Shown piece after piece: positions 1 to 64,000 of a stretch of 64,000 nt of DNA (its first letter is position 1; every line of letters begins with the position of its first letter). The DNA is from Promethearchaeota archaeon (GTDB lineage: Archaea; Asgardarchaeota; Lokiarchaeia; Sigyniarchaeales; SOKP01), in assembly GCA_048938005.1 (NCBI GenBank), contig JBHLMQ010000001.1:96001-160000 (forward strand), in the 5' to 3' direction. The position numbers and the translations under genes were made by a program. The notes below the pieces were generated by a model, which was given only the letters and a program-made list of their open reading frames with translations, was not told the DNA's origin and searched no databases.

Positions 1-385
1 CAATCTCATCACCATCAGTATTTATATCATAAAACAGCACTTTTTGAATAGCTTCAGGGGGAATTCCAAATTCTTCTTTAAGTTCTCTTATTGCATTCTT
101 CTTGATTTTATTCAGATCTAAATTTCTTTCCCAAATTACATGTCCTGAAGAGGAGTCAGTAAAATACTCAGGAAATGTCTTCTTAGAGATTGCGCGTTTC
201 TGAATTAAATATAAAGGTTCTCCTTTAGATGTTTCAGATAAGATAAAAAATCTGGTAATTAAATGGCTTATTTTTTTATTATGGACCTCTTTTCGTTCCA
301 TTGGGAAAACATATTTAGATATTTGGCCAGATTGTAAATATTTTTTATTTTCTTCAGTAATGCATGCTAAAATTTCTTTTTCCAT
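1..385 (-). CDS. NUDIX-fold protein, type 1 IPP isomerase-like (partial, runs off window start)
   Basis: Manual translation from ATG at 385: MEKEILAC...LIQKRAISKKTFPEYFTDSSSGH...AIRELKEEFGI, with IDI/NUDIX-like QKR..K..FP and RELxEEFG motifs. Confidence 0.7.
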   Translation of the reverse strand, partial: MEKEILACITEENKKYLQSGQISKYVFPMERKEVHNKKISHLITRFFILSETSKGEPLYLIQKRAISKKTFPEYFTDSSSGHVIWERNLDLNKIKKNAIRELKEEFGIPPEAIQKVLFYDINTDGDEI

Positions 386-396
386 ATTCTTTACTC

Positions 397-1224
397 CTAT
401 ATTTTGATTGTTATAATATCTCCTACTTTAAAACCTAAATTTTTAGCTGCATTACCTCGGTTAATTGAAATTTCAAGAAAGTTAGAAGAACCAACAAGAC
501 ATAGTAGAGAATCTACAGGTACACATGAAAAATGAGAAGAAAAAATCCCTTTATAATTTCGTTGTTTAATAATTATGGAGATTTTTGAGCCATCATCTAT
601 AGTTAAATTTGTATTTTTTATTTTATTTCCAATCATTTCAATAGTTGTTGTTCCATTACCAAAGGAATCTATGTATTGTATTGAACTTTTAATGCTATTA
701 TTTTTTAAATCCAATTCATAAACTATTGGAAATTTTAATAGATTTTTAAAATTGAAACTTGGACCAAGATCACTTAAAGGAAAATTTTTAAATTTTGTAA
801 TATAGGCTCCTATTGGTGCCATGATATCTCTACCATGAAATGTTGGTGATACAGGCTGATTAAAATAATCTTTGTTTTTAACATTGATACAAATAGATAA
901 ATCTGATAGATCAAATACATTTGGAAAAATTCCGTTATTAGGCCCTATGAAAAAATGATTTGACTTTGTTTTTAATGCTATTATTTCTCTGGCACTACCA
1001 ACTCCTGGATCAACAACAGTTATAAAAACAGTGCCTTTAGGAAAGTGATTATATGTAGATTTTAATATGTATGATGCCTCAATTATTGAATATGAAGAAA
1101 TATCATGTGAAATATCCACTATCTTTACAAGGGGATTAATCTTCAATATAACTGCTTTTATAGCGGCTACATAATGCTGACCTCTTGGACCAAAATCAGT
1201 TAATAATGCAATAATAGGTTCCAT
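397..1224 (-). CDS. SAM hydrolase / chlorinase-fluorinase family (DUF62)
   Basis: IALLTDFG, VVDPGVGS, TFHGRDIMAP, YIDSFGN, LEISINRG motifs. Confidence 0.9.
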   Translation of the reverse strand: MEPIIALLTDFGPRGQHYVAAIKAVILKINPLVKIVDISHDISSYSIIEASYILKSTYNHFPKGTVFITVVDPGVGSAREIIALKTKSNHFFIGPNNGIFPNVFDLSDLSICINVKNKDYFNQPVSPTFHGRDIMAPIGAYITKFKNFPLSDLGPSFNFKNLLKFPIVYELDLKNNSIKSSIQYIDSFGNGTTTIEMIGNKIKNTNLTIDDGSKISIIIKQRNYKGIFSSHFSCVPVDSLLCLVGSSNFLEISINRGNAAKNLGFKVGDIITIKI

Positions 1225-1342
1225 TTTGTTTAAAAAGGGTGGATAAATTTCTTTTCAGAAGAACTTTTTATTTGCTATTTTATGAACACAACAAGAATTA
1301 TTCATAGAAAAAATTTATGAAAATTGAAATAAAAAAATCAGA

Positions 1343-2257
1343 TTACTTCTTTTTATATTTTTCATCTACTTCATGGAAACTTCTTAGTGCTTCAGATTTC
1401 AGTCTATATTCTTCCTCTTTGCCAAATTCTACTAATTTCTTGGAAATTTCACTTGCTTTTTTATATAAAATATAGGCTGTATTAAAATCCTCATTTCTAA
1501 GAGCGTTTCTCGCATCTAGTACGAATTTTTCTCTTTCTTTAGATAGTTCAGGGATTTGCCCGCAAAAATCGCCTTTTTCCCTAAGTGAAGTAGCAATATC
1601 CATAATGTAGAAGCTTTCTGCTATTTCTGCTGCTTTATTATAAAATTTGGCTGCTTTTTCATATTCTAAAGATTTAATTGCATTTTCAGCCATTTTGTAG
1701 TATTCTGAAATTTTAGTATGTTCTCTATTTTCAATTTTTTCTACCAATTCTTGAGCAATTTTTCTTTCTTGTTTCTCGCCACTAAGCATGAATTTAGTAA
1801 TGTTAATAATACTAGCCTTTAATGCTTCAGGTTGTAGTATATCTATTAATGGTTCTAAATGCTCCAAATATATATCTTTTAATATTATTTCAAATTCTTC
1901 TCTTGATTTATTAAAAATATTAAGACTTGGAATCTCGAATGCTTCTGCCGCTTCTTTAAGAGATGAACGAAATTTCTCAGGTTTATCGTCTTCATTTAAT
2001 AATAAACCAATTATAATTCCTGATGCTTTCCGAGTTAATCTTCCTTTAAATTTATGATCATACGAAAAAATTTGAAGATCCTTTATTTTTAGCAAATTAT
2101 ACTCATTTTTTGAATGATCAAGATTTAACCTGAGAAATAAATCATTTGTAATTTCAAAATCAGATTTACCCTCCTTAAAATAATACCCCATAATCTTATA
2201 ATCAGAATCGGTTGGAAGTAATATTACAAAACAGCCCATTGGCATTAAAATTTTCAC
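1343..2257 (-). CDS. Hypothetical protein with longin-like alpha/beta N-terminus and TPR/SNAP-like helical repeats
   Basis: Two repeats (AENAIKSLEYEKAAKFYNKAAEI / ARNALRNEDFNTAYILYKKASEI); N-terminal strand pattern judged by eye. Confidence 0.45.
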   Translation of the reverse strand: MKILMPMGCFVILLPTDSDYKIMGYYFKEGKSDFEITNDLFLRLNLDHSKNEYNLLKIKDLQIFSYDHKFKGRLTRKASGIIIGLLLNEDDKPEKFRSSLKEAAEAFEIPSLNIFNKSREEFEIILKDIYLEHLEPLIDILQPEALKASIINITKFMLSGEKQERKIAQELVEKIENREHTKISEYYKMAENAIKSLEYEKAAKFYNKAAEIAESFYIMDIATSLREKGDFCGQIPELSKEREKFVLDARNALRNEDFNTAYILYKKASEISKKLVEFGKEEEYRLKSEALRSFHEVDEKYKKK

Positions 2258-2316
2258 TCCCTATTGTATATTTTTATTAAATTGGATTGATACCAAAAAC
2301 AAAAAGATATATTGTT

Positions 2317-2739
2317 TTATGATTGACTAGCACTAATAATTCTATTAGTTTCTTCTCTAATAGATTGTATAATGTTTAATAATTGAGCAAAATATAGATT
2401 ATCCGCTACTGTTTTCGAAGCTTGCCTGATAATCTCTATAGCTTTTTTTTCTTCTTCAGTTATTGCTTCAATAGATTTTTTCTCCCAAAGTTCTTTAACT
2501 TTTTGATTAAAATCATCAGAAAGTTCTTGAAGACTTTTGCTAGATTGAACTCTGAATTGTTTTAAGACTTCGACGATTAACCTAATATTCTCTGTTATTG
2601 AAACCGTTTGTTCAGAGAAAGTTTGACTCATTTGGTTAATTGCTGCGCTCATTCGGTTGACCTGAGCTATTGTTCCATCTAAAGAACTCATAATTTGATT
2701 TACTTTTTGGATCATTTCATCTAAAAGTTGTTCTGCCAA
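2317..2739 (-). CDS. Small all-helical coiled-coil protein
   Basis: 140 aa with heptad pattern; AGGTGA SD 6 nt before the TTG start. Confidence 0.7.
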   Translation of the reverse strand: MAEQLLDEMIQKVNQIMSSLDGTIAQVNRMSAAINQMSQTFSEQTVSITENIRLIVEVLKQFRVQSSKSLQELSDDFNQKVKELWEKKSIEAITEEEKKAIEIIRQASKTVADNLYFAQLLNIIQSIREETNRIISASQS

Positions 2740-2771
2740 TATTTCTCACCTATTTTTAAATAAATTGAAAT

Positions 2772-3185
2772 TTATTGTTCCACCACTTCTTCTTCAACAG
2801 ACTCTTTAAGGCCCTTTACGGAATCAATAGCTTCTGATAATAATAAATTTACCGTATCTTGATTTAGAATACCTTCAGAAAGTTTAGCAAAATCCTCAAG
2901 CTTTTCAATTAAATTTTTAAGAGCATCTAAACCCAGACCATCATGAATAACTTTTAATTCTTTAGTTGCTCCCTCTCCAATTTCTTTAACAGCATCAACA
3001 TGTTTTGTTTGAGTAACGTTTATCTCATTAGAAAATTCTTCTAACTTCGCTGTTAAATTTGAAATCTTTTGTTCAATATTCTGATTAAGAGAATTGAGAG
3101 ATTCATTTAGCTGTTGTATCGCCGCTCCAAGCTGTGCAATCCTTTTATAAATGTTCTGTAAAAGATCAGTTAACATTTCAGCCAT
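2772..3185 (-). CDS. Small all-helical coiled-coil protein
   Basis: 137 aa, Q/N/L-rich heptads, N-terminus resembles the neighbouring ORF (MAEMLTDLLQ / MAEQLLDEMIQ). Confidence 0.7.
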   Translation of the reverse strand: MAEMLTDLLQNIYKRIAQLGAAIQQLNESLNSLNQNIEQKISNLTAKLEEFSNEINVTQTKHVDAVKEIGEGATKELKVIHDGLGLDALKNLIEKLEDFAKLSEGILNQDTVNLLLSEAIDSVKGLKESVEEEVVEQ

Positions 3186-3336
3186 AAAAAATCAACTTTT
3201 TTAATTTTTTTTTGGAATTATAAAAATCTCTTTATTTAACTTCAATTACTAATATAACAGATTACATCAATAAAAAAATTTTTATGTTTTTATTTCCTTA
3301 TCTCTATAATAGATAAAGTCAATCTTTATTATAAAA

Positions 3337-3460
3337 GCTCCCGTAGCTCAGCTTGGTTAAAGCGCGGGTCTTATAAGGCCCTACAGACATACAAAGCAAA
3401 AAAAAAGTGTCTGTATTGCGTAGATACCCGAGATCGGGGGTTCGAATCCCCCCGGGAGCA
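3337..3460 (+). tRNA. tRNA-Ile(UAU) with ~49-nt anticodon-loop intron (about 3376-3424)
   Basis: Acceptor GCTCCCG/CGGGAGC+A, anticodon stem CGGGT/ACCCG, CT-TAT-A at 3370-3375, T arm GGGGG-TTCGAAT-CCCCC, intron hairpin TACAGACA/TGTCTGTA. Confidence 0.8.
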
Positions 3461-3669
3461 TTTTGTTAAAATACTCTTAGTAGTATTAATTAACATACAT
3501 ATTGAAGAAATATATCTTTTCAAATAGTTATGGATGATTTTAAAAACAAATCAAATTTCGTGAAACATCTCTTTTACGTTCTTCCATATATATTTGAATA
3601 ATATCTCAATATATCTTGAAATAAAACTTTTCAATCGATATTAAAGAATAATTTTAGAAAAATAGATTT

Positions 3670-4350
3670 TTATTTATCAAGATTTGAACTGATCAAATCA
3701 AGTAACCATCTTTTTATCTGTGTAAGGTTTTTGAGAATACCCGATACAAGATTTTCAGGAAAATTTTGTTCTTGTTCTAGTCTCTGAGCAGTCTCCATCC
3801 ACTTATTTAAAGCCAATTGTACTAAACTTGCACCTTCAGCTTCCATAAACATTGGGACAACAGCAGCCGATTCTCTTGCATCCCCAATAGCAAAATATAT
3901 CCTTCTGTTTACCCCTTTTAACATTACTAAATTTGCGCATTCATCGAGTTTTCTCTCAACTAAGATACTTTTTAAAATTTGAGTCTTAAACTCTGTATCT
4001 TTTGAAGTAAAATTTTCTTTCCTTCTTTTCAAAGTAGGGTGGATTTCTGTAATTACTTTATTACCTGTTGTTCCCTCACTAAAATATTTAGTAATTTTTA
4101 ATGAGTCATCTAAGGCTTCTATTGATGTAAATTTTTTGCTATTTGAATATAGGATTGCCTTAGAACCACCTTGATCTTCACTGGAAGATAATTTTATATA
4201 AATATTTCTCATAGTAACAGAATTACATGTATGATAAGCTAACTCAAACATTTCTCGAGGCGTTAAAGAGCCATACGGTACTTCTATTTGTTTAAAAAGC
4301 CATTGGGAAGTAATGACATTATTAAATTGGTTTAAAAGACGGTTTTCCAT
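3670..4350 (-). CDS. Hypothetical protein
   Basis: 226-aa ORF downstream of SepSecS, no motif recognised. Confidence 0.6.
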   Translation of the reverse strand: MENRLLNQFNNVITSQWLFKQIEVPYGSLTPREMFELAYHTCNSVTMRNIYIKLSSSEDQGGSKAILYSNSKKFTSIEALDDSLKITKYFSEGTTGNKVITEIHPTLKRRKENFTSKDTEFKTQILKSILVERKLDECANLVMLKGVNRRIYFAIGDARESAAVVPMFMEAEGASLVQLALNKWMETAQRLEQEQNFPENLVSGILKNLTQIKRWLLDLISSNLDK

Positions 4351-4473
4351 TACGAATTCCTTTCTGTCGAATTAATTTTATTCGTATAATTTTTATTAAA
4401 ATATAGAACTTCTAGTTTTTATTTATTTTTATTTCTGTTTAAATAGAACTTCAAAACTTATGCATTTTTTCAA

Positions 4474-5838
4474 TCAAAGGACTATTTGATTATATGCTTT
4501 TTCAAATCTTTCGACAGCAGAAAGAATATCATTTTCTTTTGCACCAATTGCGGCATTCATAACAATATAAGGTGTCTGATAATTATCACAACAAGTTCCA
4601 AATGCTTTCTCTTGTGGGTTATAGACTCTAGGTCCAGTAACTCTTAAATTATATAAGGCTCCTCCAAGAGCATAAAATTGTTCTTCTTTCAAATTACTTA
4701 AAGATAATGCAACTGCTACTGGATTATAAATATCAAGAATTCTTTCATTTATTTTTTCTGCAACTTCTCTAAGTCTTCTTTCCAGAGTTTTTCGATTTTT
4801 TTGTTGTTCTTCAATTAATTTCTGATAACCATTAATTCCTAAAGATAACATTGAAATTAAAAAATTCACAACCGGGGTAGCTGAGGCACGTCCAGCATAA
4901 GCTTGGCTTATTTTCGCAATATCTTCTTTAATAGGTGATGCGATTAGAGCTCCACCAACAGGAGTGAGGAAATTCTTATCTGTTGATTGGATTATTGCAT
5001 CGACTCTACCCGCGTCAATTGCAGATCGAATTAATTTCATCCACTCATAACTTTGAACACCGTATGCATTAATAACTATGTGAACAAGCTCATTTTCTTT
5101 AGCAAATTTGCTAATTTCTTTTATATTATCTGGTTCGCGAGGTGGAAAAAAACTGGTTATAGAAATAACAGCAAAACAGTTTTCATCTAAATTAGATTTT
5201 ATATCTTCAACTGGTATTCGTACAGCATCACCAAAAATCTTACCCTTGATGATTTTTGTTTTAAAACCCATTAAATCAATCGACTTCAATAGCGATTTAT
5301 GATCAATTTGAGGAACCAATACGGTACTTTTAGGATTCATATTTTGTTCCCCCCATTCTGGTTTTAAAGCCCCTAAAGTTAAGGATAATGACATTCCAGT
5401 ACACAAAGGGACCACAATCGCATCCTTAATATTGGATAAACCAAAATTTCTTAATATATTTCGAGCTAAGTAGTTAGAGAGATCATACATAATTGAACCT
5501 CCAGGTGCTTTTGGTTGTGGAGCTGTTAAAAAACCACTTCTTCCCACACCGTGACAAAATCCTGCTGATGTTCTTAAATGTAATTTTGAAGCGATCCTTG
5601 CTTCTCTTTCACCTACTCTTGCAGCTTTACTATCTTTATCTGTATCCATATTTGAAAGAGTCTGAAGGAGGAATTCTATTTGTTCTTCAGTCCACGGTTC
5701 TTTTGGGACTGATCTTTGTTCAAAAAGGATTTTTATTGGATTCAAAAACTCTTTTAAAACAAGCTGGCCCCTATTCAACATGTTTTTAGGAATATTTGAA
5801 CCTTCGAAAAATTCAATGATTTTATTAAAATCGACCAT
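4474..5838 (-). CDS. spcS: O-phosphoseryl-tRNA(Sec) selenium transferase (SepSecS)
   Basis: GEREAR, HGVGRSG.L.A.QPKA.G, QSTDKNFLTPVGG, YAGRAS motifs; adjacent to tRNA-Sec; start placed at the ATG at 5838. Confidence 0.95.
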   Translation of the reverse strand: MVDFNKIIEFFEGSNIPKNMLNRGQLVLKEFLNPIKILFEQRSVPKEPWTEEQIEFLLQTLSNMDTDKDSKAARVGEREARIASKLHLRTSAGFCHGVGRSGFLTAPQPKAPGGSIMYDLSNYLARNILRNFGLSNIKDAIVVPLCTGMSLSLTLGALKPEWGEQNMNPKSTVLVPQIDHKSLLKSIDLMGFKTKIIKGKIFGDAVRIPVEDIKSNLDENCFAVISITSFFPPREPDNIKEISKFAKENELVHIVINAYGVQSYEWMKLIRSAIDAGRVDAIIQSTDKNFLTPVGGALIASPIKEDIAKISQAYAGRASATPVVNFLISMLSLGINGYQKLIEEQQKNRKTLERRLREVAEKINERILDIYNPVAVALSLSNLKEEQFYALGGALYNLRVTGPRVYNPQEKAFGTCCDNYQTPYIVMNAAIGAKENDILSAVERFEKAYNQIVL

Positions 5839-5871
5839 TAAAAACACTTTTTCTTAATATTAATGATATTT

Positions 5872-5964
5872 TGGCGGCCCTCGAGGGGAATCGAACCCCT
5901 ATCCCTCCGCAGGATAACTGGGTTTGAAGCCCAGCGTCAGAGACCACTCCAACTGTCAAGGGCC
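5872..5964 (-). tRNA. selC: tRNA-Sec(UCA), 9/4 fold, CCA encoded
   Basis: 9-bp acceptor GGCCCTTGA/TCGAGGGCC, 7-bp D stem GTTGGAG/CTCTGAC, CT-TCA-AA loop, long variable arm, 4-bp T stem GGGG/CCCC, G73-CCA. Confidence 0.93.
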
Positions 5965-6057
5965 ATAAAAAATACTTATTTCTAATTCAAATTATTTATC
6001 TTTTTAAAAGAAGTTTTTGGTTATAAACAGTGGCATAAATTCAATTAATAAAAATGA

Positions 6058-7272
6058 TTAAAAAAAATCACTTACTTTCCTTCCTTTTTCAAAAATAGCA
6101 TTAGTTTTTTCCATAATATCAGGAATATCTATTTGTTGTGGACATTTTTCCAGACATTCACCACATTGAATACATAAACTAGCGGCTCCTTCTATTTCAT
6201 CACCTTCAGATATCCTTTTTTCTAATACTTCTTGCGTTTTCACCATATCATTATAGAAAAAACTTATTCTTGATCTGCCTCTTTCACCCCAATAATAAAT
6301 CTCATTTAGTAATCTAAAAACTGCCGGAATTGTGACTCCATTTGGGCACGGTAAGCAATATCCACAGCTCGTACAATCCACTATTGTATATTTGCTATAT
6401 GCATCACGCAATTCAGAAATTGTTATTAATTCCTCATCAGTTAAAATTTTAATTCCTGAATTATTAGCAGATTCAATATTTTCCTTAACTTGTTGCATAA
6501 TACTCATTCCACTTAATACAACGGAAACTTCAGGGTGGTTCCAAACAAATTGTAAAGCCCAATCAGCCATAGTTCTCTTAACTTTTGCTTTTTCTAAAAC
6601 TGCTTTAATTTCTGGTTTTGTATCCAATTTATGCTCTGGAATTGCTAACTTTCCACCTCGAATTGGCTCCATAATAATTAATGCAATATTTTTATTGCCA
6701 GCATATTCTACTCCTTTAGTACCTGCTTGATATTCAATATCAAGATAATTATATTGAATTTGGCAGCAATCCCATTGATAATAATCTATTATCTCTTTGA
6801 ATACCTCAAAATTATCATGAAATGAAAATCCTATGTGTTTTATTAGCCCTTTAGATTTTGCTTCCTCGATCTTTTCTATTAAATTAAGATTTTTTATTTT
6901 TTCTAATCTTTGCTTATTTAAACCATGAAAGAGATAAATGTCAGGATTAGTTTGTAATCTCTCAATTTGTTCATTCAGAAATCTATCAAAATCCTCTCTT
7001 TTCTTTACTAACCACATTGGCAATTTTGTTGTGAGGTGGACTTTCTCACGATAGCCATCCTTTAGTGCTTTTCCCACTAAAATCTCACTTTCACCATTAT
7101 GGTAAGGGTATGCTGTGTCTATATAGTTAATTCCATTGTCAATTGCATAGCGAATCATTTTAATTGCTTCATCCTCTCTTATTTTAAAATGTTGGTCAAT
7201 CGGTAATCGCATAGCACCAAATCCAAGAACAGATACTTCCCAATCAAGGGATCCCATTTTTCTATATTTCAT
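6058..7272 (-). CDS. Aldo/keto reductase with C-terminal 4Fe-4S motifs
   Basis: VSVLGFGAMRLP, YIDTAYPYH, CTSCGYCLPCP, CIQCGECLEKCPQ. Confidence 0.9.
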   Translation of the reverse strand: MKYRKMGSLDWEVSVLGFGAMRLPIDQHFKIREDEAIKMIRYAIDNGINYIDTAYPYHNGESEILVGKALKDGYREKVHLTTKLPMWLVKKREDFDRFLNEQIERLQTNPDIYLFHGLNKQRLEKIKNLNLIEKIEEAKSKGLIKHIGFSFHDNFEVFKEIIDYYQWDCCQIQYNYLDIEYQAGTKGVEYAGNKNIALIIMEPIRGGKLAIPEHKLDTKPEIKAVLEKAKVKRTMADWALQFVWNHPEVSVVLSGMSIMQQVKENIESANNSGIKILTDEELITISELRDAYSKYTIVDCTSCGYCLPCPNGVTIPAVFRLLNEIYYWGERGRSRISFFYNDMVKTQEVLEKRISEGDEIEGAASLCIQCGECLEKCPQQIDIPDIMEKTNAIFEKGRKVSDFF

Positions 7273-7536
7273 ATTATAGTTCTCATTTTTTTTTAATTAA
7301 AGGAAGAAATATACAATGTTAATTGAAGTTTATTTTTCATTTTTATAAAAAAATTAAGTATTCATTCGTATGAGTGTAAATCTATTGTGTGGATATTACA
7401 AGTCTTAATAAAACATCTTCTTCAAAATAAAAGTAATTTAAATAATTAATTACTAAATTTGAACTGTTTTTTTCTTTATAAATACAAAATAGTTATTATT
7501 TTTAAAATAAAACTATAAAAAACAAGTGAAAATTTT

Positions 7537-7710
7537 ATGAGCAATGATGTAGATTTAGCGATTGAGTTAAATTTACTGGAGTGCCCTTTTTTAACTTCAT
7601 GTGTACTTCCAAAAATACAGTTTTTATGCAAAATTCCTGAATGTAAAAATTGTCCAGACTATAATCATAAGGTGGAAAGGATCTATCAAGCTCCTAATCT
7701 GAATTTTTAA
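7537..7710 (+). CDS. Small Cys-rich protein (57 aa, not in ORF track)
   Basis: MSNDVDLAIELNLLECPFLTSCVLPKIQFLCKIPECKNCPDYNHKVERIYQAPNLNF; AAGTGA SD-like motif upstream. Confidence 0.55.
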   Translation: MSNDVDLAIELNLLECPFLTSCVLPKIQFLCKIPECKNCPDYNHKVERIYQAPNLNF

Positions 7711-8429
7711 AATTTGCTGATGATTTGGTCTTTATATCTAATATATTCTTTTAAATCTTTAATTTTCTCAAGTTTAAAGCGTTTTAATCCTGAATCTGAT
7801 AAATTATAATCATAAACTCTTTCAAGAAAAGTCGAGATTAAGAATGCGGTGGCTCCCCAGACAGTAAATACCTTTCCATTCTCTTTTTTAATATAATTAA
7901 AATAGAAAATTGGAAATTTTTTACTATTGATATCAACGGCCTGTTCTTTAAAATTTATTTTTTTAATAAAAAAGTCTATAGGGATTTTAACAATTTCCTG
8001 TACTTCTCTATCATCTTTTACTAATTTTTGATCTTTATCAATAATTCCTATAAAGGGAGTAATTATATACTTTGTCATTGTTGGAAAATCATCAAGACAA
8101 CCAATTATTTTAATATTATCTTTAGAAACACCAATTTCTTCTTCTGTTTCTCTTAAAGCGGTATCTCTCAAAGATTCATCTAATACAGGTTCAAATTTTC
8201 CACCAGGAAATGACATTTCACCTCTATGTCTTGTACCCTTATCTGATCGATGAATAAAAATTAATTCATATGGTTTATCTTCATAAGGAATTATTGAAAA
8301 AAGAACTGCTGAACTTGTAAAGAAATCATCTTTTATTGATATTCTTAAGGGTGAATCACAGGGATATAAGCTTTTTTTAATAAATATTTCATCGAAAATT
8401 AAGTTTAGTGTATCCATTTGTATTAGCAA
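7707..8429 (-). CDS. NUDIX CoA pyrophosphatase (NudL-like)
   Basis: HRGEMSFPGG, ALRETEEEIG, VWGATA. Confidence 0.88.
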   Translation of the reverse strand: MLIQMDTLNLIFDEIFIKKSLYPCDSPLRISIKDDFFTSSAVLFSIIPYEDKPYELIFIHRSDKGTRHRGEMSFPGGKFEPVLDESLRDTALRETEEEIGVSKDNIKIIGCLDDFPTMTKYIITPFIGIIDKDQKLVKDDREVQEIVKIPIDFFIKKINFKEQAVDINSKKFPIFYFNYIKKENGKVFTVWGATAFLISTFLERVYDYNLSDSGLKRFKLEKIKDLKEYIRYKDQIISKF

Positions 8430-8501
8430 AGATTTAAAGATATCTATTATTTAAAAAACATAATATTTTATCCTAAAAAAGATTTTAGCAAGTGTTTAAT
8501 T

Positions 8502-8801
8502 ATGAAACTTCCGAAGGAGCTTAGAGATAAAACTGAATTTGGTGGAAGTGCTAAAAACAGAAAGTGTTCAATAAAGGCTTGTAAGGAAATTGCTATTCGG
8601 TCACTCTCAGAAAATTCCTGGAAAAAATATGTCGAAAAAGCAGGCTTAAAATATAATGAAAATTCACGACATAAAATTTATTTATGCAAAAAGCATTATA
8701 ATGAATCTAATAAATTTAGAAAGTCCCAAGAAAAGATATTTCAGAAAAAAGGCTTTTTAGATGATTCGGTTGCTGTTAGGAAAGGAGATTGGGAATATTA
8801 A
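8502..8801 (+). CDS. Small basic C2CH zinc-binding hypothetical protein
   Basis: CSIKAC...YLCKKHY. Confidence 0.6.
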   Translation: MKLPKELRDKTEFGGSAKNRKCSIKACKEIAIRSLSENSWKKYVEKAGLKYNENSRHKIYLCKKHYNESNKFRKSQEKIFQKKGFLDDSVAVRKGDWEY

Positions 8802-8923
8802 GGAATTGCAGCCATTTTTTTATACAAATTACTTATTAAATTAAATTGTCCCTCAATAATTCCTATAGTTAAGAGAGATAACCCTATAAGTAATATTATA
8901 ATAGTAATTAATTTGTTTCTCAT
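8798..8923 (-). CDS. Small single-TM protein (41 aa, not in ORF track)
   Basis: MRNKLITIIILLIGLSLLTIGIIEGQFNLISNLYKKMAAIP. Confidence 0.45.
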   Translation of the reverse strand: MRNKLITIIILLIGLSLLTIGIIEGQFNLISNLYKKMAAIP

Positions 8924-8974
8924 ATTTATCTTGTCTTTAAATATTACTTAATAAAAATATTTTTACTATAAATT

Positions 8975-9832
8975 TTATTTTGATAATTTTTCTAAGGTAT
9001 TAATTTTAGTATTAATTTTTTTTAATTTAAGATCAAAATCTTTATCTTGCTGCGTGTATTCATCTTCTGTAATTTCTTTTGCACGAAATCTACCTTTATT
9101 AAGCTTTCTCTCCCCGGATAATTCAGTTTTTTCCAATTTTAGATCTTGAATCCATAATTTCATTCCTTCTACCAGATCTTCTCTTTCATTTTCTAAATCA
9201 GTTTTCTCTTGCTTATATTTCTCTCTTAATTTTTCGAACGTTTCTTTATCAACTCTATGTAGTTTATGTTCTCTAGATAAGTTTTCTAGTTGAAATATTT
9301 TAGTATCAATATCTTGGTTGATCCTTTGAACAATAAAAGGCTCTTCTAAATTCTGCTTAATAACACTCTCTTTCTGTTTTAGTTCATTTATTAAGGTTTT
9401 AATTGCCTCTAATTTTATATTTACTTCCTTTTTATATTCCATATCATATTCATATCGCGGGTCTTTTGTAGATTTTGAAATTTCATTTAACCTTTCTATC
9501 AGAACTTTTTTATTTAGTTGAATATCATTATACTCAATATAATAAACCATTTGTTCTTTTACATCCTCGGGAAGAGGTTTCGTTTCTCTTTTTTCCTTGG
9601 TTTTTTTAGGTTTTTTTTTAATTTTTTCTTCCATTTCCAAAATTTCTTCCTTTTCTTCTCCTTTCTCTTCAACTCTTATTTCTTCTTCTTTCTTTATTGG
9701 TTCTTTTCTCTCTATTTTTCTTTCTGCTTTTGGGATGTCAATTAGCATAGGTTTACCACATATAATACAGAATTTATCTGTTTCTTTTACTGGATTACCA
9801 CAATAAGGACAAAATTTAGCCATAAGCTCCAC
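8975..9832 (-). CDS. Zinc-ribbon plus CdvA-like coiled-coil protein
   Basis: FCPYCG...FCIICG ribbon; C-terminal VDKETFEKLREKY...EITEDEY helical repeats. Confidence 0.55.
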   Translation of the reverse strand: MELMAKFCPYCGNPVKETDKFCIICGKPMLIDIPKAERKIERKEPIKKEEEIRVEEKGEEKEEILEMEEKIKKKPKKTKEKRETKPLPEDVKEQMVYYIEYNDIQLNKKVLIERLNEISKSTKDPRYEYDMEYKKEVNIKLEAIKTLINELKQKESVIKQNLEEPFIVQRINQDIDTKIFQLENLSREHKLHRVDKETFEKLREKYKQEKTDLENEREDLVEGMKLWIQDLKLEKTELSGERKLNKGRFRAKEITEDEYTQQDKDFDLKLKKINTKINTLEKLSK

Positions 9833-9991
9833 GTTTAGGATATGTTATTAAACTAATCATATGATATTCTAAATTAAAATCATAATTAAAATTAATTGAG
9901 TCCGATTTTTGAAATTTCTTAAATTATACTAATTTTTTAGTCATAACCAATGACAAGATATAAATTTTTTTCATTTTTTAAGTAAATAAGG

Positions 9992-11410
9992 ATGGAAATT
10001 GAAAAGAAAATCCCCGTCCACATTGGATTATTCGGACATATTGACTCTGGAAAAACCAAAATTGCTTCAGTACTTAGTGAAATAATTTCTACAGCTGGTA
10101 TTGATGCTCATCCACAAAGCAAAGAGAGAGGGATTACAATAGATTTAGGATTTACAAGTTTTATGCTTGATCAATACTTAATCACATTAGTAGATGGTCC
10201 AGGTCATGCAGATCTAATAAAAATTAGCGCTTCCTCAGTAGAAATTATTGATTGTGCTTTAATTGTTATTGACATTAATAAAGGGCCTCAAGTTCAAACT
10301 GGTGAGCATATAATTATTGTTGAGTCGCTCAATATCAAAAAAATCATTGTTATCCTCAATAAAACTGATTTATTCTCTGGAAATCTCGATGAAGAAATAA
10401 AAAAAACAAGAAAATTTTTCGATTCAACTTCCTTTGGTTATAATGTGCCAATTTTTGCGGTTTCTGCGAAAGAAAAGATTGGATTTGAAGAATTAAAAAA
10501 AGGTATATTAGAAACAATAAATTTTCTAAAGATTGAAAGACAAACTAAAGGAGATATTATAATTCCTATTGATCATCATTTTCCAATAAAAGGTATGGGA
10601 GCAATATTAACAGGGACAATTTTGGTTGGAACGTTAAAAGTAAATCAAAACTTAGAAATATTGCCTGTAAAAACATCTGGTAGAGTTAAAACTATCCAAA
10701 TTTTCCACCAAAATGTTTATTCTGCAAAAGCAGGTGATAGAGTTGGCATTAATATGAAAGGTTTAGATTTGAAAAAGGTTTATCGAGGGTGTTATGCTAC
10801 AACCAATCCTAATGCTTTTGAATATTGCAATATAATTGAGGTAAAAGTAAATAATAATAAACTCTTCAAACCTAAAACCAATTTTGGTACTCAAATACAC
10901 ATTACTATTGGAATGGTGACTACTAGTGGAAATATTTATCCTTACTATGATTTGGATGGAAAAAGGATTCAAACAATTGTTTCAAATGAAAATAGAGGAT
11001 TTAAGGCCCTAATAATCTTAAAGGAAAAAGTTTTAATAAAAAAAAAGAAATCAATCATGCTATTAAGTCGATTAGATTTACCTCCAACTACTTTAAGAAT
11101 ATTGGGATCAGCAGAGCTATTGAAGATACATAATGAATCCCCTTTATTTCATAAATATAAAGTAAAAAGAGGCACCATCAAAAATCTAGAACATTCTCAA
11201 GGGATTATCTGTGTAGGATTAGCACAAAGCGCTACTGGGGCAAAAAAAATTGTGGGAAAAGAATTAGAACCCCCTTTTACTAAAATTTTAGATACATTCG
11301 GTTCAAAGGGTGCAGTAATCGTTGGGATTAGCGGTAAAGAGACAAAAATAAAGAGAGGAGATCCAGTATTTCTAAAAGAATTAAGGAGTTTTCAACTAAA
11401 AAACATTTAA
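9992..11410 (+). CDS. selB: Selenocysteine-specific elongation factor SelB/eEFSec
   Basis: GHIDSGKT, PQSKERGITIDLGF, DGPGH, NKTD, DHHFPIKGMG; near tRNA-Sec and SepSecS. Confidence 0.9.
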   Translation: MEIEKKIPVHIGLFGHIDSGKTKIASVLSEIISTAGIDAHPQSKERGITIDLGFTSFMLDQYLITLVDGPGHADLIKISASSVEIIDCALIVIDINKGPQVQTGEHIIIVESLNIKKIIVILNKTDLFSGNLDEEIKKTRKFFDSTSFGYNVPIFAVSAKEKIGFEELKKGILETINFLKIERQTKGDIIIPIDHHFPIKGMGAILTGTILVGTLKVNQNLEILPVKTSGRVKTIQIFHQNVYSAKAGDRVGINMKGLDLKKVYRGCYATTNPNAFEYCNIIEVKVNNNKLFKPKTNFGTQIHITIGMVTTSGNIYPYYDLDGKRIQTIVSNENRGFKALIILKEKVLIKKKKSIMLLSRLDLPPTTLRILGSAELLKIHNESPLFHKYKVKRGTIKNLEHSQGIICVGLAQSATGAKKIVGKELEPPFTKILDTFGSKGAVIVGISGKETKIKRGDPVFLKELRSFQLKNI

Positions 11411-11450
11411 ATTCCCAAAAATTTATATTATCTTAACAGAGGTGTTAAAA

Positions 11451-11885
11451 TTGGAAAAAGCTGATGGCTCTGAAATTTCAATAAGCCAAGATATACTAGA
11501 CGAATTAATGCGTGCTTTAGAAAGGCTAGAAGCTTCGACAGATTTAGAAGGAACTGCAGTGGTTTCAAAAACAGGGTTAAGAATTGCGAGTTCTGAAACT
11601 GCTGATGTTGTATGGGATATTTACAGTGCGAGCCCCGCAACATTAATTTCATTAGGTGAAAAAATTAGTCAAGGATTAGAACAAGGTGAATTAAGGGATA
11701 TTGTTATTCGAGGGACTAAAGGGTATACAATTATCTTGGTTGGTTCTGCTGATAATAATTTTATGCTATTTACGAATTGCAAAAAAGGATATAAATTAGG
11801 GTACTATTTCCACAAAATAAGAAAAGCCTTCAAGGAAATGGAACCTGTTTTAAGAAAAATTGAAACTAAAAATATTAATTATTAA
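11451..11885 (+). CDS. Roadblock/LC7 (LAMTOR-like) protein
   Basis: LEGTAVVSKTGLRIAS...LGEKISQGLEQGELRDIVIRGTKGY; GAGGTG SD before TTG. Confidence 0.85.
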   Translation: MEKADGSEISISQDILDELMRALERLEASTDLEGTAVVSKTGLRIASSETADVVWDIYSASPATLISLGEKISQGLEQGELRDIVIRGTKGYTIILVGSADNNFMLFTNCKKGYKLGYYFHKIRKAFKEMEPVLRKIETKNINY

Positions 11886-11961
11886 AATATTTTATTTTCT
11901 TCTGATGTCTTAACTTCGTTAAAATTAATAAAAAAAGAAAGAATTCATTAAATAGCAGTTT

Positions 11962-12351
11962 TTACTTTATTAGCCATTTTACTTCATCTCCATCATTTAA
12001 AGGGTATTCCGGTGCACCTACATTTGGGAAATTATTATTAACCATATAAACCCATCCCCCACTAATTCCATCGATTTCTGATACGTAAATGCCCCAGCTA
12101 AAATCTACATATTCAATATCGCACCATTTGTCTAAAGCATCAAAAGCCGTTGTTTTTCCATTATCCAAAGTAAAGTTTTCATGGACTCTAATAGTTCCAT
12201 TTTTATAATCAACAATTAACGTAATATTTTTGACGCTTTCTTTTGGAGTTTCGGTTGGAGTATAATATAGGTTGAAATTAGCTATTATAAGCAATGAAAA
12301 ACTGGTTATCCCTGCAATTGCTATAATGAAAAATTTTAATTTCTTATTCAT
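11962..12351 (-). CDS. DUF4430 (transcobalamin C-terminal-like) membrane-anchored protein
   Basis: N-terminal TM, TAFDAL, GIYVSEIDG, GWVYMVN, LNDGDEVKW. Confidence 0.8.
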   Translation of the reverse strand: MNKKLKFFIIAIAGITSFSLLIIANFNLYYTPTETPKESVKNITLIVDYKNGTIRVHENFTLDNGKTTAFDALDKWCDIEYVDFSWGIYVSEIDGISGGWVYMVNNNFPNVGAPEYPLNDGDEVKWLIK

Positions 12352-12393
12352 AGAAGGGGTTCACTAATTCGAAAAAATAAAAATTAAAAATTT

Positions 12394-13206
12394 TTAATTT
12401 GTTCTTATTTTCTTTATTAAATTATGTATCACAATTATTAAAGTTGTAGCAATTACAGTACTAAGCAGCAATAATGGAAACGATGGTATTACTGGTTCAG
12501 TTTTTTGAAAATTTAACTCATAATCACTTAATTGTAGCTCGAGATCTGGACCAAAACTGCTCTGAACTTTACTATAAACTAAAATACCAGTTATTTTATC
12601 ATAAATCATCGTACAATTTTGATTCTTGTTATCTTGTTTAAAAGCAAATTCAACAATGTAATCATATTCCTTATAAATTAAACTTCCTTGCATGAATCCT
12701 GGCCCGGATACCTGGTCTATTGCCAAGGTTATTAAGTTTTCTAAATTATTAATTTGAATTAGAAAACCAGAATGAAACGAGTTATAACCAATAGCTAAAG
12801 ATAATCCCGCTTCGCTATTAGATACATTATAGAATGTAGTGTTAGTAATTAGTATTCCTGCTACATTTTCCATGAAAGTTATGTTAATATAGGGAATAGG
12901 GTTGTTAAAACAAGATGGAGCATATGCTAAAGGATCATCATCATAAAATCCTGTGAAATTAACAATGATCTGCCCTCCAGGATTTGTAATAGCATCACCT
13001 CTTGAAGACCAATTTAAATCGAGCCAGGTAAATTTAGAATCAAATTGCGTTATGTTATATATATAAGGTCTATTCAAATCTAATTGTTGATAATAGTTTA
13101 CTGGAATAGTATTATTTGCCATAGTTGAAGCAATTGTTGCAGAGAATATTAGTGGAACTATCATTAAACAAATAAGTATTTTAATTGAAATTCGATTAAG
13201 TCTCAT
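12394..13206 (-). CDS. Secreted/surface protein with Loki-CTERM-like anchor
   Basis: Signal peptide; C-terminal IPSFP + TM + basic tail. Confidence 0.65.
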   Translation of the reverse strand: MRLNRISIKILICLMIVPLIFSATIASTMANNTIPVNYYQQLDLNRPYIYNITQFDSKFTWLDLNWSSRGDAITNPGGQIIVNFTGFYDDDPLAYAPSCFNNPIPYINITFMENVAGILITNTTFYNVSNSEAGLSLAIGYNSFHSGFLIQINNLENLITLAIDQVSGPGFMQGSLIYKEYDYIVEFAFKQDNKNQNCTMIYDKITGILVYSKVQSSFGPDLELQLSDYELNFQKTEPVIPSFPLLLLSTVIATTLIIVIHNLIKKIRTN

Positions 13207-13321
13207 AATTATCTATTTTTTTCTTTAGTTTTTTATATAATAATATAAGCGCTTTTCCAAAGTGATTCTATTTTCATTTTTAGATCATAATTTTTAATAT
13301 GATTTTATAAAAGTAACATTT

Positions 13322-13403
13322 AATTTAAAGATAGGGTAACTTACCCTATAAAAACTTGGATTCTTACTCTTAAAAGATTGAACGTAGAACATGTGAAAAA
13401 TTT
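13322..13403. repeat. Left copy of ~80-bp imperfect inverted repeat with perfect palindrome ATAGGGTAA-C-TTACCCTAT (13331-13349)
   Basis: Aligns with the reverse complement of 15171-15252. Confidence 0.85.
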
Positions 13404-13501
13404 AAAAATTTGCTTCTTTTAAAATGATTGAGATTTTTAAATAATACATGATTTAATCAAGACAAACAAGAAAATTTTATTTTAGAGAGAAGAATTAAAA
13501 T

Positions 13502-14041
13502 ATGTCATCCAATGATATTAAAGAAAAATTTGGAAAGGAAAGAATTACCAATGAAATTAAAGAGAGTTACGAACATAAATTAGTCCAAAGACTCGAAGCT
13601 CCCCTTCTAGGATTAATTTTCTTCAGTATTGCGCTATGGGGTTCGAAGTTATTCACGTTTATCTCTCCAGGAACGAGTATAAAGTTCTTTATTGGAATTT
13701 ATGAAATTCATTTCCACCATTTTCATTATGGCATCATTGCATTGGCAATTGGATTAATACTTACTTTTTTTGAAGGAAAATGGTTTGTGAGAATTGAACA
13801 TATTCTATTTGGTGCGGGTTTAGGATTTATCGTTGATGAATATTGGTTGCTTTTAATATTGAATGATACAACTTATTTCGGTCCACAATCACAATTTATC
13901 TCCATGATGATTGGAATAATAATTACTTTGATTTATGTGGTAATAATCGTTGGAGTTTATTTTTATACGAGAGGAGAGCGAAAACTTTGGAAAGAGCTAT
14001 ATGACGCAGTAAAATCCGGCAAAATAAAAATGGATATATAA
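13502..14041 (+). CDS. Membrane protein with His-rich motif
   Basis: About 4 TM segments, EIHFHHFHYG and GLGFIVDE motifs. Confidence 0.7.
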   Translation: MSSNDIKEKFGKERITNEIKESYEHKLVQRLEAPLLGLIFFSIALWGSKLFTFISPGTSIKFFIGIYEIHFHHFHYGIIALAIGLILTFFEGKWFVRIEHILFGAGLGFIVDEYWLLLILNDTTYFGPQSQFISMMIGIIITLIYVVIIVGVYFYTRGERKLWKELYDAVKSGKIKMDI

Positions 14042-14053
14042 AAATTTTTTTCT

Positions 14054-14518
14054 TTAAAGTAAAGCTTTATTTATAATTTTTTCTTTTAATCCTTGCAGTG
14101 CTTTTTGCCATGCATTTTTAAAATAATTGCGAGCTTTTTGCCACTCTGCATCCTTTCTCCAGCCTGTATGGAATAAATGAATCAGTGTTTTATTTGGATC
14201 TTTTTCATTTTGAGAAAAAAATACAATCACATGGGTGAGAGGATCAGCAATATTCATAAAAGATTGAAAATCAACAGGTCCCTTCCAATTAAATGATATA
14301 AATTTATATCTCTCGATTCCAGTAATTTTACAGCCAATTGTGCTATTTTTTTCTCTGTTCTCAGGTTCCCAAAAAAGTTCATATTTCCCTCCAACCTTGG
14401 GATCTACATCAGCTTTTTCAGTTAACCAGCTCTCTAATAATTCATTGACAGTAAATAAATCAAATGCAGCAGATATGTTACAATGTATTTCTTCTTTAAT
14501 CAGAATAATGTCCTCCAT
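14054..14518 (-). CDS. SRPBCC/AHSA1-like domain protein
   Basis: DPKVGGKYELFW, ISFNW, LFHTGW. Confidence 0.85.
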   Translation of the reverse strand: MEDIILIKEEIHCNISAAFDLFTVNELLESWLTEKADVDPKVGGKYELFWEPENREKNSTIGCKITGIERYKFISFNWKGPVDFQSFMNIADPLTHVIVFFSQNEKDPNKTLIHLFHTGWRKDAEWQKARNYFKNAWQKALQGLKEKIINKALL

Positions 14519-14688
14519 AATTATGCACTAAAAATTAGTAACTGAGTAATTTTATTCTTTTAATTTAGTATTAGTTATTCACAGATTATTTAAAGATTTT
14601 TTTATAAAAATGTCAAAAATTTATATATATTAATATAATAATTAGTTTTAGCAAATAAAATCAAATCCAAAATAAAAAGGTAGAAATC

Positions 14689-15105
14689 ATGTCAGAACTA
14701 GAAAGAAGTATTAATGGATTAAGTGAATTTGTTAAAGCCATAAAAGAGGGGTATGAATTATTAAATGCTAATGAAAAATTTAAGGAAGAGTTTAAAGATG
14801 CAAATTTTAAAATACTTCTAAATCCAAAAGACAGATAATATGCTGCTTTAATAACAGTTGAAAATGGAACTGTGTCCGTTGGGGGGATATAAAACAAACC
14901 AAAAGAAAATATATCGAAAGAAAAGTTGGGTTGGGATAGTTATATGAAAACTACAAGGCAAATATTTAAGGATATCCGTGATGGAACGCTTTCAAGTCGT
15001 GATATAAGAGAGAAGGTTCTCGCTCGTAAGATAAAAGTTAAAGGATTAAAATATTTAGCATCATTTAGTCAAATGAGTGCTTTACGAAGAGGAGATACTA
15101 AATAA
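14689..15105 (+). pseudogene. SCP2 (sterol carrier protein 2)-like pseudogene with two in-frame TAA stops
   Basis: One frame from ATG 14689 to TAA 15103 reads ...FKILLNPKDR*YAALITVENGTVSVGGI*NKPK...WDSYMKTT...VLARKIKVKG; stops at 14836 and 14890; AAGGTAG SD-like motif upstream. Confidence 0.6.
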
Positions 15106-15170
15106 GACATTAAAATTTACTAGATATCAACTAAAATATTCTTTAGACCATTTTCTTTAATTCACTTTGA

Positions 15171-15252
15171 AAATATTTCATACGTTCTATTCTTATTATT
15201 TGAAGAGTAAAAGTCCGGAGCTCGTAGGGTAAGTTACCCGTATCTTTAAATT
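15171..15252. repeat. Right copy of the inverted repeat; palindrome GGGTAA-G-TTACCC (15227-15239) followed by TTTAAA
   Basis: Reverse complement aatttaaagatacgggtaacttaccctac... matches 13322 onward. Confidence 0.85.
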
Positions 15253-15305
15253 CTTTCTATACTTAATAATTAACATATCTAAAAAAAAATTACACAGAGA
15301 TTATA

Positions 15306-15950
15306 TTGGAATTAAAATCAGAAGCAAAAAAACCTAGTGAAAAAGTGGAATTTATAGATACTGAGCAAGAAAGAGTAAGTCATTCAATATTGTTGGAAAG
15401 AAGCTCTTTTCGAATTGCTTTAATCAGCACTTTTACTGCATTAGCTATCGTTTTAGGGTACTTGTTAGCATATATACCTAATATAGAGTTATTTACTTTA
15501 ACCATATTTTTATCAGGTTTTATCCTAGGTAAAAGAGATGGTATAATTGTTGGCTTTTTAAGTTCACTTATTTTCTGTTTTTTTAATCCTCTAGGGGCAT
15601 CTCCTTTACCGCTTTTAACTTTCCAATTAATTCATTATTCAATAACAGGATTAGTAGGGTCTTTATCCAACACTTATTTGAAAAAGAAGGATTTCTTTAA
15701 TCCAAACAAAGATTTATACATATTTTTTGTAATGGCTTTTTTTGGAGTACTTGGAGCATTAATCACATTGACTTTTCAGATATTATCTACATTAGGTTAT
15801 ACTTTTTCTTATGTTGGCACTATCAATGGATTTTTACCCGTGTTTCTTACAAATATAGCTTTTACTGCTATACATATAATTGGAAACACACTTGGATTCA
15901 TCTTTATATTGCCAGGACTAATCCAGCTTATAAACAGGATGCTTCATTAA
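15306..15950 (+). CDS. ECF transporter S component (CbrT-like, possibly cobalamin)
   Basis: IALISTFTALAIVL..IPNIE, GFILG...GIIVG, HIIGN; about 6 TM. Confidence 0.75.
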   Translation: MELKSEAKKPSEKVEFIDTEQERVSHSILLERSSFRIALISTFTALAIVLGYLLAYIPNIELFTLTIFLSGFILGKRDGIIVGFLSSLIFCFFNPLGASPLPLLTFQLIHYSITGLVGSLSNTYLKKKDFFNPNKDLYIFFVMAFFGVLGALITLTFQILSTLGYTFSYVGTINGFLPVFLTNIAFTAIHIIGNTLGFIFILPGLIQLINRMLH

Positions 15951-15962
15951 AAAAATAAGAAT

Positions 15963-16106
15963 TTAAAAAATAGCTAATAATGCTATCGCAGATGGCAACA
16001 TCAAAACTAATATTAATACTATACAAATTAACATACAGATATTTCTCTTTTTTCTCTCCTCATTACTATCATCAAAATCATTCTCATTGAAATTTTCTAC
16101 TTCCAT
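15963..16106 (-). CDS. Small tail-anchored protein (47 aa, not in ORF track)
   Basis: MEVENFNENDFDDSNEERKKRNICMLICIVLILVLMLPSAIALLAIF. Confidence 0.5.
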   Translation of the reverse strand: MEVENFNENDFDDSNEERKKRNICMLICIVLILVLMLPSAIALLAIF

Positions 16107-16176
16107 CTTATTTTCTCTTGTATTAATTTCCTTTTAAAACAGATAATATAGAAGGAGTATTGATATTATGAGCAGC

Positions 16177-16659
16177 TTATTCTACCTGAGCCAATAAAGT
16201 AAGCTTACCACCGGCGGCTTCAATTTTTCCAATTGCTTTTTTTGAAGCATTGTTAACAGTTATGTTAATTTTTTTATTAATTTTACCACGCCCTAAAATC
16301 TTTTGTATATTAATTTTGTTTAAATCAATACTGTATGTATTTCCAGATTTAGTGGCTTTTTTATCAATAACCAAATTTTCAATATATTGATCTAAGTCTT
16401 TGACATTAATAGTATTAACTTGATAAATTCTAACAATGTCTTGAGGTCTTTTAAAACCTCTCTTTCCAATATCCCAATCTGGGTCTGGAAATCCGAGTTC
16501 TTTTTGTTTTAAATAGTAGCTTTTCTTACTTTTTTTCCATTGAGTAGTTTTCCCTCTTCCAGCGCGTTGTCCTGTTTTCCGATGTTGTCCCACTCTCCCA
16601 TGTCCATGTGTACGCCTACCTCTCATTGTGCGGACTTTTTTTGGAAATTTTCTTGTAAT
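16177..16659 (-). CDS. rpl15: Ribosomal protein uL15 (probable ATT start at 16659)
   Basis: RGRRTHGHG, KILGRG, KIEAAGG; in-frame upstream ITRKFPKKVRT behind a GGTGA SD. Confidence 0.92.
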   Translation of the reverse strand: MTRKFPKKVRTMRGRRTHGHGRVGQHRKTGQRAGRGKTTQWKKSKKSYYLKQKELGFPDPDWDIGKRGFKRPQDIVRIYQVNTINVKDLDQYIENLVIDKKATKSGNTYSIDLNKINIQKILGRGKINKKINITVNNASKKAIGKIEAAGGKLTLLAQVE

Positions 16660-16676
16660 GATTGTTCACCTTTTTA

Positions 16677-17201
16677 TTATAGCATTTTGTGTATTAATTC
16701 ATTAATATATAAACCAACATTGCCAAGTGTTCCTCCTTCATTGAAATGTTTCTTAATAGTACCTCGATGTCCCTTTTTTGGCGGATGTAAGCGGAAAATT
16801 GGTTTAATTTTGTATATATATTTTTCTCGATATTGTATTTCTCCGTTCAGTAGCGCTTTAGCTAATTCTCTAAAATTTTTATAACTGGTTAAATTCTTGA
16901 TATGTTCTTCTGTTAGCGATTTATTACCTTCCACTTTTCCTCTTACTCTTAATAATCTAATCAATGTTTTTTCATCAATTTCTCCAAAAGCAATATAATC
17001 CTTACATTTTATAAGCATTCCTTTATACGAGGGAGTACCCCATATAAGAACCCCATGGTTTAATTTATACATTCTAAGCATCTTTAATGTATCTAATATT
17101 TTTCCTCTCATACCTGGAGCTCCTCTTATACGAATTGCAAAATATAGTTTTGGTGTTAATTCTCTTTCTTTTAATTTCGATTTCTTTTTTGCCATAGCCA
17201 T
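16677..17201 (-). CDS. rpl30: Ribosomal protein uL30
   Basis: AIRIRG, TLKMLR, FRLHPPKKG. Confidence 0.93.
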   Translation of the reverse strand: MAMAKKKSKLKERELTPKLYFAIRIRGAPGMRGKILDTLKMLRMYKLNHGVLIWGTPSYKGMLIKCKDYIAFGEIDEKTLIRLLRVRGKVEGNKSLTEEHIKNLTSYKNFRELAKALLNGEIQYREKYIYKIKPIFRLHPPKKGHRGTIKKHFNEGGTLGNVGLYINELIHKML

Positions 17202-17218
17202 TTAAGCACCACTCTTTT

Positions 17219-17833
17219 TTATAAATTAAAGTTGTATTTATGAGCATTTTTTAATGCATTAAATGTTGCTTTTACTAGATTTTCACTTGTTCTCGTGTCG
17301 CCGAAAGTCTTGCTCCACATATCTTCAATCCCACATAATCTTAAAACTGGCTTTACTTTGTCTGCACAAGCTAATCCTACGCCCACGGGCGCTGGAATGA
17401 GTTGAATTCTAATTGAGCCACATTTTCCTTTAATCTTAAAGGGAATACTATGAGTTCCTCCACATCCACATTCTTTACTTCCACAACCTCTTAAAACTGG
17501 AATCACTGAAAGTTTTGCTTTATCAATTGCTTTCCTAATAGCAGGTCCAACTTCTCGGCTTTTAGCTGATCCAACTCCAATAAATCCATCTGCCCCAACG
17601 AGTACAACTGCTTTGAACTTAGATCGCTGTCCACTCGCGGTCATCTGTTGGACCATCTTTATATCTGTTACATGTTCTGTTAATTGAGGTAAAAGTATAT
17701 TTATTATTTCTTTTTCTTTAACCACTATATTATTTTGAAATATTTTATCTAGAGTTATGAGCCCTTGTTGAACTAATTCTCCTAATTTGGTTTTTGGAAC
17801 CCATTCTTCATCCATATTTCTTAATCGACTCAT
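17219..17833 (-). CDS. rps5: Ribosomal protein uS5
   Basis: WVPKTKLG, RGCGS, LIPAPVGVG; start moved to MSRLR. Confidence 0.95.
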   Translation of the reverse strand: MSRLRNMDEEWVPKTKLGELVQQGLITLDKIFQNNIVVKEKEIINILLPQLTEHVTDIKMVQQMTASGQRSKFKAVVLVGADGFIGVGSAKSREVGPAIRKAIDKAKLSVIPVLRGCGSKECGCGGTHSIPFKIKGKCGSIRIQLIPAPVGVGLACADKVKPVLRLCGIEDMWSKTFGDTRTSENLVKATFNALKNAHKYNFNL

Positions 17834-17846
17834 TTTTTTCACTTTT

Positions 17847-18440
17847 TTAGGTTTTATTTTCAATCATTTTCAAAGAATCTGAAAATATTTGACTAATTTT
17901 CAGTGGATTCAATTTTTTCTTGTTTAAATAACCGGAGAATATTTGTTCATATTTTTCCGGCTCATTTGATTTTAGGATTTTTGCGTAAGCTTCAATATGA
18001 ATACCCTTAATTCTTTCTTCTAAGCCTTCCGGAAAAAATTCATTGCGATAAGGAATATTTATTCCTGTATCTAATAATCCTTTGCAAGCAGCAAGTATTC
18101 GATTTCTATGGTAGAAGATACCTAAATCAAAAATAGCATCTTGAATATTTTTAGATTTTGCTTTTAATCCTGCTAAATAACCAGTTAAATACGCTGCTGG
18201 AATGTTTCCAGTATTAGCATTCCAGCCATATTTTGATGTTAATTCCTTAGAAAAAGCAGAGATTAGAACTTTATCCCCCCCTATTTTAGACTGAACAATT
18301 TGAACGCTTATATGATCATTTGAAGCTCGAATAACTACTCTTAATTTTTTTGATTTTAGTAATCTCAATCTTTTTTGATAATCTGTTTTGCCATCATAAC
18401 GTCGTCGAAATGATCTTCTATACCTTGGACCTGTTGCCAT
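17847..18440 (-). CDS. rpl18: Ribosomal protein uL18
   Basis: GKTDYQKRLRLL, NIPAAYLTG. Confidence 0.95.
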   Translation of the reverse strand: MATGPRYRRSFRRRYDGKTDYQKRLRLLKSKKLRVVIRASNDHISVQIVQSKIGGDKVLISAFSKELTSKYGWNANTGNIPAAYLTGYLAGLKAKSKNIQDAIFDLGIFYHRNRILAACKGLLDTGINIPYRNEFFPEGLEERIKGIHIEAYAKILKSNEPEKYEQIFSGYLNKKKLNPLKISQIFSDSLKMIENKT

Positions 18441-18442
18441 TT

Positions 18443-18898
18443 TTAGCGACCCCTTCTTATTAATTCTTTTTCTTTAATATATCTATTCAATTGAGCAACA
18501 CTAGTAAACATTCCACCTTTTGCATTCTTGTATAGTTTTCGATAATTAACGGCAGTAATTAATTTTCGATTTCTAAGTTTTTTTAGTTCTCGTCTAATTG
18601 GACGAATTCGTTGGATCCAAGCTCTTTTCCTTGGAGTTCTTGCATGCTTTTTACCCTTTCTTTTTCCTAATCCTCTCGCTTTTCCTTTTTTCTTCCGCTG
18701 ATGCCTAATGTTTTTTCTATAGTTTGAGATGCCTTCCTTATATTTTTTCTGTATTGCCCCTTGTTTTATTAAATTACGAATATCTTCACGCGTAATTGCG
18801 AGGGAAATATCTTCAATCAAATATGGATCAAAATAAACTCTGTTTTTTCCGCATTTGAGAATCTCAGCTGCCATCCTTTTTTGTGGATTTAAATTCAT
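18443..18898 (-). CDS. rpl19e: Ribosomal protein eL19
   Basis: QKRMAAEILKCG, WIQRIR, KGGMF. Confidence 0.95.
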   Translation of the reverse strand: MNLNPQKRMAAEILKCGKNRVYFDPYLIEDISLAITREDIRNLIKQGAIQKKYKEGISNYRKNIRHQRKKKGKARGLGKRKGKKHARTPRKRAWIQRIRPIRRELKKLRNRKLITAVNYRKLYKNAKGGMFTSVAQLNRYIKEKELIRRGR

Positions 18899-18901
18899 TC
18901 C

Positions 18902-19420
18902 TTACCTCCTCTTTTTCTTTGTATTTTTATCCTTAATTTCAAAAGAATCTTCTAATTCATCTACATCGATAAATTCTTCGTCTTCAATATCAGATATTGG
19001 CGTTTCTACCATTGCTTCCAAGCTTTCAATTTCTTTTTGTGAAATTCCAAGATTTAATATTTTAAAACCTCTTTTTTGACAGTAATCGATAAGTGCAATG
19101 CGTTTTTTAGCCCCCAATTTTCCTGAAATTTTAATGCCATGCTTTTTTTTATTTAAAATAGATAAATCTTCTTTGGTAGTAATCCTCACTTCTTCATACC
19201 CTGATGGATGTAAACCTCTTACTTTTTTAGGGCCTCTATATCCAATTGTTGGAGATTTAACGCCTGATTTCTTTTTTTTTCGCGTTTTTGAATCGATACC
19301 TCTGGCTTTTCTCCAAGAATCTTTTACTCTTTTATATCTCCAAGATTCAACTCGCCTAAATAAGGGTCTTTTTTTATTTATCTTTTTGCGAAGTTCCATT
19401 AATCTTTTATCTTGTACCAT
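18902..19420 (-). CDS. rpl32e: Ribosomal protein eL32 with acidic C-terminal extension
   Basis: WRKARGIDSK, RGLHPSG. Confidence 0.95.
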   Translation of the reverse strand: MVQDKRLMELRKKINKKRPLFRRVESWRYKRVKDSWRKARGIDSKTRKKKKSGVKSPTIGYRGPKKVRGLHPSGYEEVRITTKEDLSILNKKKHGIKISGKLGAKKRIALIDYCQKRGFKILNLGISQKEIESLEAMVETPISDIEDEEFIDVDELEDSFEIKDKNTKKKRR

Positions 19421-19435
19421 GATAAATACCTCACT

Positions 19436-20014
19436 TTATTTTATTTCCCAGAGGATTTCTTCTCCAAGCATTTTTTTGTATAAATAAACACCATCTTGAA
19501 AAACTCGTGGATCTTTTTTACGAATACGACAAGCTCTTTTAACATTAGCCGCTGCTTGTCCTAATGATTCCTTATCAGGACCTATAAAATAGATATCATC
19601 TCCAATAACTTCTACATTTACATTTTCCGGGTATTCTGCAGTTCTTGGGGCCCTTTCTCCTAAGAAATTAACAATATGTATTTCTCTCTTATCTGATTTC
19701 ACTTCACAATTACAAGGAAAATGTGAGTAACATATTTTTGAGATATATTTATAATTTTTTTGAACACCCAGGATTAAATTATTAATAATACTAACGACTG
19801 TTTTAATTAAAGCTAATGTTCCACCTTTCGGAAAGTTTGTTGAAAAAATAATTTTTTTATCCTCAATTGAGACTTTTATACCTCTAACATGAGAGAAATC
19901 TTTTATAATATCTCCATTTGGTCCTTTTACCCTAATATGATGCCCACCTTCTAAAGTTACTTTAACTCCTTTAGGAATTTCCAATTCTTCCTTAAAGAAT
20001 GCAATTTTTACCAT
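19436..20014 (-). CDS. rpl6: Ribosomal protein uL6
   Basis: YSHFP, NFLGE, KDPRVFQDGVY. Confidence 0.95.
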   Translation of the reverse strand: MVKIAFFKEELEIPKGVKVTLEGGHHIRVKGPNGDIIKDFSHVRGIKVSIEDKKIIFSTNFPKGGTLALIKTVVSIINNLILGVQKNYKYISKICYSHFPCNCEVKSDKREIHIVNFLGERAPRTAEYPENVNVEVIGDDIYFIGPDKESLGQAAANVKRACRIRKKDPRVFQDGVYLYKKMLGEEILWEIK

Positions 20015-20037
20015 ATCATCTATACCTCATGATTGAT

Positions 20038-20421
20038 TTAATAGACATAACATAAAGTATGCCCACTTATTTGTTTTTCTTCAGCCTCTTTCATTGTCAT
20101 AATTCCTTGGTTCGTTGTTAATATGATTATCCCTAAACCAGGAGCAGGTAATAGTTTTCTTTCTAACATTTCGAACTGAGAAATCTTATAATTCAACCTC
20201 ATTAAACCTGCACATTCATTTATTTTACCTAATAACGCAATTTTAAATTTTCCTTGACGTCCATCATCATATCGTTCGAATTCTCCAATATAGGCGTTTT
20301 TTTGAAATATGCGTAACACTTGTTGAAGAATTTTTGAAGCTGGACTAATTATCACTTCATTTTTGCGTGCTCTTTCAGCATTTTTAAGAGCGCAACATGC
20401 ATCTGCTAAGGTATTTGCCAT
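20038..20421 (-). CDS. rps8: Ribosomal protein uS8
   Basis: YIGEFE..DDGRQGK, ILTTNQGIM. Confidence 0.95.
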   Translation of the reverse strand: MANTLADACCALKNAERARKNEVIISPASKILQQVLRIFQKNAYIGEFERYDDGRQGKFKIALLGKINECAGLMRLNYKISQFEMLERKLLPAPGLGIIILTTNQGIMTMKEAEEKQISGHTLCYVY

Positions 20422-20458
20422 AAATTTTCACTCTATTCTAATTCTTTTCACATTATTT

Positions 20459-20608
20459 TTATTCAAATCTTTTAAATCCAATATCTTTACCTATTTCATA
20501 GAAACATCTTCTACATATATATAATCCATAACGACGTATCACTCCTCTGTGTGTGTGACATCTTCTACACTCTCTCTGGCCCTTACCGTAATGTTTGCCC
20601 TGTGGTAT
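20459..20608 (-). CDS. rps14: Ribosomal protein uS14, zinc type (not in ORF track; probable ATA start)
   Basis: [49 protein letters not shown], canonical position between uL5 and uS8. Confidence 0.92.
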
Positions 20609-20627
20609 CTTCTTTCACCTTAATTCA

Positions 20628-21221
20628 TTATATAAATTCTAAATCTAATTCTTTTACAATATCAACTCCAAATTTTTGCATTAAAAAATATTGAGTTTCT
20701 TCACGGGATACATAATGATGTTTTGGAACTTTTTTACGAGCTTTACGTCTAAATTTCACTCTCATCCCCGGGCGTATTACCCTTCCTACACAATCTAAAC
20801 CCCATATACCAATTGTATTATCATATTCAATACCCGGGATAGAAATATGTTCTGTTATTCCAAAACCAAAATTTCCATAATTATCAAAACTTTTTCTTAA
20901 GATTTTATTATTAGTTACAATTAATAATCTTTTAAGCAGCTTTTCTGCATTTTGACCCCTAATAGTTATTTTGGTGCCAATCGGACGCCCCTTTCTTAAA
21001 TTAAATTCTTTCACATTAGTTTTTGATAATGTCTTAATTGCCTTTTGACCTGTAATTGTTTCTAGCACGTTAACTGCTTTCTCCAATTCCTCTCCTCCAA
21101 CTCCAACACCAATATTTAGCACTAATTTTTCTAAATAGGGTCTTTTCATGGGATTTTTCCATTTTTCTTCAAACTTTTTTGACAGAGCTTCTGGAATTTT
21201 TCTTTTAGCTTTAACAGACAT
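20628..21221 (-). CDS. rpl5: Ribosomal protein uL5
   Basis: NPM..P.LEKLVLNIGVG, FDNYGNFGFGITEHI. Confidence 0.95.
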   Translation of the reverse strand: MSVKAKRKIPEALSKKFEEKWKNPMKRPYLEKLVLNIGVGVGGEELEKAVNVLETITGQKAIKTLSKTNVKEFNLRKGRPIGTKITIRGQNAEKLLKRLLIVTNNKILRKSFDNYGNFGFGITEHISIPGIEYDNTIGIWGLDCVGRVIRPGMRVKFRRKARKKVPKHHYVSREETQYFLMQKFGVDIVKELDLEFI

Positions 21222-21252
21222 TTTATGTCACTTACTCTCTCTCTTTAAATTA

Positions 21253-22008
21253 TTAACTTCCTATTTTTGGTAAATCAATTTCAGAATTATCTTCCCCAAT
21301 AATAAATGTATAATCATATAGAGTTTCTGTATAATCCCCATTGTGTTGAATAGAGACTGTACTTGCTTTAGGGCCAAATTTTTTCAAAATATTATTGATT
21401 TTTCCAATTTGTCCGATGTTTTTACCAGATATAATGAGGGCTAAATTATTTTCTTTAAATTTCAAAATCTTGTTGATTTCTTGTTCAGGAATAGAAATTT
21501 TCAAAACATCCATTCGTTTATATATATCTTCTTTCGGATTCCTAGGATCTTGAACTTTAATTAAAATATTTCTTCCATCATGAAGATTTAATTGTATATG
21601 ACCACCCTTTATACTTGTTTTATTGTTTATTCTACATAATTTGAAAGCACTCTCTGCTTCAGAAATTTCATGCAAAATTAAGCCGTAATGAGAATCTGGA
21701 AGTATTCTATAGTGTTTATTCATTTTTTCAATAGATATAACATCCATTAAACCTAATGGAAATGATTTATTTCTAACGGTTTTTCCATCAACCTTAAAAT
21801 AACCCAAACCAATTAATTTTTTCGCTTCTCTATGACTATCAACAATATTGAGCAAATCTCTAACAACGTGAAGCAGTGGTAAACAAAATCTACTAGGATG
21901 AGCTCCTGGAGATGGACTTACAAAAAATTTACCATGTTTTCTTTTAATTTGTAAGTATGCGGGAGTATTGAGCCTTTTTAACACTTTTTGACCGCCATGT
22001 CGAGTCAT
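21253..22008 (-). CDS. rps4e: Ribosomal protein eS4
   Basis: LKRL..P, PSPGAH, QLNLHDGRNI. Confidence 0.95.
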   Translation of the reverse strand: MTRHGGQKVLKRLNTPAYLQIKRKHGKFFVSPSPGAHPSRFCLPLLHVVRDLLNIVDSHREAKKLIGLGYFKVDGKTVRNKSFPLGLMDVISIEKMNKHYRILPDSHYGLILHEISEAESAFKLCRINNKTSIKGGHIQLNLHDGRNILIKVQDPRNPKEDIYKRMDVLKISIPEQEINKILKFKENNLALIISGKNIGQIGKINNILKKFGPKASTVSIQHNGDYTETLYDYTFIIGEDNSEIDLPKIGS

Positions 22009-22011
22009 AAT

Positions 22012-22440
22012 TTACTTTTCCTCCTCTTTTTCTTTCTTTGGAGCTTTTATTTCTTCTTTATAAAACCCATACAGAGCTTTTCTTTCGATCATGTTCGCGC
22101 GCCATGGATCCATTTTCTTTTCTTTCGCAAACTTAGTAATAATTAAATTCGATATATGTATTGGAGGATGAAACTGGGTTCCGTCAGTCTTATCGAATTG
22201 GGCTTCTTTAATTTTTGCTCGCTGATTTTTCGTAATTTCAATAATTTCACCTTCAAAATCCTTAAATTCGCCCCTGCATACTCTTACTTGATCACCAACT
22301 CTAAGAGGGAGCCTTTTAATCCCATATTCATCACGAAGAAAATCAGCTACCCTAGTACTAAGCAATTTTGACCGTTGATGATTCTTGTAATTATAGAGAG
22401 CTTTTCTTTGCTTTCTTGGTTGTATTGTTTTAACTTTCAT
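22012..22440 (-). CDS. rpl24: Ribosomal protein uL24
   Basis: QPRKQRK, GDQVRV.RG KOW motif, IHISNL. Confidence 0.93.
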   Translation of the reverse strand: MKVKTIQPRKQRKALYNYKNHQRSKLLSTRVADFLRDEYGIKRLPLRVGDQVRVCRGEFKDFEGEIIEITKNQRAKIKEAQFDKTDGTQFHPPIHISNLIITKFAKEKKMDPWRANMIERKALYGFYKEEIKAPKKEKEEEK

Positions 22441-22458
22441 TTTTTATTTTATCTTTTT

Positions 22459-22884
22459 TTATATTATTAATGATGAAATTGATGCTAATCTTGGAAACAT
22501 TTCTGCTGCTTCTCGTGCGATTGGTCCTCTAATCTCTGTTGCCCTTGGATCACCTTCTTTTGTAACAAGGACACCAGCATTATCTTCAAAACAAAGTCTT
22601 GTTCCGTCTATTCGTCTATAAATCATTTTTTGTCTAACTATTACAGCTTTTACGATATTTCCTCTTAATTCTGGTTTACCCTTTTTAATTGTAACCGTAC
22701 ATACGCTTCCAACTGATGCCTTTGGTAATCTTCTTAATCGTGTCTTAAAACCATCTACATTAATTATTTGAGCTATTTTAGCCCCTGAATTATCTGTAAT
22801 GGTAATTCTTGATCCATTACATAAACCATAGCTTGTACGCGGTTTAGTATATGTCTTTCTTCCAAGTTTTCTTCTTGTTCCCAT
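22459..22884 (-). CDS. rpl14: Ribosomal protein uL14
   Basis: DNSGAK, KKGKPELR, FEDNA, GPIARE. Confidence 0.95.
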   Translation of the reverse strand: MGTRRKLGRKTYTKPRTSYGLCNGSRITITDNSGAKIAQIINVDGFKTRLRRLPKASVGSVCTVTIKKGKPELRGNIVKAVIVRQKMIYRRIDGTRLCFEDNAGVLVTKEGDPRATEIRGPIAREAAEMFPRLASISSLII

Positions 22885-23238
22885 TTACACAGCCCCACTT
22901 GAAATTTTATCTAATACTATAAATGCTTTTGTTTTAGAAATTTTTCGAGATTCTCCAACTCTTACTAAATCTCCTATCTCAACCTCATGGCTTAAACACT
23001 CTGGTAAATGACAGGCTAGACGCGTATTACGACGCTCATATCTTTGATACTTTTTAACAAATTGAACATAATCCCTTCTAATAATAATAGTTTTTTGTGA
23101 TTTTTTACTCACTACAATACCTTGCGTAATTTTCCCTCTAATTCTTGATTTTCCATGATATGGGCAGAATTGGTCATTACATTCTTCAGCTTTAACCTTA
23201 GGAGGAACTACACCAGGGATACCAATATTTCTACTCAT
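22885..23238 (-). CDS. rps17: Ribosomal protein uS17
   Basis: CND..CPYHG, KYQRYERR, ISKTK. Confidence 0.95.
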   Translation of the reverse strand: MSRNIGIPGVVPPKVKAEECNDQFCPYHGKSRIRGKITQGIVVSKKSQKTIIIRRDYVQFVKKYQRYERRNTRLACHLPECLSHEVEIGDLVRVGESRKISKTKAFIVLDKISSGAV

Positions 23239-23549
23239 TTTTTTAACCATCTCTTCTTCTTTAAACTTCTTAATCTATTCACGGGAAATCCAACAATCTT
23301 TTCTCCTTGAACTTCTAGATAATAATCCTCTCCATCATTCATATATTCTGATATTTTAAACCGAAATATATAATCTTTTTTAATATATTTCTTGATATTA
23401 TTATCCTTTTCAATTATTATCATATTTCTTGTTTCATCAATAACAACGCCTAAATTCAAGAATTTCTTATCTTTAGACATCGATTTGGGTTTAGCAAAGG
23501 TTTTAAAACCAATCAGGTCATGATATATAAAATATTTTGGATTTATCAT
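23235..23549 (-). CDS. rnp1: RNase P protein subunit Rpp29/POP4
   Basis: HDLIG, GVVIDETRNMI; canonical operon position. Confidence 0.85.
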   Translation of the reverse strand: MINPKYFIYHDLIGFKTFAKPKSMSKDKKFLNLGVVIDETRNMIIIEKDNNIKKYIKKDYIFRFKISEYMNDGEDYYLEVQGEKIVGFPVNRLRSLKKKRWLKK

Positions 23550-23746
23550 CGTTTCTCTTCATTCATTACAGTTAATATTCTTGCTATTTGTTTTCTTAAT
23601 AATTTTGCTTTGGCGGGATTGTCAGAAAGCCCTCCACCAGTTTGCATTGAGTAAAGTATCATTAATTCCTCTCTTAAATTAATTAATGCTCTTTCCCTCT
23701 CTCTATCATCCATTTCTCGAATTTTTTTTGCTGTTAAAATGTCCAT
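23546..23746 (-). CDS. rpl29: Ribosomal protein uL29
   Basis: IREM, NPAKAK.LRKQIARILTV. Confidence 0.93.
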   Translation of the reverse strand: MDILTAKKIREMDDRERERALINLREELMILYSMQTGGGLSDNPAKAKLLRKQIARILTVMNEEKR

Positions 23747-23769
23747 ATTCCATCACAATTTTGTTCTTA

Positions 23770-24567
23770 TTACTTTTTTTCTTTGTTTGAACCCTCTTTT
23801 TCATCTTCTGTATCAGGAGTTAATGAAATCTCAGAAATTTTTTCCTCATCTACTTCATCAAGAATTTTCTTATCCTCCTCGCTTAAAACTCCTTCTACCT
23901 CCTCAATAACATAATCTGCTCGTGTTTTTGCTAGTTTTACCTGCTTTTCTGCCTGAGCTTTAACTAATAGATCATCCTTGATTTTAATGTCATCACCCAT
24001 TTTCGTATTAGCCTGCATTATTTTCACAATTACTCCTAGAACTCCTGATTTCTGTATACATTGAGCAACACCCTTATCTACACCTTCTTGCGCAGGTTGA
24101 CCACTCTTAGATATAGTACCTGCACGGAAGATTTGTGTTCTTGCTCTTTGAGAAGTAACTTTCCCTGAGATAATAATCTCTACACCTCGTGCACCAGCAT
24201 CCATTACTTTTCTCAGAATATAATAACCCGCTCTTCTATAATGTCTTCCTCTATCAAGACTATATGCTAATCTTTCAGCCATTATTTGAGCATCTAAGTC
24301 TGGCTGATCAACTTCTTCTACTTCAATCTGAGGCATTTCAAGTCCAAAACGATCTTGAAGGACTTCTGTAATTTCTTGAATTCTCTTTCCACCTTTGCCA
24401 ATTACTAAACCTGGGCGAGAGGTTTTTAAGGTAATCCTTACCCCTAGTGGTGTACGTTGTAGCTCAACACCTGCAAATCCAGCACGAACTAACTCTGAAC
24501 GTAAATATTCATTTATTTGCATTAGCTTAATCCCTTGTTCAATAAAATTTTTCACTAGAGGACTCAT
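23770..24567 (-). CDS. rps3: Ribosomal protein uS3 with acidic tail
   Basis: RPGLVIGKGG, GARGVEIIISGK. Confidence 0.95.
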   Translation of the reverse strand: MSPLVKNFIEQGIKLMQINEYLRSELVRAGFAGVELQRTPLGVRITLKTSRPGLVIGKGGKRIQEITEVLQDRFGLEMPQIEVEEVDQPDLDAQIMAERLAYSLDRGRHYRRAGYYILRKVMDAGARGVEIIISGKVTSQRARTQIFRAGTISKSGQPAQEGVDKGVAQCIQKSGVLGVIVKIMQANTKMGDDIKIKDDLLVKAQAEKQVKLAKTRADYVIEEVEGVLSEEDKKILDEVDEEKISEISLTPDTEDEKEGSNKEKK

Positions 24568-24617
24568 TTTATCTCAACTTTTTTTGATTAACTATCTTAA
24601 TTTTATCATTAATTTAC

Positions 24618-25097
24618 CTAACTTGGGAACTCGTAAATAACAATTTCTACATGTGAAAGGTGTTTATTTTTTGCCGTACTACGCCCACGAGCACGTGGGA
24701 TATATCTCTTTATTATTCTTCCCCTATGCGTTGCTGCATGAATAATCCTGCATAGATCAATATCTAAACCCTTATATTCTGCGTTTGATTCTACAGACGT
24801 AAGAATTTCATATATTCTAGCTGCTGCTTTTTGAGGATACCTTCCAGCATACCATTTAAATTGTTTTAAATCATTTCTATGGGCGACTTTTTTCTTATGT
24901 CTTCTGAATGGTACTGATTGCTCTAATCGGATTACTTTTTCCAAAAATGTTTTTGCTTGATCTATTTTCATTCCTTTAATTACCGCACAAATCTCTCTCC
25001 CATGCTTTGGTTTAATTCTGACATCACGACCCGATGCTTTTGCTAATCTATCGGCATCATATTTCTGTTCTACAAATGAATAATCCCAGGTAGGCAT
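24618..25097 (-). CDS. rpl22: Ribosomal protein uL22
   Basis: GRYPQKAA, NAEYKGL, PRARGR. Confidence 0.95.
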   Translation of the reverse strand: MPTWDYSFVEQKYDADRLAKASGRDVRIKPKHGREICAVIKGMKIDQAKTFLEKVIRLEQSVPFRRHKKKVAHRNDLKQFKWYAGRYPQKAAARIYEILTSVESNAEYKGLDIDLCRIIHAATHRGRIIKRYIPRARGRSTAKNKHLSHVEIVIYEFPS

Positions 25098-25123
25098 CTA
25101 TTATCAACTCGTTTTATAAATAT

Positions 25124-25699
25124 TTATTTCAATGGAACATATTTTGAACTTCTTGTGGCTCCAATCCCTGGTGATCCATGTTGGACTCTTTTTCTGGTCA
25201 AAGAAAACTCCCCAAGATATTTTCCAATCATTTCAGGTTTAATCTCAACCGTTTCAAAGATCCTCCCGTTGTATACTCCAATTTTGAGCCCAACCATCTC
25301 TGGAAAAATGATCATATCGCGTACATGTGTACGAGTCAATAGATCTTTCCCACGTTTTTTAGCACGATAAGCCCTTCTTAATCTTTCAAGCAATTTTTTT
25401 TGTCTTGGTGGTAATCCTCTTTTCAAAGAACGTCTAGATCTGGCTGGTAATAATTGAATGAATTGATCCATATTCATTTTCTTCAATTCATCTAAGGTAT
25501 GCCCTCTATATTTGAATCTTAGTCGGTCTAACTCTGCTTCAGTATCCAGTTCTTCTTTTTCCTCCAATTCTTCTTCTAGTTCTTCTTCTATTTCAGTTTC
25601 TATCTCTTTCTCTGAATCTAAATCTTTTTCTGAATCATTCTCAGACTCTTCATCCATTTTTTCTGATATTTTTTCATCAGATTGTTCATCCGGAGCCAT
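25124..25699 (-). CDS. rps19: Ribosomal protein uS19 with ~60-aa acidic N-terminal extension
   Basis: [33 protein letters not shown]. Confidence 0.95.
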
Positions 25700-25926
25700 T
25701 TTTTAACCAATCTGCTTATTCCATTTATTAAATTCTGTAAATTTTTTCCTATATAACTTATTGCGGTAAGGTTTGTAGTGTTACATTAATTTTAACTTTT
25801 AGGTTAAGCTAGCAAAAATCATAAAACTTATAAGTGTTAGATGTAATTTTAAAGAAAATCTCACCTATCTAAATATCTCAAATTACAAGCTGCTTTTTGT
25901 ACGCTTTTTTCATGATTAAAAAAAAC

Positions 25927-26604
25927 TTATTCGTAATAATTTGGATTATAAACTCGTTCTATATCATTCTCATCAAATCTTCCATTCCATCTTTCTTTAA
26001 CTAACACAAATTTATTTCTTTCTTTATTGGGATTAATAATAGAATGGTAAGTATTTATAAGGTTTTGAAATGTTGTTTTAGATTCAACAAAATAATGCAC
26101 TTTATTCCCATTGATAATAATAGGTTTACCCTCCAAAATTTCCCAGAACTCATTTCTATATTTATGAGTTTGAATTGAAAGACCAAACTCTGGTCGAATA
26201 AAAATTAAATTATAATCTGGGTAAGTAAATTTAAAGCTATACCACTTCGGAAGTGTATCAGTATATCCTTTGGGGATATTATATTTTTTTTTAAATAATT
26301 CTGGTTTAAGATTAATCTTCTTTGAAGATTCGTATTTATAAGGATGATAAATTATTTTATAACGTGAAATATCTCGATTATAATGAATATTTAGTACATC
26401 TTTTCCAATATTTATTATCATGTAATAAGAGTTAGGTTTAATTTTTAAATCTGAGTTTGAAATTTCTTCAGTTAGAAAAGATGTCCCATTGATTAGAAAA
26501 ATATCTTCATAATTTTTTTTATTTATATCGATTTTTAATTCATGGGAATTTGTCTTTCTCATTAATGTACCTCTATGAACAGGAAGTTTTTCTTTTTCCA
26601 ACAT
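25927..26604 (-). CDS. Cupin protein, type II mannose-6-phosphate isomerase C-terminal-like
   Basis: LSIQTHKYRNEFWEILEG, HSIINP, DENDIER. Confidence 0.6.
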   Translation of the reverse strand: MLEKEKLPVHRGTLMRKTNSHELKIDINKKNYEDIFLINGTSFLTEEISNSDLKIKPNSYYMIINIGKDVLNIHYNRDISRYKIIYHPYKYESSKKINLKPELFKKKYNIPKGYTDTLPKWYSFKFTYPDYNLIFIRPEFGLSIQTHKYRNEFWEILEGKPIIINGNKVHYFVESKTTFQNLINTYHSIINPNKERNKFVLVKERWNGRFDENDIERVYNPNYYE

Positions 26605-26615
26605 ATTCCCTCTTT

Positions 26616-27584
26616 TTAATCAATATATCCATTTAAATCTTTTAGTCTATTTTTAATTTCTTTCAAAAATGGCATCGATGCTTGAGCTCCTTTTCTAGTA
26701 ACAGCAATAGAAGCAGCTATAGTTGCATATTTAACAGCATCTAAGATTGATCTGCCTCTACTCAACATACTTGCTAAGACACCTATAAAACAGTCTCCTG
26801 CTCCCACAGTATCTACAGTTTTAACTTTAGGAGCAGGTACTTCGAAAAAATTATTTTCCTTTCCATCAAAAATTATAGATCCTTTACTTCCCAAAGTGGT
26901 TATAATATATTTTATACCTAAACGAGCAATATCTTCTGAAGTATGAATAATTTTTTGTTTTCCCTCTTTAATTGAATCTTTGAAACCTAATAATGAATGC
27001 AAATGAAAAAGTTCACCTTCGTTTGGAACTATGACATCTACTTTATTTAAAATTTCTTGTGGAATTGGTTTCAATGGGGCAGGATTTAAAATCTTAATAA
27101 CATTTCCTTTAGAAGCTATTGAAAATACATATTGAATTGTTTCAATTGGTATTTCCATCTGAACTACTAATGAAGTTGCATTTTCGATTATTTCTGTTTT
27201 AGAACTTATATCATTGGGATTAAGTTTAGAATTAGCTCCTGGTGCTACACTTATCATATTTTCACCAGTTTCATCAATTAATATAAAAGCCACTCCACTT
27301 GGTTCTTGAGGATCTCTAATAACATAGTCCATATTAATACCCTCATCTCTTAATCGAGAAACCATCTGATCACCAAATAAATCAAGTCCAATCTTCCCTA
27401 TGAAAATAGTCCTAGCTCCTGATCTCACAGACGCAACTGCTTGATTTGCCCCTTTCCCTCCTAAAAATTGTTTAAAAGTGCCTCCTGTGACAGTTTCTCC
27501 TGGATTTGGAAATCTTTTTGAATAGATGTTTAAATCCATATTACTTGATCCGATAATAACAACATATTCAGTTTCTCCAGGCAT
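26616..27584 (-). CDS. rbsK: Ribokinase (PfkB family)
   Basis: GGKGANQAVA, LNPAP, PNEGE, DTVGAGDCF. Confidence 0.9.
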   Translation of the reverse strand: MPGETEYVVIIGSSNMDLNIYSKRFPNPGETVTGGTFKQFLGGKGANQAVASVRSGARTIFIGKIGLDLFGDQMVSRLRDEGINMDYVIRDPQEPSGVAFILIDETGENMISVAPGANSKLNPNDISSKTEIIENATSLVVQMEIPIETIQYVFSIASKGNVIKILNPAPLKPIPQEILNKVDVIVPNEGELFHLHSLLGFKDSIKEGKQKIIHTSEDIARLGIKYIITTLGSKGSIIFDGKENNFFEVPAPKVKTVDTVGAGDCFIGVLASMLSRGRSILDAVKYATIAASIAVTRKGAQASMPFLKEIKNRLKDLNGYID

Positions 27585-27813
27585 AAATTCGGCACTAAAT
27601 TTTAACGAGTGTTTTAATTATTATTATTCCTATATTGTCTATTTGTGGAACATCTTAATATTTTATTTTCTATCCAATAGTTTCGATCGAATAGTTTTAA
27701 TTGAATAATTTTTTAAAAAATAATATTAAGCAAAATTTACATGCTAACATATTCAGAATTAATCTTATTAAAATAATAAAAATAAAAAAGAGAAATTTTA
27801 AAAGGTTATAACT

Positions 27814-28143
27814 ATGGCTAAGGATAAGATTATTGGCGCAATTGTAATGATCATTGGGATATTTATCGCTATCATTTATACATTAGGATCTATTGTAGAT
27901 CTCTACATGGTAAAGGTTTTAAACATTGGGGGTGGACTTGATCTTACATCTAGCTGGTTTTTTGGATTGGATATACTAAGTTGGGAACTTATGGTAGTTT
28001 TACCAATGTGGCTTTTAATAATTTTAATTTCTATTATAGCTATTTGGATTGGATACAGTATGTTAACCACACCAGCACCAGTTCCACTTGAAGAATTGGA
28101 AGAGGAGCTAGCCGCTGAAGAGGAAGCGGAAGAATCTGATTAA
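27814..28143 (+). CDS. Two-TM membrane protein, DPM2-like
   Basis: D.IIG...IY and VVLP...WIGYSM pattern resembling DPM2; acidic tail. Confidence 0.5.
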   Translation: MAKDKIIGAIVMIIGIFIAIIYTLGSIVDLYMVKVLNIGGGLDLTSSWFFGLDILSWELMVVLPMWLLIILISIIAIWIGYSMLTTPAPVPLEELEEELAAEEEAEESD

Positions 28144-28279
28144 ATAACTCTTATATTTAAATTTTTATTTTTTTCATTTTTCGGCATTCTTTTTTTTTAC
28201 TTAAAATGGATTGTTTCAATTATATCACCTCAATTTTTTAATGATTTTCACAAATTTTACTATAAATTTCTTTATAAAT

Positions 28280-29473
28280 CTAAAATTCATCCAATATGTA
28301 AGCAAAAATTCTCCCATCATCATGACAACTAAATAAAAATCTATTTTCTATAAGGAATTGAATTTTGTTTATACATGAATAATGATTTTTATTAAAAAGG
28401 ATTTTTCCTATTTGTTCTTCGATAATAATGAGCTCCCCTTTAGTTGTACCAACAAGAATAAGAGACATGTCAGGAATTTCTATAAATTTCAGAAATTCAA
28501 TATTGTATCCTTTTAATTCCCATTTTACATCGAGAAATTCATTTAGACAGATGAGTTTTGAAGTAAATTTTACATTCTCAATCGGTATTGAGTTATCAAA
28601 ATAAGCAAACGAATAAGTACTTACAATCGCATTATTGAAAATTTGAAATGGGTATGATATACATTTCCATACAGAGTCATTGAATTCCTTGGTTTTAAGT
28701 TCTTTTTGTGTCTTTTTATTTATGAAATGTAATCTCATATCATCGCCACCACATAATATAACTAATCCATCAATTGAATTTATATACGAAATACATCGCA
28801 TCTTATTAGAAAATCTTTTAAACCACAATAGTTTTCCATTATTTCCATCAAAATTTCTGATTGTTCCATCATTTCCACATGCTAATATTTCTTTTTTATT
28901 TAGGTTTTTATCATCTAAGAAAACAATCGCATCACCAATTCCCTCTTCAAAAATTTGCCCCCATACTAAATTACCATCTAATGGATTTAAGGTTCTCATA
29001 GTTTTATCAAGTGAAAACGCGATTAATTCATCTAAATTATCATTATTTATATCATCAATAAGGATTCCACTAAGTGAAGCACCAAATTTATGGTTCCAGA
29101 AAGGATTCAAACTATATGTAATGTTAGGTTTAAATACTCTTAATATACCATCCATTCCACCCAAAATTAATTCATTTTCACCATCTTTATCAATATCATA
29201 TATTCTTGAGTGCCAAATTGGAGAACCTTTCGAAATCAGTTCTTTATATAATAATTTACCTTTTAAAGAAATGATTAATACCATTCCACCTTTTGTAATA
29301 GCAATGATCTCTATCTGCCCGTTATTATTAATATCACCTAATTCAATACCTAGAATAGGTTCATTATATTTGAAATTCCAGAGTTCTTTAACTTTCAAGG
29401 TGATTTGATAATTTGATATTAAAAGATTTGCTATAGTTTTAAAGAAGTACAAATAGTTGATAACTTTTCTCAA
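28280..29473 (-). CDS. FG-GAP/WD40-like beta-propeller protein
   Basis: Repeated DINNNGQIEI, DIDKDGENELILGG.DG, DINNDNLDEL. Confidence 0.75.
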   Translation of the reverse strand: MRKVINYLYFFKTIANLLISNYQITLKVKELWNFKYNEPILGIELGDINNNGQIEIIAITKGGMVLIISLKGKLLYKELISKGSPIWHSRIYDIDKDGENELILGGMDGILRVFKPNITYSLNPFWNHKFGASLSGILIDDINNDNLDELIAFSLDKTMRTLNPLDGNLVWGQIFEEGIGDAIVFLDDKNLNKKEILACGNDGTIRNFDGNNGKLLWFKRFSNKMRCISYINSIDGLVILCGGDDMRLHFINKKTQKELKTKEFNDSVWKCISYPFQIFNNAIVSTYSFAYFDNSIPIENVKFTSKLICLNEFLDVKWELKGYNIEFLKFIEIPDMSLILVGTTKGELIIIEEQIGKILFNKNHYSCINKIQFLIENRFLFSCHDDGRIFAYILDEF

Positions 29474-29575
29474 TAAAAACGAAATTTATATTTTTTATTT
29501 TATTATCAAATATAGGATTATTATAAAATAATCAAAATTTAGAAAATATAAATAATAATTGAAAGGAGAAAAAAA

Positions 29576-29773
29576 ATGTCTTTTGACATTAAAATTGATA
29601 TGGATGCTTGTACTGGTTGTGGCACTTGTTACGAGGTGTGCCCTAGTGAATGTTTTGGGGAACCAGAGGGGGACAAGGTTAACGTTATTGAAGAAAACAG
29701 AGAAGATTGCACAGGATGTCGAGCATGCGAAACTCAATGTCCTGAGGAAGCCATAGAAATTATCGAGAATTAG
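29576..29773 (+). CDS. 2[4Fe-4S] ferredoxin, copy 1
   Basis: CTGCGTCYEVCP and CTGCRACETQCP. Confidence 0.95.
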   Translation: MSFDIKIDMDACTGCGTCYEVCPSECFGEPEGDKVNVIEENREDCTGCRACETQCPEEAIEIIEN

Positions 29774-29963
29774 ATTACATCTTAACTTTTTTCTTTTTTT
29801 TATTCTAAGAATAATAACTCTTCTATTATAATCAAAATATATATCTTATTTACGTTTAAAAGTTCATTTTAAAAGTTTTTTTTCTAATATAAAAATGAAA
29901 TTTAAATCATTTACTTAATTTATTATGAATAGACAATATTAAGATGTGATAAGGTTAAGTAAT

Positions 29964-30161
29964 ATGTCTTTTGAGATTAAAATTGATATGGATGCTTGTT
30001 CTGGTTGCGGCACTTGTTACGAAGTATGCCCGAGTGAATGTTTTGGAGAACCAGAGGGGGACAAGGTTAATGTTATTGAAGAAAATAGAGAAGATTGTGT
30101 AGGTTGTAGGGCATGCGAGACTCAATGTCCTGAAGAGGCAATCGAAATAATAGAAAATTAG
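29964..30161 (+). CDS. 2[4Fe-4S] ferredoxin, copy 2 (tandem duplicate)
   Basis: CSGCGTCYEVCP and CVGCRACETQCP; 62/65 aa identical to copy 1. Confidence 0.95.
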   Translation: MSFEIKIDMDACSGCGTCYEVCPSECFGEPEGDKVNVIEENREDCVGCRACETQCPEEAIEIIEN

Positions 30162-30263
30162 GATTCAAGAATAAACTAATTTGATACTTATTTTTTTTTA
30201 TTTTTTTGTTTAAAAAAAGCTTTTTTATGAAAGTATTGATTTCTTTTAAGGTATTTCTATAAA

Positions 30264-31547
30264 TTAAAAATCTGCGCAAAGAAAAACTATTATTTCTTTG
30301 ATTAAAGTCTTAATATCTCTTATTCTTACAAATTCATTTACTCCATGTGTATTTGAAATTGCAGATTCTACTCCTGTAAAAATTACATCATCTGAGTTTA
30401 AAATCTGAGCAATATATCCCATATCTGACGATTCAGCAGTTCCAATTGTTTGGATATCATCCTCTTTTATATTCTCTACTAATGAAATTGTTTTTTTCCA
30501 TCGTTTTATGCTTGAAGTTTCAGGATTTATTTTTAAAGGGGGATTATCATAATTAAATGTTGTATTAACTTGTAAAGCTTTGCTTTGAGCTTTTCCTCTT
30601 TCAATAGCTTCTAATAATTCCTGTTTGACTTCTTCATAGTCCTCGTCAGGAATAATTCGACGATTTATGATTAATTGGCAATATCCAGGAATAATATTTT
30701 CCTTTTCCCCGGATTTTATGATAACAAGACTGAACATTGGTCTTAAGTTTTTGTGAGTTCTCTCTCTTGGATCTCCTGGGATATCTTTGCTCCTTCGCTT
30801 TTCGACAATTTTTTTTAATTTCATAAGTTCGTTTAAGATTGGAATCATTTCTTCTAAAGCATTAATACCAAGAAAATTTCTTCCAGAATGACTACTTTTT
30901 CCTATGGTTTCAATAATAACATTTAAATCACCAGCAGTACCTATAGCAATTAAAGGAATTATTACTCCATCCATGCAAAACATAGTTCCATTGATATAAC
31001 CTTTTTCTGCTAGGTAACGGACTCCTGGATATACTCCAACTTCTTCATCGGTGCAATTCAAAACTTCGATATTAAATTTCGGTCGTAGGTTTAATTTATT
31101 AATTAATTGTAATGCTAAAATCAAGCACGCCATACTGCCTTTCATATCAGCTGTGCCACGCCCATAAATTCTTCCACTTTTTGTTAATGTAGCTTCAAAA
31201 GGATGATAACGCCATTTTTTCTCTCCTTTATCAAATGCAGGAACAACATCCATATGTCCATAAAAAGTGATAAAAGCTTTCTGATTATAGTCTTTAGTAG
31301 CAACAAGATTTATTCGAGGGCCATTTAGAGGATAAGGAATCTGTTTAATAATTTCTTCTGGAACTATTATTTCTCTCAGTGAAAATCCTAATTCTCTAAA
31401 ATATGGTGAAATGGCGTCGATATATTCTCGATAGGAATTACCAGGAGGTACAGATGTATCAATTCTAATTAATGTTCTCATTAATTCCATGATACAATCC
31501 AAATCTAGACTTTCCACAGCCTCAAGAATTTTATTTAGATTAACCAT
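30264..31547 (-). CDS. M20 metallohydrolase (ArgE/DapE family)
   Basis: GHMDVVP, YGRGTADMKG, TDEEVG, HGVNE. Confidence 0.9.
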   Translation of the reverse strand: MVNLNKILEAVESLDLDCIMELMRTLIRIDTSVPPGNSYREYIDAISPYFRELGFSLREIIVPEEIIKQIPYPLNGPRINLVATKDYNQKAFITFYGHMDVVPAFDKGEKKWRYHPFEATLTKSGRIYGRGTADMKGSMACLILALQLINKLNLRPKFNIEVLNCTDEEVGVYPGVRYLAEKGYINGTMFCMDGVIIPLIAIGTAGDLNVIIETIGKSSHSGRNFLGINALEEMIPILNELMKLKKIVEKRRSKDIPGDPRERTHKNLRPMFSLVIIKSGEKENIIPGYCQLIINRRIIPDEDYEEVKQELLEAIERGKAQSKALQVNTTFNYDNPPLKINPETSSIKRWKKTISLVENIKEDDIQTIGTAESSDMGYIAQILNSDDVIFTGVESAISNTHGVNEFVRIRDIKTLIKEIIVFLCADF

Positions 31548-31663
31548 TTTTCCAATAATATTGTATTTTTGTTACTTAGAATAAAGTTGAATATTATAAA
31601 ATTTGCTCCAAAAACAAGATATAATAAATTATTAAGGATCTTTAATAGTAAAGTAATGAGAAT

Positions 31664-32788
31664 TTACCATAATAATATTCGACCACATTTCTTACATGTT
31701 CCTTCATTAATTTGTGAATTAAGACAATTTTCATGGTATGTGGCCTTACAAGTTTGACACATATAAATTTTTCCCTTATATTCAGTAAAATCGTATCCAC
31801 AATAAATACATTCAATAGTATAGGAGAAATTAGGGCTATTCACATTTGCTTCAGTTATTTGGGAGGTTTCTGTTAAACTACTCCCTCCAGTAGCAGGTGT
31901 TAAGTAATTAGTTTGTTGAGGTGGTGATACCCATTGTTCTTCTAAGGGAGGTTGATATTGTTGGTGAGGTTGAGGCGATTGCCAATTAGAAACATATCCA
32001 GGAGTTGGTTTTTTTGAAATTCCCATTTTTTGGGATACTTTCTCATCTAAAATGTTTGTTAAAATTAGAGCAGAGGCATATTTACCTTTAGCTCCACCTT
32101 TCTGTAAATGGGTATGGCTAATCATGTGGATTACCCGCCCCCCTACTTTTCCATAATCAAACTCTACAAGTACAGGGGATTCTCCCCATTTATTTTGAAT
32201 TTCCCATGAGCCAATTAGCACTCTTACGGCTTGATTGTTTATAATTTGTATTGGAAAAGATCGTGTTTCCAACCACCAACGAAATTCACTTTTCTTTGTT
32301 TTTTTAGTAGTCTGTTTTTGCCACTTACTTTGTTGAATTTCACTTAATACTCCCTCTAAAAATGGGTGATTTGGTTCAATAATTTGACATGCAACAACAG
32401 CATCGGCGGTTTTTGCGTGATTCCAACGTATGTAGCCAGGAAAAATATTTTCAATTATACTTCGTATAGCCCAATCAGTTGTGATTAGCCATCCTCCATT
32501 CATTACAAAATTTCTAATTTTAGGATGAGAGGCACTTGGGACATCACTACCAGGACATCCTATAAGTATAACATCGTACTGAGACAAATCTTCTTTCATA
32601 ATTTCTTTTTCTCTGATTACCTTCTTTAACGATGCATACATATGCTCAATCACCTTTTTAGGTTTTTCATATTTTCCACTTACGGCAAGGATTTTTCCGT
32701 GTTTTTCAACAGCTTGCACAACATCTTTTTTATTCAATGCTTCCATTTTACGTTTCTTTACTTCTGAATAGAGATCTTTCCAACTCAT
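31664..32788 (-). CDS. GATase-like domain, P/Q-rich linker and C-terminal C4HC3 RING/PHD-like finger
   Basis: YDVILIGCPG..FVMNGGWLITTDWA; CIYC..CQTC....H..C..CKKC. Confidence 0.6.
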   Translation of the reverse strand: MSWKDLYSEVKKRKMEALNKKDVVQAVEKHGKILAVSGKYEKPKKVIEHMYASLKKVIREKEIMKEDLSQYDVILIGCPGSDVPSASHPKIRNFVMNGGWLITTDWAIRSIIENIFPGYIRWNHAKTADAVVACQIIEPNHPFLEGVLSEIQQSKWQKQTTKKTKKSEFRWWLETRSFPIQIINNQAVRVLIGSWEIQNKWGESPVLVEFDYGKVGGRVIHMISHTHLQKGGAKGKYASALILTNILDEKVSQKMGISKKPTPGYVSNWQSPQPHQQYQPPLEEQWVSPPQQTNYLTPATGGSSLTETSQITEANVNSPNFSYTIECIYCGYDFTEYKGKIYMCQTCKATYHENCLNSQINEGTCKKCGRILLW

Positions 32789-32884
32789 TTAACCAGCCTT
32801 TAAATAAAGTTATAAGGAATTTAGTGTTATTTTATAATTATTATAATTGAATTAATATTTATATTTTGATTAGGAGGGATAATT

Positions 32885-34381
32885 TTGCTAAATTTAAAAG
32901 ATTTAGGACAACCTTCCGAATTTTGGGAATATTTTGAAAAAATTTCTAAAATCCCTCGATGTTCTGGGCATGAAGATAAAATAAGAATTTTTATAAAGGA
33001 AGAAGCAGAGAGATTGGGTTTCAAGACTAAGACTGATACGGGAGGAAATCTAATAATAATAATTCCAGCAAAATCAAAAAAAAAATCAAAAGGAGTTTTA
33101 CAATGCCATATGGATATGGTATGTGAAAAGAATGAATCTACCATCCATGATTTTTCAAAAGATCCATTGAAATTAAAAATTGAAGAAATTACAAATGAGA
33201 AATGGCTTACGGCTGAGGGGACTACTCTAGGAGCTGATAATGGTGTAGGGATATGTTATTTATTAACTCTAATGAGAAAGATTCATAAGAAGGAATTAGA
33301 TTTTGATATATTGGAGCTATATTTATTATTTACTGTTGATGAAGAACGAGGTTTAAGAGGAGCATTCGAAATCGATGAGAAATTTATAGAGGGAAATTTT
33401 TTAATTAATCTCGATTCTGAAGAAGATAATGCTGTAACTATTGGTTGTGCTGGTGGGATTGTTACAATATATGAAATCAAAACAGAGAAAATAGATTTAA
33501 ATCAAATCAATGAAACGTTCATACCGTTAAAAGTTTTTATTTCGGGCTTATTAGGAGGACACTCAGGAGTTGATATTCATCTAGGTCGAGGAAATGCCCT
33601 AAAAATTATTAGTCAAATTCTTTGGAGAATAAACAATAAATTTTCGATTCGAATTTGCTCTATCGACGGAGGTAATAGAACTAATGCAATTCCAAGAGAA
33701 GTGAGCACTGTTTTTTATATTGAGAAGAAAAAATATTTGGAAATATCAAATTTTATTAGATATCTTTTTAATGAGATTAAAGTAGTGTTTGAAAGTATTG
33801 AACCGGACTTACAAATATCAATTGATAAGTTGGAAAATTTCTCTGACATTAAGGTCCTTACAAAGGAAGTTCAAGAGGAGTTATTAAACGTTATGTATTT
33901 AATGCCCTGTGGTCCTCTCTCTATGCATCCCCGAATCAAAGATTTAGTATTTAATTCAACAAATTTTGCTGTAATTAAGACTAAAAAAGAGTATATTGAA
34001 ATTAAATTGAGTCAAAGAAGTCTAAGTGAATATTTTAAAAATGTAATTTGGGAGAAAGTGAAAACTTTGTTTAATTTAAGTAATTTAAAAATAAATCTCT
34101 TTATTGATAGTGATTATCCCGGGTGGATACCAAATTTTGAATCGACACTTCTATCAAAATGTAAAGAAGTCTATAAGGATCTGTTTAATGAAGAAATGGA
34201 AATTAAGGCTATTCATGCTGGTTTAGAGTGTGGAATTCTAAAAAAAAAGTTTCCTCAAATGGAAATGATTTCAATTGGCCCTACAAGTGAAGGTGGACAT
34301 TCACCAGATGAGCGCTTACTTATTAAATCTGTTGAAAAAGTTTGGAAATTATTAACTTTATTACTTGAAAAGTTAAGTTAA
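32885..34381 (+). CDS. pepD: Aminoacyl-histidine dipeptidase (M20C)
   Basis: QCHMDMVCEK, TTLGADNG, NLDSEED, IHAGLECG. Confidence 0.92.
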   Translation: MLNLKDLGQPSEFWEYFEKISKIPRCSGHEDKIRIFIKEEAERLGFKTKTDTGGNLIIIIPAKSKKKSKGVLQCHMDMVCEKNESTIHDFSKDPLKLKIEEITNEKWLTAEGTTLGADNGVGICYLLTLMRKIHKKELDFDILELYLLFTVDEERGLRGAFEIDEKFIEGNFLINLDSEEDNAVTIGCAGGIVTIYEIKTEKIDLNQINETFIPLKVFISGLLGGHSGVDIHLGRGNALKIISQILWRINNKFSIRICSIDGGNRTNAIPREVSTVFYIEKKKYLEISNFIRYLFNEIKVVFESIEPDLQISIDKLENFSDIKVLTKEVQEELLNVMYLMPCGPLSMHPRIKDLVFNSTNFAVIKTKKEYIEIKLSQRSLSEYFKNVIWEKVKTLFNLSNLKINLFIDSDYPGWIPNFESTLLSKCKEVYKDLFNEEMEIKAIHAGLECGILKKKFPQMEMISIGPTSEGGHSPDERLLIKSVEKVWKLLTLLLEKLS

Positions 34382-34450
34382 GATATAATAGTTTATAAAA
34401 AACTATTTAAAAAAATTAATAAATTTAATTTAATAATTATACAATAGTTT

Positions 34451-34957
34451 ATGCAAAAAGATACGACTAAGAAAGAGGAAATTATAGGTTCTGAAACATT
34501 TATGGAAAAAATTAGAAGCAGAACACCTTGGATTTTTGGAAATTCATTAAGAAAACCAAAAATTAGTTTTCCTAAATTTAGACTTCCAAAAATTTCTCTT
34601 CCTATGCCATCAAGATCATTAAGTATGGTAATTATCTTAATAGCATTGTTTATTCTTCAGACAGGTGTAGTTTATTTAATAGTTCGAGAACCTCCGGCAC
34701 TAGGGGCAACTCAGAGGGGTGATCCTATTTTTATCTTCGTTGGTATTCATGAGAGTTTCATTATTGAAGGTATTGTTGCATCAATTTTAATTTTTTTTTG
34801 CTCCATGGGATTTATAATGCTATATCAAGCATCTAAATTTGTTTATAACAAAAAGATGGCAGTATGGATTTTAGTAATTGGAGTAATAATGATAATTATA
34901 ACATTTATAATGCTTCAATATATAATATCCGTAAAAGTGGGGGAACTTTCGCAGTAA
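34451..34957 (+). CDS. Oligosaccharyltransferase subunit OSTC/DC2 (OST3/OST6 family)-like
   Basis: GVVYLIVREPPALG...FIIEGIVAS...GFIML pattern; 3 TM. Confidence 0.75.
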   Translation: MQKDTTKKEEIIGSETFMEKIRSRTPWIFGNSLRKPKISFPKFRLPKISLPMPSRSLSMVIILIALFILQTGVVYLIVREPPALGATQRGDPIFIFVGIHESFIIEGIVASILIFFCSMGFIMLYQASKFVYNKKMAVWILVIGVIMIIITFIMLQYIISVKVGELSQ

Positions 34958-34974
34958 TTAGAAAAAAATCAGTT

Positions 34975-36120
34975 TTAATCGACTTTACATATTTTTAATT
35001 CATCATAATCCACGAGTACCTTATATAAACCTTTCAATTTCTTATCAAGTCCAGGATCTCTAGTATCTATCCTTAGTATCTGATTGGGAATATTATTCAA
35101 TTTATATTTGGTACAAACAATAATTAAATTTTTTATGCTTACAGTTCTCAATACTTTTGATGAGAATTGTAAATTACCTCTTCCGAAAAGAAATCCTTGG
35201 CGACCAGTTAAAGATATAATAATTTTAACTTTTTTTTTATCAATAAAGTCAAGGATTTGTCTCTCATTTAAATCATGAGCGATGATTTTCTTATTTAATA
35301 ATAAATCTATCCCTAAGAGCGTTTTTTTTTGATTTAAATGATCTGTAATCGCTTTTATGGTAGTTCCTGGACCTAACAAATAATAGACCTCTTTTTCAAG
35401 AATTTCAATAATTCTTTTCGCTATTCTTTCTTGATTACTTAAATCTGAAGCAGGAGTACCAATCTTAGAGGGTTGAGAACAATCTGGAACGTAAGGGGTC
35501 AACATATATCCATATAATTTTGAAATTAAATTTCCCTCTCTATATTTATTTTCGTCAATATCTAAGACCTCTGATTTTTTCAAAGGAATTTCACCATTTA
35601 AAAATTGAATAATAATTGAACTTGCTTTACTTGGATTTAAAGAAAAAACACCAGAAAAGACTTTAACTCCAGCAGGAATACCAAGGCATGGCTTTTCATT
35701 GTCAACAATTTTCAATATGTCTCGAGCAGTACCATCCCCTCCAACGAATAATATTAGACTTAAATTTTTATCATTCTTCATAATTTCTGAAGCTATTTCT
35801 GTATGTTGCGGGGTAGAATCCAAAATATCTTCCATTCTAGTGAAGATTTGATGGTTAATACAAGTGTAATCGAAATTCATTTCTTTTAAAACAGTCTCAC
35901 CCATTATTCCAGGACAAGTTAAGAATCTTAAATTAGACTTTATTGATTTCAATTCCTTTAATACTTCTCTTGCTCGATTGATGGAGTTAGGTTGAGCTCC
36001 TAATTCAATGGCTTTTAGTAAAATATCTTGTCCATCAGTGCCCTTCAATCCAACAGCCCCACCCATCCCTGAGATGGGATTTATTATTAGCCCTAAAATA
36101 AATTTATCAAGTGTTTCCAT
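34975..36120 (-). CDS. ATP-NAD kinase family protein
   Basis: NPISGMGGAVGLKGTDG, GGDGTARD, GIPAGVK, QGFLFGRGN. Confidence 0.85.
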   Translation of the reverse strand: METLDKFILGLIINPISGMGGAVGLKGTDGQDILLKAIELGAQPNSINRAREVLKELKSIKSNLRFLTCPGIMGETVLKEMNFDYTCINHQIFTRMEDILDSTPQHTEIASEIMKNDKNLSLILFVGGDGTARDILKIVDNEKPCLGIPAGVKVFSGVFSLNPSKASSIIIQFLNGEIPLKKSEVLDIDENKYREGNLISKLYGYMLTPYVPDCSQPSKIGTPASDLSNQERIAKRIIEILEKEVYYLLGPGTTIKAITDHLNQKKTLLGIDLLLNKKIIAHDLNERQILDFIDKKKVKIIISLTGRQGFLFGRGNLQFSSKVLRTVSIKNLIIVCTKYKLNNIPNQILRIDTRDPGLDKKLKGLYKVLVDYDELKICKVD

Positions 36121-36192
36121 AGAGACTCACTAAAAAAAAAAAGAAAAAGAAATTTAGTAAATAAGAGAACAATTCTTAATTAATTATATTTT

Positions 36193-36585
36193 TTACCCAA
36201 CAAATGAATTATATGCGGCTTCGTCTAACAAGTTCCCTTTTTCAGCATCCCAATTTGATGGCTCGATTTTAAACAGCCAGGCAGCAAAAGCATCTTCATT
36301 AATTTTTTCTGGTTCATCCATTAAATCTGAATTTACTTCAATTACATTGCCGCTTACTGGCGAATAAATGTCGCCTACTGCTTTACTTGATTCAACTGTG
36401 CAATCAATTGGATCGCTTGATGGTTCATCTCCATCCATTTTTACTTGTTCAAGCTCAGCACCTTCAAGCCCTTCTACATCAACAAAACTAATTTCTCCAA
36501 GCTGTTCTGCAGCATAAGGTGTGATTCCAACCATTTTTGTCCCATCATCAAACCATTGATGTGTTTTAGTAAACCATTTGGTCAT
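36193..36585 (-). CDS. gcvH: Glycine cleavage system H protein
   Basis: GITPYAAEQLG, VESSKAVGDIYSPVSG (lipoyl Lys). Confidence 0.92.
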   Translation of the reverse strand: MTKWFTKTHQWFDDGTKMVGITPYAAEQLGEISFVDVEGLEGAELEQVKMDGDEPSSDPIDCTVESSKAVGDIYSPVSGNVIEVNSDLMDEPEKINEDAFAAWLFKIEPSNWDAEKGNLLDEAAYNSFVG

Positions 36586-36714
36586 ATTTATCTAACTCTT
36601 TTTTAATTAATTTATAAATTACAATAATATTGAATTAAATAGTATGTTTTTATTAATTAAGGTAATAATTTAAAATTTTATTATTAAGTTTCTTAATTAG
36701 ATTAATTACAAAAT

Positions 36715-37557
36715 ATGGATTCTAATCTTAAGGATCAACTAAATTTCTATACCGAATTTAAGGATTGGTTTTTTCAAATAACTCATGATTTTAAATTTGA
36801 CTATAAAAAGGAATATGAAGCCCGCGATTACTTATCCCGTATCTTTTCGAAGAAAGATCAAAATTGGAAATTAAATAGCGTTTTGAATTTGTTTAAAGAA
36901 AGAATTTTATCAAAAACGACAATATTAATCTATGGATGTGGCCCATCCTTAGAAAATACAATCAATTTAATTTTGAAAAAAAAAGGGGTGAATTTTTTCG
37001 AAAATTTCATTAATTTAGCTGCCGACGGTGCTTCAATCCTATTAAGAGAAAGAGGTATTCAAATAGATGCAATCTTTACAGACTTAGATGGAATTACTAA
37101 AAATGAATTTCATTATGCTAGTTTTAATATAGTTCATGCTCACGGAGATAATATAGAAAAATTAAAATTTTTTGAAGATGAAATATTAAAATTTGAAAAT
37201 GTTATAGGAACAACCCAAATTGAACCGGTCAGAAGTTTAATAAATCCAGGAGGATTTACAGATGGAGATCGAATTCTATATTTTTTACGTACTTTATTAT
37301 CTCCATTTCATAAATTATTTCTTATAGGAATGGATTTTGGAAGTGTTCTTGGTAAATATTCAAAATTAGATACAAAAAAAAACCAAGAAGCGAGTTTAAT
37401 CAAACAAAAAAAACTTCAATATGCAAAAAAATTACTAAAATGGCTTAAAAACAAAATACAAAATGATCTTTACTTCGTTAATTCAGAGACTATTATAAAA
37501 GATTTTATAAATCTTTCAATAGAGGAATTTTTAAATATTTTTCATCCCCAATTCTAG
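36715..37557 (+). CDS. mptE: 6-hydroxymethyl-7,8-dihydropterin pyrophosphokinase (DUF115)
   Basis: GCGPSL, AADGA, TDLDG, HAHGDN, GGFTDGDR. Confidence 0.85.
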   Translation: MDSNLKDQLNFYTEFKDWFFQITHDFKFDYKKEYEARDYLSRIFSKKDQNWKLNSVLNLFKERILSKTTILIYGCGPSLENTINLILKKKGVNFFENFINLAADGASILLRERGIQIDAIFTDLDGITKNEFHYASFNIVHAHGDNIEKLKFFEDEILKFENVIGTTQIEPVRSLINPGGFTDGDRILYFLRTLLSPFHKLFLIGMDFGSVLGKYSKLDTKKNQEASLIKQKKLQYAKKLLKWLKNKIQNDLYFVNSETIIKDFINLSIEEFLNIFHPQF

Positions 37558-38381
37558 AATTTATAATCTTGAATTCCTGTAGCAGCTATTTTGTAGAGTA
37601 ATCTTTTTTCAGGAAGAATAAGAGAATTTACTATATGAGCATATCTTTTATTTTCACCTTTATAATCCAAATGAATATATTCTGAGAAAAAATGATTTAA
37701 TAATTGATTACCAATAGGTACCACCGGAATTGAAGTTCCTACTGTAAAAGTTGAGGTAACTTGTGCTGTTGCTATTGTAATTAGTTTAAATTTTTTTGTA
37801 AGCTCATTAACCTTCTTTAAAATCTTTAAAAAGGTCTTTTTAGCTGTATTGGAAGAAATCTTTTTATCAGCTAACTCAGAATTATAATGATTATTTATAG
37901 TATCAATAATGAGTATGCTCATATAGTTTAAATCGATAATATTTTCAAGTTCATCTAATACCAGTAATAAGGCAGAATTACTCATTATTTTAGATATTAA
38001 GATCTTTTTAAGAATTTTTTTATCATCAACGTTGGAAGTTTTTATTAGTTCTTTCAACCGTTCTGGGCGGAAAGTATTTTCTGTATCAAAATAATAGATA
38101 AATTGTTTATTCTTTTTTGATGGGATTATGTTAAATTTTGAGAATTGATTATAAGCTTGAACACATAATTGATGACATAATTGTGTTTTTCCAGTTTTAT
38201 TTGCTCCAAAGATCAAATATTTCTTGCCTAAGCGAAATCCTCCTCCTAATACTTCATCAAATTTATTTGCTCCTGAGGATAATAAAAAATCTTGATTTTT
38301 TTCTTTTTCAAATTGTTTAATAAATTTACTTATATTAACTATTTGATCATCTTTTATCTTTAGTAATTCACTTATAACCAT
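37554..38381 (-). CDS. RadA/Rad51 paralog
   Basis: DEVLGGG, Walker A GANKTGKTQLCHQL, DTENTFRPERL. Confidence 0.85.
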   Translation of the reverse strand: MVISELLKIKDDQIVNISKFIKQFEKEKNQDFLLSSGANKFDEVLGGGFRLGKKYLIFGANKTGKTQLCHQLCVQAYNQFSKFNIIPSKKNKQFIYYFDTENTFRPERLKELIKTSNVDDKKILKKILISKIMSNSALLLVLDELENIIDLNYMSILIIDTINNHYNSELADKKISSNTAKKTFLKILKKVNELTKKFKLITIATAQVTSTFTVGTSIPVVPIGNQLLNHFFSEYIHLDYKGENKRYAHIVNSLILPEKRLLYKIAATGIQDYKF

Positions 38382-38574
38382 TAGTTATAATTAATTTCTT
38401 TATTAGTTTAAATGCAATTAATAACTAGTCATTTAAAAAATAACGATTAAATTATAATAAGTATTAACAAAAACAAAAAATTAATTTTAAAATATTCATA
38501 AAGTTAAAATTATAATACCTTTAATTTTAGTGTTTTAAATTAATATATTGAGATAATCATTCATAATTATTAAA

Positions 38575-39186
38575 ATGGCAAAAAAGAAGAGGGAAGTTTG
38601 TCCCTACTGCGGCAAAAGTTTTGCATATTTATCTCGTCATAAATGTAAAATAAAAGAACATGTTGAGGGACCTTTAGAGGAGAAATCTGATGTTGAAAGA
38701 AGAATTGAAAGAATAGAAGAAAAAAAGAAAGAATTCAATCGAACTTTAAGAAAAGATGAGAAATTGATATTAAATATAATTAATCGTGAAAAAGATATAT
38801 TTTTTGACAGATTATTGGAACTAAGTAATAAAAAACGAAATGATTTAGAAGAAATATTGGAATTATTAGCATTACAATCAAAGATAAAAATGAAACGAGA
38901 ATTAGTTGATGCCTCATGGACAAAGCATATTTATTCAATTGAGGAAATCGATATAAAAGTAAAGGATTTGAAAATTGATAAAAGAAGAGAAGATTTTATT
39001 TGGAATATGTTTTCTAGACAGCCATGTTTTATTTGTCCTTTTCAAGATAAATGTAATGAAACTAATTTAGATCAATTTAATCCACAACATTGTCCATGGT
39101 TAACGGAATGGATCGAACTATCATCAAAAGGTGAAGAATATAATATAAATTTTGATGAAGTAGAATCACGATTGCAGGATATTTAA
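38575..39186 (+). CDS. RPC34/TFE-beta-like protein with C-terminal Fe-S motif and N-terminal zinc finger
   Basis: PCFICP...C....FNPQHCPWLTEW matches the RPC34-type cluster motif; CPYC..H.C. Confidence 0.7.
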   Translation: MAKKKREVCPYCGKSFAYLSRHKCKIKEHVEGPLEEKSDVERRIERIEEKKKEFNRTLRKDEKLILNIINREKDIFFDRLLELSNKKRNDLEEILELLALQSKIKMKRELVDASWTKHIYSIEEIDIKVKDLKIDKRREDFIWNMFSRQPCFICPFQDKCNETNLDQFNPQHCPWLTEWIELSSKGEEYNINFDEVESRLQDI

Positions 39187-39822
39187 TTTCACCTTTTGTA
39201 AACCAATTAAAAATATTTCATTACTTTTTTTCTTAGAAGATTTTGGCTTATAAGATTTTAAAATTCTAAATATAGAATTCATTTCTTTGGTAAATTTATT
39301 AAAATCAGACCCTTGAAATACTTTAATTACCATATTACCTTTAAATTTAAGATTTTTTTTTGCGATATCTAGTATTTTATAGCAAAGGTTAAGTTGTTTT
39401 AAATGATCTGTAAATCTATTTCCAGTTTTATTTATTGATGCATCTGATAAGAGTAAATCTATTTCACTATGAAAGTATAAATCAATTTGTTCCTGAAGTT
39501 CTGGTTTAGTTATATCAAATTTTATTATTTTAATATTCTCAATTGGAGATACATTCTTAATATCAACTCCCATTATTTTATAGTGATCTCGGTGATAATA
39601 TTCATCTTCATATTTATCTAAATTTCCTTTAACATACATCTTTACTACTTGTAACCATGAACCGGGAGCAGATCCTAAATCTAATACATAAAATGCCCTC
39701 TTAAAAATATTAAACTTATTTTGAATATCTAACAATTTATATGCAGATCTTGCGCGATATCCTTCCTTTTTAGCTTGTTTATAGTAAGATTCTTTTTTAT
39801 GTAATTCTCTATTTTTTGCCAT
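39166..39822 (-). CDS. rlmE: 23S rRNA Um2552 methyltransferase RlmE/FtsJ
   Basis: GYRARSAYKL, LDLGSAPGSWLQ, KVFQG. Confidence 0.92.
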   Translation of the reverse strand: MAKNRELHKKESYYKQAKKEGYRARSAYKLLDIQNKFNIFKRAFYVLDLGSAPGSWLQVVKMYVKGNLDKYEDEYYHRDHYKIMGVDIKNVSPIENIKIIKFDITKPELQEQIDLYFHSEIDLLLSDASINKTGNRFTDHLKQLNLCYKILDIAKKNLKFKGNMVIKVFQGSDFNKFTKEMNSIFRILKSYKPKSSKKKSNEIFLIGLQKVKLNILQS

Positions 39823-39836
39823 TTCACTTCAAATAT

Positions 39837-41066
39837 CTATTTTTGCATTTTAACTAAAATATTTTTAATTGTGTTTAAATCCAAATTACTCTTTATAGAT
39901 AAAAAATCAAAATGAGTCCTCGAACCTTGATATCCTTTTTCTTTAATTAGGCTAATAATATCTTTGGTTTTTGGAACAGAGGTGAGCTTTAATTGTTGAC
40001 ATAATTTATGAATGTTATAGTATGAAACAGGCATGTTAATTTCTTCAATAGCGAAAGTTAAGAGTTTTTCTATTCTATTTTTATTATGAAATGTAGAATT
40101 TTTATTTAAAGCGAGTAGTTCTTTAATAAAATTAATATCGTGAATTTTTTCAATCCATAAGGGCCCTGCATAATCTAGATTTTCTTTATTATCACATACA
40201 GGACATACATTGGGTAAAATTAAAATATTATTTCTAAAAGCTGAGCGATATCCACAATTCCTACAATGTATAAGATATCCATAATTTTGGAAAAATTTTG
40301 AAATTTTTTTTTCATTCCTGAATGATAAGCAGAAAATTCTTATAAAATGACCTGAGTAGAAAGTTAATAGTGGAAATATTCCCATCTTATTTATATTTGC
40401 TATTCGAGAAATGAAGTATATTAATATACGCCCTCCAATTTCCTTACAATACTCATTATGGAGGGGTTTAGCTAAATATTTCCTAATACATGCATTGGGT
40501 CGTACTCCAAATAAAACCGCTGTGTCTGTGGCAGTAATACACATCAAACCATTTACTTTTTGTATTGCTTTGAAAGCAGAGTCTATATAAAGATTTGGGG
40601 TTCCAAAGGGATCAATAGAAATTACATTTGGCTTTTTCCTTTTTTCACTTGAAAGTATACATGTACTATTTGCGATTTCAGAGAAAAGGAGGTTCGCATC
40701 TTTTTCTGATATTTCTATTTGAATAGGGCTTTTATCAAAATTATTTAATTTAAGATTTTTTTTAATAAGTTTAACGGCAACAGGATTAATATCATTTATA
40801 AAAATTTTTTTAATATTATTACACTCTTTTAACATTCTAATGGAACTTATTCCTGAAGCAGCCATAGAATCTATGATTATAAGTTCATTTTGTTTATAGA
40901 GATTTTTGTAAGCATTAATAGCTAAAGTTGTAATATCGCGATTAATCTCCATTTGTTTATTATAAAAAACATTCATTCCCTTCGAAGGAACCGATTCCTT
41001 ATCAACAATATGAATGTAAAATTCTGCTAAACCTTCTTTAATTAAAGTTAGATCATCTTTTTCCAT
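39837..41066 (-). CDS. trm1: tRNA (G26-N2) dimethyltransferase Trm1
   Basis: VFYN..M..NRD, IDPFGTP, ITATD, AGPLW, SRTHF. Confidence 0.92.
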   Translation of the reverse strand: MEKDDLTLIKEGLAEFYIHIVDKESVPSKGMNVFYNKQMEINRDITTLAINAYKNLYKQNELIIIDSMAASGISSIRMLKECNNIKKIFINDINPVAVKLIKKNLKLNNFDKSPIQIEISEKDANLLFSEIANSTCILSSEKRKKPNVISIDPFGTPNLYIDSAFKAIQKVNGLMCITATDTAVLFGVRPNACIRKYLAKPLHNEYCKEIGGRILIYFISRIANINKMGIFPLLTFYSGHFIRIFCLSFRNEKKISKFFQNYGYLIHCRNCGYRSAFRNNILILPNVCPVCDNKENLDYAGPLWIEKIHDINFIKELLALNKNSTFHNKNRIEKLLTFAIEEINMPVSYYNIHKLCQQLKLTSVPKTKDIISLIKEKGYQGSRTHFDFLSIKSNLDLNTIKNILVKMQK

Positions 41067-41162
41067 TGTTCTATATTAAATAAAGATAAAGATAAGATTA
41101 AATTATGGAAACTTTTTAGCAATACTAAGTTATGATATGTAGAATACAATTTCTTGTAAATA

Positions 41163-41852
41163 TTAATCAAATCCATATTCTCTCAAAATTGAAGTGAATT
41201 CAATTATTTCATTTTCAGGATATTTAGTTAAGATGAATTTTCTCTCATTTAATTTTCTAGTTTTGGTGATTTTTAAATTATAATTTACCCAAAATTCTAT
41301 AACTTTTCCACCACTTTGAACTTCGATTAGTTGATCATCAAATTTTTTTCTACTTGCTTCATTTACTACTAAGATTTCGATATTATATGTCTCATTTAAA
41401 TACATTAAATTTGCTAAAATTTGATTCAATTGATAATTTAAATTGTAATTCTTTTCTTTCTTATCGGTGTTTAACTCTAATCTGTATAACTCAGTAATTG
41501 AATCAATAACTATTAATTTTAATTGGTCATTTTTATTATCTATATCATTTAAAATTAAAAATTCTAAATTAAACACAATATTATTTAAATCTTCAAAATC
41601 TATAGGCTTAATAATTATAATCCTATCAAGAATTCCTTCTGAATCCTTAGATAGATTAAAAATTTTTTCTGAAGGTAAATTGGGTTTCGTATAAATATAA
41701 ACAACTTTTTTTTTATCTTTTATGGTATTTATAACTGTTTGTAAAACAAATGTTGTTTTTCCAACACCATAATTTCCCCAGACAGAAAAAATCCCTTTAT
41801 AATTATCAAAATTTCTTAAAAATGCATTTAATTCAAATATTGGGAATTTCAT
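41163..41852 (-). CDS. radB: RadB-like RecA-family protein
   Basis: Walker A GNYGVGKT, IVIDSITELYR, SGG. Confidence 0.75.
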   Translation of the reverse strand: MKFPIFELNAFLRNFDNYKGIFSVWGNYGVGKTTFVLQTVINTIKDKKKVVYIYTKPNLPSEKIFNLSKDSEGILDRIIIIKPIDFEDLNNIVFNLEFLILNDIDNKNDQLKLIVIDSITELYRLELNTDKKEKNYNLNYQLNQILANLMYLNETYNIEILVVNEASRKKFDDQLIEVQSGGKVIEFWVNYNLKITKTRKLNERKFILTKYPENEIIEFTSILREYGFD

Positions 41853-41897
41853 TTGATTAAAAATTTTTAATTTTTATAATTAATTAATATTTATAAG

Positions 41898-42755
41898 TTG
41901 GAAAGAAAAATTTTTGTCTTAACCGAGGATATGTCTTTTTTTTTTCGGTTAAATAAGGAATTAAACCACCGAAATATTACATTTAAAATTCTAAATATTG
42001 GAAATAAAATTCCAGAGTTTGGAGCTTTAGTTTTAACCACATGTGAAGAATTTAAAAAATATAATCTAAATAATCTCAAAACTAAAATTCTTGCGTATGA
42101 TAAAAATGAAAATTTTGAGAAATTCATGATAAAGTTTATTGCAGCATATAAAATCGGCTATAAAGATAGGTATTCGGAACTAACCTTTTCAATCGATCCC
42201 GGAACTAAACATATAGGATTAGTTGTTTTCTTAGATGATTACTTTTTAATTTCTCATACCATTTATGATAAAGAAGAATTAATAAAAAAACTCAAGAAAT
42301 ATATAGAATTTCTTCAAAATGATGACCAGAGTTCATTAAAATTGCACTTTAAGTTAGGAAGAGGAGTAGTTCCAATAACTCTCAATTTGGTTTCCAAAAT
42401 CTTTAACATTCCTAAGTATAGAAAAATTCCTCAAATTCTTTTAATCGATGAAAGTAAATCTTCAAAAATTAAATTATGTGATAGAGCCGGGAAAAAGATT
42501 CCAAAAGATGAAGCTTCGGCTTTGATTTTAGCTTTGAGAGATGGAATCGAGGTGAATGAAACTAATTATATAAAAATATATGATCAGATTAAATCAAAAA
42601 AACTAAGGACAAACGCTTTTAAGAAAGAAAATTTTGATAACAATAATGAATTAACGTTAAATTTAAGAGAAATAGCTGAAAAAGTATTAAATGATGAACT
42701 GTCTCTTAGTAAATCCATACAAATGATAAAAGAGATTAAAAAACCATTAAATTAA
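41898..42755 (+). CDS. RNase H-fold (YqgF-like) hypothetical protein
   Basis: SIDPGTKHIGL, IDESKSS, DEASA..LA. Confidence 0.6.
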   Translation: MERKIFVLTEDMSFFFRLNKELNHRNITFKILNIGNKIPEFGALVLTTCEEFKKYNLNNLKTKILAYDKNENFEKFMIKFIAAYKIGYKDRYSELTFSIDPGTKHIGLVVFLDDYFLISHTIYDKEELIKKLKKYIEFLQNDDQSSLKLHFKLGRGVVPITLNLVSKIFNIPKYRKIPQILLIDESKSSKIKLCDRAGKKIPKDEASALILALRDGIEVNETNYIKIYDQIKSKKLRTNAFKKENFDNNNELTLNLREIAEKVLNDELSLSKSIQMIKEIKKPLN

Positions 42756-42836
42756 GAAAAAATCAACAATAAAGATAAAAAAAACTATATTTTCAATTAA
42801 TTTTAATTATCAATAAAATGACCTCTTGAAATTTTT

Positions 42837-43940
42837 ATGAAGAGAATAAAAGGCATAGATACAATTCGCGGTTTAAGCATTTTTTTCATGTGTTTTCACA
42901 TCGTTCAATGGTGGATAAGACCCGAAGACTACGAAGAAGTATTTTACTTAGTTGTAGGAATTGTTGGTGAAATAGCAGCTTCAGGATTATTATTTATTTC
43001 AGGAGTAAGTGCGGTAATGTTATATAGAAACAGACTTGCTAAAGCTAAAATCTCAGATGCGTACAGTATAGAACAAGTAAAAAATGAATACCTATTTCGA
43101 GCTTTAATCATACTAATTATAGCTTTTATATTTAATAGTATTATAGCAATCGGAACACTAAATCCTTTGGATATTTGGAAATGGTTTATACCACTAACAA
43201 TTGGCCTTTCATTACTATTGGCATTTCCGCTTTTAAAAACTTCAAAATCTTTCAGAATATTATTAGCATTAATTCTTTGGATAATACATTATTATCTTCT
43301 TGCAGTTCTTTCTCCTCATCAAGGACAGTTAAACATTTTTGGAATATTATATTATATTTTTTACAATTCGATAGATGTACACCCTTTAATATATTATTTC
43401 AGCTTCTTTTTAATAGGAACAGTTATAGCAGATATAATTCTCGATATATTTCTCAAAGATAATCAAGAAGAGAGAAGATTGGATTTGAAAAATAAATTTG
43501 TTTTTCCATCATTAATAATAGGACCAATTTTAGTATTAATTGGAGTCTTATTTCGTTTTCCTGATTTTTTAATACATATCACGTTTTCATCAACTGTTTA
43601 TACACTAGGTGTATTTTTAACTATAATGTCGGTATCCTTAATCATTCAAGAGTTCGAAGTTATTAAATTACAAAAAAACTATAGGTTTTTTTATTTTTAC
43701 TCTTATTATTCCTTAACTGTCTTTTTTTCACATTATTTATTATATTTCATATTTTTAGAGCAATTAAATGCAGTTAACATTTGGATCGCTGTAGTTGTAA
43801 CATTTATATTATTAACTCTGTTAATTAGAGTTATTTATAAAAAATTTGGACCAAAAGCTTCTTTAAAGGTACAAATTGGCAGAATATCAGGGATTTTAGC
43901 GAGACGGGTGGAGGCTAAAAAAAGAAATAGATCAATCTAG
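42837..43940 (+). CDS. DUF1624 / HGSNAT-like membrane acyltransferase
   Basis: RI.GIDTIRGLSIFFM..H, LFISGVS; multi-TM. Confidence 0.75.
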   Translation: MKRIKGIDTIRGLSIFFMCFHIVQWWIRPEDYEEVFYLVVGIVGEIAASGLLFISGVSAVMLYRNRLAKAKISDAYSIEQVKNEYLFRALIILIIAFIFNSIIAIGTLNPLDIWKWFIPLTIGLSLLLAFPLLKTSKSFRILLALILWIIHYYLLAVLSPHQGQLNIFGILYYIFYNSIDVHPLIYYFSFFLIGTVIADIILDIFLKDNQEERRLDLKNKFVFPSLIIGPILVLIGVLFRFPDFLIHITFSSTVYTLGVFLTIMSVSLIIQEFEVIKLQKNYRFFYFYSYYSLTVFFSHYLLYFIFLEQLNAVNIWIAVVVTFILLTLLIRVIYKKFGPKASLKVQIGRISGILARRVEAKKRNRSI

Positions 43941-44155
43941 ACTAAAAATCTTTTCATAAAAGTAATATTCGTCTTTTTTGATCCATTAGTTTATTCAATA
44001 GTAATAACAGCTGGTTTTTTATAGAAAGCGTGGTTTTCTTATATGGTATAAAATTAATTTTTTGTAAAATAATTTAGCAAACGGCTTTAATAAAAGAATA
44101 GATAAAAAGATGAGGCTCAAGCTTAAATATTTACATTGTTGGAAAAAGAAATTTA

Positions 44156-44938
44156 ATGAAAGAAAGAATTGATATTTTATTAGTAGAAAGAAATTTGGCT
44201 GATAGTAGGACTAAAGCACAATGGCTAATAAAAAATGGTTATGTATTAGTCAATAAAAAGCAAATCATTAAGCCTAGTAAAAGAATAGAAAATACTCTTG
44301 AAATTCAGGTGACACAAAGTTATCCTTATGTTGGACGCGGAGGACTGAAATTAAAAGCCGCAATAAAGGAATTTTCAATTTCTGTTAAAGGGAAGATTTG
44401 TGCTGATATAGGATCTTCCGTTGGAGGATTTACAGATTGTTTAATAAAGAATGGAGCCTTGAAAGTATATGCGATTGATACAGCAACAGATTTACTTCAC
44501 CCTTCACTACGGTGCGAAAAGATGAAGGAGAAGATAATTCCATTATTAGGAGTAGATGCCCGTAATTTAATTCCTATTGAAGAGTTAGTAGATATTTGTA
44601 CGATTGATATGACATTTACCTCATTAAGAGTAGTTTTACCAAAAGTAAAAAGAATCCTCAAAAAAAATGGTGATATTATCGCATTAGTAAAGCCTATTTT
44701 TGAAACAGAATTCTATAATAAACATAGGTTTGATATTATAAAAGATACAAACCACCTTTTTCAAATTCTTAATGAACTAATTCAATGGATTATAGAAAAT
44801 CATTTTTTTCCAAATGGAATCATTAAATCACCCATTTTAGGCAAAGAGGGGTCAATAGAATTTTTTATTCATCTAAAATTAAAAAAACCTAATTTATATT
44901 TCAATCCTAAAAAAATGATAAAAGACATTTTAAAATGA
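44156..44938 (+). CDS. tlyA: TlyA-family rRNA 2'-O-methyltransferase
   Basis: S4 domain, YVGRGGLKL, DIGSSVGGFTD, LVKP.FE. Confidence 0.9.
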   Translation: MKERIDILLVERNLADSRTKAQWLIKNGYVLVNKKQIIKPSKRIENTLEIQVTQSYPYVGRGGLKLKAAIKEFSISVKGKICADIGSSVGGFTDCLIKNGALKVYAIDTATDLLHPSLRCEKMKEKIIPLLGVDARNLIPIEELVDICTIDMTFTSLRVVLPKVKRILKKNGDIIALVKPIFETEFYNKHRFDIIKDTNHLFQILNELIQWIIENHFFPNGIIKSPILGKEGSIEFFIHLKLKKPNLYFNPKKMIKDILK

Positions 44939-44983
44939 AATTATTTACGAAAAAACTAATTATCATTGTTTTTAGATAAAGTA

Positions 44984-46156
44984 TCATTTTTTAGGGTAAT
45001 TATTGAACACTTTACCCCATTCTGTTTGGTAAAATTTCTTAATTCTTCGTTTTCCAATAGTGGGGTACCATAACATATCATGATAAATCATGGAAGCATA
45101 AGTAGGTCCTAGAAAGAAGAGTTCATTTTTGAATAGAGGATAGAGAAATTGTAAAGATCCTTTGCGTACCATTTGATCACCCCAAATAACTATACTGCGT
45201 TTAACATTAAAATTCCAATTTATATTAGATATATCTTCACCTATAATTTCAATTTGGTCGATATCTCCACATCCAAGACCTTCTTCATGAGCCATTCTTA
45301 TTGCGGGTAATTTTAAAGGGTCAAATCCCATTATTTTAGCAACGATTGTATCTATTGCAACTTGATCATACCCTGCAAGAATATAATTTTTAATACGAGG
45401 TATCATTGTTCTTGGTCCTGCTCCATCTCCGCACACTGTCCCATCTACAATTGCAAGTATACTTGGATGAATTTGTTTTTGAATAATCAGTAAATCTACT
45501 AACACTTCAGACATATATTGATGTGAAAAATGTCTTCTTTTTGTTAAGAGCCCTCCAAAAGCATTTTTCATAGCACAGGTTATACCCCCATGCTTCAATT
45601 CTCCAGTAGTCTTTTTTAATGAACCACCAACAGCGCCAGTATGTCCATGAGTTTTTATTGTTGGCAAATGTATTATTGGCTTCCCTACATAAAACTTAGG
45701 AATAGAAAAACCCTCTGGAAATATTTTAGAATCTAAAACATGGAGCTTCATATTTTTTAGTGTAAGAAATTTCGATCTTAAAGATTCATATGGAACAAAG
45801 GGGATTCGAGTTAAGGGTACAAACCATACTCCATATTTCTTGAAAATTGGTCCCCACTTATTTCCCTTTAATCCTTTCTCAATATTAGTAACTACTGTTC
45901 GATTTTCCGCTGTAAATAAGTTTCTAGGGTTAAAACCATCATCAATCATTGATTTTAATACTCCCTCTACCTGCCAGGGGGGACTAGAACATGCAGGGAA
46001 GAATTTTGACCAACTAAGATTTAATTTGATAATAATTTTTTCATTTTTCTTAAAATGGTTCTTGTAATCTGCTAGCTGCATTAGTCTTTTATAATCGTAA
46101 AAGACTGTTTTAGGTGATGTTTTAATTATATAGATTTTAGAATTTTTTAGTGTCAT
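44984..46156 (-). CDS. DUF362 domain protein
   Basis: IKLNLSW, LPTIKTH, AMKNAFGG, DQVAID. Confidence 0.85.
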   Translation of the reverse strand: MTLKNSKIYIIKTSPKTVFYDYKRLMQLADYKNHFKKNEKIIIKLNLSWSKFFPACSSPPWQVEGVLKSMIDDGFNPRNLFTAENRTVVTNIEKGLKGNKWGPIFKKYGVWFVPLTRIPFVPYESLRSKFLTLKNMKLHVLDSKIFPEGFSIPKFYVGKPIIHLPTIKTHGHTGAVGGSLKKTTGELKHGGITCAMKNAFGGLLTKRRHFSHQYMSEVLVDLLIIQKQIHPSILAIVDGTVCGDGAGPRTMIPRIKNYILAGYDQVAIDTIVAKIMGFDPLKLPAIRMAHEEGLGCGDIDQIEIIGEDISNINWNFNVKRSIVIWGDQMVRKGSLQFLYPLFKNELFFLGPTYASMIYHDMLWYPTIGKRRIKKFYQTEWGKVFNNYPKK

Positions 46157-46284
46157 TACCTAATAGAAATTATAATCCTTTAACTTAATTGCGAAATATT
46201 GATAGTTTAAATAATAACCATTAAACGAGTTTTTAATCATAAAAAATTAAATGAAAAATTTAGAAAATTTAATAGAAAAGAGAG

Positions 46285-47739
46285 TTAATCTGAAATGAAT
46301 TTCATTCCTTCATAAGATTTCTTCTCTTGTTTTAGTGGTAAACAATACATATAATGATCTCCACCAAGATATATCTTTTTAGGACTTTCTATACCACAAT
46401 TGTTGTGTTTATCTTTTTCAGGGCATCTAGGATGAAAAGCACATCCTGAAGGGGGGTTAATTGGGCTGGGAACGTCGCCTTCTAATATAATTCTTTCCTT
46501 TTTCGAAGAAGGATCGAATGTTGGTCTTGCAGACAATAAGGCTTTAGAATATGGATGTGTTGGATTGTAAAAAACTTCATCAATCTTCCCTTCTTCTACA
46601 AATTTGCCTAAATACATTACTGCGATTCTATCAGCTATGTGTTGTACCACACTTAAATCGTGAGTAATAAAAAGAAAGGATAAATCAAATTTAACCTGAA
46701 GATCTTTTAATAAATTCAAAATTTGTGCTTGAACAGATACATCTAGAGCAGATGTAGGTTCATCCAAAATAATTATTTCAGGATTGCATGCGAGAGCTCT
46801 AGCTATTACAATTCTTTGTTTTTGGCCCCCTGAAAATTCATGAGGATATCGATCCAAGTGCTCCGCTTTCATAGATACCGTTTCTAAAAGTTCGAGAACC
46901 CGTTTACGTTTATCTCTCCTTTTAGTTATACCTTGCAGAATACGAAGAGGTTCACCGATAATATCAACTATTTTCCAACGTGGATTTAATGAAGCATCAG
47001 GATCTTGAAACACAATTTGAATCTTTTTACGAAGTTCCTTAGTAAACGGATTAAATTTATTTAAGGCTCTATTAAAACTTTTTTTTGTTGTTATTACAAC
47101 ACTATGTTGAAATGTTTTGTTAACATTCGGCGGCAATCTACCTAAAACTAAAAGAGAGAGGAAGAAAGAAGAGAGAGACGCAAAAGAAAGAGAGATAGAG
47201 ACGGGAACAAAAGAGGGGGAGAGAAAGGGAGAAGAGATTGAGAGAGAAAGAGAGAAGACAGAAAGAGTGAGAGATAGAAATAGAAAAGATAGAGAATGAA
47301 AAACTTTATGAATATTATGGTAGAATTTCTTTATATGTGGTTGCATCCTTAACAACAATCTTAAAAATATTTTAAAAGCAATTAAAATTGCTGGATAAAG
47401 TCGAAGGTATTTTAACTTGCCTCTTTCCTTTTTTTCAATTGGTTTAGTCATTCCCTGAACGATTCTTTGATTCTTGTAAAAAATTTCCCCCGATGTTGCT
47501 CTAACTAGATTTAGAATTGTATTTCCGATTGTTGTTTTACCACATCCACTTTCTCCAACTAATCCTAGAGTCTCTCTTTTATAAAGGTTAAAAGTCACAC
47601 CATCTACAGCCTTAACTTCTCCAATTTTACGCTTAAAAAGTCCACCGAGAATGGGATAATAAGTTTTAAGATCCTTTACAGAAAGAATAACTTCTCGTTT
47701 TTTTTTGGGGCTTATTATTTTTTCTTTTACAAGAGTCAT
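46285..47739 (-). CDS. oppF: Oligo/dipeptide ABC ATPase (OppF/DppF) with ~140-aa insertion
   Basis: GESGCGKTT, FSGGQKQR, DEPTSALD, GCAFHPRC. Confidence 0.9.
   Translation of the reverse strand: MTLVKEKIISPKKKREVILSVKDLKTYYPILGGLFKRKIGEVKAVDGVTFNLYKRETLGLVGESGCGKTTIGNTILNLVRATSGEIFYKNQRIVQGMTKPIEKKERGKLKYLRLYPAILIAFKIFLRLLLRMQPHIKKFYHNIHKVFHSLSFLFLSLTLSVFSLSLSISSPFLSPSFVPVSISLSFASLSSFFLSLLVLGRLPPNVNKTFQHSVVITTKKSFNRALNKFNPFTKELRKKIQIVFQDPDASLNPRWKIVDIIGEPLRILQGITKRRDKRKRVLELLETVSMKAEHLDRYPHEFSGGQKQRIVIARALACNPEIIILDEPTSALDVSVQAQILNLLKDLQVKFDLSFLFITHDLSVVQHIADRIAVMYLGKFVEEGKIDEVFYNPTHPYSKALLSARPTFDPSSKKERIILEGDVPSPINPPSGCAFHPRCPEKDKHNNCGIESPKKIYLGGDHYMYCLPLKQEKKSYEGMKFISD
47151..47296 (+). repeat. 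GA-rich low-complexity purine tract inside oppF
   Basis: gagagaggaagaaagaagagagagacg...gagagagaaagagagaagacagaaagagtgagagatagaaatagaaaagatagaga. Confidence 0.85.
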
Positions 47740-47775
47740 TTTTTAATTTTCCTTTAAAATTAGGTCTCTATAATA

Positions 47776-49053
47776 TTATATTTTAGATGTTTTTTTAAGT
47801 TCACCTTCTACCCATTGATATTTTGGTGAATTTTTATATTTGTCATCGAAAAGATGACATGCTACATAATATTTATCTCCAATTTTTAGAAATCGTGGTT
47901 TTATTTTATCACAAACTTCCATCCGATAATCACATCTTGGATGGAATCTACATCCTGATGGAGGGTAAATTAAGTTTGGAACCATTCCTCGAATAGTTTG
48001 TAGCTCTTGATCTCTCTTTTCTATACTTGGAATTGCTCCAATCAGCCCCTGAGTATAAGGATGGCGTGGATTTTTAAATAATTCATCAGCAGTTGCATAC
48101 TCTACGATATTTCCGCTGTACATAACTGCTACCCTATCACATATTTCTGCGATAATTCCTAAATCATGTGTAATTAAAAGAATAGATGTTTTGATTCTTT
48201 TTTTCAATTCTTTCATTAAATCAAGAATCTGAGCTTGAATAGTTACATCTAAGGCTGTTGTGGGTTCATCAGCAATTAAAAGTAACGGATTGCATGAAAG
48301 CGCCATCGCAATCATTACACGCTGTCTCATCCCACCGCTTAATTCATGGGGGTATCTTTTCAAAATTCCTTTTGCATCCGCAATACCCACTTCCTCTATT
48401 ACTTTTTCCGATTTTTCTAATGCGATCTGTTTTAAAGTTGGTTTATTTTCTATTTTTCCTTTAAGTTCTTTAATTTTTTTCTTAATTTCTTTTTGTTCTT
48501 CTTTTGTCCTTCTATCATCTTTTTCTTTTAATCCGTTTTCTAAATCTTTTACCTCTTGACTTATCTTTTTCCTATTCAAAAGCCTCTCTTCTAAGATTTC
48601 CTTAAGTAAATCTAGTTGGTGTAATAAGAATACTTCTAACATCTGCTTACCAACTGTAAAGACAGGATTAAGTGAATTTAAAGGATCCTGAAAAATCATG
48701 GTAATATCCTTACCACGATATTCCCTCATTTGTTCGTCGGATAACTCCAACAGGTTTATATTGTTAAATTTTATATATCCATCAATAATTTTTCCAGGAG
48801 ATCTTACAAGACGTAATATCGAAAGAGCTGTAACAGATTTTCCGCAACCTGTTTCACCGACTAGGCCTAGTACCTCATCTTCATAGATATCAAATGTAAT
48901 ACCATCAACTGCTTTAACAATTCCCTCTTCAGTATAAAAATATGTTTTAAGGTTGTTAATTTCAACTAGGAGATTAGAAGACCTTTCTATTAAAGAATTT
49001 AATCTTAAGGTTTCGTGATTTTCAATTAATTCATTTTTTTTAGTCAGATTCAT
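47776..49053 (-). CDS. oppD: Oligo/dipeptide ABC ATPase (OppD/DppD) with coiled-coil insertion
   Basis: GETGCGKS, LSGGMRQR, DEPTTALD. Confidence 0.9.
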   Translation of the reverse strand: MNLTKKNELIENHETLRLNSLIERSSNLLVEINNLKTYFYTEEGIVKAVDGITFDIYEDEVLGLVGETGCGKSVTALSILRLVRSPGKIIDGYIKFNNINLLELSDEQMREYRGKDITMIFQDPLNSLNPVFTVGKQMLEVFLLHQLDLLKEILEERLLNRKKISQEVKDLENGLKEKDDRRTKEEQKEIKKKIKELKGKIENKPTLKQIALEKSEKVIEEVGIADAKGILKRYPHELSGGMRQRVMIAMALSCNPLLLIADEPTTALDVTIQAQILDLMKELKKRIKTSILLITHDLGIIAEICDRVAVMYSGNIVEYATADELFKNPRHPYTQGLIGAIPSIEKRDQELQTIRGMVPNLIYPPSGCRFHPRCDYRMEVCDKIKPRFLKIGDKYYVACHLFDDKYKNSPKYQWVEGELKKTSKI

Positions 49054-49104
49054 TTTCCCTTTTTCTCATCAATTCTATGAAATGTTTTTTACGTAATAAG
49101 AATA

Positions 49105-50154
49105 TTACAGGTTTCTCAATCTTGGATCCAAAGCATCTCTAAGTCCATCGCCAACTAACATAAAGCCCAATACAGCTATTAAGATCATGAACCCCGGCCA
49201 GAAGGGTGCCCATGGTGCATCGATATAATGAAGCCTAGCCGTAGAGATATCATTACCCCACTCGATTAAATAAGGATCTTTATAACCCAAAAAGCTAAGC
49301 CCTGCTAAGCTTAATATAACACCCCCAATATCGAACGTGAATGATATTATGATTGGCTGTATAGTGTTTGGAAGTATGTGCCTAAACATTATTCTAAAAT
49401 TTCCTGCCCCCGATGCTCTTGCTGCTTGTATATATGGCAATTCTCGGGCTTGCATTACTGATCCTCTAATTAAACGTGCATAAAAAGGAACACCGAGAAT
49501 TCCATAGGCTAACATTATATAAGTCATATCATATTCTCCACTTCTTGCTAGAATTGAAACAAATACTAAAGCAAGAATCAGTGCTGGAAATGCGAGAAAA
49601 ATATCTGCTATTCTCATTATTAATGAATCGACCCATCCTCCAAAATAACCTGCAATAACGCCAAAGATTATACCAAAAGAAACACTAAATAATATAGCTG
49701 GTAGAGCGATTGTTAGAGATGATCTCGCTCCAAATATTATTCTCCCTAAGATGTCTTGTCCGAAATCTGTTGTGCCTAGAGGATGCTCTGGAGATGGTGG
49801 TTGATATACACACACTGGCATTTCTGGAGTAGTTTTACAGACACTATTTAATTCTTCATAGGAGTATGGTGAAATCCAGGGCGCAAAAACCGCAAACGTT
49901 ATTAGGACAAAAACAATCACTATTCCAAGTATAGTCAATGTTGATTTCAATCTTCGTAAAAATTTCCTTTTACTTATTGTTTTTTCATATTCAACTTCCC
50001 TAAATGTGAGTTCTTCTAATCTGGAACCTGGTAATAAAAGAAATTTAAGGTTTGAGAAAAACCAAGATATTACACTTTTAGATATTTTTTCTTCTTTTTT
50101 ACCTTCCATTCTTTCCAGTTCGATTTGTTCTAGAATTTTTTCTTGTCTTGTCAT
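49105..50154 (-). CDS. oppC: Peptide ABC permease (OppC/DppC)
   Basis: HPLGTT..G.D, AARASGA, GDGLRDALDPR. Confidence 0.9.
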   Translation of the reverse strand: MTRQEKILEQIELERMEGKKEEKISKSVISWFFSNLKFLLLPGSRLEELTFREVEYEKTISKRKFLRRLKSTLTILGIVIVFVLITFAVFAPWISPYSYEELNSVCKTTPEMPVCVYQPPSPEHPLGTTDFGQDILGRIIFGARSSLTIALPAILFSVSFGIIFGVIAGYFGGWVDSLIMRIADIFLAFPALILALVFVSILARSGEYDMTYIMLAYGILGVPFYARLIRGSVMQARELPYIQAARASGAGNFRIMFRHILPNTIQPIIISFTFDIGGVILSLAGLSFLGYKDPYLIEWGNDISTARLHYIDAPWAPFWPGFMILIAVLGFMLVGDGLRDALDPRLRNL

Positions 50155-50196
50155 AATATTTTTCGCTTTAAATTTTATAAATTTTTTAATTTTTCA

Positions 50197-51216
50197 TTAA
50201 TATCTTATTCTGGGATCTATTACTGCGTAGAGCATATCAACTATTAAATTAACAAATATAAATAAAAACGCAGTAAGTAGAACAATGGCATTCAATAGCC
50301 AATAATCAACATCCCTTATGGCCCAAATTAATAGATCTCCCATTCCCCATAGGCTAAAAGTCGTTTCGGTAAGAACAGCGCCTCCTAATAACCCACCAAA
50401 GTTTAATCCTATGACAGTTACCGTTGGAATTAATGAGTTTCTAAGAGCATGAGAATTTATTACAGTTTTTTCTTTACATCCTTTAGCCCTTGCTGTTCTT
50501 ATATAATCTTGTTCTAATACTTCAAGCATGCTTGATCGTGATTGTCTAGTAATGGATGCTAGAATTATAAATGATAAACATAATACAGGTAAGATCAAAT
50601 GATATATGTAATCTATCATCAAATCAAACCGACCTGATAGCAATGAGTCAATTAATCTGAATCCTGTAAGATATGGAGGATCTGAGTTCGGACCCGATGT
50701 TTTATATCCAATTGCTGGGAATATAGGAATTTGATATGCAAAAATCCACTGAAGCGTCAGTCCTAGCCAAAATACTGGAATTGATACTCCTACTAAGGCA
50801 AGTCCTCTTATTACTGTGTCTTTAGCTTTATTTCTATGGGTTGCTGAAATAACTCCAGTTTTAATACCAACAAACGCGGCAATAATCATAGAAAATAGAG
50901 CAATATCCATAGTTCTAGGAAATCTTTTCCAAACGAGGCCCCAGACTGGAGCACCTGGAGCAACGGAAACAGAATCACCCCAATTTCCCGTAAAAATATC
51001 TCCAACATATCTAAAAAATTGTATTATTATTGGTTGGTCAAGTCCGAGTGCAACTAAGGCATCTCGATATTGTTGAGGTGTATGTCGCTCTGGTAGAACT
51101 GCCAAGACTGGATCTCCAGGCATTAATCTAGAAAGCACAAATGTCATAATTAAAATCCCAAATAATACTGGGATCATTGCGACAAGTCTCCTGATAAAAT
51201 ATTTAAGCATACTCAT
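50197..51216 (-). CDS. oppB: Peptide ABC permease (OppB/DppB)
   Basis: PGDP, DYIRTARAKG, DPRIRY. Confidence 0.9.
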   Translation of the reverse strand: MSMLKYFIRRLVAMIPVLFGILIMTFVLSRLMPGDPVLAVLPERHTPQQYRDALVALGLDQPIIIQFFRYVGDIFTGNWGDSVSVAPGAPVWGLVWKRFPRTMDIALFSMIIAAFVGIKTGVISATHRNKAKDTVIRGLALVGVSIPVFWLGLTLQWIFAYQIPIFPAIGYKTSGPNSDPPYLTGFRLIDSLLSGRFDLMIDYIYHLILPVLCLSFIILASITRQSRSSMLEVLEQDYIRTARAKGCKEKTVINSHALRNSLIPTVTVIGLNFGGLLGGAVLTETTFSLWGMGDLLIWAIRDVDYWLLNAIVLLTAFLFIFVNLIVDMLYAVIDPRIRY

Positions 51217-51312
51217 AAGCTTTCATATCTCATACTATTTGTTGATTTTTTTTAAATTTATATTTTCATTTATTGAAAAATTATTTTTAATATTTAATAT
51301 TTAACTCTTAAT

Positions 51313-51756
51313 TTATTTAATTTTACTTTTAGATTCATATTTCTGTTTAATTATTGCAGCTAAAATCGCAGAAAAAATATTGATTCCTAATAACGAAAAA
51401 ATTGTAAGATATCCTCTGTAGTTAGTAAAGAATTCACCAATTTTTACAAATTCAAAACCATTTATGAACCAATACCATATCCATGATTCTATTATTATAA
51501 TAAGCGTAAGCCATATACTATTCCTAATTCCATATTCAAAAAAATGTTCTCTATACGCCATAAAAAATACAATTGCAAAAAGAATAATGAAAGAAAAGAA
51601 TGTTCTTCGAGAAAATAAAACTTGATATAAATATAAAATTCTAAGCCCAACTCCTTCTTCAAAATATAAACATATATATCCAAAAAATAGAAAATGAATC
51701 ATTAAAACTGCAAATATAAAGTTGCCCTGTCTAGCCAGTTCAATTTTAAATTTCAT
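51313..51756 (-). CDS. Hypothetical membrane protein
   Basis: 147 aa, about 4 hydrophobic segments, inside the ABC cluster. Confidence 0.6.
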   Translation of the reverse strand: MKFKIELARQGNFIFAVLMIHFLFFGYICLYFEEGVGLRILYLYQVLFSRRTFFSFIILFAIVFFMAYREHFFEYGIRNSIWLTLIIIIESWIWYWFINGFEFVKIGEFFTNYRGYLTIFSLLGINIFSAILAAIIKQKYESKSKIK

Positions 51757-51925
51757 GCGTTTTTCCTCAAATTAATATCTGTTACTTAATTTAAATTTTT
51801 TTTTACAAGTTAATCTTTACAATATTTTTACATGCAACATATTTTATTAATTATTTTCTAATAAAAGAATAAAAAAAAAATTATAATTATTTTTTTTAGA
51901 ATTTCTTAATATTTCTATGGATTGT

Positions 51926-53674
51926 TTAACTCCACTGCATACTGGCTATCCAATACCTACCCATTGTGTTGCATGGAAAGCCTGATAAGCCTGCATCGTA
52001 AGCTACTACGTGAGGACCATTATAACATAAGGCCCAAGGCATAATTACTGTTAGAAGGCGCAATTGCATTTTGTCAAAAATCTGTTTTCGTGCTACAGGA
52101 TCGGTTTCTTCAAGACAATCTAGCATCCAAGCATTTAATATATCATCATCGACTTGAGCACTATTAGAAGAAGATCCGGGTGTGAATAATGGGTTGATGA
52201 AATTGCTTGGATCGTTATAATCGGGTATCCAGCCAATAAAATAAAGTTCTAACTCATTCTCATATCCAGGGATGTTATATAATCTATATAGATAGTTATA
52301 GAAACTGTAACCTACAAGAGTTAGTTTGACACCAATTTCTGCTAAATTATCAGCTGCTAAAATACCGATTTGTCCTCGTACCAGATTATCTGCATTAAAG
52401 GTATAATTAAAGGTTGCGAGAGGCGGTAAAGTGCCGTTAGTATGTCTGAAAAAGTCATCATGGTCATGTACTCCGTCATTATAAAATGCAGGAACAACTC
52501 CTGCATCAACAAGGTATTGTCTTGCCTTAGTAAGATTTAATACAGGTGTAGGTTGTGTATAATTTGAGAATTGCAACCCTGCGGGGACGTAATTTTTCAA
52601 TCTTGTCGCATCGCCCAGCATGATGTTATCGATTATATAGTCGTAATCCATTGCCCATGAAATTGCTCCTCTCCATGTTTGGTTAACGAATAGAGTACAC
52701 ATTCCCATGTATTGGGTTGCTGTCATCCAAGGTCCATATTCTAAGGTAATACCTGGTGTCATGTCCATTACAGGTCTCATGGTAGGTAAGGGAGCGTTTA
52801 GAAATTGAACATCACCTGATAACAATGCGATATTTCTGGCATTATCATCTGAGATAATAGTAAATGTTAAATCTTTGATTTGTGGCGCACCATCCCAGTA
52901 ATCATCATTAGCTTCGAATGTAGCATCGACAAGAGGTTCATAAACAATAAACTTATAAGGACCAGTCCCAACTATAAATCCTGTATCATCTGCTGGAACC
53001 CTTGATGTAGCATACGCCGCATAAGCGGTAGGTGATACAATATACATTGAGTTGAAGGATAATAAATCCATGAATAATGCATATGGGTAATTTAATATAA
53101 TCTTTACAACATAGGTACTAACAATTTCAGTGCCGTTAATAATTGGACAATGTTCAGTACGCGCAAATGTTGTATTGTAAGGGGCCTCATCGGGCCACAC
53201 GTATAGTTCAGCTGTGTTAGCCAATCCTCCCTGTGCTGATGTAAGGGTACCTGTTACATTCAGGAAATATAGGTATCGATCGATTGAAAATTTAACGGCA
53301 GTAGCATTGAATGGTGTTCCATCATGAAATTTAACACCTTGTCTAAGAGGAACAGTAAGGTTTAAATTATCGGCACTCCAAGTAGCTGGAATTGAAGGAG
53401 ATGCGAGTGCCGCTACAAAGTCTAGAGTAGGAGATGTAAGATCATATCTATATAATGGCTCAGCAACTTGATCCTCCACAGCAGCAGAAATACTATCCCA
53501 ACTATCAGCGACGTCGAGGTGTCTAACTCTTGATCCTACAGCAACATTAAGATCGGTGCGCACAACACCGGGGCCTGCAGGTCCTTGCATAAAGTAAACA
53601 CCAGCACCGATTCCGGCAGCCACTGCAATAATCGCGATTACTCCAATTGCTATATATTGATTTCTTTTTTCCAT
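51926..53674 (-). CDS. oppA: Peptide ABC substrate-binding protein (family 5)
   Basis: LRQGVKFHDGTPFNA, VGTGPY, GWIPDY.DP; N-terminal TM. Confidence 0.9.
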   Translation of the reverse strand: MEKRNQYIAIGVIAIIAVAAGIGAGVYFMQGPAGPGVVRTDLNVAVGSRVRHLDVADSWDSISAAVEDQVAEPLYRYDLTSPTLDFVAALASPSIPATWSADNLNLTVPLRQGVKFHDGTPFNATAVKFSIDRYLYFLNVTGTLTSAQGGLANTAELYVWPDEAPYNTTFARTEHCPIINGTEIVSTYVVKIILNYPYALFMDLLSFNSMYIVSPTAYAAYATSRVPADDTGFIVGTGPYKFIVYEPLVDATFEANDDYWDGAPQIKDLTFTIISDDNARNIALLSGDVQFLNAPLPTMRPVMDMTPGITLEYGPWMTATQYMGMCTLFVNQTWRGAISWAMDYDYIIDNIMLGDATRLKNYVPAGLQFSNYTQPTPVLNLTKARQYLVDAGVVPAFYNDGVHDHDDFFRHTNGTLPPLATFNYTFNADNLVRGQIGILAADNLAEIGVKLTLVGYSFYNYLYRLYNIPGYENELELYFIGWIPDYNDPSNFINPLFTPGSSSNSAQVDDDILNAWMLDCLEETDPVARKQIFDKMQLRLLTVIMPWALCYNGPHVVAYDAGLSGFPCNTMGRYWIASMQWS

Positions 53675-53984
53675 ATTATGATCACTTAAAATTTTTAAAT
53701 TTCGTTTTTTTAATTTATTAATAGATTTGGTGTTAAATATGTTTTTAAATTTGTAAACTTATAAGTTTTATCCTTTTTTTTATATTATTTTTTAAAATTC
53801 TAATAGATTTTAAAACGATTTATCAAACGCTCTACGCTAAGAAGTGGTCTTTTTTTAAATAGCGACACTAAATAAATTCTTTTATCTAAATAAATCCATC
53901 AATTTTATGGAAACTATAAATTCCAATTTGAATAAAATTCTTAATCTAAAAATTCAGAAATGGGAATAAAATGGGATTACATAA

Positions 53985-54941
53985 TTAGGGATTTAAGATT
54001 TCAATAAGTTCATTGAAATAAAAAGAGAAAAATAAGATTATTAAGAGAATCAGAGCCGCAATTATCATCCCTTTGTCCAAGAAAGCCTTTTCCGTACTAC
54101 GAGCGATTTCTGGTTTAGCTGAAGTCAAATACATATATCTCATTATTAAATAAAGTGATAGGGGTATTGTGAAAATAGAAATATATTCATAAATAGCCGC
54201 ACTTCCAGGCACAGCTAAATCAAAATTGATAATCAGATAAAGTGAATAGGTCATGAATAAAGAGCCAGCAATGATTACATGAAAATAATCCAATATTTTA
54301 AGAGAATATTGATCATATACTTTTTTGTGTTCTATTGCTTTATCTTTTCCAAGGAACATTAGGTCTCCTTTCCTTTTAGCTATACTTAGGAACATAGCAA
54401 TTTCAAATATAGCTAAAAACAACCAAGCAGAAATATATTCCTCTATTATTGCACATCCCGCTAATGCCCTCCATAAATATCCTATAGATAAAATTAGAAT
54501 ATCAATAAAAGCGTAATGTTTAAAAAGTAGATTATAAGCCTGACCTGACACGATTATTAAGATTATCATTATAATTAAGAGAAAATTTGGTATTAAAAAA
54601 ATCAAGGAAAATATAATTATAGTAGTTAATAGAATTAACAATAATATAGCAAAAGATATGGGTAGCTCTCCGGAAGCGAGAGGTCTTTTTTTGATCTTTT
54701 CTGGATGCAATTTATCATTTTCAATATCTCTTATATCATTTATAATATAATTGAATGATGATGCACAACATAATAAAATGAAACCGATTATTAAATTAAG
54801 ATAAAGGGATATATCGAATAATCTTTGGCTAAAAAAAATACCTACAAATATCAGTACATTTTTATAATATTGTCTTATCCGTAAAAGTTGAAAGACACTT
54901 TTAATTTTGCTTATCATTGTTAACTTTTTTGAAAGACACAT
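53985..54941 (-). CDS. UbiA family prenyltransferase (decaprenyl-phosphate phosphoribosyltransferase-like)
   Basis: R..Q..KN, YIINDIRD...D..HP.K..RPLASG, KRKGD. Confidence 0.85.
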   Translation of the reverse strand: MCLSKKLTMISKIKSVFQLLRIRQYYKNVLIFVGIFFSQRLFDISLYLNLIIGFILLCCASSFNYIINDIRDIENDKLHPEKIKKRPLASGELPISFAILLLILLTTIIIFSLIFLIPNFLLIIMIILIIVSGQAYNLLFKHYAFIDILILSIGYLWRALAGCAIIEEYISAWLFLAIFEIAMFLSIAKRKGDLMFLGKDKAIEHKKVYDQYSLKILDYFHVIIAGSLFMTYSLYLIINFDLAVPGSAAIYEYISIFTIPLSLYLIMRYMYLTSAKPEIARSTEKAFLDKGMIIAALILLIILFFSFYFNELIEILNP

Positions 54942-54956
54942 TTATATTAAACTTTA

Positions 54957-57494
54957 TTAAGTCATAATAACTCTTTTGGGTTTAAACTTCTTTAATATTT
55001 TATATCCTAAACGGCTAGAAAAGCTAGTTGATGATTTAATTTGTATCAAGGCACTGTTATATTCAAAATTTATCAATTCTAATTTATTGTAAGGAATCTT
55101 TATTTCTTTCTCAAAGATATTTTTTACAAGCATTACACCTTCATAAGTACTTTTAGTATTAGGTGGTTTTTTATAGATACTCTCAACATCAACATTTATT
55201 TTTTTAATATAACCAATTTCCAAATTATTCACTGGTTTTTTAAGAAATATATATGATTGAAGTTGTTTTTTAGATAACCATTTTATTATATCCACTTCGC
55301 TTTCTCTAAAAGCAAGGCCTCTGCTAATTGTTAAGTAAATTGTCTTTGGCCTGATTATTAATTCACTAAGAGCATATTTGATAGATTCTTCATCTTGATT
55401 TTCAAATCTGGTAAGTTTTATTTGAAAATCTTCTAATTTCTTAGCAGGAATTATATTCATACATTTATATATTTTTAGCGCTCCTTTGGTTTTTAAAAAA
55501 ATTTCATGATCTTTAAAATTTTTAATTAGAAAAAGAGAATTTGGTAATTTTGTTTTCGCAATAGGTTTTTGGATTTTATTATTGTTTTGATCTAAAAAAA
55601 GATAGTATCCATTTTTATTATTTTCATCCAATTCAATATCAATTAAAATTAATGGTATATTTTTATTCAAGAAATATTGCTCATTTAAATCATATTGAAT
55701 ACGTGAATATAAAGATGAGTTTAAGAGGCATTTTCTAGATGTCTTTAAATCTATAATGATAAATTGATCAGGATCTACTATATCATCAATAAATTGAACA
55801 TTAATTAATTTACCAATAATAAGTTCATCTGTAATTAAATTTCTAAAGATATAATCTTTTTGGATTTCAAATTTGAACAATTCTTTTCTTTTAAGTTTCT
55901 CCATTAATGAAGAAATATCACTGATTTTAAAAAATTCCTTAAATTTATTATTTGCTATGATTTTAAATTTTTCTCTTGCTTCTTCAAATTTTTTAGCATA
56001 TTTTTTTTGTTTAGATTTTTTTAAGCAAATAAATGGAAGAATTGCTTCTTTACTTGGTTTCAAGGCACTACCTAAAATTACAGCAATTCTATAATAACTA
56101 GGAGGATGTGAATTAATTAAATTAGCTAAAAGTGATGTTCTTGATGGCTTAATCATTGAACGATTTAAATAAATGGCGGTATTCATGTAATCTAAAAGTT
56201 GATTGTCCCTTGTTATTTTTTCTTCACTTAAAAGCATAGTATTTAATCCAATTTCCCGACCACTTGCATAAAAGCTTTCTAAGTTATAGAGAGCTTTAGC
56301 AAGTTCATTAGCATATCCTGCTTTCTTTGCCATTAAATCTGCTTTTCCTTCAAGGATTCTAACAAATACAAAAAGAAGAACATATATTGCTAAATTTAAA
56401 AGTATAAAATTTATCATTGGAAGCTGTGGATTTCCAAAAGTATAATCATAGTAAGTAGCAGGAATACCAAGAAGCATTCTAACAATAAGATCCACAGATG
56501 TAATTAATGTTAAAATGAGTGTATGTTTTCCTTTTGTATGAGCCAATTCATGAGCCAAAATGCCTTTTAATTCATCTTCAGGAATTTGATTGATATCATC
56601 AGCTATAATAGCAACCCTTTTATCAAGTACAGAGCCATAAGCCATAGCATTTAATATAGGATAGTTTCCAAAACCTACTTTAACTCTTCCTTTAATTCCA
56701 ATATCAGCTTTTATTTTATTTACAATTTTCAACAGATTTTCATCTTTTACTTTCTTGATGCCCAATAATTTGTCTAAAATTAAACCTGATATAAAATAAA
56801 TTATCCAATTAACTAGAATTAAGATAAAATAAATATTCATAAAAAAATCGAGAATTGTAAACCCACTAGAGCCAATTTGTTTCCCTGTAATAAAATTTAG
56901 GGGAGTATATTGATTTATTAAAACAACAGCTAACCAAGCAATAATATACAAAAATAATGTTAAGTATTCAGGGCTCATGAATCGCCAAACAATTATATAC
57001 TTTCTTCCAAACAGTATAAAACCCATGATAAGAATAATCCAAAAAGAAAAAGCAAAACTTGTATTTATGAAAAACGGATCTTTTAAATAGTAGGAAAATA
57101 AGCCAGCTATGAATATAATATTATACGTTATTAGAGAAATTATCAAGATTTTGTTCAGAACAGGGTAATTCTTTAATTCAAAAACACCTATCCATAGATA
57201 TATTGAAAAAGCACCCATTATCGAAGTTAAAAAATCTTTTGAAACGAAATAAATGAGAAAAAAGAAAAAAGCAATCGCAATAATATCACTCATTTCACTT
57301 CTCTTACCATTTCTTGCCCATTGATAAACTTCTTCGATAGTTAATAAATATAGAAAAAGTAATATTAAAAATGTCCAATCAATTAAGAGTGATGATAAAT
57401 TGAATTGAAAAACAAGAGAATTAAAAATGAAAGATAACCCAACTGAACCTAAGAGATAAATAATAAAAAGCAGATATCTATTTTTTTTTCTCAT
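54957..57494 (-). CDS. M48 (HtpX/Ste24-like) membrane zinc metalloprotease with long C-terminal extension
   Basis: NAMAYG, AHELAH, EGKAD, SHPP..YR. Confidence 0.85.
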   Translation of the reverse strand: MRKKNRYLLFIIYLLGSVGLSFIFNSLVFQFNLSSLLIDWTFLILLFLYLLTIEEVYQWARNGKRSEMSDIIAIAFFFFLIYFVSKDFLTSIMGAFSIYLWIGVFELKNYPVLNKILIISLITYNIIFIAGLFSYYLKDPFFINTSFAFSFWIILIMGFILFGRKYIIVWRFMSPEYLTLFLYIIAWLAVVLINQYTPLNFITGKQIGSSGFTILDFFMNIYFILILVNWIIYFISGLILDKLLGIKKVKDENLLKIVNKIKADIGIKGRVKVGFGNYPILNAMAYGSVLDKRVAIIADDINQIPEDELKGILAHELAHTKGKHTLILTLITSVDLIVRMLLGIPATYYDYTFGNPQLPMINFILLNLAIYVLLFVFVRILEGKADLMAKKAGYANELAKALYNLESFYASGREIGLNTMLLSEEKITRDNQLLDYMNTAIYLNRSMIKPSRTSLLANLINSHPPSYYRIAVILGSALKPSKEAILPFICLKKSKQKKYAKKFEEAREKFKIIANNKFKEFFKISDISSLMEKLKRKELFKFEIQKDYIFRNLITDELIIGKLINVQFIDDIVDPDQFIIIDLKTSRKCLLNSSLYSRIQYDLNEQYFLNKNIPLILIDIELDENNKNGYYLFLDQNNNKIQKPIAKTKLPNSLFLIKNFKDHEIFLKTKGALKIYKCMNIIPAKKLEDFQIKLTRFENQDEESIKYALSELIIRPKTIYLTISRGLAFRESEVDIIKWLSKKQLQSYIFLKKPVNNLEIGYIKKINVDVESIYKKPPNTKSTYEGVMLVKNIFEKEIKIPYNKLELINFEYNSALIQIKSSTSFSSRLGYKILKKFKPKRVIMT

Positions 57495-57602
57495 AATAAA
57501 AACCTTTATTTTATTATTAAAATCATTATTTGTTTAATATTTCAGATTACATCAATTTTTATTATTCTTTTAAAATTAAAAGTTATTAATAATATTCAAT
57601 TA

Positions 57603-58985
57603 TTAACTAGCGGCTTCAACATTCAGATTTCTTTTTTTCATTTTGTCAATCTCCCTCCAGAAATACTTTATAGTAATCAAATACCACAATAATAACACAG
57701 GAATAACCAATATAAAAGAAATTAATAAATTAGTAGGGATTTTTATTATTTTTAGGTCTATATCCCCTAATTCGAGAGGCATAATTACTGTTTCAACTAG
57801 TATTAGTAATAAAATAAGAGAAATTAATAGAATTATCATTAAAAAGATTACTCCTCTAATTCTAGGGAATTTGTATAATATCAAAACTGTAGGGGCAGAT
57901 AGAATAATTAACACGGTGATTAAGACATATATTTCTAAATTCGATGAAGTAAATTGCATAAACAAGATAGATATTATTGAAAAAAATCCGCATATTACAG
58001 AAATTGCATAAAAATTTTTAAGTAATTCTGGTTCTGTTAATGGTCCTTTTGATAATATTAATCGCGGTAAGGTTAACACAGCATCTTTTTGATCTGAAGC
58101 TTTAATTCGATCATCTTCGAGTAAAACAATATCCTCTTTACTTTCTCTAATATCACTACTTTCAAAAAATCCACGTACGGAATATATATAATAGAAACTA
58201 TTAAATATGTGGATTAAAAGAGCACAGAATGTAGCAACCTCTAATGACCCAAACAGCATAATACATGCAATCATTGCCCCCATACTTAAAGTACCTATAT
58301 CTCCAGGAAAGATTTTCGCAGGATATTTATTATATATGAAAAAAGGGATTAATATTGCAATAACAGGAACTGCAAAAATTACTGCTTCAGCAGAATCCCA
58401 AATTAATCCACAAATAAACAAAAAAATCACTGCAATTAAACAAGTTCCAGAACCTTCACCATTATATCCTTCTAACATATTTACTGTATTTACAAAAACT
58501 GCAATTATAATTGGTACTAAATATGGATAAATAATGGTTAATCTTGTTTTATCAATAAAAGGAATTGTAGGCGAAGAGATTGTGATAAATCCAAAAAAAT
58601 TTGCAAAGAAGATTACACCTCCAGAAAAAATTGATAATATTATTTTATAACGTGAGCGCAATTTTTTTCTGTCATCAATAAATCCAATGATTCCAGTTAA
58701 TATAACAGTTAGAAGAAAAATGATAATTTCATTAAGAAAAGTAGGAAAGAATATTATTAAAAAAATTGAGGAAACTATAAAACCAATTATTATACTAAGT
58801 CCACCAGATTCAGCAACTTCAGGTTGAGCGTTTTTATGAATATCAAAACCCACATATCCTTTTGTTTTCATGAATTTTATTATAGGAGGGATTATGATAT
58901 ATGTAACAAAAAATCCAATAAGAAAAATAATTATTAAAAAGAAAATCTCTAAAACACCCATATTCAATTCAGAAAGAGGAATCAT
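57603..58985 (-). CDS. UDP-GlcNAc:dolichyl-phosphate GlcNAc-1-phosphotransferase (AglH/DPAGT1, MraY family)
   Basis: G.DIHK...EVAESGG, GFIDD, NMLEGYNG, YPAKIFPGD.GT. Confidence 0.88.
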   Translation of the reverse strand: MIPLSELNMGVLEIFFLIIIFLIGFFVTYIIIPPIIKFMKTKGYVGFDIHKNAQPEVAESGGLSIIIGFIVSSIFLIIFFPTFLNEIIIFLLTVILTGIIGFIDDRKKLRSRYKIILSIFSGGVIFFANFFGFITISSPTIPFIDKTRLTIIYPYLVPIIIAVFVNTVNMLEGYNGEGSGTCLIAVIFLFICGLIWDSAEAVIFAVPVIAILIPFFIYNKYPAKIFPGDIGTLSMGAMIACIMLFGSLEVATFCALLIHIFNSFYYIYSVRGFFESSDIRESKEDIVLLEDDRIKASDQKDAVLTLPRLILSKGPLTEPELLKNFYAISVICGFFSIISILFMQFTSSNLEIYVLITVLIILSAPTVLILYKFPRIRGVIFLMIILLISLILLLILVETVIMPLELGDIDLKIIKIPTNLLISFILVIPVLLLWYLITIKYFWREIDKMKKRNLNVEAAS

Positions 58986-59111
58986 TTTTCTTACATATTA
59001 TATTTAATTTTTAATAAATCTCATTTGTATTACAGATTGTAGAGATAAAAAATTAAAATATTTAATGTATTAAAATTTTTTATTTTTTAATTTGGGAGAC
59101 ATAAAAATTAA

Positions 59112-59244
59112 TAGCCCGGCACGGATTCGAACCGTGTTCGCTATACACCTCATAGTGGGATGCATAGTCGCGGGGTTCAAAGCCCCAAATGCTTGGCCAT
59201 TTTGCTTAATACATAAGTTATGTATTAATCTACACCACCGGGCT
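59112..59244 (-). tRNA. tRNA-Gln(UUG) with two non-canonical 30-nt introns (59200-59229 in the D loop; 59137-59166 at the variable loop/T stem)
   Basis: Spliced form AGCCCGG-TG-GTGTAG|TGGCCAAGCAT-T-TGGGG-CTTTGAA-CCCCG-CGAC|CACGG-TTCGAAT-CCGTG-CCGGGCT-A. Confidence 0.82.
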
Positions 59245-59271
59245 AAGAGAATAAATCTTGGTAATGACTTT

Positions 59272-59916
59272 TTATCTCTCTCTCGAGTTTTTTAAAATAT
59301 TAAATGGTTTTAGATCTTGATCAAAAAATTTTTCATCTAATAAATCTTTATTGGTTTTAAGGAACTCAATTTCTTGTTTTTTATTGCGATATTTATCTGG
59401 TAAAATCTGCGGAATAGTTTCTATAATAGGATACCAACGCTTACAATTACTACAAAATAATATACCAGATTCTATATCAATATCCAATTTAATTTTATTT
59501 ATAAAAAAAAGTTCTGGTAAAATTGTTTCTAATTCGTTGAAGTTAAATTTTTTGGAAAATTCTAAAAGTTTTAGCTTAACTTCAGAATTTATAAGTTTAA
59601 AACATTTTTTACTTAATATATTTGTAGAATTATCAAATACATTTTCAAATTCATTTATACTCGAGATAATTTGCTCAAGATAATTTATGAGTTTAGTTTT
59701 CTCAATAACAATATTATCCTTCACATAGAATTCTCCATCTTCGTTATAAATATCAATTATTTCTTCCTTTTTAATAAAGCTGAGATCTCGGTTTTCATAT
59801 TTATCAATAATAGATTGAAATTCTTCTGGTTTATTTTCAAAAGAAAAAATGTATAATTTTAAAGGAAAGTATTTATCAATAGGACACGCCAATATATCAA
59901 AGAGCCATGGTTTCAT
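59272..59916 (-). CDS. trm112: Trm112 family protein with long central insertion
   Basis: LFDILACPIDK ... IESGILFCSNCKRWYPI...IP. Confidence 0.8.
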   Translation of the reverse strand: MKPWLFDILACPIDKYFPLKLYIFSFENKPEEFQSIIDKYENRDLSFIKKEEIIDIYNEDGEFYVKDNIVIEKTKLINYLEQIISSINEFENVFDNSTNILSKKCFKLINSEVKLKLLEFSKKFNFNELETILPELFFINKIKLDIDIESGILFCSNCKRWYPIIETIPQILPDKYRNKKQEIEFLKTNKDLLDEKFFDQDLKPFNILKNSRER

Positions 59917-59941
59917 AAATTCTTACACACATAAAGAATTC

Positions 59942-61789
59942 TTATAAAGTATAACTCCTTAACTGTTGAAGTAACTTATCAATTGTTCGATCAATTTTTT
60001 TTCTTCGTTTTTTGATTTTATCTGATAAATTTTGATATGCTGCTCTAGAAGGCACTCTACCTCTCTTATATCTAGATTCTAGAAGGCTTAGACTATCTTT
60101 AACACTTATTCTCTCCGCTTCAAGAACATCTAATTTTTTTATTATATTTTCAAAAGTTTCATTTGTCTCTATTATTATTTTTTTAAACGGAATTATCTCT
60201 TGTTGTATTTCTTCAATTTTCGATTTATTTTTATCTAAGATATTTTTATATTTCTTTTTTGCCATTTTTTTTCGTTTAGTATCTTCTTCTGCTTGTCTAA
60301 TTTCCAAGGTTAAAGCATTTTTTTCTTCGTATAAAGAAGAAAATTCTCTAATTTCGTTAACAGGAATAAATTCTCTTATTATCATAGCTTTATCATATTG
60401 TTTCTTTCTTGTTTTAGTAATTAAAACAAAAATTGAAGCAGATATAGCTATTATTAATATAAATATAACAGGTCTAAGAAGTATGTAAAAAGGATCTATA
60501 GTAAATGTAAATTGGATTAACATTTCTTCAATAGGAGTGACAAAATCGGATTTATATACAATTATAGTAGTTCCCTGAGATATTTTAATGGTATCTGGAG
60601 GATTGGTAATTGAATTGATATTTTGACACCCATCAATTATCACATTAATAGTTTGATCCCTTCCTAAATAATCATATACAGTTGTTAATAAATCGATCTT
60701 TACTGATTCTTGGAACCAATTTTGTGAAACATAATTTTCAAACGGTAAATTATATTCCACTTTAAAATTCCATATTGAATTAGGTGTCATATTGAGGCGA
60801 TTTACAAATAAATTAATTCTCACAGTTTTATATTTTGAAGTTCCTGAATTTTCAATTGTAATTCCTAATATTTCTCCTAAATCATCTGATATATATAGAT
60901 TGTCAGCATTTTTGGGAATTTTAAATGAAACTCTATAAAAATCTATTTTACCTAAATTTTGTATTGAGAAATCTTCTTTAACTCTTATTATCCCCCATGG
61001 CGAGATAAAAATGTTACGGTTTATTTCTATCATCTCTGTTTTTGTTGCGGAGGAGTCAGTAAAAGAGATTTTAGAATTCTTTTTGTCTCCTAAATTTTCC
61101 AAAAAAGGAGCTATAAAATCAGCACCAATTTCATTCTTTATGGTATTAAAATTAAATCTGACGAGATGGCGTCCATCATCGACAACACCCCAATCCGATT
61201 GTCCTCCTGATGCACTTATAGGATAATGAAAAATGGCTATTATTTTACCCTCTAACCTGTAAGGTAAAAGTGGATAAACCGTTACTAAAGAGCTTACAGG
61301 TTGCGGATTACTCTTCCCGTAGGAGGGTATATCTTTATAAATATAGTAGATCCTTATTCTTCTTGTTTGATGTGGTAATAGAGGGGAATTAAAATAAATA
61401 ACTATTAGTTCATGTCCATTCATTATCATATAAGGACTTTCAGTCAATAAGGTATTTTGATCCGTTCCCATGGCTTTAAAAAAAACTAAATCGTCAGATA
61501 GATCCACCGGAATTCCATAAAAAAATGAAGAAATCGGATTATTATTGAAATTTTTAATTTCTAATGAATCATTAATACTTATTAAACCTGTAAGACTTAT
61601 ATTAACTTGTCTATTAACTTGTGTAATTAATACATTTTCTATTCCTTCCAAACTGGAGGAATTTTCTAATTTACTATTTTTTTTGTAATTTGGATATTCT
61701 AGATTTGAATTATCTGCCAAGAATGAAAATATCACTATAAATAATAGAAATCCCGCGAAAAGTAATAATATTTTATCTCTTTTTAACAT
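59942..61789 (-). CDS. Ribophorin I (OST1)-like protein
   Basis: Lumenal beta region with ISPWG.I.VKE.F.I.N.G, single TM, cytosolic coiled coil. Confidence 0.75.
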   Translation of the reverse strand: MLKRDKILLLFAGFLLFIVIFSFLADNSNLEYPNYKKNSKLENSSSLEGIENVLITQVNRQVNISLTGLISINDSLEIKNFNNNPISSFFYGIPVDLSDDLVFFKAMGTDQNTLLTESPYMIMNGHELIVIYFNSPLLPHQTRRIRIYYIYKDIPSYGKSNPQPVSSLVTVYPLLPYRLEGKIIAIFHYPISASGGQSDWGVVDDGRHLVRFNFNTIKNEIGADFIAPFLENLGDKKNSKISFTDSSATKTEMIEINRNIFISPWGIIRVKEDFSIQNLGKIDFYRVSFKIPKNADNLYISDDLGEILGITIENSGTSKYKTVRINLFVNRLNMTPNSIWNFKVEYNLPFENYVSQNWFQESVKIDLLTTVYDYLGRDQTINVIIDGCQNINSITNPPDTIKISQGTTIIVYKSDFVTPIEEMLIQFTFTIDPFYILLRPVIFILIIAISASIFVLITKTRKKQYDKAMIIREFIPVNEIREFSSLYEEKNALTLEIRQAEEDTKRKKMAKKKYKNILDKNKSKIEEIQQEIIPFKKIIIETNETFENIIKKLDVLEAERISVKDSLSLLESRYKRGRVPSRAAYQNLSDKIKKRRKKIDRTIDKLLQQLRSYTL

Positions 61790-61943
61790 AATAATTTTTT
61801 GAAAACTTAAATTATCCTAAAATAATTAAAATTAAATATAAAAATTTATTAAATTTTTTTTCATATTTCAAGATAAAATTTTATATGTTTTCTGTAATTA
61901 CTTTAAAACATAATTTTAGTAAAATTTTCTATTAGTTTTGGTT

Positions 61944-62168
61944 ATGTCATCTCGTGGAACTCAATCAAGACGTAAAAAAAGAAGAAGTGGAACTTCTCCC
62001 ATGCCAATGGCAGGGGCAGGATTGATGAGATTCTTTCAAGATAGTTCAGTTGGGATTAAAATTGGCCCCATAAGTACTGTTCTGTTATCCTTAGCCTTAA
62101 TTATAGTAGTAATTCTAGCACACGTAGGTGTATTTAGTTGGTTATTTACCCCTGGCGGTGGAGGATAG
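61944..62168 (+). CDS. Preprotein translocase subunit Sec61beta
   Basis: AGLMRFFQD...GIKIGP..V plus TM ending in H. Confidence 0.88.
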   Translation: MSSRGTQSRRKKRRSGTSPMPMAGAGLMRFFQDSSVGIKIGPISTVLLSLALIIVVILAHVGVFSWLFTPGGGG

Positions 62169-62214
62169 TATTTTTTTCTCCTAATTCAACATTAATTAAC
62201 TTTTCTTAGTTTAA

Positions 62215-62508
62215 ATGAGAATTTCAGAATTTCAACAATTAATCAAAGATCTTTACTTAAATCGAGATAAAGGTAGAGGTATCCAATCTACTTTTATTTG
62301 GCTAATAGAAGAAATTGGAGAATTTGCCCGGATTTTAAAAAGTAAAGAAGTTGATTTGGTGAAGGCTTCAGAAGAATTAGCTGATATAATTGCTTGGACA
62401 AATTCATTAGCAAATTTATTAGATATTGATCTTGAATTTGCTTTATCAAACAAATATCCAGACATGTGTCTAAAGTGTAAATCTAATCCATGTATTTGTA
62501 GGAAGTAA
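62215..62508 (+). CDS. MazG-like nucleotide pyrophosphohydrolase
   Basis: WLIEEIGE, EELADIIAW, CLKC..PCIC. Confidence 0.88.
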   Translation: MRISEFQQLIKDLYLNRDKGRGIQSTFIWLIEEIGEFARILKSKEVDLVKASEELADIIAWTNSLANLLDIDLEFALSNKYPDMCLKCKSNPCICRK

Positions 62509-62630
62509 CAGATTCAATTAGAGACACAGAGAATAATAATATTTAAATTAAGCAAATCCTATAAACTTTCAAAATTTCTAAAAAACACAATTACATTTAT
62601 ATAAAAAATTTTAATTATAATATCTTTTTA

Positions 62631-63749
62631 GTGCTTACTATGAGCTTATCTGATAAAAAAATTTGGATAGACGTTGAGCAACCTAAAACTGCCATAATGT
62701 TTAAATCCCTATTCAGAATGTTTGAAAAAGAAGAAACAGAGCTTTTAATAACAGCCAGAGATTATGATTCAACATATCAAATTCTAGACGATTTTGGAGT
62801 AGAATACAAAAAAATTGGCAGGCATGGAGGTGGGAAATTAGAGGACAAATTGGAAACATACATAAGTCGATTAACACATCTTTTTCCTATAATTAAGAAA
62901 TTTTCACCCGATTATTTCGTTACTTTTCTATCTGTGGAAGGGACAAGAATTGCATATGGATTAAAAATTCCTTCTATTGGCATGAATGACGAACCGCGCA
63001 ATGAACCTGTATGTAAATTGATACATCCATTTATAGGAAACATTATAACTCCCGAATGTATACCTAAAGATTTGTATATAAGGCTTTATGCTGATCCAGA
63101 GAAAATTATTAGATATAATGGACTTGATGAAATTGCTTGGCTTTCAGAATATAATCCTAATCCACAAATTCTTGAAGAATTTGATATCAAAAAAGGAAAA
63201 TTTTTAATAATAAGGACAGAACCAACTAATGCTTGTTATTTAATTGATAAACTAAAAACAGAAGAAACTTTAATAAGTCAATTTTTTCCACCAATTTATA
63301 AAAAGTTCCCGAATCACAAATACTTCCTTTTAGTTCGTTCAAAAAAACAAGAACAATTCCTTTCAAAAAAGCTTAAAATATTTATTAAAGAAAAAAATGT
63401 TATAATAACCCAATATTTGCCAAATCTTGTTGATTTATGTTTTTATGGAGCTTTGATAATAAGTGGAGGAGGGACAATTGTAAGGGAATCCAGTTTATTA
63501 AATGTACCAAGTATAGAATTTTTTCCAGGAGAATCAGCACCACAAGAGATATTTTTAATAAAAAATGGTTTTCCTCTAGAACATATACATGACTCAAACA
63601 TATTAGTTGAAAGGACTATAGATATCCTCAATCAAGGACCTTCTCCAGAAAGATTTAAGATTAGTTCATTTAAAGATAAAATCAGCCAATTCGAAAATCC
63701 TATCGAAATATGTTTTAACCATGTAAAAAACAAAATGAGGAATAAGTAA
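62631..63749 (+). CDS. DUF354 / GT-B fold protein
   Basis: IWID, ITARDY, IGRHGG, SGGGT..RE. Confidence 0.85.
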   Translation: MLTMSLSDKKIWIDVEQPKTAIMFKSLFRMFEKEETELLITARDYDSTYQILDDFGVEYKKIGRHGGGKLEDKLETYISRLTHLFPIIKKFSPDYFVTFLSVEGTRIAYGLKIPSIGMNDEPRNEPVCKLIHPFIGNIITPECIPKDLYIRLYADPEKIIRYNGLDEIAWLSEYNPNPQILEEFDIKKGKFLIIRTEPTNACYLIDKLKTEETLISQFFPPIYKKFPNHKYFLLVRSKKQEQFLSKKLKIFIKEKNVIITQYLPNLVDLCFYGALIISGGGTIVRESSLLNVPSIEFFPGESAPQEIFLIKNGFPLEHIHDSNILVERTIDILNQGPSPERFKISSFKDKISQFENPIEICFNHVKNKMRNK

Positions 63750-63763
63750 AAGTTCTTAATAGG

Positions 63764-64000
63764 TTAAGCATCATCTAAAAACTTTTGATATATTACTTCA
63801 AGTTTCTTCCCAACTGAATCCCAACTATATCTTTTTACAAATTCTTGAGCTTTCTCAATTAAAGTTCTTCTCCTATTGTCATCTTTTAACAAATTTACAA
63901 TTTCTTTAGCTAATTGTTGAGGATTCCTTGGAGGAACAAATATTGCATTATCTTGTAAAACTTCACGATAGGCAATCATTGATGAACAAATAACTGGAGT
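63764..64000 (-). CDS. Glycosyltransferase family 4 C-terminus (partial, runs off window end)
   Basis: TPVICS...EV....A.FV.P.N...LA, YSWD. Confidence 0.75.
   Translation of the reverse strand, partial: TPVICSSMIAYREVLQDNAIFVPPRNPQQLAKEIVNLLKDDNRRRTLIEKAQEFVKRYSWDSVGKKLEVIYQKFLDDA

Follow-up and report, generated by a model that had tools for sequence, protein, structure and literature searches.

Two inverted repeat arms in the 64-kb stretch of Promethearchaeota archaeon DNA analysed here (the window) very probably represent the outward-facing promoters of two gene units that share a putative operator, D1, and owe their inverted appearance to the splitting of a divergent promoter region. The left arm would drive the P270-DUF4430 unit and the right arm the gene for an ECF-transporter S component (ECFS). 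An ancestral divergent promoter region between P270 and the S-component gene, intact in sister genera, would have been split in this genus by the insertion of unrelated genes, comprising an SRPBCC gene, which is joined in this species by a membrane protein gene and a now decayed gene. The original prediction had offered two readings of the repeat, namely the ends or recombination sites of an element moved in trans, or a duplicated promoter module.

The repeat pair and the enclosed genes

The genes that flank the arms and those that lie between them are as follows.

11962..12351, minus strand: DUF4430 protein (PF14478, E 1.3e-11), downstream of P270 on the same strand
12394..13206, minus strand: P270, with a signal peptide, a LolA-like half-barrel ectodomain and a C-terminal membrane anchor
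13502..14041, plus strand: inserted gene for a 179-aa membrane protein (Memb179), in some species only
14054..14518, minus strand: inserted gene for an AHSA1/SRPBCC protein (PF08327, E 3.9e-13), between both units throughout the genus
14689..15108, plus strand: decayed inserted gene with two in-frame TAA codons
15306..15950, plus strand: ECFS, with a TTG start, Pfam scores below the cut-offs and a fold match

Global alignment of positions 13322-13403 with the reverse complement of 15171-15252 gives 63 identical columns out of 83, with one 1-nt indel, and blastn reports 75.9% identity over 83 nt (E 2.9e-8). Local alignment of the two intergenic regions, which widens the similarity to approximately 13291-13403 and 15171-15285, scores 71, a value attained by none of 1000 dinucleotide shuffles (mean 24.2, sd 3.3, max 39); the best score among 796 other real intergenic regions is 46. 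At one mismatch or fewer, GGGTAANTTACCC has two matches in the window where 0.01 are expected, and at least two matches were obtained in 0 of 100 shuffles. The ~80-bp inverted repeat pair with its internal palindrome is therefore real, as had been proposed. The genome-wide searches suggested at the same time returned only the two window copies: no third copy of the arm was found by blastn in the 3.72-Mb genome, and the two exact matches to GGGTAANTTACCC in the entire genome are both at the repeat pair. A restriction to two copies in this genome would also be expected of a functionless, one-off local inverted duplication or of an assembly artefact. Such an origin is scarcely credible, as the elements are conserved across four genera and contigs from other samples, in the same orientation as the window, span each arm; the latter in particular makes an assembly artefact unlikely. 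The original prediction had linked a one-off origin to a motif absent elsewhere and an invariant cassette, and neither holds, since D1 is conserved across the four genera and cassette content varies by species.

The membrane protein, the SRPBCC protein and the decayed gene of the predicted three-gene cassette are all present, but the label 'SCP2-like' for the last of these had to be dropped: neither its read-through product nor three intact orthologues have any Pfam or NCBIfam match. Intact orthologues of the decayed gene are 73-83% identical.

Putative promoter modules

Judged from sequence, either arm amounts to a complete putative promoter of the archaeal type, ~115 bp long and facing outward, with a presumed transcription start. 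The elements recognised in the two modules are listed below.

13291..13403, minus strand: left promoter module, delimited by local alignment and reading leftwards to P270 (D2, spacer, D1, TATA-like box, presumed start region)
13365..13389, minus strand: left D2, an imperfect upstream dyad of the TTCTA-N-AAGAGTA type
13332..13348, no strand: left D1 operator-like dyad, TAGGGTAACTTACCCTA, with core palindrome 13334-13346 and the highest weight-matrix score in the genome (28.8)
13324..13329, minus strand: TATA-like box TTTAAA of the left module, with D1 2 nt away and the P270 ATG 118 nt downstream, orthologues being arranged alike
15171..15285, plus strand: right promoter module, reading rightwards to the ECF S-component gene (orthologous promoters aligned)
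15185..15209, plus strand: right D2 dyad
15225..15241, no strand: right D1 dyad, TAGGGTAAGTTACCCGT, with core palindrome 15227-15239 and a weight-matrix score of 22.2
15245..15250, plus strand: right TTTAAA TATA-like box, 3 nt past D1 and 55 nt ahead of the TTG start

The modules thus share the order upstream dyad D2, 16-17-bp dyad D1 (TAGG-N8/9-CCTA), TTTAAA box 2-3 nt further on and start region. In this genome D1 takes the form TAGGGTAAGTTACCC(T/G)(A/T), and the composite of D2 and D1 occurs at the two window copies only; D2, which sits ~15 nt upstream of D1, is kept in many ECFS promoters. In the latter a TTTAAA-type box directly follows D1, which starts 60-100 nt before the start codon at 25 of 26 loci, so that the spacing between the A/T-rich box and the gene downstream of it is conserved, as expected of an archaeal BRE/TATA promoter. 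Because D1 ends 2-3 nt upstream of TTTAAA, its proximal half falls at the expected position of the TFB-recognition element. A second TATA-like stretch is located closer to P270 than the left TTTAAA; given this nearer stretch and the 118 nt that separate the left TTTAAA from the ATG, the latter box may not be the main promoter.

A weight-matrix scan of this genome yielded three sites scoring at least 22, the next best scoring 17.8. Weaker sites (C40 and C63) and a D2-like stretch on C83 were taken as chance matches on account of their unrelated neighbour genes.

Since D1 and D2 are both foldable dyads and a T-rich stretch follows D1, the conserved block might alternatively act as a structured RNA (a leader, a terminator hairpin or a small RNA) rather than as a site in DNA, although this is very improbable. 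No Rfam family, Cobalamin models included, was detected at E <=1 in positions 12300-16100, and the block sits upstream of a conserved TATA box, with little variation in its spacing to the start codon. The commonest form of D1, TAGGTTAAGTTTCCTA, pairs at the outer four bases only, which indicates conservation of the sequence rather than of base pairing. Consistent with this, positions 5 and 13 of the D1 17-mer occur as G..C, A..T, A..C and G..T with no compensation, and the arms of D2 likewise vary without it.

Conservation and proposed origin of the split arrangement

D1 and a TATA-like box stand ahead of both units' orthologues, not only throughout this genus but also in three others of the same Promethearchaeota family; as read by eye, they are located upstream of P270 at 9/9 loci and of ECFS at 7/7. 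At one mismatch or fewer D1 is found upstream of ECFS at 21 of 27 archaeal loci, compared with a background of 40 among 1500 random upstream windows (2.7%). In genera g14, g15 and g16 the P270 homologues and ECFS adjoin divergently, 116-453 nt apart, with D1 between them and no cassette. As these sister genera keep the units adjacent in its absence, the cassette appears to have entered an older bidirectional promoter region as an insertion that is lineage-specific and variable, and the splitting of that promoter region by the insertion would explain the inverted-repeat look. The two promoter halves are now 1.2-4 kb apart in this genus, with unrelated genes in between, the content between the arms differing by species: SRPBCC alone, or SRPBCC together with Memb179, HxlR, DUF6144, YhhN or LRR genes.

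An inverted pair enclosing a gene set that varies among species is also what would be seen if the arms bounded a non-autonomous cargo element or an invertible segment, as its terminal inverted repeats or recombination sites. That interpretation is, however, highly improbable. D1 and the TATA-like box are still present between P270 and ECFS in the cassette-free sister genera, which assigns them to the flanking DNA rather than to the cargo. The genome contains only two copies of the arm; as noted originally, the cassette encodes no transposase or recombinase (no such Pfam domain was detected) and there is no target-site duplication, inspection of the flanks by eye having revealed no direct repeat just outside the arms. 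The inner genes have one orientation in all three genomes that possess both Memb179 and SRPBCC, and no strand-change joint was detected in the contigs of four runs, a comparison in which rare forms could be missed and in which the contigs of some runs leave parts of the stretch uncovered. Since the repeats stay next to the two outer units even at cassette-free loci, and since neither relatives nor the contigs of other samples show the segment inverted, the first of the two original readings was abandoned.

The second reading, a promoter module, is supported, with corrections. An operator-like dyad does lie just upstream of a TTTAAA box facing both outer units, and this arrangement is conserved in many species and four genera, but the arms would not result from a recent duplication; they appear instead to be opposite sides of a long-established divergent promoter region that gene insertion has split. 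The associated expectation of a regulon holds insofar as D1 precedes other corrinoid-related operons, but not genome-wide here, where strong sites number only three.

Genes preceded by D1

In addition to the two units described above, D1 is found ahead of operons for a corrinoid protein and a methyltransferase, of BtuF-FecCD transporters that have CobT or CbiZ as a neighbour, and of an operon with ThyX and CobO; tandem D1 sites occur at some loci, and a GGCTA variant of D1 is seen in L138. Genus-wide, 53 matches to TAGKNNAASTTTCCTA were assigned to neighbouring genes, three of them placed from coordinates only: 25 lie before P270, 14 before ECFS, 4 before corrinoid-protein operons, 3 between BtuF-FecCD and CobT, 2 before the ThyX-CobO operon and 5 elsewhere. 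The same targets recur in a second genus, in which D1 is associated with a BtuF-FecCD-ATPase unit beside CbiZ, a corrinoid protein with a URO-D methyltransferase, and the P270/ECFS pair. Domains that are corrinoid-specific characterize these targets (PF02310 with PF02607, TIGR00303 CobT above cut-off, PF02572, and adjacency to PF01955 CbiZ), and the target set points to a putative corrinoid-related regulon. It counts against this reading that in the genus the loose pattern TAGG-N1-2-AA-N-TT-N1-2-CCTA is not enriched, with 125 matches versus 140 for the reversed control; only the narrower D1 16-mer type stands out (53 versus 36).

The third strong D1 site of this genome is located before a corrinoid-protein/methyltransferase operon. 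As D1 is present at one of seven corrinoid-protein paralogues here, and CobT, BtuF, FecCD and CbiZ were searched for in this genome and none was found, the B12 theme in this genome rests on DUF4430 and one operon.

The two flanking units are probably related to vitamin B12. P270 belongs to an Asgard-only family without a Pfam match; its LolA-like fold counts against the B12 theme, such folds being usually lipid-binding. In the AF2 model (pLDDT 77.6) the product of the gene at 15306 is a six-helix protein of the S-component fold, the top Foldseek match being PanT (6zg3_C; TM 0.59, probability 1.00), with 4rfs_S, RibU, FolT and ThiT among the further top matches. A B12-specific S component was absent from the Foldseek matches, PanT and FolT being the nearest solved folds, and we infer the B12 specificity of ECFS from two features alone, the operator sharing and the proximity of DUF4430. 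DUF4430 is described in the available excerpt of PMC4350170 as a domain found at the C-terminus of transcobalamins.

Mode of control and candidate regulators

It is proposed that a dimeric transcription factor would bind D1 at both arms and at the corrinoid-protein/methyltransferase operon, such that the three units are co-regulated. The repeat, its conservation, its placement relative to the genes and the identity of the genes behind it are observed, whereas binding by the factor, the direction of control, the signal and the transcription starts are features that we infer. Repression, in which the co-repressor-bound factor would hinder the recruitment of TFB/TBP, is the likeliest mode, at slightly better than an even chance, and activation by recruitment is a less likely one. 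Because the targets across two genera are mostly genes for corrinoid uptake, salvage and use, the signal would most likely be corrinoid or cobalt status. The occurrence of D1 in two lengths is unusual for one factor and counts against an explanation by a single regulator.

Several candidates for the D1-binding factor were rejected. HxlR, encoded between SRPBCC and ECFS in G006 and G049, has no homologue in this genome (tblastn, E <=1e-3), and an ArsR-type gene near a D1 site in L167 has a best match here that is just 30% identical. A fusion of B12-binding and DNA-binding domains was also sought: none of the 16 PF02310 matches in the genome is regulator-like, four having been read as proteins (a KamE-like protein, a mutase small subunit and two corrinoid proteins) and the other 12 judged by frame length alone. 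The genome encodes three DtxR/MntR-family proteins, on contigs C55, C78 and C56, in which the CxxEH metal-site motif is kept. No D1 was found near the DtxR-family genes of this genome; one of them, an orphan DtxR-like gene (C55), has orthologues in all genera of the family, including g12, in which ECFS was not found.

These DtxR/MntR-type proteins bear on a further alternative, in which the operator and promoter are as described here, the regulon is an Fe/Mn regulon of a DtxR-family repressor with an incidental B12 flavour, and the FecCD-type transporter and the ECF unit import a metal chelate. FecCD/Peripla_BP_2 transporters also carry siderophores and haem, and D1 resembles known iron boxes. 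In the excerpted text of PMC8464063 the IdeR/DtxR consensus is given as TTAGGTTAGSCTAACCTAA, which the D1 17-mer equals at 13 of 17 positions as counted by eye. The D1 17-mers contain the TAGG-N9-CCTA palindrome of that type, with the outer quartets 9 bp apart and a central G/C, whereas the inner quartets, RTAA/TTAY in D1 versus TTAG/CTAA, match in part only, and many D1 sites are 16-mers. The portion of PMC10783522 available describes TroR, an archaeal DtxR-family protein of Haloferax, as binding a TAGG..CCTA-type motif, TTTAGGC-NNN-CCTAAAANAN, before iron-uptake genes, often in tandem, an arrangement shared by some D1 sites. Nonetheless, no Feo, ZIP, ferritin or other metal-homeostasis gene was present at the D1 sites examined in two genera, the D1 targets carry corrinoid-specific domains and are not iron genes, and no DtxR-family gene adjoins a site. 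Two of the DtxR-family genes adjoin metal-transporter genes, and the palindromes upstream of these transporter genes are different ones, D1 being absent there. An Fe/Mn regulon is considered unlikely.

The corrinoid-related reading can be extended, tentatively, to a regulator acting at D1 (possibly a cobalt- or corrinoid-sensing paralogue of the DtxR/MntR family) that would run a family-wide Asgard corrinoid regulon including an undescribed ECF-type B12 importer. It is equally speculative that this importer would work with two surface proteins, one with the LolA-like half-barrel and the other the transcobalamin-like DUF4430 protein.

Comparison with known systems

To our knowledge, almost nothing is known of specific gene regulation in Asgard archaea. 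Our searches found no literature joining Asgard archaea with cobalamin, ECF transporters and corrinoids, and, going by titles and the openings of abstracts, none of the papers listed for Asgard regulons and binding motifs deals with the D1 motif. Recognition of the repeat pair as probable ordinary cis-regulatory DNA removes a candidate 'new mobile element' and exposes a conserved putative operator and small regulon in these organisms. It would connect corrinoid metabolism with an ECF S component and with two surface proteins restricted to Asgard archaea, and D1 offers a 17-bp bait with which the regulator could be found.

Bacterial cobalamin-riboswitch regulons comprise B12 transporters, salvage genes and corrinoid-linked enzymes, and their targets are similar to those of D1, including BtuFCD-type and ECF-type B12 transporters; that btuCDF-type transporters are under B12 control is noted in PMC8123684. 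The cobalamin riboswitch is an RNA leader, whereas D1 is a DNA dyad upstream of a TATA box; as far as we know, archaea do not generally use the bacterial B12 riboswitch. A palindromic DNA signal before some archaeal B12 genes, the 'CBL-box', was reportedly described by Rodionov et al. in J Biol Chem in 2003 and credited to a hypothetical protein regulator, in work that predates Asgard genomes; D1 would resemble it as a palindrome before archaeal B12 genes. If true, the tentative extension to a D1-acting regulator and a B12 importer would give archaea an equivalent, acting at the level of DNA, of the B12 riboswitch regulon of bacteria.

In common with MITEs, insertion sequence ends and invertible promoter segments, the arms are inverted repeats of tens of bases around a short segment, but they differ in that they have no recombinase, target duplication or multi-copy family and persist at cargo-free sites. 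The closer parallel is with divergent promoter regions that share operators, in which the layout is the same, with two outward core promoters and operator copies between them; the compact form is retained in the sister genera, whereas here the halves lie 1.2-4 kb apart and resemble the ends of an element. The insertion of genes into a divergent promoter can thereby mimic transposon ends.

Inverted Repeat and Gene Content of the Locus

The genes and repeats of the locus, in order from left to right (window coordinates):
9992-11885: archaeal SelB-like (aSelB-like) GTPase gene, leftmost, directly followed by a Roadblock/LC7 gene
11962-12351, minus: DUF4430 protein
12394-13206, minus: P270, with signal peptide and C-terminal anchor and without Pfam match
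13322-13403: left arm of the inverted repeat
Between left arm and SRPBCC, plus: Memb179, a 179-aa membrane protein
Between Memb179 and the decayed gene, minus: AHSA1/SRPBCC protein
14689-15108: decayed gene with two in-frame TAA codons, left of the right arm
15171-15252: right arm
TTG start at 15306, right of the right arm: ECFS, 214 aa, resembling ECF S components
Right of ECFS: end of a ribosomal-protein operon (L15, L30, S5, others)

The inverted pair described in the original prediction is confirmed: 13322-13403 and the reverse complement of 15171-15252 are identical in 63 of 83 alignment columns with one 1-nt indel (75.9% over 83 nt by blastn, E 2.9e-8). The local alignment score of the two arm-bearing intergenic regions, 71, is reached by none of 1000 dinucleotide-preserving shuffles (mean 24.2, sd 3.3, maximum 39), and the highest score among the genome's 796 other real intergenic regions is 46. 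Local alignment extends the similarity to ∼13291-13403 and 15171-15285, so that ∼35 nt beyond the TTTAAA box, towards the gene, are also included. The sequence GGGTAANTTACCC has two matches in the window (0.01 expected) and exactly two in the whole genome (3.72 Mb, 29.8% G+C), where blastn found the 126-nt module at no third place and no copy of an arm beyond the two.

The membrane protein and SRPBCC genes proposed to lie between the arms are both present, and the third gene is decayed as stated; its ‘SCP2-like’ label finds no support, as no Pfam or NCBIfam family matches. Intact orthologues elsewhere are 73-83% identical and in some species occupy the same position beside ECFS; the family is unnamed, with one to four matches per genome across the genus. 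ECFS scores below the cut-offs of the S-component Pfam models, and its AlphaFold model (pLDDT 77.6) matches the solved S components PanT, RibU, FolT, and ThiT (TM up to 0.6, probability up to 1.00), so that an S-component fold can be regarded as settled at the level of predicted structure. The nearest non-archaeal S-component relatives (36-37% identity) come from MAGs of KSB1 and Cytophagia. The P270 model (pLDDT 84.4) is a LolA-like open half-barrel (Foldseek probability 0.96-0.99, TM only 0.2-0.35). All 118 P270 homologues are unnamed proteins, and all organism-bearing source names are Asgard MAGs; P270 is an Asgard-only, surface-anchored family. Many species have a tandem two-domain form of ∼430-600 aa (e.g., loci L135, L136, and L074), and the partner is a DUF4430 protein in every case.

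A Variable Cassette in an Old Promoter Region

Across the relatives compared, the order SelB-Roadblock-DUF4430-P270 … ECFS-L15-L30 is kept genus-wide, including the adjoining SelB-Roadblock pair, and the content between P270 and ECFS differs. SRPBCC is the sole intervening gene in four genomes (G005, G012, G023, and G066), Memb179 accompanies it in G019 and G006, and some species have extra genes (HxlR, DUF6144, YhhN, LRR protein). The HxlR-family gene lies beside SRPBCC inside the island in G006 and G049 (L019 4255-4659, L073 2059-2475). ECFS orthologues occur in 53 of 61 family genomes sampled, in none of four genomes of genus g12 and in none of 14 of family f2.

In three other genera (g14, g15, and g16) a P270 homologue, confirmed by BLASTP and often of the tandem form, is the direct divergent neighbor of ECFS. 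The intergenic regions (116-453 nt) contain one or two copies of the dyad TAGG-N8/9-CCTA (D1) and TATA boxes facing both ways, and therefore the repeats belong to the flanking genes. Judged from these sequence comparisons, a bidirectional promoter region that already existed was split, in the window's genus, by insertion of the cassette. The original prediction had offered, as one option, the ends of a mobile element or invertible segment. A mobile element with terminal repeats predicts empty sites lacking the repeats, and the opposite is seen: the repeats stay with the flanking genes where the cassette is absent, and this option is rejected. An inverton is likewise dismissed, at the level of assembled contigs: those of other samples cross the left arm (X2, X3) and the right arm (X3, X4) in the window's orientation, with no strand-change joint listed. 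A one-off local event, for which the motif would be absent elsewhere, is contradicted by the recurrence of D1 in relatives.

Promoter Elements

Each of the nine P270 loci and seven ECFS loci read has D1 upstream, with a TATA-like A/T-rich box within a few nucleotides after it. A further set of 27 archaeal ECFS loci was taken from public genomes, several of them identical with genomes compared above. Within the 170 nt upstream, D1 has no mismatch in nine loci, one in 12, two in five, and is absent in one; 1500 random upstream windows of the window's genome give 4, 36, 397, and 1063, respectively (at ≤1 mismatch, 21/27 vs. 2.7%). Of the 26 site-bearing loci, 25 have the start of D1 60-100 nt ahead of the start codon, and in most the A/T-rich box comes immediately after it. 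D1 was not found upstream of the KSB1 S-component gene. Many of the genus's ECFS promoters also have, ∼15 nt farther upstream than D1, a second imperfect dyad, D2, with arms of type CTAYTCT and AGARTAG and a G+C-richer spacer; D2 is likewise present in the P270 promoters of the window's species, G010, G023, and G066.

The blocks conserved from arm to arm are exactly these elements, and each arm therefore reads as a copy of the whole promoter, with D2, D1, TATA, and the start region. The alternative option of the original prediction, a promoter module with a regulator site, thus stands in that a conserved D1/TATA promoter faces both outer units, and is modified in that the arms would represent the bidirectional region split by the cassette. 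In one g14 species (L138, 1037-1467) both D1 copies end GGCTA instead of CCTA, which hints at a concerted change of both sites or co-variation with the factor.

The dyads could also be read as an RNA hairpin. In the commonest form of D1, pairing is confined to the four outer bases, the fifth and thirteenth positions of D1 17-mers (G..C, A..T, A..C, G..T) and the D2 arms vary without compensation, no Rfam family matches at the locus, which also removes a riboswitch, and the D2-D1 block sits upstream of the TATA box. Since these features suit a hairpin less well, a protein-binding DNA site appears the better fit.

Genes Preceded by D1

Three sites score at least 22 in a weight-matrix scan of the window's genome (next best 17.8). 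Two are the arms; the third lies before a corrinoid-protein gene (PF02310, PF02607), at a distance of 111 nt, and a URO-D-type methyltransferase gene follows that gene. D1 precedes the corresponding gene in G021, G017, G019, and G018, and was found neither before that gene in G043, G056, G024, and G041 nor before other paralogues (5/30 corrinoid-protein loci examined); six of the seven paralogues in the window's genome lack it. Across 54 genomes of the genus, the 16-mer TAGKNNAASTTTCCTA is matched 53 times and the reversed control 36 times (our sums); a loose D1 pattern is not enriched (125 vs. 140).

Genus-wide matches to TAGKNNAASTTTCCTA, assigned by gene coordinates (three from coordinates alone):
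Before P270: 25/53
Before ECFS: 14/53
Before corrinoid-protein operons: 4/53
Between a BtuF-like/FecCD transporter and archaeal CobT (TIGR00303, above cut-off): 3/53
Before an operon with ThyX and a CobA/CobO/BtuR adenosyltransferase: 2/53
Elsewhere: 5/53 (three within long reading frames, two upstream of a RagA-like GTPase gene)

In two species a conserved D1-like 16-mer lies ∼200 nt upstream of a gene for a 399-aa protein with Gtr1/RagA-type GTPase and Roadblock/LC7 domains (L078 1097-2296, L079 1084-2283). Genus g14 has 31 matches to the 16-mer vs. 19 for the control. At 14 g14 loci read the targets recur: D1 lies within the P270/ECFS pair (five), before corrinoid protein and URO-D methyltransferase genes (four, a fifth ambiguous), in tandem before BtuF-FecCD-ATPase genes adjoining CbiZ (PF01955) and a histidine phosphatase (two), and inside a dehydrogenase gene (two orthologous loci). 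The theme common to D1 targets is corrinoids. Several results speak against such a theme: CobT, BtuF, FecCD, CbiZ, and ThyX were not found in the window's genome, its CobO lacks D1, and the predicted ECFS and P270 folds have no likeness to a known B12 binder; the unenriched loose pattern and the six paralogues lacking D1 weigh the same way.

Candidate Regulator and Comparison with Known Operators

HxlR and ArsR-type proteins were discarded as D1 factors, lacking a homologue and an orthologue, respectively, in the window's genome, and no B12-binding/HTH fusion was found. Three DtxR/MntR-family proteins are encoded there. Two of them adjoin Feo or ZIP transporters; the third, on contig C55, is an orphan whose orthologues are at least 64% identical throughout the family. 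No D1 lies near the three genes. By the likeness of D1 to the IdeR/DtxR consensus, a DtxR-family protein is the remaining, tentative candidate for the factor. Upstream of a ZIP-family gene adjoining a DtxR/MntR-family gene (contig C56 of the window's genome, ∼33857-34312, outside the window) are two TTTACGA-N6-TCGTAAA palindromes, likely a separate metal operator.

D1 might be bound by a dimeric factor, or by two dimers as with IdeR. Its promoter-proximal half would occupy the TFB-recognition position beside the TATA box, and so placed, the factor could control how TBP and TFB are recruited to the two outward promoters and to the corrinoid-protein operon. The first choice, if by a modest degree, is repression with bound co-repressor, because D1 and the core promoter overlap and because IdeR and TroR, both of the DtxR family, repress uptake genes when metal-bound. 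Activation, argued from a BRE position that is not purine-rich and from uptake genes and corrinoid users sharing one regulon, as expected if available corrinoid induced it, is distinctly less probable. The signal is presumed to be corrinoid or cobalt status. The main rival is plain Fe/Mn; no Feo, ZIP, or ferritin gene lies beside D1 among the sites whose surroundings were examined.

As a pair of promoters with operators, the feature falls within known biology, and as a repeat it is of modest interest; what is new is the specific operator D1 and the regulon, of moderate interest, that it defines in Asgard archaea. No literature joining Asgard, cobalamin, ECF, and corrinoid was found, and judging by titles and abstract openings none of nine papers found on Asgard regulons and binding motifs concerns D1. 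A 2003 paper reportedly described a ‘CBL-box’, the signal of a hypothetical B12 regulator in archaea, and D1 may overlap with that signal.

TTTAGGC-NNN-CCTAAAANAN, frequently present as tandem copies, is the site bound by the archaeal DtxR-family regulator TroR (PMC10783522), and D1 resembles the IdeR/DtxR consensus TTAGGTTAGSCTAACCTAA (PMC8464063) in its outer quartets, 9-bp spacing, and central G/C.
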